Positions 1-25,194 of a DNA stretch of 25,194 bases are shown one piece after another. The notes below the pieces were generated by a model, which searched no databases, had not been told where the DNA came from, and worked only from the letters and a program-made list of their open reading frames with translations. Made by a program: the position numbers and the translations under genes. Positions within the stretch are counted from its first letter, which is position 1. Every line of letters begins with the position of its first letter. Source of the DNA: Armatimonadota bacterium (lineage in GTDB: Bacteria; Armatimonadota; Zipacnadia; Zipacnadales; UBA5352); contig JAYENL010000059.1 of assembly GCA_034722055.1 (NCBI GenBank), positions 21,110 to 46,303 on the forward strand, in the 5' to 3' direction.

Positions 1-932
1 AGACGCTCGACGACGAAGTCCCGGCGCCGCTGGAACTGCTCGCACATCTCGCTCACGGACTCCTGCGGCCCGGTCAGGGCCTCGATGGTCGCCTGCTGGG
101 CGATGGTGTTGGGGCAGGAGGTGGACTGGCCCTGCAGGGCCCCGGCGCGCTTCACGATCTCCTCGGGGCCCAGGATCCACCCGATCCGCCAGCCGGTCAT
201 GGAGTAGCTCTTGGCCACGCCATCGACGATGATGGTGCGCTGCTTGATGCCCTCGCCGAGCATGGCCGGGCTGACGTGGTAGTTGTCGTCGAAGATGATA
301 TGCTTGTAGATCTCGTCGGAGATGATCAGCAGGTCGTGCTCCACGGCGATGTCCGCCAGGCCCTGCATGACCTCCCGGCCGTAGACCGCGCCCGAGGGGT
401 TGCAGGGGCTGTTGAGGAGGATGGCGACGGTGCGCGAGGAGACGGCCCTGTGCACGTCGTCGAGGTCCGGCTGGAAGTCGTTCTCGCCGCGAGTCTCGAC
501 GACCACCGGCGTGCCGCCGGCCACCCTGAGCTGATCCGGGTAGGTCACCCAGTAGGGGGAGAAGATGATCACCTCGTCGCCGGGGTCCACCAGGGTCATG
601 GCCAGGTTCATCAGGGAGTGCTTGGCCCCGTTGGAGACCAGGACCTGGGCGGTGTCGTAGTCCAGCCCCAGGTCCCGCCTGGCGGCCTGGACGATGGCCT
701 GCTTGACCTCCCGGGTGCCGGAGGCGGCGGTGTACTTGGTGTGACCCTCGTCCATGGCGCGCTTGGCGGCCTCGATGATGTTCTCAGGCGTGGGGAAGTC
801 GGGCTCGCCGACCGCGAAGGACAGCACGTCCTTGCCCTCCGCCTTCAGCTCCTCGGCCTTCAGCTTCATCGCCATGGTGGCCGAGGGGCTGATCTGCTTG
901 ACTCTCTGTGTGATCTTGTCCCCGATGCTCAT
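1..932 (-). CDS. aspC: PLP-dependent aminotransferase class I/II (aspartate aminotransferase), 3' end outside window
   Basis: Not in the ORF track; translated by hand from ATG at 932: MSIGDKITQRVKQISPSATMAMKLKAEELKAEGKDVLSFAVGEPDFPTP...GHTKYTAASG, later NSPCNPSG, ISDEIY and the PLP-lysine motif AKSYSMTGWRIGW. RBS AGGAG upstream. Confidence 0.93.
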   Translation of the reverse strand, partial: MSIGDKITQRVKQISPSATMAMKLKAEELKAEGKDVLSFAVGEPDFPTPENIIEAAKRAMDEGHTKYTAASGTREVKQAIVQAARRDLGLDYDTAQVLVSNGAKHSLMNLAMTLVDPGDEVIIFSPYWVTYPDQLRVAGGTPVVVETRGENDFQPDLDDVHRAVSSRTVAILLNSPCNPSGAVYGREVMQGLADIAVEHDLLIISDEIYKHIIFDDNYHVSPAMLGEGIKQRTIIVDGVAKSYSMTGWRIGWILGPEEIVKRAGALQGQSTSCPNTIAQQATIEALTGPQESVSEMCEQFQRRRDFVVER

Positions 933-947
933 GGCACTCGACTCCTG

Positions 948-1808
948 TCAGGGATGTCCGGCCGGCGGTGCCGGCGCGCTGAGATCATCGGTGGCAGGGG
1001 CATTACGGCCCGCAAGCACCGGACGCGGCAGGATTCGCCCCAGGCGCTCCAGCTCCCTCTTGACGGCCTCGAAGTCGGGGTCGAGGTGGGCGGCCCGGCG
1101 CAGGGCGTCCTCCGCGTCGCCGTACCGGCTCAGGCGGGCGTAAGCCACGCCCACGTGATAGAGGATCTCCGGGTTCTCGCTGGGGCTGAGGCGGCGGGCG
1201 CGCTCCAGGTAGAAGGCGGCATCGCGGTGGTTGCCCATGCGAAGCAGGGCCCACCCGAGGCTGTCCACGAAGCTGGCCTCCAGCGGGAACGCCTTGGTGG
1301 CGCGCTTGACGGCCCGGTAGGCTTCGTCGAGTCTGGCGGAGGCATCGGCCATGACGTAGCCCGCGTTGTTGAGCACGCCTGCATAGTCAGCGCGACCGAT
1401 CTGCCCCGCCTCGTAGAGCCGATGGGCCTCCTCGATGACCTCCAGGCAGATGCGCGCGCCGCGCTCGCGCTCCCCGGCCTGCATGAGGGCCTGGCCGAGG
1501 ACGATGCGGTCGGCGCGGCTGGGGTCCTCCTGGCCCTCGAGCAGCCGGACGGCCTTGCGCCAGGCGCGGGCGCTGACGTAGAGGTGGGCGGCCCGGGATC
1601 GCAGCTCCTCGTCCTGGGGCATCAGCGCCAGCGCCCGGTCGAGCTCTCTCTCGGCCCGGCTGGTGTGGCGGGGCAGCTCCAGCAGGTGCCTCTGCGCCTG
1701 CTGCATGTAGCGCATGGCAACGAACTCGCGGCGCATGCGGTCCGCGGTGCTGCAGCCGCCGAGGAGCACGGTGCAGAGGGCCAGCAGCGTCACTACAGGG
1801 CCCCTCAT
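948..1808 (-). CDS. TPR-repeat lipoprotein (286 aa)
   Basis: Start reassigned to the ATG at 1808, which overlaps the upstream stop (ATGA). Signal peptide with lipobox LLGGC; TPR motifs LNNAGY, DSLGWAL, EILYHVGVAY, AAHLDP. Confidence 0.85.
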   Translation of the reverse strand: MRGPVVTLLALCTVLLGGCSTADRMRREFVAMRYMQQAQRHLLELPRHTSRAERELDRALALMPQDEELRSRAAHLYVSARAWRKAVRLLEGQEDPSRADRIVLGQALMQAGERERGARICLEVIEEAHRLYEAGQIGRADYAGVLNNAGYVMADASARLDEAYRAVKRATKAFPLEASFVDSLGWALLRMGNHRDAAFYLERARRLSPSENPEILYHVGVAYARLSRYGDAEDALRRAAHLDPDFEAVKRELERLGRILPRPVLAGRNAPATDDLSAPAPPAGHP

Positions 1809-4800
1809 GTCAGCGCCCCCGGCGTGAACTGCTCGCCCACGAAGGCCACCACGTCGTAGTACTGCATCCCCAGGACGACCATCTGCTCGGCGGTGGCCGG
1901 GGAGGAGTAGACGGCGTAGGAGGTCGAGTAGCGCCACAGCTCCTCCCCTGTCGCAAGCGAGAGGGCATAGAGCGCACCGTCCTTGGAGCCGGCGAAGACC
2001 ACGCCGCCGCCTATGGCCGGCGAGGCCAGAATCTCGTCCTCGGTCTCGAACTGCCACAGCAGCGCGCCATCCTCCCGGCTGACGGCGTAGACGTTCCCAT
2101 CCATGCAGCCGAAGACCGCCAGGTCCTCCGACAGCGCCGGGCAGCAGCGCACCCGGCCGTCCACCTCAGTGCGCCAGACACGCTGGCGGTCCTGGACTCG
2201 CACCGCGTGCAGGGCCTCATCGTCAGAGCCGAAGTAGACCACGCCGTCGGCGCCACTGGCGGCGGCCGCGATGGGCTCGCCGGCGTCGTACTCCCAGAGC
2301 GGCTCGCCATCGTCCGGCCCCAGGCAGTAGAGCTTCCCGTCCCAGGAGCCGACGATGACCCGACCATCCGCGACCATGGGTGCGGCGGAGATCTCATCGT
2401 CCGCCCGGAAGTCCCAGTGCAGGCGGCCGTTGCGGGCATCGAGGGCCACCAGCCGCCCCTCCTGGTTGCCGGCCAGCACCGCGCCTGCGTGGATGGCGGG
2501 CGAGGAGCGGCTGGGCGCGCCGGTGTCGAAGTCCCAGGCGACGTCGCCCTCGCTGGCCCGGAGGCAGTAGACGCGGCCGTCGCGGGAGCTGATGAAGATC
2601 GCATCTGCTGTCAGGGCCGGGGTGGACTCCACGCGGTCGCCGGTCTTCGTCTCCCAGCGGAGCTGTCCGGAGGTGCTGTCGAGGGCATAGACGTAGCTGT
2701 CGCGGGAGCCGACGCAGACGAGGCCCCGGGCGACCGCTGGTCCGCCCACCACCGGCCCACGGGTCTGGAAGCGCCAGCGCACGCGCAGCGGCGGCGTGAC
2801 CTCGTCGGTGGCCCGTCCGGTCCGAGCCATGTTGGCGTGGAACGCGGCCCACTCCTCGAACTGCTGTGCGCGCTCCTGCTGCTCGAGGACCTCCTGGCGC
2901 ATCTCCCGGACCGTCTCGTGTCCGGTCTCGGTGGTGGCCAGCCGGTCGGCCTCGTCAAGCAGTTCCAGGGCGGGCTCGAACTCCCGCCGCTGGGCGTGCG
3001 CCATGCCCAGCGCGAAGGCGATCTGCGCCGACCGCGGCTGGCTGCGGCGGGCGGACCGGATCTCGTCCACCGCCCGGGGGTCCTGGGCCACGCGGCCCAG
3101 GGCGTAGGCCACGGCCCAGGGCGCGTCGGGGCTCTCTCGCAGTCGCCGCAGGAGGATGCGGGTGGTGGACTCGGCGTCCATCTCCATCAGCGCCTCCGCC
3201 ACCTCGTCGCGCATCTGCTCGTCGTCGTCCCGCAGGGCCTGGGCCAGGGGCCGAAGCGCCCGGCGGCTCTCGATGCGTCCCAGGGCGTAGGCGGCCAGAT
3301 GCCGCTCATCGTCGCTGCCCCGGCCCAGGATGTGCACCAGCTCCCGGTCCAGACCGCGCAGGTACTCCTCGGCCAGCTCTCTGATCTCCTCCTGCTCATC
3401 GTCGAGCAGGGCCACCAGCTCCTCCAGGTAGGCCCGAGACACGTGCGGCCCCAGCGCCCGCAGGGCCGCCTTGCGCACGTGCACCTGGTCGTCGCGGAGC
3501 ATGTCCTTGAGGGTGGGCTCCATCAGCTCCTCCAGCTCGTCGATGCGCCCCAGCCAGTAGCCGACGGCGTGCTCCCGCCGCAGCGCGCTGCGCACGATCA
3601 GCGCCATCTCCTCGGGGGAGATGGTCAGCTCGTTGCGGTAGGCGCCGATCAGTCGCAAGGCTCCCTCCTGCATCAGGAGGCCGAACTTCTGGTAGTTGCC
3701 CAGCTCGCGAGTGAGCAGGTCCTGGACGTCCTTCACCTCGATCTGCCGCTCTGTCATCCAGTCATCGATCTTGCGGGCGATGTAGTCGTGCACGACCTCG
3801 TACTGGCGGCTGTCGGGCCTGCCCACCCTCCGGACCAGTCGCAGGTCCTCGAGGCGGGCCAGGATGCGCTCCACGTTCTCCTCGCTCTGGCCCACCTCCG
3901 CGGCGATACGTTCCACGGTGCGCACCGCCTTCAGCTCCGAGGAGGCCACCATCTGCTTGAGGATGTTGCGTACCAGCCGCCGCTCCCAGGCGGGGAGCTG
4001 GTGGAGGGCGTGCTCGAGGTAGTCGCGCAGGATGCGGTCAGCGCCCTCAAGCTGCTCGTAGGCGTGGGGGCTGATGACGTGCTGGCCCGGGGAGAGGGAC
4101 TGGTAGAGGCGATCCATGACGATCTGCAGCTCGGTGGGCTCGCAGGCGCCGTCGTGGCAGAGGTCCTCCAGGACGCGATCGACCAGCTCCTCCTCCACAG
4201 TGAGCCGGAAGTTGGAGGCGGCCTTCACGGCCGCCACCTTGGCCTGGCGGGAGCTGAGCTTGCGCAGCCGGTAGACGTTGTGGAGGATGGTGGGGAAGTG
4301 CTCCTGCAGATCGTAGAGCCGACCGAGGTAGTCCTCGCGTATGCTGACAAGCACCCGCAGCTCCTCCCCGGACTGTTCCAGGGCCTCGCAGAGCTGCTCG
4401 GCGAACTCCTGCTGCAGGCGGTCGCCGGTCTTCACGAAGTACTCCTCGAACTGGTCGATGATGAGCACCACGGGCCGCCCGGAGACCTCCGCCGCCTCGG
4501 TCAGCAAGTCATGCAGGGACTTGCGGTCGGCCTCCACCTCGCCGAGGTCCTGTTCCCGGAGGGTGTCCGGAACGGCCTCCCGCGTGGCCTCCAGCGGGTC
4601 ATCGCCGCAGCGCACGTAGATGGGCAGCCAGGTGGTGCCGTGCTCCTCATCGGCCTCATCGGCCTCGTCGAGCATCCGCGCCATCACACCCGCGCACAGC
4701 AGCGAGGTCTTGCCCCGCCCCATGGCCCCGAAGAGCACGCTGAGCCTGTGCTCCCGGATCATGTCGATGACGTCCTCGGTCTCCTGCTCGCGGCCGAAGA

Positions 4801-5785
4801 ACAGCTCGGCGTCCTCCACCCGGTAGTGATCGAGGAAGCGGTAGGGCCCGCCGGCGAGCACGCTGAGCGTGGGGCCGGACTTCCTGGCCCTGCGGGTGCT
4901 GCGGCGGTGGCGCCGGACGCGGTCCTCCAGCTCGCTGAAGAAGCTGCTGGGCTCGCCGGGCTCCCGGCACACCAGGTGGCGGGCCGAGGAGCGGGCGGCC
5001 AGCATCTCGGTGACCCGGGGCTGGAGGCGATGATACTCCACGCTGTCGGGGCTCTCCATCTTCAGCTCCTGGAAGAGCTCCTCGTCATTCATGGGGATGA
5101 TGCGGTTGATCCAGAAGACCCGGTCGCCCTCCCGGGGGATGTGGGGGATGAAGGCCCGGTCCCGCTCCGTGTAGCCCACGAACAGCGCCAGGGTCTTGAA
5201 GGCGGCCTCGATCACCGGCCCGATGGCGTCGATGGCAGCATCCACCTCCGCCTGCGCCAGTGGCAGGAAGTCACCAGTCATCGACCCGGCGCACTTGACG
5301 ACCGCCACGCGGGTGGAGCCGGAGATGGCCAGCTCGATCTCGTCGGGGTCGTCCTGGCCAGCCGCCAGAAGGTGGTAGTCCTTCTCGGGCTCCATGTGCT
5401 GGTTGTGCAGCGCCCGCTGGAGCAGGTTCGTGGGGTCGGTGGTGAAGATGGCCGGGAAGTAGCGCTCGGAGATCATCCGGCCCAGACGGGTGTGCGCCTC
5501 GCTGGGCCACCGCTCCTGCACCAGAGGGCGGAGCCGCCGACAGCGCTCAAGGTGTGACGGAACGCGCTCGGCCATCAGCTCCAGCGCGACCTGGCCGGGC
5601 TCCTCCTCGGGCAGCTCCACGTCGTGCTCGCGCGCCCAGTCGATGGCCATGTCGCGCAGCAGGCGCTCGATGGTCAGCTCATCGGGCGAGGTGCGGACGG
5701 CGCTGCCCATGAGGATCACGTGCCGTCCGAGCTCGTTGCGTCGGGCTTTCACATAGTCGGCTATCGCCGATATCATAGCACTCAT
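1805..5785 (-). CDS. Multidomain STAND NTPase: degenerate SIR2-like domain, nSTAND1-type NTPase, HEAT repeats, TPR, 8-repeat PQQ/BamB-like beta-propeller
   Basis: PYRFLDHY..D..FFGRE, Walker A GAMGRGKTS, Walker B LIIDQFEE, SIREDY, YEVVHD. HEAT-like VRKAALRALG and LAAYALGRI. Eight ~40-aa W...P......V..GS.DG..YAL....G repeats. N-terminal SIR2_2-like motif order (ILMGSAV, IFTTD, VVKCAGS, LFVGY..RD). Confidence 0.85.
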   Translation of the reverse strand: MSAMISAIADYVKARRNELGRHVILMGSAVRTSPDELTIERLLRDMAIDWAREHDVELPEEEPGQVALELMAERVPSHLERCRRLRPLVQERWPSEAHTRLGRMISERYFPAIFTTDPTNLLQRALHNQHMEPEKDYHLLAAGQDDPDEIELAISGSTRVAVVKCAGSMTGDFLPLAQAEVDAAIDAIGPVIEAAFKTLALFVGYTERDRAFIPHIPREGDRVFWINRIIPMNDEELFQELKMESPDSVEYHRLQPRVTEMLAARSSARHLVCREPGEPSSFFSELEDRVRRHRRSTRRARKSGPTLSVLAGGPYRFLDHYRVEDAELFFGREQETEDVIDMIREHRLSVLFGAMGRGKTSLLCAGVMARMLDEADEADEEHGTTWLPIYVRCGDDPLEATREAVPDTLREQDLGEVEADRKSLHDLLTEAAEVSGRPVVLIIDQFEEYFVKTGDRLQQEFAEQLCEALEQSGEELRVLVSIREDYLGRLYDLQEHFPTILHNVYRLRKLSSRQAKVAAVKAASNFRLTVEEELVDRVLEDLCHDGACEPTELQIVMDRLYQSLSPGQHVISPHAYEQLEGADRILRDYLEHALHQLPAWERRLVRNILKQMVASSELKAVRTVERIAAEVGQSEENVERILARLEDLRLVRRVGRPDSRQYEVVHDYIARKIDDWMTERQIEVKDVQDLLTRELGNYQKFGLLMQEGALRLIGAYRNELTISPEEMALIVRSALRREHAVGYWLGRIDELEELMEPTLKDMLRDDQVHVRKAALRALGPHVSRAYLEELVALLDDEQEEIRELAEEYLRGLDRELVHILGRGSDDERHLAAYALGRIESRRALRPLAQALRDDDEQMRDEVAEALMEMDAESTTRILLRRLRESPDAPWAVAYALGRVAQDPRAVDEIRSARRSQPRSAQIAFALGMAHAQRREFEPALELLDEADRLATTETGHETVREMRQEVLEQQERAQQFEEWAAFHANMARTGRATDEVTPPLRVRWRFQTRGPVVGGPAVARGLVCVGSRDSYVYALDSTSGQLRWETKTGDRVESTPALTADAIFISSRDGRVYCLRASEGDVAWDFDTGAPSRSSPAIHAGAVLAGNQEGRLVALDARNGRLHWDFRADDEISAAPMVADGRVIVGSWDGKLYCLGPDDGEPLWEYDAGEPIAAAASGADGVVYFGSDDEALHAVRVQDRQRVWRTEVDGRVRCCPALSEDLAVFGCMDGNVYAVSREDGALLWQFETEDEILASPAIGGGVVFAGSKDGALYALSLATGEELWRYSTSYAVYSSPATAEQMVVLGMQYYDVVAFVGEQFTPGALT

Positions 5786-5824
5786 CCCCGTCGTCCAGGC
5801 GCGTCACGGTCCGGCCACGGATGC

Positions 5825-5852
5825 CTTCGCCCCCGGCGGCGCGCCGGCCTGC
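5825..5852 (-). promoter_or_regulatory. Putative alternative-sigma (SigH-like) promoter GCAGGC-N16-GCGAAG
   Basis: About 40 nt upstream of the 5785 ATG; same bipartite motif recurs upstream of other genes in the window. Confidence 0.5.
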
Positions 5853-5892
5853 ACGGTGCCAGCGGAGCCGCAAGAGCGATGGGAAAGGCAGA

Positions 5893-5976
5893 CGGGGCGG
5901 CGGTCAGCCGCCCCGGAGGGTGTCTTCGATCCCGGATTGCTGGTCCCATCCCGGTCCGCCGCCCGACCGGGCGGCG
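5893..5976 (-). terminator. Two GC hairpins downstream of the tRNA (possible terminator or processing signal)
   Basis: CGGGGCGGC/GCCGCCCCG (5893-5915, 9-bp stem) and CGCCGCCC/GGGCGGCG (5957-5976, 8-bp stem); only a weak U-tract. Confidence 0.4.
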
Positions 5977-5992
5977 CCTTGTGGTCTCATCA

Positions 5993-6068
5993 TGGTGGGC
6001 CCGGCTGGACTCGAACCAGCGACCAACCGGTTATGAGCCGGTTGCTCTAACCTCTGAGCTACGGGCCC
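5993..6068 (-). tRNA. tRNA with CAT anticodon, most likely tRNA-Ile2 (lysidine-modified)
   Basis: GGGCCCGTAGCTCAGAGGTTAGAGCAACCGGCTCATAACCGGTTGGTCGCTGGTTCGAGTCCAGCCGGGCCCACCA: 76-nt cloverleaf with encoded CCA. G1-C72 is paired, so it is not an initiator. Elongator Met is not formally excluded. Confidence 0.9.
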
Positions 6069-6079
6069 TTTGCAGCCAG

Positions 6080-6108
6080 ATTATACCTCTGCCGCGGCGG
6101 GACGTCAA
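6080..6108 (-). promoter_or_regulatory. Sigma70/SigA promoter of the tRNA
   Basis: TTGACG-N17-TATAAT ending 12 nt upstream of the mature tRNA. Confidence 0.85.
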
Positions 6109-6214
6109 CGCTGACGCCGGCTCCGGTGCGAATCGGTAGTGTCGGCGCCCCGCGCGGGCGAGGACGCCCCGCCTCAACACTCCCATCCGTTGCGGCGGGA
6201 AGCCGGTTGTTGGT

Positions 6215-8296
6215 CTACTCCAGGTAGTCGCGCAGGACCTTGTTGCGGCTGGGGTGCCGGAGCTTCTTGAGGGCCTTGGCCTCGATCTGCCGGATGCGCT
6301 CGCGGGTGACCTCGAAGATGTGCCCCACCTCCTCCAGCGTCCGCGAGTAGCCGTCCTCGAGGCCGAAGCGGAGCTTCAGCACCTCCCGCTCCCGCTCGGT
6401 GAGGTTGTCGAGGACCTTCTCGAGCTGCTCGCGGAGCACGGAGTTGGAGGCCACGTCCACGGGTGTGCCGACCTCCTCGTCCTGCACGAAGTCCCCCAGG
6501 TGGCTGTCCTCCTCCTCGCCCACCGGGGCCTCCAGCGACAGCGGATCGTGGCCGATGCGGTTGATCTCCGCCACCCGCTCCTCGGGCATGTCCAGCTCCG
6601 CGGCCAGCTCCTCGAGCGTCGGTTCCCTGCCGAGCTGCTGCAGGAGCATCCGGGAGGTGCGGTGCACACGGTTGATGGTCTCCACCATGTGAACGGGGAT
6701 GCGGATGATGCGCCCCTGGTCGGCGATGGCCCGGGTGATGGCCTGGCGGATCCACCACGTTGCATAGGTGCTGAACTTGTAGCCCTTCTTGTAGTCGAAC
6801 TTCTCCACCGCCCGCATCAGCCCCATGTTGCCCTCCTGAATGAGGTCCAGGAAGCTGAGGGTGGAGCGGCCGGCGTACTTGCGGGCGATGCTCACCACCA
6901 GGCGCAGATTCGCGTCTGCGAGGGCCTGAACCGCCTCCTCGTCCCGGAGCTTGAGCGCCTCGGCGTGCACGCTGTGTGGATCGATCTGGTTGTTGAAGTA
7001 CGCGACGACCTCACACCGGGGGCTGACCGCACGCTCCTCGTCGGCAGGACTGCGGCTGACCACCCCCGGCTCGGCGGCCCGCTGCCCGGCGATGAACTCG
7101 AAGCTCACCGGCTCCTGCAGCGGGAAGCCGGCGACGCCCTGCACGCCCTCCTCCCCGGCGTGCAGCTCCACGCGGTAGGTCATTCGGCCCGCCCACGGCT
7201 CCTGGGGCACGATCCGCAGGCAGCGCGCCTCCGGACTGTAGTGCACGGAGACGGCCACCTCCTGGCCCATGGAGTCGGTGACCGACATGGCCTTGCGCCT
7301 CACGCTCCTGGGGACGAGGTCCCGGTCGAGGCGTACGGCCACTGCGGAGGCGGGGTTAACCCCCACAGCGCCCGGCTCCGGGCTGGTCTCCACCACACGG
7401 GGGGCGGCCTTCTGGGTGGTCGTCGAGAACCGGAAGGTGACGTCCTTGCGGACTCGCTCGCCGCCCTCGCCGACCACCCCGTCCTCGCCCCCGCGAACGG
7501 TGACCACGAACTCGTTGCGGTGCAGCAGATTCTCGGAGGGGCGGAAGACGACCGTCTCGGGGTCGTCGCCGGGGCTGACCGTCCCCTCCACCGCCCGGCC
7601 GCGCGTATCCTCTACCTGGATGACGTCATTGGTCACTGACTCCGGCTCGAGGCCGGCGCTGAAGCGCACCTGGATGTCACGGTGTACCTCCACGTCCTCC
7701 TCGTTGTCGGCCGGGCGCGTTTCCCGAACCGTCAGCGGGGCGCTGGAGACCTTGGTGGTGAACGACCAGGAGACGTTGTTGCCCAGGTTCCGGCCGCGAA
7801 TGTCGCACAGGCCGTCCTCGGAGCCGTCGATGGTCACGGTGTAGGTGGTGCCCGGTCGCAGCCGCTTATCGGCCCGGAAGAGCACGCAGTTGCGGGCGGG
7901 ATCGAACCGTGCCGTCCCCTCCCCGAGGTGGATGCGCTTGGCCAGCTCCACCTCCTCGTCGGCGCTGAGCAGCGGCACCTTGCCGATGTTGCGCAGGTAC
8001 ATGCGCACGGAGTCATCGACCGGAACCGAGTCCGGCTCGCTGAAGTCGGTCTCCTCCAGGTCCTCGTCCTCCTCCTTATCCTCCTCCAGAGCATCCTCGG
8101 CGGAGGAGCCGACGCGGACATCCGCCTCCCCCAGCAGCGTGTAGACCTCCTCGATGTCCTCCGTCTCGAGGTCCTCGACGTCGCCGAGCGCATCCTGAAT
8201 CTCCCCGTAGGTCAGGTAGCCCTGCTCCTGGCCCTTGCGGATCAGACCCTTAACCTCGGCGAGGTCTTTGACCTCCTGGTCCTTCCCCTTCGCCAA
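6215..8296 (-). CDS. rpoD: Primary RNA polymerase sigma factor (RpoD/SigA) with an internal Ig-like domain insert
   Basis: Region 1.1 ([12 protein letters not shown]), 1.2 ([17 protein letters not shown]), 2 ([38 protein letters not shown]), 3 and 4 ([22 protein letters not shown]). Directly downstream of dnaG; TTG start with GGGAG RBS. Confidence 0.96.
6944..7921 (-). repeat. In-frame 326-aa insert of Big_5/SbsA-like Ig repeats within rpoD (C-half, 2 full, N-half)
   Basis: Repeat consensus P.V..T.P......V....I.V.F...LDP.SV....I.V.D..G..V.G.V.......V.F.P...L....Y.V...G...G......G......F.F.T appears at aa ~187-292 and ~298-403, with half copies at aa 126-181 and ~409-451. Confidence 0.85.
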
Positions 8297-8353
8297 CCAG
8301 TCCAGCTCCCTTCGGCAATCGGGCGCTCGCGGCGTCAGCCGCGGGCCCGGACA

Positions 8354-10429
8354 TCACTCGTCCAGGGAGAACGGGTCTCCCTCTTCGATCGCCCACTCAT
8401 CCTCCTCGGGCGCGACAGCATCCTCGGCCGGAGCAGTCTGCTCCTCGTCACCTGGCTCGGGCCGCTGTCTGGAGTGATCCGGCCGAGCCTCGGCTCCGGG
8501 ACGCGGCGCGCGCGCCCCATCGCCGATGTAGCCTCGCCCGCCCGAGCCGCGCAAGCGCCGGCAGGTCTCATAGTAGAGCTTCACAACGGTGTCGTCAGGC
8601 GTCAGCTCGCCGCTGTTGATCCCTGCCTGCACCTGCCGCTCCAGCTCCCGGAAGTCCTCCACGGACATATCGGAACCGCCGTCGGCCACGGGGGCGATCA
8701 GCGGGTCCGCCCCCCCGGAGCGCCGGTGCATCTTCAGCCGCCCGATCATCTGCTGAATCTGCTCGCTGCGGATCTCCTCGTCCTCCCGGCGGGACGGCCG
8801 GACCTCGGTTACGGTCAGTTCCACGCACCGCTTGCGGACCCCTTCCGCCTCGGGCAAAGCCTCGATGAGCGCGTCCACGTCCAGCCGTCCGCGTTCGGCC
8901 ATCTGCTCGCCCACGGCCTCCAGGATGACGGCATCAGTCTCCAGGATCATGTCCCCCGGCTGCAGCTCCGCCACCAGCGTGCGGGCCAGCTCCTGGTCAT
9001 CGAAGGCCTGCGCCAGCAGCTCCGTCTCCGTGCGCAGCAGCCCCTGCCGGGGGCGGCTGAGCGTCTCGCTGATGTAGCTGGAGTCCGAGCCGCCATCCGC
9101 TCGCTGGGTGCGCCGGTCTTTGCGCGAGCGGCGCCCAAACTCCAGCTTGATGGCCCGCTGGACGGACTCCCCGAGCACGCTGTCGCCCTCGGCCCAGAAG
9201 TCCACGGCCCGGCGGAGGTACTCGTCGCGGGCCGTCCAGTCCTGGATTTTCATCAGCACCTCCACGGCGTCGTGCACGGCGGCGCTGCGGCCCGTGGGGC
9301 CGTCAGCGGCGTGGCGCTCGAAGGCGGCTCGCAGCTCGTACTCGATGGGGGAGATGCGTTCCTGCAGCAGGTCGCGGAAGGCATCGACGCCATGTGTCTT
9401 GACGAACTCGTCGGGGTCCATGTTCTCGGGCAGCACGATGAGGCTGACGGCGACGTCGGAGCCCTCGAAGACCTCCAGGTTCCTCAGCGCCGCCCGGGCG
9501 CCGGCGGCGTCAGCGTCGTAGACCAGCACCACCTCGTCGGCGTAGCGTCCCACCAGGTCGAGCTGCTGCTTGGTCAGCGCCGTGCCCAGCCCGGCCACCA
9601 CGTTGCGCAGCCCCGCCTGATGGAGGGCGATGACGTCGGTGTAGCCCTCCACGATCAGCGCCCGCTTCTCGGCAACGATGGCGTCGCGCGCGAGGTCCAG
9701 CGCGTAGAGGGCCCGGCGCTTGCGGAACAGCGGCGTCTCCGGCGAGTTCAGGTACTTGGCCGGGTTCTCGGGATCGAGCGTGCGCCCGCCGAAGGCGATG
9801 GGCCGCCCCGACAGGTCGTTGATCGGGAAGATGATTCGATTGCGGAAGGTGTCGTAGTGCCCCCCGCGGTCGCTGGCCTTGGCCAGCCCGGCCTCCTCGG
9901 CCAGGGCGGCGTTGATGCCCTGCGCCGCGAGCGTGTTGAGCAGGTCGTCCCATGACTCCAGCGCGTAGCCGATCTGGAAGCTGTCGATGGCCGACCGATT
10001 GAAGCTCCTCTCGCGCAGATAGTCCCGCGCGCGCTCGGCCTCTGGGTGCTCCAACAGGTTCTTGACGAAGTGGTCCCGCGCGATCTCGTTGGCGCGTTCG
10101 AGTATCTCGCGGCGCTCCCGGCGCGCATCCGCCTGCGGGTCAGCCCGGTAGGACACGCCCGCCCGGCGGGCCAGCATCCGCATGGCCTCCGGGAAGCTCA
10201 GGCCCTCCTGCCGCATCACGAACGAGAACAGGTCCCCGCCCTCGCCGCAGCCGAAGCAGTGCCAGAAGCCTCGCTCGGGGTCAACGTAGAACGAGGGGGT
10301 CTTCTCCTGGTGGAAGGGACAGAGGCCCTTGAGCCTCGAGCCCGCCCGCTCCAGCCGTACGTACTGGCCGATTACCTCGGCCAGGTCCAGGCGCTCGCGA
10401 ATCTCCTCTTTGGTGTCATCGAAGTCCAT
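8354..10429 (-). CDS. dnaG: DNA primase
   Basis: Zn-binding CPFH..KTPSF...[28 protein letters not shown], Toprim VEGYTD and YDADAAG. Start set at [16 protein letters not shown] (ATG 10429), not the ORF-track start at 10618. Confidence 0.96.
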
Positions 10430-10549
10430 CGGTGAGCCGTCCGGTATGCGGCAGATAGCTCCTCTCTGGTTATGCTCAGTGGCGAACGAGGCGGCGCCCG
10501 ACTCCGGCAGGCGCCGCCCGCTCCGGCAACGGGCGCGGTGATTGATTTC

Positions 10550-10577
10550 CTTCGCCGCGCAGCACGTCGACTCCTGC
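10550..10577 (-). promoter_or_regulatory. Putative SigH-like promoter of dnaG-rpoD, GCAGGA-N16-GCGAAG
   Basis: About 120 nt upstream of dnaG; recurrent motif. Confidence 0.55.
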
Positions 10578-10741
10578 CGCACCGGGCTTTTTCGGCCCAG
10601 ACACGCGCGCCTCCCCACGGGGAGGAGGCCGTCAGCGCATTGGCGCCGCCAAGGCCGCCTGCAGAGGGCTCACGAGACCGTTCACCCGCCACGGCCGCCT
10701 TCCCGGCGCCCCCGCAGGTTTCCTCCGCCGCTGCGCAGATA

Positions 10742-10768
10742 GCAGGAGATTCTCCAACGCGGGCGAAG
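10742..10768 (+). promoter_or_regulatory. Putative SigH-like promoter GCAGGA-N15-GCGAAG
   Basis: About 50 nt upstream of the 5'-nucleotidase ATG; recurrent motif. Confidence 0.55.
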
Positions 10769-10820
10769 CCTCTCTGTCGTTCGCTGGACGGGCGAGACTG
10801 GGTGTGGAAGGGAGCCAGTC

Positions 10821-12329
10821 ATGCGACGGTCGTCCTTGCGCCTGGGCCGCACACTGGTGAGGCTGGCGGCGGTTGTCACGCTGGCCGTTCTGGTGGCCTC
10901 ACTGGGATGGGCGACGCCCCAGCGGCTGACCATCCTGCACTTCAACGACTCCCACGGAAACGTTGTGACCCCCGGTGAGGGCAAGCTGGGCGGCATGGCG
11001 CGCCTCGCCGGGACCATCAACGAGGTGCGCGCGGCGAACGATGCCGCCGGGGCGCAGACGCTGGTGCTCGTCGCCGGCGACGTGCTGCAGGGCACGCCCC
11101 TGTCCACGGTCTTCAAGGGCGAGGTGGACTTCATCGCCCTCAACGCCATGGACGTGGACGCCATGGTCATGGGCAACCACGAGTTCGACTTCGGAATGCC
11201 GAACCTGCACAGGCTGGTCGAGATGGCCGAGTTCCCCATGCTCTCGGCGAACATCCGCCGGAGGGCCGACGCAACCCGCGTCTTCCCGGGCACAATACGC
11301 TTCACGGTCGGCGACGAGATGGTCGTCGTCATGGGGCTCACCACGCCCGAGACGCGGGTGACCACCAAGCCCTCCAACGTGGCCAACCTCATCTTCGAGG
11401 ACCCGGCCGAGGTCGCCTGCATGCTGGCCGAGCGCATCACCCACACCCGGGATCGCGTCATCGTGGCCCTGACCCATCTGGGCTACGAGCAGGACCTGGC
11501 GCTGGCCGGGCAGGTGCCGAAGCTGGATGTCATTGTCGGCGGGCACAGCCACACGACGGTCGAGACGGCCGCGCGCGTCGGTCCCACCCTGGTGGTGCAG
11601 GCCGGCTCCTACGGGGAGTACCTGGGCCGGCTGGACCTGGTAATCGACGACGGGCGCGTCAGCAGCTACGACTACCGGCTGATCCCCATGGACGCCACCC
11701 GGCCGGAGGACCCCGAGGTGCTCGCCATCGTTGAGGCCTACAACGCCCGGCTCCAGGAGGCCATGAAGAAGGTCGTGGGCACCACGGAGGTCTTCCTGGA
11801 CGGCGAGAGGGAGCACGTGCGCTCGCGTGAGACCAACCTCGGCAACGCCATCACCGACGCCATGCGCCTCGTCTCCGGCGCGCCCATCGCGCTGCAGAAC
11901 GGGGGCGGCATCCGGGCGTCGATCGACGAGGGCCCCATCACCCTCGGCGAGGTGCTCACTGTCCTCCCCTTCGGCAACGAGGTGGCCACCGTGATGCTCA
12001 CCGGCCGGCAGCTTCGCGACATCCTGCAGCGCAGCGTCGCGGCTGAGAGGCCCTTCGGCGGCTTCCTGCACGTCTCGGGGCTGAGGATCATCGCCGAGGG
12101 CGACCGGATCGCGGAGGTGACCGTCGGCGATGAGCCGGTCGATCTCCAGGAGACCTATCTCGTGGCCACGAACGCCTTTCTGCTGGAGGGCGGGGACGGC
12201 TATGAGACCTTCACTGAGAGCCGCAACCCCTACTACGTTGGAACCAAGCTGGACAGCGCGTTCGTCCAATATCTCAGCGAGCACGGAAGCATCGCACCCC
12301 AGGAGGAGGGGAGGATCGTGATCCGATGA
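10821..12329 (+). CDS. Secreted bifunctional metallophosphoesterase/5'-nucleotidase (UshA-like)
   Basis: Signal peptide; LTILHFNDSHG, AGDVLQG, GNHEFD, LTHLG, GGHSH; C-terminal domain RSRETNLGN and NGGGIRASI. Confidence 0.92.
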   Translation: MRRSSLRLGRTLVRLAAVVTLAVLVASLGWATPQRLTILHFNDSHGNVVTPGEGKLGGMARLAGTINEVRAANDAAGAQTLVLVAGDVLQGTPLSTVFKGEVDFIALNAMDVDAMVMGNHEFDFGMPNLHRLVEMAEFPMLSANIRRRADATRVFPGTIRFTVGDEMVVVMGLTTPETRVTTKPSNVANLIFEDPAEVACMLAERITHTRDRVIVALTHLGYEQDLALAGQVPKLDVIVGGHSHTTVETAARVGPTLVVQAGSYGEYLGRLDLVIDDGRVSSYDYRLIPMDATRPEDPEVLAIVEAYNARLQEAMKKVVGTTEVFLDGEREHVRSRETNLGNAITDAMRLVSGAPIALQNGGGIRASIDEGPITLGEVLTVLPFGNEVATVMLTGRQLRDILQRSVAAERPFGGFLHVSGLRIIAEGDRIAEVTVGDEPVDLQETYLVATNAFLLEGGDGYETFTESRNPYYVGTKLDSAFVQYLSEHGSIAPQEEGRIVIR

Positions 12330-14149
12330 CACCGACCAAGCAGCTCACGATCGCGGCGATCATCGCGGTGGTGGCTATCGCCGCCTGCGCCCAGGGCAAC
12401 CTGCCGCAGCCGGTGCAGGCAGCCATCGAGGACCTAGCAGGCCGCCTGGACGTGGCGCCCGACGCCATCACCGTGGCGAGCTTCGAGGAGGTGACCTGGC
12501 CGGACACCTCGCTGGGCAATCCCGAGCCGGGGCGCGTCTACGCCCAGGTGCTGACTCCCGGCTACCGCGTGATGCTGGAGGCTCAGGGGCAGCGCTACGA
12601 GTACCACACCGACCGGGGCACGCGCGTGACCCTGATGGAGCCCGGCGGCGAGGAGACACCCGCGGCGGAGGGCGAGCACGAGGAGCTGCACGCCCGGCTG
12701 CGGATGATCCGCCGGGCCGGCGGCCATCTCGCGCAGCAGCTCGGGATCGAGATCAACGAGGTTTACCTGGCATCCGTGGAGGAGGTCACCTGGCCGGACG
12801 CGTCGCTTGGCGCGCCGCGGCCGGGCGAGACCTACGCCCAGGTGCAGACGCCCGGCTACCGGCTGCTCCTGGAGGCGGCGGGCCAGTTGCACGAGTATCA
12901 CACCGACACCGCCGGCCGGGTCGTGACGGCCGAGGGAACGATGGTCGCGGGGGTGACCGAAGTGCCTGCAGCGAGCGAGCAGCCGGTGGTCGTCAGCCGC
13001 GCCCTCGCGGACCTCGCCGGCCGCCTCGGAATCGACCAGGGGCAGATAACCGTCGTGAGCGTCGAGGCCCTGCAGTGGCCGGACAGCTCCCTGGGACTGC
13101 CCGATCCGGGGATGATGTACCCCCAGGCGATCGTCCCCGGCCACAGGATTGTGCTGGCCGCGGAGGGGCGGCGCTTCGAGTACCACTCGGCAGGCGGAAC
13201 GGCCGTGCGCTACGCCGGCATCGTCTACCCGGACGATGCGGAGGTGTCGGTGCTGGCGCTCCAGCCCACGGAGCCGGCGGACGGGAACAACCGCTTCCAC
13301 CTCCAGCGCATCGACCCCCGCACTGGCGAGAGCGAGATCGCCGTCCAGTTCATCTCGAAGTTCGCGGCTACCCCCGACGGGAGGGACATTGCGGTCGTCA
13401 AGCGTACGTCCCGCTCCAGCCACGAACTCGGCTACGTCCAGTCCGACGGCAGCGTCGAGCCCCTGGACGGGGGCTTCGACGTCTTCGTGGTGGCCTGGAG
13501 CCCGCTCGGCGAGCGGCTGGCGTACTGGGTCCGACCCAGGATCGCCAACGAGGTCTTCCTGCGGGTGCTGAACAAGCCGTGGGGGGAGCCGGAGGAGCTT
13601 TCGCTTCCCGGCGCGGAGCCGGGGAGCTTCCAGCCGGGGAATCTGGTGTGGACCAATGACGCTCTGGCCGTGACGGTGACGAGCGCGGCCGGCGCCCGGA
13701 GCTTCCTCTGGGACGGCGAGGAGATGCGAGACCTGGGACAGGTCGCCGTGCTGGGCTGGATCCCGCGGAGCTCGTCGCTGCTGATCCGCGACGAGGACGG
13801 GAAGCTCATCGCTGTGATCCCGGAGCGCGGCAAGACCGCGGAGCTTGTCAGCCAGGGCAAGGTCCTCTCCGCCGCCGCCCCGGCGGGCGAGCGCTACGTG
13901 ATCGCCGCGGTCGAGGAGAATGACGTGACTCGGCTGCTCCGTGTGGAGTGGGGCGGACAGGGACAGATGCTGCGGCTGATGACGAATGTCAGCGAGGTAT
14001 CCGTTGAGGTGGCACCCGTCGGCGGCATCTTCACCGTGAGTCGGGTCTTCGGCGACACGCCTCTGGTGGACATCATGGAGCTCGGTGAGCCGGTGGGCAC
14101 GCTGCAGCAGCTCCAGCAGCCCGGGCCGGCCATCCCTGTGGCGAACTAA
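12326..14149 (+). CDS. Exported (possibly lipo-) protein with three tandem WPDxSLG repeats and a C-terminal TolB/beta-propeller-like region
   Basis: Signal peptide ending IAAC; three DLA.RLG...I...S.E...WPD.SLG.P.PG..Y.Q...PG.R..L...G...EYH units; TPDGRDIA and WSPLGERLAY motifs. ATGA overlap with the upstream gene. Confidence 0.75.
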   Translation: MTPTKQLTIAAIIAVVAIAACAQGNLPQPVQAAIEDLAGRLDVAPDAITVASFEEVTWPDTSLGNPEPGRVYAQVLTPGYRVMLEAQGQRYEYHTDRGTRVTLMEPGGEETPAAEGEHEELHARLRMIRRAGGHLAQQLGIEINEVYLASVEEVTWPDASLGAPRPGETYAQVQTPGYRLLLEAAGQLHEYHTDTAGRVVTAEGTMVAGVTEVPAASEQPVVVSRALADLAGRLGIDQGQITVVSVEALQWPDSSLGLPDPGMMYPQAIVPGHRIVLAAEGRRFEYHSAGGTAVRYAGIVYPDDAEVSVLALQPTEPADGNNRFHLQRIDPRTGESEIAVQFISKFAATPDGRDIAVVKRTSRSSHELGYVQSDGSVEPLDGGFDVFVVAWSPLGERLAYWVRPRIANEVFLRVLNKPWGEPEELSLPGAEPGSFQPGNLVWTNDALAVTVTSAAGARSFLWDGEEMRDLGQVAVLGWIPRSSSLLIRDEDGKLIAVIPERGKTAELVSQGKVLSAAAPAGERYVIAAVEENDVTRLLRVEWGGQGQMLRLMTNVSEVSVEVAPVGGIFTVSRVFGDTPLVDIMELGEPVGTLQQLQQPGPAIPVAN

Positions 14150-15009
14150 CCGCGCAGCTCCAGCAGCAGGTCGTAGAGCTCGTTGCGCCCGCGGCCGGTC
14201 AGCTCGGAGAGCAGGTCGGCCGCGTCGCGCGTGCTGATACCTGCATCGAGGAGGCGGCACCCGGCGTCGCGCAGGGCTGCCTCGTCCAGTGCGTGCTCAT
14301 CGTGGTCCTCGCCCGGGGGCAGCAGGACGGACAGCTCGCCGCGTGGCTGCTGCCCGGCGAACCGCTCGATCGCCCCGGCGACCGTGGTTCGCAGGATCTC
14401 CTCGTGGAGCTTGGTGAGCTCCCGGCAGATGATCACGGGCTGCTCGGGGCCGGCCACCTCCTGGAGATCCGCGAGGCAGTCCCGCAGCCGGTGGGGAGCC
14501 TCGAAGAACACGCTCGTCACCGGTGAGGCGACCAGTCGCGCCAGGAACTGGCGGCGCTGATCCTCGCGCCGCGGCGGGTAGCCGGCGAACTCGAAGCGGT
14601 GCGCCGGCAGTCCGCTGGCGCTGAGCGCGGCCGTGACGGCGCTGGCGCCGGGGACCGGGACGATGCGCACTCCTCGCTCCGCGGCCTCCCGCACCAGTGT
14701 CGCCCCCGGATCGGAGAGGGCCGGCGTGCCGGCGTCGGAGGCCAGCGCCATGACCGCCCCGGAGGCGAGGCGGTCGATGAGCCTGGCCCGCTTGTCGGGA
14801 TGGGTGTCGCCGTGGTAGCTCTCGACGGGTGTGGAGACATTCATGGCCGACAGCAGCGTGCGCACCCGCCGCGTATCCTCCGCCAGCACCAGCTCCGCCT
14901 CGCCCAGCACGCGCCGGGCGCGCTCGGTGATGTCCTCGAGGTTCCCGATCGGCGTGGCGACCACGTAGAGTGTGCCGGGGGTGGGCTCGTCGCGGGACTC
15001 GGTCGCCAT
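14146..15009 (-). CDS. rsmI: 16S rRNA (cytidine1402-2'-O)-methyltransferase
   Basis: GTLYVVATPIGNLEDITERA, AEDTR, SDAGTPALSDPG, PVPGASA, FEAPHRL, RELTKLHEE. Confidence 0.96.
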   Translation of the reverse strand: MATESRDEPTPGTLYVVATPIGNLEDITERARRVLGEAELVLAEDTRRVRTLLSAMNVSTPVESYHGDTHPDKRARLIDRLASGAVMALASDAGTPALSDPGATLVREAAERGVRIVPVPGASAVTAALSASGLPAHRFEFAGYPPRREDQRRQFLARLVASPVTSVFFEAPHRLRDCLADLQEVAGPEQPVIICRELTKLHEEILRTTVAGAIERFAGQQPRGELSVLLPPGEDHDEHALDEAALRDAGCRLLDAGISTRDAADLLSELTGRGRNELYDLLLELRG

Positions 15010-15025
15010 GGCTCTGCTCCGGGGT

Positions 15026-15814
15026 TCAGACGTGCGCGGCGTCGCGGAGGGGCGGGGACGGTGGCATGCTGCGCTTGAAGGCGCTGCTGTCCATGCGCCG
15101 GGCGACCTGCCGAACGACCTCCTCGTCGAAGCCCTCGGCCGCCACCTGCTCGGGCGTCATGCCGTCATCCACCAGCCGCGAGAGTATCCGGTCGGCCATC
15201 TCGTAGGTGAAGCCCAGCTCGCCCTCATCCGTCTGCCCCTGCCACAGGTCGGCGGTGGGGGGCTTGGCGATGATCCGCTCCGGGATGCCCAGGTGCTCAG
15301 CCAGCCGCCGGACCTGGGTCTTGTAGAGGTCGCCGATGGGCTCGAAGGCGCAGGCCATGTCGCCCCACAGCGTGGTGTAGCCCAGCAGCGCCTCGGTGCG
15401 ATTCCCGGTGCCGATGACCAGCGCATCGAGGCGCTCGGACTGGTCGTAGAGGATGGCCATGCGCTCCCGCGCCATCTTGTTGGCGCGGCGCAGGCGGTCG
15501 GCGTCGGGCCAGCGCTCGAAGTAGGCATCGATCATGGGCGTGATGTCGATGACCTGGTGCGGCAGGTCCAGGTCCTCGGCGATTGCTCGAGCGTCGTCGA
15601 GCGATTCCGAGCTGGAGCCGCTGTAGGGCATCATGAGGGCGTGCACCCGACTCGGCCCCAGGGCGCGGGCGGCGAGATAGGCGGTCACCGCGGAGTCGAT
15701 GCCGCCTGAGAGGCCCAGAACGCCGCGCCGCCGGCCGGCGGCCTCCACCCGCCGGTGGATGAAGCGGGCGGCCTCCGCCGCGGCCCCCTCCCAGTCAAGC
15801 TCGAAGCGGTCCAT
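15026..15814 (-). CDS. nadE: NH3-dependent NAD+ synthetase
   Basis: LGLSGGIDSAV, NKMARERM, GTGNRTE, GYTTLWGD, DLYKTQV, KPPTADLWQGQTDE; no glutaminase domain. Confidence 0.95.
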   Translation of the reverse strand: MDRFELDWEGAAAEAARFIHRRVEAAGRRRGVLGLSGGIDSAVTAYLAARALGPSRVHALMMPYSGSSSESLDDARAIAEDLDLPHQVIDITPMIDAYFERWPDADRLRRANKMARERMAILYDQSERLDALVIGTGNRTEALLGYTTLWGDMACAFEPIGDLYKTQVRRLAEHLGIPERIIAKPPTADLWQGQTDEGELGFTYEMADRILSRLVDDGMTPEQVAAEGFDEEVVRQVARRMDSSAFKRSMPPSPPLRDAAHV

Positions 15815-15824
15815 GGCTGCCGGC

Positions 15825-17522
15825 CTACCCGCCGCTCTCCGGGATGGTGATGGGCATCTGAGACTGTGACTGCATGCTCTCCTCGTACTCGTCGAGCCAC
15901 TGCTGCTCCTTCTGTGCCAGCTCCGTGCGCTCCAGCTCCTCGTAGACGGCCTTGAGCTGCCCGTGGATGGCCCTGTTCATGCGGTCGAAGCCCTGTGCCC
16001 ACTCGGAGGCGGCCTGCAAGCGCTCGATGGCCTGCTCCGTGCGTCCCACCTCCTTCAGCAGCAGGCCGAGGTGCAGGTGCACCTCGGGCGATTGCTGCGC
16101 CCTGGCCTCCTCGGTTTCCAGGAGCTTGGTGAGCACCTGGATGGCCTTGCCGGGCTGGTCGCCGCGCTTGAGCAGCATCGCCAACTCGAAGGCCGCCGAC
16201 GCGTTGTAGGGGTCCTGCTTGAACGCGGTGGCCAGCAGCTCTGCCGCCTGGGCAGCGTGCCTTTCGGGGTCCTTCTCCAGCATCTTGTAGGCCTGCAGCT
16301 CGGGGTCGATGATCTCTATCTCGGCCCTCTCCCGGAGCTGCTGCCGAAAGTCCTTCCAGGCGTCCTGCCGACGCTGGACGAGCAGTTGCTGGCGGTACTG
16401 CTCCTTGCTCTCCTCGAAGTTCTCGGGCAGCTCCAGCCGGCGGCCCTCGACCTTGATGATGTGCAGGCCCATAGGGCTCTCGACCGGATCGGAGATCTCG
16501 CCCTCCTTCAGGTCGAAGGCGGCCTTGGTGAACTCGGGGACCCTTTGGAAGGCCAGGTCCGGCAGCATCCGGTCGCGAGTGAACCATCCCAGGTCCCCGC
16601 CCTGCTGGGCGCTGAAGGCATCGGAGTGCTCCTTCGCCAGCTCCGCGAAGTCGGCGCCCTGTTGTGCCTTCTGCTTGAGCGCCAGCAGCTTCTCGCGAGC
16701 CTTGGCCTGGGCCTGCTCCAGCGTCATGGAGCTCTCGGCCTCGGGGTCTTCCTGCGCCTCGGGCCCAGCGTCCGGGGTCTCCTCGCCCGCCTCTTCGGCC
16801 GTGGCCTCGGCGAGGATCCTCTGGGGGTCGATCATGATGTGCCGGGCCTTGACCTCCTCGAAGCTCTGCCTAAGCTCCTCGTCCGAGAGGGTGACGGCGC
16901 TCTCGAGCTTCTCCCGCAGCTTCTCACGCGCCAACTCGCTGCGGAGTTCCTCGTCAAGGGAGGTGCCCGGAGGCACCATGTTCGGCAGCCGCTCTGTGCG
17001 GATCTCGCGCTTGAACTCCTCCAGCGACATGTCACGCTCCTCGAGGATGCTGTGTAGCGTGCGCTGATCGGAGTACCGGCTGTTGATCGTATCCTCGACC
17101 ATCTCGTCCTTCTTCGCCTCGATGTCCTCACTGGTGACGCGGATGCCCTGGGCCTTTGCAGCTTCCTCCAGCAGCTCACGGTCGATCAGTATGTCGAGCA
17201 CCATTGTCTTCAGCCCGGCCATCCTCATGAGGTCCGATGGTCGGCCCTGCTTCGCGAAGTAAAGGCGCGTGTCATACTCACTGCGCGACAGCTCGTGACC
17301 GTCAACGGTGGCGACTACGGGCGAGACATCGCGACTGGCTCGGCCCCCAACCGGCCCCCCGCCGCCCATCCCTGGACCGTACATGTAGTAGGTGCCTACG
17401 ATGAAGATGATGACGAACAGCCAGAAGATAATGGCCAGCGGCGAACCAAGCTCGAAGGTGCGGCCAAACAGACTCAGCTTGATCTGCTTGCGGACCATCT
17501 TGCGCATCTTGACGATAGACAT
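15825..17522 (-). CDS. Membrane-anchored parvulin PPIase/chaperone (SurA/PrsA/PpiD-like) with C-terminal TPR region
   Basis: N-terminal TM helix; VATVDG SurA-like N-domain; VKARHIMI, ADFAELAKEHSD, GGDLGWF, ISDPVESPMGLHIIKV; TPR-like VHLHLGLLLKEVGRTEQAIERL. Confidence 0.88.
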   Translation of the reverse strand: MSIVKMRKMVRKQIKLSLFGRTFELGSPLAIIFWLFVIIFIVGTYYMYGPGMGGGGPVGGRASRDVSPVVATVDGHELSRSEYDTRLYFAKQGRPSDLMRMAGLKTMVLDILIDRELLEEAAKAQGIRVTSEDIEAKKDEMVEDTINSRYSDQRTLHSILEERDMSLEEFKREIRTERLPNMVPPGTSLDEELRSELAREKLREKLESAVTLSDEELRQSFEEVKARHIMIDPQRILAEATAEEAGEETPDAGPEAQEDPEAESSMTLEQAQAKAREKLLALKQKAQQGADFAELAKEHSDAFSAQQGGDLGWFTRDRMLPDLAFQRVPEFTKAAFDLKEGEISDPVESPMGLHIIKVEGRRLELPENFEESKEQYRQQLLVQRRQDAWKDFRQQLRERAEIEIIDPELQAYKMLEKDPERHAAQAAELLATAFKQDPYNASAAFELAMLLKRGDQPGKAIQVLTKLLETEEARAQQSPEVHLHLGLLLKEVGRTEQAIERLQAASEWAQGFDRMNRAIHGQLKAVYEELERTELAQKEQQWLDEYEESMQSQSQMPITIPESGG

Positions 17523-17564
17523 TGACTGTTCCCCTTCGCAGTTTCCGTCACGGACGGGCGCGGG

Positions 17565-18674
17565 CTACCGCGCCGAGACGTGCTCCTCCCAGCGCCGCTC
17601 AACATACCCGCCGAGCTGATCCTTGAAGCGGTCGATGCTGAAGCGCAGCGCGTTGCTGCGGCAGACCTCCGGGTCGAACCGCCCCGGGTCGAAGTCCTCC
17701 AGGGCCGCCACCAGCGCTTCCACGGTCTGCTCCTCGAAGAACAGGCAGGTCCGGCCCTCGACCATGGTCTCGACGGCGCCGCCGGCCCGGTAGGCGATCA
17801 CCGGCCTGCCGGTGGCATTGGCCTCCAGCGGCGTGAGGCCGAAGTCCTCCTCCTGAGGCATGACGAAGCCGCGGCAGCGCTGATAGTAGCCCACGATCTG
17901 CTCGTCGGGCACCCTTCCGCACATCTCCACGGTGGGTCCCGCCAGGTCGCAGAGGGACTCGAACTCCGGGCCGTCGCCCACCACCTTCAGCGGGAGCCGC
18001 AGCTCGTTGCAGGCCCGGACGGCCAGGTCCACGCGCTTGTAGGGATTGAGCGCGGAGACCACCAGCAGGTAGTCCTCCGCCCCGTCCTCGGGCACAAACT
18101 TGTCGGTGTCCACAGGCGGGTGGATGACCAGGTCCGGCTCCCGGAGGTAGGCCTCTCGCATCCGCCGCCGCGTGGTCTCGGAGATGGCCACCATGTATTG
18201 AGGACGCTGCGCGGTGCGCCGGTCCCACTCGCGCAGCGACGGGATAGTGGCACGAACGAAGGCCTTCGCGAGCCCCCCGGTGCGCAGGGAGTCGATGTAC
18301 TCGTCGGCCCAGAACCACAGAAAGCGCGCCGGGCTGTAGCAGTAGGCGATGTGCAACGCGCCGTCGCGCTGTCGCGCGCTTTTGGACCATCCGCAGCTTG
18401 AGCTGATGACCAGATCGAACTCGCTCAGGTCCAGGTAGTCGATGGCCACCGGCATGAGCAGGTACAGCTTCCTGTAGAGCCGGAGCGAGCCGGGGATGTC
18501 CTGCAGCAGCGACGGGCGGATGTCCCACTCGCGGAGGCGGTCCTCCATCTGCTCGGGGTCGTACAGAATGGTGAAGACCGGCGCCTCCGGCCACATCTGG
18601 TGCATGACATCGACCACGCGCTCGGCGCCCCGAATGCCCTGCACCAGATAGTCGTGGACGATCGCCAGGTTCAC
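17565..18674 (-). CDS. Glycosyltransferase family 4 (GT-B)
   Basis: GTG start overlapping the thiC stop (GTGA); LAIVHDYL...[41 protein letters not shown]. Confidence 0.92.
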
Positions 18675-19954
18675 GGAGCCGCCCTCTCCCGCTCCGCAAG
18701 CCGGCTGGCGCGGATGGAGCAGAACCGCCCGCACATCGAACAGGCGGGGTCATCCACCGACGGCCTGTCGCCGCGCTTGACCCGGAATCGCCCGGGGTCC
18801 AGCGCCAGGTCCTCCATGGTCGCCCAGTCCAGCGCGCGGCGTGCCCGGGACATCTCGTCGTCCCACTCCTGCGCGCCGGGGACGCCCTTGACGAGGTCGG
18901 CCGCGTGTGCGGCGATGCGCGATGCCATCACGCCCTCGATGACGTCCTCGACAGTGGGCAGCCCGATGTGCTCGGCGGGAGTAACGTAACACAGGTAGTC
19001 GGCGCCGGCCGCCGCGCAGATGGCGCCGCCGATGGCTCCGGTGATGTGATCGTAGCCGGGCGCAGCGTCGGTGACCAGCGGTCCCAGCACGTAGAAGGGC
19101 GCATCGTGGCAGAGGCGCTTCTCGAGGATCACGTTGGCCTCGATCTCGTCCAGAGGCACGTGCCCTGGCCCCTCCACGAAGGCCTGCACGCCCGCCTCGC
19201 GGGCCCGCAGGACCAGCTCGCCGAGCACGCGCGTCTCGGCCACCTGTCCGGCGTCCGTGGCATCGGCCAGGGCGCCGGGCCGGAGCCCGTCGCCGAGGCT
19301 GATGGCCACCCCGTAGCGGCGGAGGATGTCCAGAACGTCATCATAGCGCTCGTACAGCGGGTTCTCGGCGTCGTTCTCGCGCATCCACGCCGCCATCAGG
19401 CTGCCGCCGCGGCTGACAATCCCTCCCACGCGGGCCTGGGTCTTGAGCGCGGCCACGGTCTCGCGCGTCACGCCGCAGTGCAGCGTCTGGAAATCGACGC
19501 CGTCGGCCGCCTGCCGCTCGATGACCTCCAGGACAGTGTCCGGGTGCATTCGCAGCATGTCGCCGTGGCGCTCATCGGCCTCGGCGAAGGCCTGATAGAG
19601 GGGAACGGTGCCCATCACGACAGGGCACTCGGCTCGGATGGCCTGGCGGTCCTCGTCGAGGTCGCCGCCGGTGGACAGGTCCATGACGGTGTCGGCGCCG
19701 GAGGCCACCGCGGCCTCGAGCTTCTCCACCTCCCCCTCCACGTCAGGATAGTCGGGGGAGGTGCCGATGTTGGCGTTGATCTTGGTGCGCAGGCCCTTGC
19801 CGATGCCCAGCGGCTTGACGCCGTCGCCGCCCATGGCGACCACCGTGCCGGCCGCCACGCGCTCTCGGAGGTCATCGGCGTCAGTCTTCTCGTCCTGCGC
19901 GATCTGTGTCAGAACCTCGTCAGCGATACGTAAGCCCGTCATCTGCGGGCCCAT
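18671..19954 (-). CDS. thiC: Phosphomethylpyrimidine synthase ThiC family (radical SAM)
   Basis: [64 protein letters not shown]-terminal CSMCGRFC. Start placed at ATG 19954 by the GGAG RBS (19942 is an alternative). BzaA/B/F paralogues are not excluded. Confidence 0.88.
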
Positions 19955-19974
19955 CAGGATCGTCTCCAATGCAC

Positions 19975-20122
19975 GCCCTGTTCTCGCTGCGGCTACTGCT
20001 TGCATAACCCCGCGGAGGTCGGGCATCCCTGCCCGACAGAGCCGTTCCCATCGGTTGCGAAACCGCCTGCACTGCTCCTCGCGGGGAAAAGAGAGAGCCC
20101 ACAAAGCGCAGCCCATGGGCTC
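19975..20122 (-). ncRNA. Structured leader or small RNA between a SigA promoter and thiC (family unidentified)
   Basis: Several nested stems and a terminator-like hairpin with G-U pairs that favour the minus strand; see findings. Confidence 0.45.
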
Positions 20123-20128
20123 GGAATC

Positions 20129-20157
20129 ATTATACACGACGCACGCAGCGGCGGCAA
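20129..20157 (-). promoter_or_regulatory. Sigma70/SigA promoter upstream of thiC
   Basis: TTGCCG-N17-TATAAT. Confidence 0.75.
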
Positions 20158-20316
20158 GTTCCCGTGGGCCCATCGGGGGGCCTCGCCGTCATGCGGATCG
20201 TCTTTGCGCGCCACACCCCGGACCAGCGCCAGGGTGTGTATACGCCGGCCCACCCGATCCGCCGAGACCGCCTGCCGCCAATCTCCCCGCGGCCTTCGCG
20301 AAGGACCTTGGGGAGG

Positions 20317-20343
20317 GCAGGAGGAAACGAGAGCGTGGCGAAG
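20317..20343 (+). promoter_or_regulatory. Putative SigH-like promoter GCAGGA-N15-GCGAAG
   Basis: About 24 nt upstream of the ATG at 20367; recurrent motif. Confidence 0.55.
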
Positions 20344-20366
20344 ACAGCAGTTCGGGAGGTGTGGAC

Positions 20367-21470
20367 ATGCGCACACTCGCGATTGGCGTCGCGGCTATCG
20401 TCGTCGCGTCCAGCGCGGCAGCCCAGCAGGTGAAGATAGAGACGTGGCGCGTGCAGGCCACCGGGCCGGTGACGCTGACCATGCAGGCCTCCGGCGAGGT
20501 GGGTGCCGTCTGGGCGCGCGATGCCGCAGGCACGTGGCACCGGCTGGAGGTCGAGCGCCGCGACGGCCGGCTGGCCATGAGCCTGGGGCCCGAGCAGATC
20601 AGCGGCGGCTCGGCGCTCGTGGTCATCGACCCGCCACAGTGGCTGGAGATGGACGACGCCCAGCCGCCGGAGGTGGTGCGCTTCACCGTGGGCGGCCGCA
20701 GCTACGCCGACCAGAGTCAGGCCGCTCTGGGCTGGACGGAGGAGCTGCCGGGGAGGGTGATGCTCGCCGTCCGGGACGAGAAGAACCCGCTCGACCCCGC
20801 CTCCATGACCGTGACCGCGCAGGGCCGCACGCTCCGCCCGGGGGATGCAGGCGTCTCCTTCGCGGCTCACGATGAGCGCAGCGGCACGCTGAAGGTCCTG
20901 CCCCGGGAGATCGAGGGACTGGCGGACTCGATCCGAGGCGCAATCGAGATGGTGGTGGACGACTTCGCCATCGACGATCAGCGGACCCGGCGCTCGGTCT
21001 CCTGGACCCTGGCGCCCTCCATGACTCTGGAGGACGGCACCGTCATCACGGTGGACAGCCTCACCTCCGACGAGGGATGGAGCGACTGGTCGGTCATCGC
21101 CGACGGCGAGATCATGACCGAGGAGGACACCACCACCGCCGGCAAGACCTGGCTCTCGGACGAGCGCGAGGACGCCCACTGGCTGCGCTTCGAGCTTCCC
21201 GAGCCGAGACTCGTCAACGGCGTGGACCTGTGGTGGCCCTACTACCAGGTGTGGCGCACCTCGCGCAGCTACCAGGTGCAGACCCGCCAGGATGGTCGCT
21301 GGGTGACGCAGGTGACCGTCGAGGGCCAGGAGGAGAAGCAGCACTCCGAGCATCGCTTCGAGCCCGTGGAGACCACCGCGGTGCGCATCCTCCAGTCGCC
21401 GATGGGCGGTCAGGCCGAGCGGCAGAATCTCATGTGGCTCGCGGAGGCGCAGGTGTCATTCGCACCGTAG
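20367..21470 (+). CDS. Secreted protein with C-terminal discoidin/F5-8 type C (CBM32-like) domain
   Basis: Real start MRTLAIGVAAIVVASSAAAQ with GGGAGG RBS; C-terminal W.S......HWLRFELPEPRLVNGVDLWW...YQVQ...FEPVETTAVRI...LAEAQV. Confidence 0.78.
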   Translation: MRTLAIGVAAIVVASSAAAQQVKIETWRVQATGPVTLTMQASGEVGAVWARDAAGTWHRLEVERRDGRLAMSLGPEQISGGSALVVIDPPQWLEMDDAQPPEVVRFTVGGRSYADQSQAALGWTEELPGRVMLAVRDEKNPLDPASMTVTAQGRTLRPGDAGVSFAAHDERSGTLKVLPREIEGLADSIRGAIEMVVDDFAIDDQRTRRSVSWTLAPSMTLEDGTVITVDSLTSDEGWSDWSVIADGEIMTEEDTTTAGKTWLSDEREDAHWLRFELPEPRLVNGVDLWWPYYQVWRTSRSYQVQTRQDGRWVTQVTVEGQEEKQHSEHRFEPVETTAVRILQSPMGGQAERQNLMWLAEAQVSFAP

Positions 21471-21659
21471 CCTCCTGCGCCAGCGGTGGAGAGTGGCAGA
21501 AGTTGACGTATTGCCTCGCTGCACGACTTCCTGCGTGTCCCGAGCGTGGAGGGGCCGCCGCGAGCGGGCGAGCTGTGGCGGCGGGAAGAGGCGCGTAGGC
21601 GCCTCCGGTGTGAGGTCGCGAGCGGAGCGAGCGACTGAGACTGCAACGCAGTCTCCACA

Positions 21660-21758
21660 GGTTCCACCCCGGCCCACTTCCCCCGCCTTCGGCCCGAAGG
21701 TGGGCGAGGGCGTCCCCCTCCCAACTCAATGCGTCGTACTCTGGGCCGGGGTGGAACC
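21660..21758. repeat. 17-bp perfect inverted repeat enclosing an inner hairpin
   Basis: GGTTCCACCCCGGCCCA (21660-21676) and TGGGCCGGGGTGGAACC (21742-21758). Confidence 0.8.
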
Positions 21759-21937
21759 CTCGGCCTGTTCGCACCGCTCACAGGCCTCACCGGGCGCTTT
21801 GCGCCCGGCGGCCCCTCCATCTGAATGTGCATCCGCCTGCACAGCGTTCCTGAGTCATCTCCGTTGGAGGTGCATCGAAGCTCGACGGTGAAGCCTCGAT
21901 GGTCGAAGCGAATCAGCGGGCCCGGAGTGATGAGGCC

Positions 21938-24646
21938 ATGCTCGGAAGACGCGCACTGCTCCTCTCTCTTAGCGCAATCGGGGCGATCACCATGGCAGCT
22001 TCCGCCCAGCAGGAGCCGAAGCGCTACCGCCTTCCACCTGACGCGATGCACCACGAGAATGGCTTCTGCTACATCGCCGGCATGGACTTCGGTGAGGAGG
22101 GCGACAAGTTCACCGACAACGGCTCCCAGCTCATGGTCTTCGAGGATGGCGAGAGGCTTGGGCCACCGCACTCTCTGCACAGGGACATCCGCGAGCAGGG
22201 CCAGGGCCGCTACTCTCACTGGACCCGCGAGCATCTCTACTTCTCGGCCTCTGACAACACTGACCCGCGCAGCAACGGCCGCGTCTACGAGGTGGCCTCC
22301 ACGAATCCCCACAGCACGCTCGGGGGCCTGGAGGACCTGCCCTGTACCGAGCGGACGCACGTGGAGGAGATCACGGCCTCGGAGCATGAGTATGAGATCG
22401 AGATGGGCGGCACGCTGGACATGGAGAACACCCTCACCGTGGCCGGCGGCAACTACCGGGTCGCCTTCCAGCCTAACGTGCAGCTCACCATCGAGAACGT
22501 CGGCGACACGCCGATCGTGAATCCCCGGCTGGTGATCAACGAGCGCGGCAACTGGTACACCTTCGAGAGCCTGCTGGAGGAGTTCACGCGGGGGGCGGAG
22601 ACCGATCAGGACCGGGTCTACCTCATCTGGCAAAACATGCGCATGAACCTCTACCACGAGAGCCCGCTGTTCGGCGACCAGGAGCCGCATGACCCGGTGC
22701 GGCTGATGAACATCTTCGGCCTCAACCTCTGCGACGACGCCGGCAACGCCGGCTGCTCGCTGTATCACCACGGCGGCTTTCCCGGCTCCAAGAACCGCGC
22801 GCTGCACGGGCACGTTCAGTGCGAGGCCCTGGTGGACGGCGAGTTCCAGTTCATGGACATCGACATGGACTGCTTCTACCTCGACCGCGAGAATGAGATC
22901 CCCGTCAGCGGCGACGCCATCGCCCGCGACCACGACCTGGCGCGCCGGGAGCTCAACTACGGGCCGGAGGTCGGCAAGTTCACGCCCAGCGATGCTCCTG
23001 CCGCGCTCTTCGGCCCCGATGACGGCGAAGCATTCCCGACCCTCCGCGGCCATGAGATCGCCTACACCCTCCGGCCCGGCGAGCGCGCCGTGTTCCGGTG
23101 GGATGACATCGGCAAGTGGTGCGCCGAGAACGCCGAGCGCTCCCACCGTGCCAAGTACTTCGGCAACTCCAAGTTCGTCTTCGAGCCCCGCCTGACGCTC
23201 GAACGCATCCAGGCCGACGCCGCCTCGCACCAGGAGGTGGCTGCCGCTGACGAGGGCGTGGCCGGCACATCGCCCGACGGGGAGGTCGTCTACCGCATCG
23301 CCGTGCCCTACGCCATCTGCGGCGGCACCGTCAGGGCGGAGCTCGCCGGCGGCCAGGAGGGCGACGCCTTCAGCGTGGAGCTCTCGCTCGATGGCGAGGA
23401 GTTCGCCGAGCTGTGGTCCGCGGAGGGCAATGGCCCCCACCGGGCCGAGGTGGCCCTCGACGAGGCGCTGGATGTGCATAACGAGCCCGCGAAGTACGAG
23501 TACTTCGTGCGCCTGGGGCTGGGCTCGGCCGGAGAGGCGACGGCGGTGGTGCGGGCGCTGGCGATCGAGACCGACGTCATGGCTGCGCCGCAGTCGCTGC
23601 CGCGGCTGGGCCTGGGGACCAACAGGTGCGTCTACAGCGACGAGACCGACGCCGCGCACGCGGTGCGCATCACACACGAGTGGCGGGAGACCGACGCCGT
23701 CACGCCTCTTGAGCCCCCCACCGCCATCCATCCAGCCGACGGTCAGGAGGTCACCGATTCCATAGTGGAGTACTCCTGGGAGCCGGTGGATGATGCGGCA
23801 AGATACCACCTGCAGGTGAGCCGCCGGGCCGACTTCGCATGGCCCTATCGCACCAGCCTCGACGTCATCATCCCACAGGCCACATGGGAGGTGCCCTTCA
23901 CGGGCATCTACAGCCCCGGCGTCACCTACTACTGGCGGCTGCGTACCCGCGACCGATGGGGCGTCTGGGGACCGTGGAGCGAGCCCCGCACCTTCACCTG
24001 GCGGGGGCCCCGAGTGCCTGTGAACGTCCGGCTGGAGTTCGAGGGCCGGACGGGAACGCTGCGCTGGGACTCGAATCCCCACGGCCCGCGGCCGGTCCGC
24101 TACGCCGTCTTCGGCTCCGACGAGAAGGGCTTCACCGCCAACCGTGAGCCGCATGTCTCCTACACGCGGGGCGAGGTGCCTGGCAATCTCGTCGGCGAGA
24201 CCGACCGGACATCCATGGTCGTCATCGGGCCTGACGCCGGGGGGCCGAACACCAACCGCGTCTTCTACCGCGTGGTGGCCATCGACGGGAACGGCACCGA
24301 GAGCGGCAACTCCGACTACGCCGAGGCCCCGCACCCGTTCATCTACTCCGATCCCCCCACCCGGGCTCGCGTTGGTGAAGAGTACCGCTATGAGGTGAAG
24401 AGCCTGCGATCTCTGGGAGACGTCCAGCACCACTACGAGGAGCCGGGAAACCAGTTCTGGGATATCGAGGAGAATGGCTTCTCCATGGCGAATGGTCCTG
24501 CGTGGCTGTCGATGGACGAGAGCACGGGCCTGCTCTCCGGCACGCCCGCTGAGGCAGACGTGGGAACGGCCGCGGTGAGCGTGATCGTCGCGAACCAGTT
24601 CGAGGGTCGCGCCGAGCAGCAGTTTGAGCTGACGGTGGCGCAATAG
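21938..24646 (+). CDS. Secreted multidomain protein: small His-containing N-domain, transglutaminase-like core, FN3-like domains, C-terminal putative Ig (He_PIG-like)
   Basis: Signal MLGRRALLLSLSAIGAITMAASAQ; putative Cys-His-Asp triad (NLCDD, GHVQCE, FMDID); FN3-like WEPVDDAARYHLQVS...YYWRLR...WGPWS; GPAWLSMDESTGLLSGTP. Confidence 0.75.
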   Translation: MLGRRALLLSLSAIGAITMAASAQQEPKRYRLPPDAMHHENGFCYIAGMDFGEEGDKFTDNGSQLMVFEDGERLGPPHSLHRDIREQGQGRYSHWTREHLYFSASDNTDPRSNGRVYEVASTNPHSTLGGLEDLPCTERTHVEEITASEHEYEIEMGGTLDMENTLTVAGGNYRVAFQPNVQLTIENVGDTPIVNPRLVINERGNWYTFESLLEEFTRGAETDQDRVYLIWQNMRMNLYHESPLFGDQEPHDPVRLMNIFGLNLCDDAGNAGCSLYHHGGFPGSKNRALHGHVQCEALVDGEFQFMDIDMDCFYLDRENEIPVSGDAIARDHDLARRELNYGPEVGKFTPSDAPAALFGPDDGEAFPTLRGHEIAYTLRPGERAVFRWDDIGKWCAENAERSHRAKYFGNSKFVFEPRLTLERIQADAASHQEVAAADEGVAGTSPDGEVVYRIAVPYAICGGTVRAELAGGQEGDAFSVELSLDGEEFAELWSAEGNGPHRAEVALDEALDVHNEPAKYEYFVRLGLGSAGEATAVVRALAIETDVMAAPQSLPRLGLGTNRCVYSDETDAAHAVRITHEWRETDAVTPLEPPTAIHPADGQEVTDSIVEYSWEPVDDAARYHLQVSRRADFAWPYRTSLDVIIPQATWEVPFTGIYSPGVTYYWRLRTRDRWGVWGPWSEPRTFTWRGPRVPVNVRLEFEGRTGTLRWDSNPHGPRPVRYAVFGSDEKGFTANREPHVSYTRGEVPGNLVGETDRTSMVVIGPDAGGPNTNRVFYRVVAIDGNGTESGNSDYAEAPHPFIYSDPPTRARVGEEYRYEVKSLRSLGDVQHHYEEPGNQFWDIEENGFSMANGPAWLSMDESTGLLSGTPAEADVGTAAVSVIVANQFEGRAEQQFELTVAQ

Positions 24647-24791
24647 AGGTCCGGCGATCTGCCCGCGCCGGGGACTCTGTCCGAGAGGCTTGCAGGTGGA
24701 ATCGGGCCGCGACGTCGAAATAGCTTGGGGAGAGGCAACAGGACGCCAGAGTGCGTCTTAGCATGCGTCGAAGGAACGGGAGGTCGGGACG

Positions 24792-25046
24792 ATGAGAGGT
24801 CTGGCAGTGCTGGCAGTGCTGGTGGTGCTGGTGCTCGTCCTCATTCCACTGGTGGGCTGTCCGCCCGCGGAGGAAGAGGAGCCTATGATGCCTCCAGCCG
24901 GGCCGGTCGCCGGTGAAGAGCCCCTGCCCGGTGAGGTTGAAGAGCCCCCCGCCGAGGAGGAGGCCCCTGCAGAGGAGGAGGCCCCCGCCGAGGAGGAGGA
25001 GGGCGCTGTCGAGGAGGAGGCTCCAGAGGCCCCCGAGGCCCCATAG
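24792..25046 (+). CDS. Small acidic Glu/Pro/Ala-rich lipoprotein
   Basis: GGGAGG RBS, hydrophobic signal with lipobox LVGC, then EEEAPA repeats. Confidence 0.75.
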   Translation: MRGLAVLAVLVVLVLVLIPLVGCPPAEEEEPMMPPAGPVAGEEPLPGEVEEPPAEEEAPAEEEAPAEEEEGAVEEEAPEAPEAP

Positions 25047-25069
25047 CGGCCTCGCACTGAGGGGATCAG

Positions 25070-25194
25070 ATTGACATAGGTAGGCCCTCACGGGCTGTCC
25101 CTGTCACACCACCGTGCGTACGGGTCCGTACACGGCGGTTCGATCAGATTGAGGCTGCGTCCCTGACGCGCAGTTGTGGCAGGCCCAGTTCGGC
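25070..25194 (-). mobile_element. 3' end of a group II intron, class IIC (domains V and VI), truncated by the window edge
   Basis: Minus strand GAACCGCCGTGTACGGACCCGTACGCACGGTGGTGTGACAGG matches a short IIC-type domain V with CGC triad. Domain VI GACAGCCCGTGAGGGCCTACCTATGTC has a candidate bulged A at 25077 and the intron ends in AAT at 25070. Confidence 0.92.
25144..25194 (-). CDS. ltrA: C-terminal end of intron-encoded reverse transcriptase/maturase (partial)
   Basis: Frame AELGLPQLRVRDAASI* stops 3 nt before domain V; LGL..L is typical of the end of maturase domain X. Only 16 residues are visible. Confidence 0.7.
   Translation of the reverse strand, partial: AELGLPQLRVRDAASI

Follow-up and report, generated by a model that had tools for sequence, protein, structure and literature searches.

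A circularly permuted immunoglobulin-like insert in the primary sigma factor of an Armatimonadota class is predicted to close into a three-domain ring

How can a housekeeping sigma factor carry, between two of its conserved regions, 326 residues of immunoglobulin-like sequence that begin and end in the middle of a domain, and what might such an insert do there? The question is raised by a 25,194-nucleotide stretch of an Armatimonadota bacterium genome (assembly GCA_034722055.1, contig JAYENL010000059.1, positions 21,110 to 46,303; hereafter the window), in which rpoD (6215..8296, minus strand, TTG start) encodes a 693-aa sigma70 protein. Region 1.1 of this protein (aa 13-83; 8048..8260, minus strand; PF03979) is followed by region 1.2 (aa 95-125; 7922..8014, minus strand; PF00140), which ends at the left junction of the insert, while profiles and alignment indicate that regions 2, 3 and 4 (aa 452-693; 6218..6943, minus strand) are intact and highly conserved. 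PF03979, PF00140, PF04542, PF04539 and PF04545 all match above their Pfam cut-offs, as does the RpoD C-terminal equivalog model TIGR02393 (379.2 bits against a cut-off of 354). The full-length RpoD models score below cut-off (510 against 572), and an insert-less SigA from the related genome G272 likewise falls below 572, scoring 517. The dnaG primase gene (8354..10429, minus strand; start taken as the first Met before the zinc finger) lies directly upstream of rpoD, the usual arrangement of a housekeeping sigma gene. The source genome (92.7% complete) yielded no further group-1 sigma, its next sigma-core matches being 29-30% identical or only 82 aa long. By sequence, the 693-aa protein is a group-1 sigma70 (RpoD/SigA) with a predicted housekeeping role, and its homologues bear the source names Armatimonadota or Armatimonadia.

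Downstream of rpoD, a tRNA gene with anticodon CAT (5993..6068, minus strand) is preceded by a near-consensus sigma70 promoter-like site (6080..6108, minus strand; 11/12, 17-nt spacer) that fits ordinary -35/-10 recognition in this organism; sites of this type numbered 2 against 0.2 expected. Several other features of the window were also observed. A 1326-aa protein (1805-5785, minus strand) combines an nSTAND1 NTPase, HEAT repeats and a PQQ beta-propeller and is followed by a TPR protein; its N-terminal ~300 aa appear SIR2-like by eye and have no Pfam match. An ORF that is ThiC-like by eye (18671-20173, minus strand) has no TPP riboswitch match upstream in Rfam. A perfect 17-bp inverted repeat (21660-21676 and 21742-21758) is intergenic, and the stretch beside it (~21597-21670, plus strand) resembles a decayed tRNA by eye, with no match there from ARAGORN or Rfam.

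The insert comprises aa 126-451 (window 6944-7921, minus strand) and lies between ...RIHLG and DEEAVQ..., splitting a joint between G and DEEA whose Gly and Asp are contiguous in SigA without the insert. The Big_5 profile PF13205 matched the sigma with 135.5 bits over three stretches, above cut-off, while the helical NCR profile PF04546 was not matched in the 693-aa protein at E 0.01. The first-pass annotation, made from the DNA letters, had described the insert as a C-terminal half-domain, two full domains and an N-terminal half-domain, with the halves complementary except for a turn of about six residues. Shuffle-tested alignment bore out this order, all on the minus strand: a C-terminal half (aa 126-182, unit positions 53-108; 7751..7921), a full repeat R1 (aa 186-292; 7421..7741; PF13205), a second full repeat R2 (aa 298-403; 7088..7405) and an N-terminal half (aa 409-451, unit positions 2-44; 6944..7072). 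Both full repeats are modelled with a CopC-like fold (Z 13.0, rmsd 2.1, 95 aligned for R1; Z 13.3, rmsd 1.6, 94 aligned for R2). The N-terminal half matches only positions 1-46 of R1 and R2 and the C-terminal half only 52-108, each with z = 6.0-10.6 against 1000 shuffles, none of which equalled the real score. When the two halves were rejoined, z against the full repeats rose to 16.7 and 13.0, compared to 14.3 for R1 against R2, and HHalign profile-profile comparison (129 rows) recovered one complete unit over 101 columns (99.74% against R1, 99.83% against R2). The sole gap in this alignment spans 6-7 residues at the D-x-x-G-R-x-V beta-hairpin, and D452, the first Asp of sigma region 2, occupies the position of the hairpin Asp of the full repeats. 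The alignment-derived linkers between successive units are 5 aa in 129/129 rows, 6 aa in 123/129 and 6 aa in 129/129.

Two explanations for the insert were rejected. An assembly artefact is contradicted by single contigs from three sequencing runs (X1, X2 and X3, all from one study, X1 possibly being the source) that bridge both junctions, with no joint that skips the insert. Inteins are marked by a HINT domain, a Cys or Ser at the start and His-Asn at the end before Cys, Ser or Thr; here there is no HINT match in Pfam, and the insert starts with Glu-Gly and ends with Lys-Leu-Arg before Asp, which argues against an intein or other self-removing insert.

Both ends of the insert fall within one and the same beta-hairpin of the repeat, so that the half-domains at its termini would fold together in cis as a third domain. 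After leaving sigma helix 1.2, the chain would follow a closed triangular path through three Ig-like domains and re-enter helix 2.1 beside the point of entry, and because it returns there, sigma domain 2 would stay intact. That the halves close into such a three-domain ring, with adjacent attachment points, had been suggested from the repeat order, and we consider it very probable. In a full-length AlphaFold2 model (112 rows), the insert blocks reach pLDDT 89-96, and the modelled sigma domain 2, its parts on either side of the insert taken together, superposes on RpoS 5h6x_B (96/96 aligned, rmsd 1.2, model range 105-527), as well as on 3ugo_A (111 aligned, rmsd 0.9) and 1sig_A (90 aligned, rmsd 1.1). 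Because the superposition spans the insert, the two insert ends are adjacent within one modelled chain. Prediction of the insert as a monomer, one of the checks put forward in the first-pass annotation, yielded a confident fold even when no sigma tether was present (pLDDT 95.7, pTM 0.87); the five models were concordant (pLDDT 94.7-95.7), with no residue below 70. In the models the insert is all beta, and R1 and R2 keep their native register and a CopC-like fold (Z 11.5-13.3 across the family comparisons). The evidence for closure consists of predicted models and sequence; the fold-search rows are sequential, none of them spanning both halves. Among the matches listed, no solved three-domain ring resembles the model (best TM to query 0.32), the only solved relative found by sequence is one CopC chain (E 0.77), and the nearest cluster in the ESM Atlas is an Armatimonadota SigA family.

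The pairing of the two halves was also examined by two-chain prediction and by covariation. When supplied as two chains, the halves scored 0.36, compared to 0.00 for the best control, with runs sharing at least 96% of contacts and a partner pLDDT of 68. The mark applied here was reached by 116/157 solved pairs and 2/215 mismatched pairs, and scores of 0.60 or below among those that reached it were found for 18/157 solved pairs and for both mismatches. The result is therefore weak support, as passes at this level frequently turn out false when the pairing was not already probable. For covariation, 30 pairs of positions across the break were learnt from 1044 unsplit array units. These pairs gave a mean z of 0.69 between the two halves (p 0.00025), the same value as within R1 (0.69). 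However, among six mismatched pairings of N- and C-terminal halves, that of the N-terminal half of R2 with the C-terminal half of R1 was about equally high (z 0.64, p 0.0002) and a further two reached nominal significance (p 0.008 and 0.014), and the covariation evidence is accordingly weak as well.

Stronger evidence from sequence is provided by a family of sigma paralogues that retain only one domain. One genome of the class, G277, encodes both a three-domain RpoD and a divergent sigma paralogue with 39% core identity (L163:2234-3745, G277:C361, minus strand; family proteins P0297-P0302), which has the same two junctions and both Big_5 halves but neither full repeat. The family comprises 13 sequences in 5 clusters, 44-100% identical over the query region, and G277 is the only one of 79 class genomes to carry a member. 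The core residues of both halves are conserved in these proteins, whereas the linker that replaces R1 and R2 is poorly conserved and is 26-31 aa long, compared to 4-6 aa in the three-domain form; 99% of 1135 linkers in Big_5 arrays are 10 aa or shorter. Such a long linker is what a connection from one end of an Ig domain to the other within the same chain would require, as expected if the halves pair in cis as one domain. Topologically, R1 and R2 would then act as the linker of the split domain. We regard this family as the best sequence evidence that the halves make one domain. Together with the fixed breakpoints and unit number described below, it adds to the models in favour of the ring, to which the two-chain and covariation results lend weak support.

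The one-domain form seems more likely to have arisen by deletion from the three-domain form than to have preceded it, although trees place the one-domain paralogues on very long branches and do not settle the order of the two forms. These proteins are without region 1.1, have a degenerate region 1.2 and carry a single permuted Big_5 domain; they would constitute an alternative sigma family derived from or related to the three-domain RpoD. The paralogue gene of G277 is located upstream of ORFs that are pyrR-like and dihydroorotase-like by eye. A different composite sigma was observed in another genome (L164:1247-3223, plus strand; G274:C35), where a 659-aa frame with ECF-type sigma regions 2 and 4 adds a bifunctional-nuclease (BFN/DUF151) domain and group-1-like sigma regions 1.2, 2 and 3 without an Ig insert.

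The first-pass annotation had offered, as an alternative to the ring, that the halves complement each other in trans and oligomerise sigma. In that arrangement, region 1.2 and the C-terminal half of one sigma would pair with the N-terminal half and region 2 of another, giving head-to-tail dimers or chains. The weak docking of the halves as two separate chains is compatible with it, and the model bends more sharply than solved tandem Ig arrays do (two-domain rmsd 5-12 A against SbsC and LdtMt2), so that closure of the triangle needs unusual bends. Nevertheless, the monomer models close the loop with high confidence, swapping the halves would swap sigma domain 2 as well, and a short linker would both suffice for swapping and force it, whereas the paralogue linker is 26-31 aa. 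We consequently regard trans pairing as highly improbable.

An arrangement in shifted register, in which the C-terminal half pairs with the N-terminal part of R1, the C-terminal part of R1 with the N-terminal part of R2, and the C-terminal part of R2 with the N-terminal half to form three contiguous circular permutants and no ring, is scarcely credible: opposite ends of an Ig domain cannot be joined by a linker of 4-6 aa, the models keep R1 and R2 in native register, and although two of the three pairings covary (z 0.40, p 0.014 and z 0.64, p 0.0002), the third does not (z -0.27). Pot II inhibitors and tandem domain swaps provide precedent for such a register (PMC2259423, PMC6863430), and joining of the termini is rated unfavourable for I27 and FN3 in table 1 of the latter (PMC6863430).

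Returning to the closed ring, its distribution was surveyed among homologues and genomes. An insert of 324-340 aa with both breakpoints at identical columns is present in 119 of the best 120 of 2925 passing homologues (self included), and in 68 it is exactly 326 aa; the one exception is a partial protein. Breakpoint and repeat number, the constancy of which in orthologues had been proposed as a further check, are thus fixed throughout this set. Within the class, the insert was matched in 72/79 genomes and in all 41 with completeness of at least 90% and contamination of at most 5%. The seven without a match are three in which no RpoD was found (G001, G006 and G024), three that are incomplete, and G272 (100% complete, 6% contaminated), which encodes a plain 378-aa SigA without insert. 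No loss and no two-domain form occurred among the 119 full-length homologues or the 72 class genomes, 2-3 Mb genomes included. In a sample of 401 genomes from the phylum, the insert matched 51/56 class genomes and 10/345 others, and the 7 of these 10 that were inspected are all Big_5 array proteins without sigma motifs. A scan of genome contigs returned mostly ordinary SigA, with the insert in 1/80 loci. Among RpoDs of other Armatimonadota families (15/20 fetched loci parsed), six (L039-L042, L048, L049) carry an unrelated, helical-looking insert of ~230-250 aa and one has no insert at all.

In a sigma-core tree of 50 rows, all 24 rows with the insert fall into a single clade (98/95), whose long-branched sister is G272 (96/87), and the six rows with a helical-looking NCR form another clade (100/95). 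Because the insert-bearing cores form one clade, a single origin of the insert is the simplest reading. Comparison of substitution rates showed the insert to be under purifying selection at the sequence level, with pN below pS in all four insert segments and in 8/8 pairwise comparisons; its sequence nevertheless varies far more than that of the sigma core (mean top-residue frequency of 0.46-0.59 in the insert compared to 0.84-0.94 in the core).

The closest non-sigma relatives of the insert are long tandem Big_5 arrays, many of which have, by eye, signal- or lipoprotein-like N-termini, while the carrier RpoD has no signal-like N-terminus. The period of donor-type arrays is mostly 107-109 aa, so that an insert of 326 aa corresponds to three periods less the hairpin. 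We propose that a stretch of a tandem Big_5 array, three periods long and in register with the repeats, originally part of a secreted or lipoprotein-type surface protein, would have been inserted once, early in this Armatimonadota class, at the NCR site of the housekeeping sigma. It may have been taken up as an excised circle, or a longer piece may have been inserted and trimmed later. GC3 of the insert is 0.91, equal to that of the N-terminal part of the gene, and judged by this composition the inserted DNA is fully ameliorated. A recent mobile insertion was rejected, since GC3 is unexceptional and the junctions show only short GGG/GA matches and no longer target duplication. Apart from one weak match, the source genome yielded no further intact Big_5 array protein.

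What the ring might do is suggested in part by its site. The E. coli-type NCR lies at the same place, between regions 1.2 and 2.1, and is likewise a large, lineage-dependent addition to an otherwise intact sigma domain 2, with lengths of 247 aa in E. coli sigma70, 72 aa in T. aquaticus and ~30 aa in mycobacteria. In E. coli, the NCR has been reported to touch DNA at -16/-17 through R157 and to aid melting (10.1101/256826), to bind the acidic beta' clamp-toe through basic residues in promoter escape, and also to contact an activator (PMC8113463). By analogy, there is about an even chance that the ring is an NCR-like element on sigma domain 2 that contacts upstream DNA or the beta' clamp. Lys and Arg number 11.5-14.7 per insert unit, compared to 3.9 in 1044 array units (three to four times as many), the Ser/Thr content is half that of array units, and the array-conserved, mutually coupled positions E29, D91 and N95 are lost or changed. 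In the arrays, these three residues are a possible metal site, for which the inter-domain Ca sites of SiiE (PMC5466336) offer an analogy. R260, N261, K296, R300, D324 and R325 are conserved in a position-specific manner, several of them around the R1-R2 junction. Furthermore, beta' of the source genome has, at the clamp position, a helical insert that is strongly acidic; inserts at this position are known in other lineages (PMC5511352). The NCR-equivalent site, the gained basic residues and the acidic beta' insert together lead us to favour an NCR-like contact over the alternatives considered below. On the other hand, the insert units nevertheless have a net charge between neutral and slightly acidic (-0.2 to -2.8), the sequence of the insert is, as given above, much more variable than that of the core, the beta' insert also occurs in lineages without the ring, no equivalent of R157 can be assigned in the Big_5 insert, and the conserved basic residues may merely be ring-closing salt bridges that hold the bends.

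The RpoC clamp insert of the source genome (L144, G000:C330:11827-16635) is 160 aa long and helical-looking with 50 acidic residues, and those elsewhere in the phylum are shorter and less acidic. Its charge is -31 in each of two ring-bearing genomes, compared to -11 to -18 in four others. Co-variation of the ring with the clamp insert was rejected as a candidate, the clamp insert being phylum-wide; because only 6/11 loci were parsed, G272 not among them, we make no claim on such co-variation. Replacement of CarD by the ring was likewise rejected, as nearly all genomes lack CarD_C, whether they carry the insert or not (CarD_C in 1/79 class genomes and 10/251 phylum genomes). Eight of the 10 phylum matches to CarD_C are weak and fall in one family, and in a control it matched 5/14 named genomes.

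Less probable, but still to be reckoned with, is that the insert is an entrenched passenger, a self-closing ring that is tolerated, whose conservation reflects folding only and which persists because nothing short of precise excision would keep the essential gene working. The size of the NCR varies freely among phyla (29-247 aa; 10.1101/256826), and within this phylum the site holds nothing, a helical-looking insert of ~230-250 aa, or 326 aa of Ig sequence. Moreover, the paralogue family has shed two of the three domains and the sister genome G272 manages without any. Against this, neither loss nor a two-domain form appears in the homologues and class genomes surveyed above, and surface-type residues are conserved position by position in the distal repeats, though possibly for structural reasons. 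It is unlikely that the ring instead docks or senses a regulator specific to the lineage, be it an activator, an anti-sigma, an RNA or a metal, in the way that sigma domain 2 or the NCR serves EcmrR, RbpA or Crl. Such a role would suit Ig domains, which are interaction modules and here CopC-like in fold, and both the NCR as an activator contact (PMC8113463) and RbpA (10.1101/256826) offer precedent. However, no partner was found, the source genome offers, as noted, no second intact array protein, the array-conserved acidic positions are lost, and the insert has no invariant set of His, Met or Cys.

The ring shares features with several known systems. Unlike the helical NCR, it is all-beta Big_5 sequence of surface-protein origin, internally repeated and circularly permuted. 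With Big_5/SbsA Ig-like arrays (PF13205) it has family, period and fold in common, the CopC-like fold and the Ig domains of SbsC and LdtMt2 being its fold relatives; in contrast with those arrays, it is cytoplasmic, sits inside a transcription factor, is fixed at three units, is predicted to be closed, and is rich in Arg and Lys with the coupled array positions altered. The predicted topology has a parallel in Pot II (potato type II) proteinase-inhibitor precursors, a 'bracelet' of tandem repeats whose opening and closing half-repeats combine into one non-contiguous domain, the clasp of the ring (PMC2259423). The bracelet is of an unrelated fold and kingdom and is a free, proteolytically processed precursor (PMC2259423), whereas the sigma insert is permanent and has its clasp hairpin replaced by the host protein. 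Insertions in RNA polymerase beta and beta' (BEAN, HABAS, beta'i1/i2) are likewise lineage-fixed domains, and HABAS includes circularly permuted topologies, but these reside in core subunits and have other folds (PMC11515920, PMC5511352); the text of PMC11515920 does not contain 'sigma', 'immunoglobulin' or 'Ig-like'. Among listings and abstracts of the open literature, no description of Ig domains in a primary sigma was found. Big_5 on these sigma proteins is already present in database annotations, and what is new here is the one-domain paralogue family (5 clusters) that keeps both halves but neither full domain.

The NCR is known in detail from few model organisms, and in the solved structures matched here it is helical; an all-beta, surface-derived NCR fixed in a class implies that this site accepts unrelated folds. 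We put it just short of an even chance that a captured surface Ig array has become a working part of the initiation machine of this class, doing the job of an NCR, whether by touching DNA or the clamp or by docking a regulator, with an unrelated fold, and that the series of zero, one and three domains reveals the self-closing permuted repeat as a general, length-adjustable route for building modules into an essential protein. The insert might also serve as a molecular marker for the class; it is absent from one deep-branching member. The same natural series is suited to asking what the NCR does in open-complex formation and promoter escape, and, as a clear example from nature of how circular permutation can make a domain insertion tolerable, the ring would be of interest for protein evolution and design.
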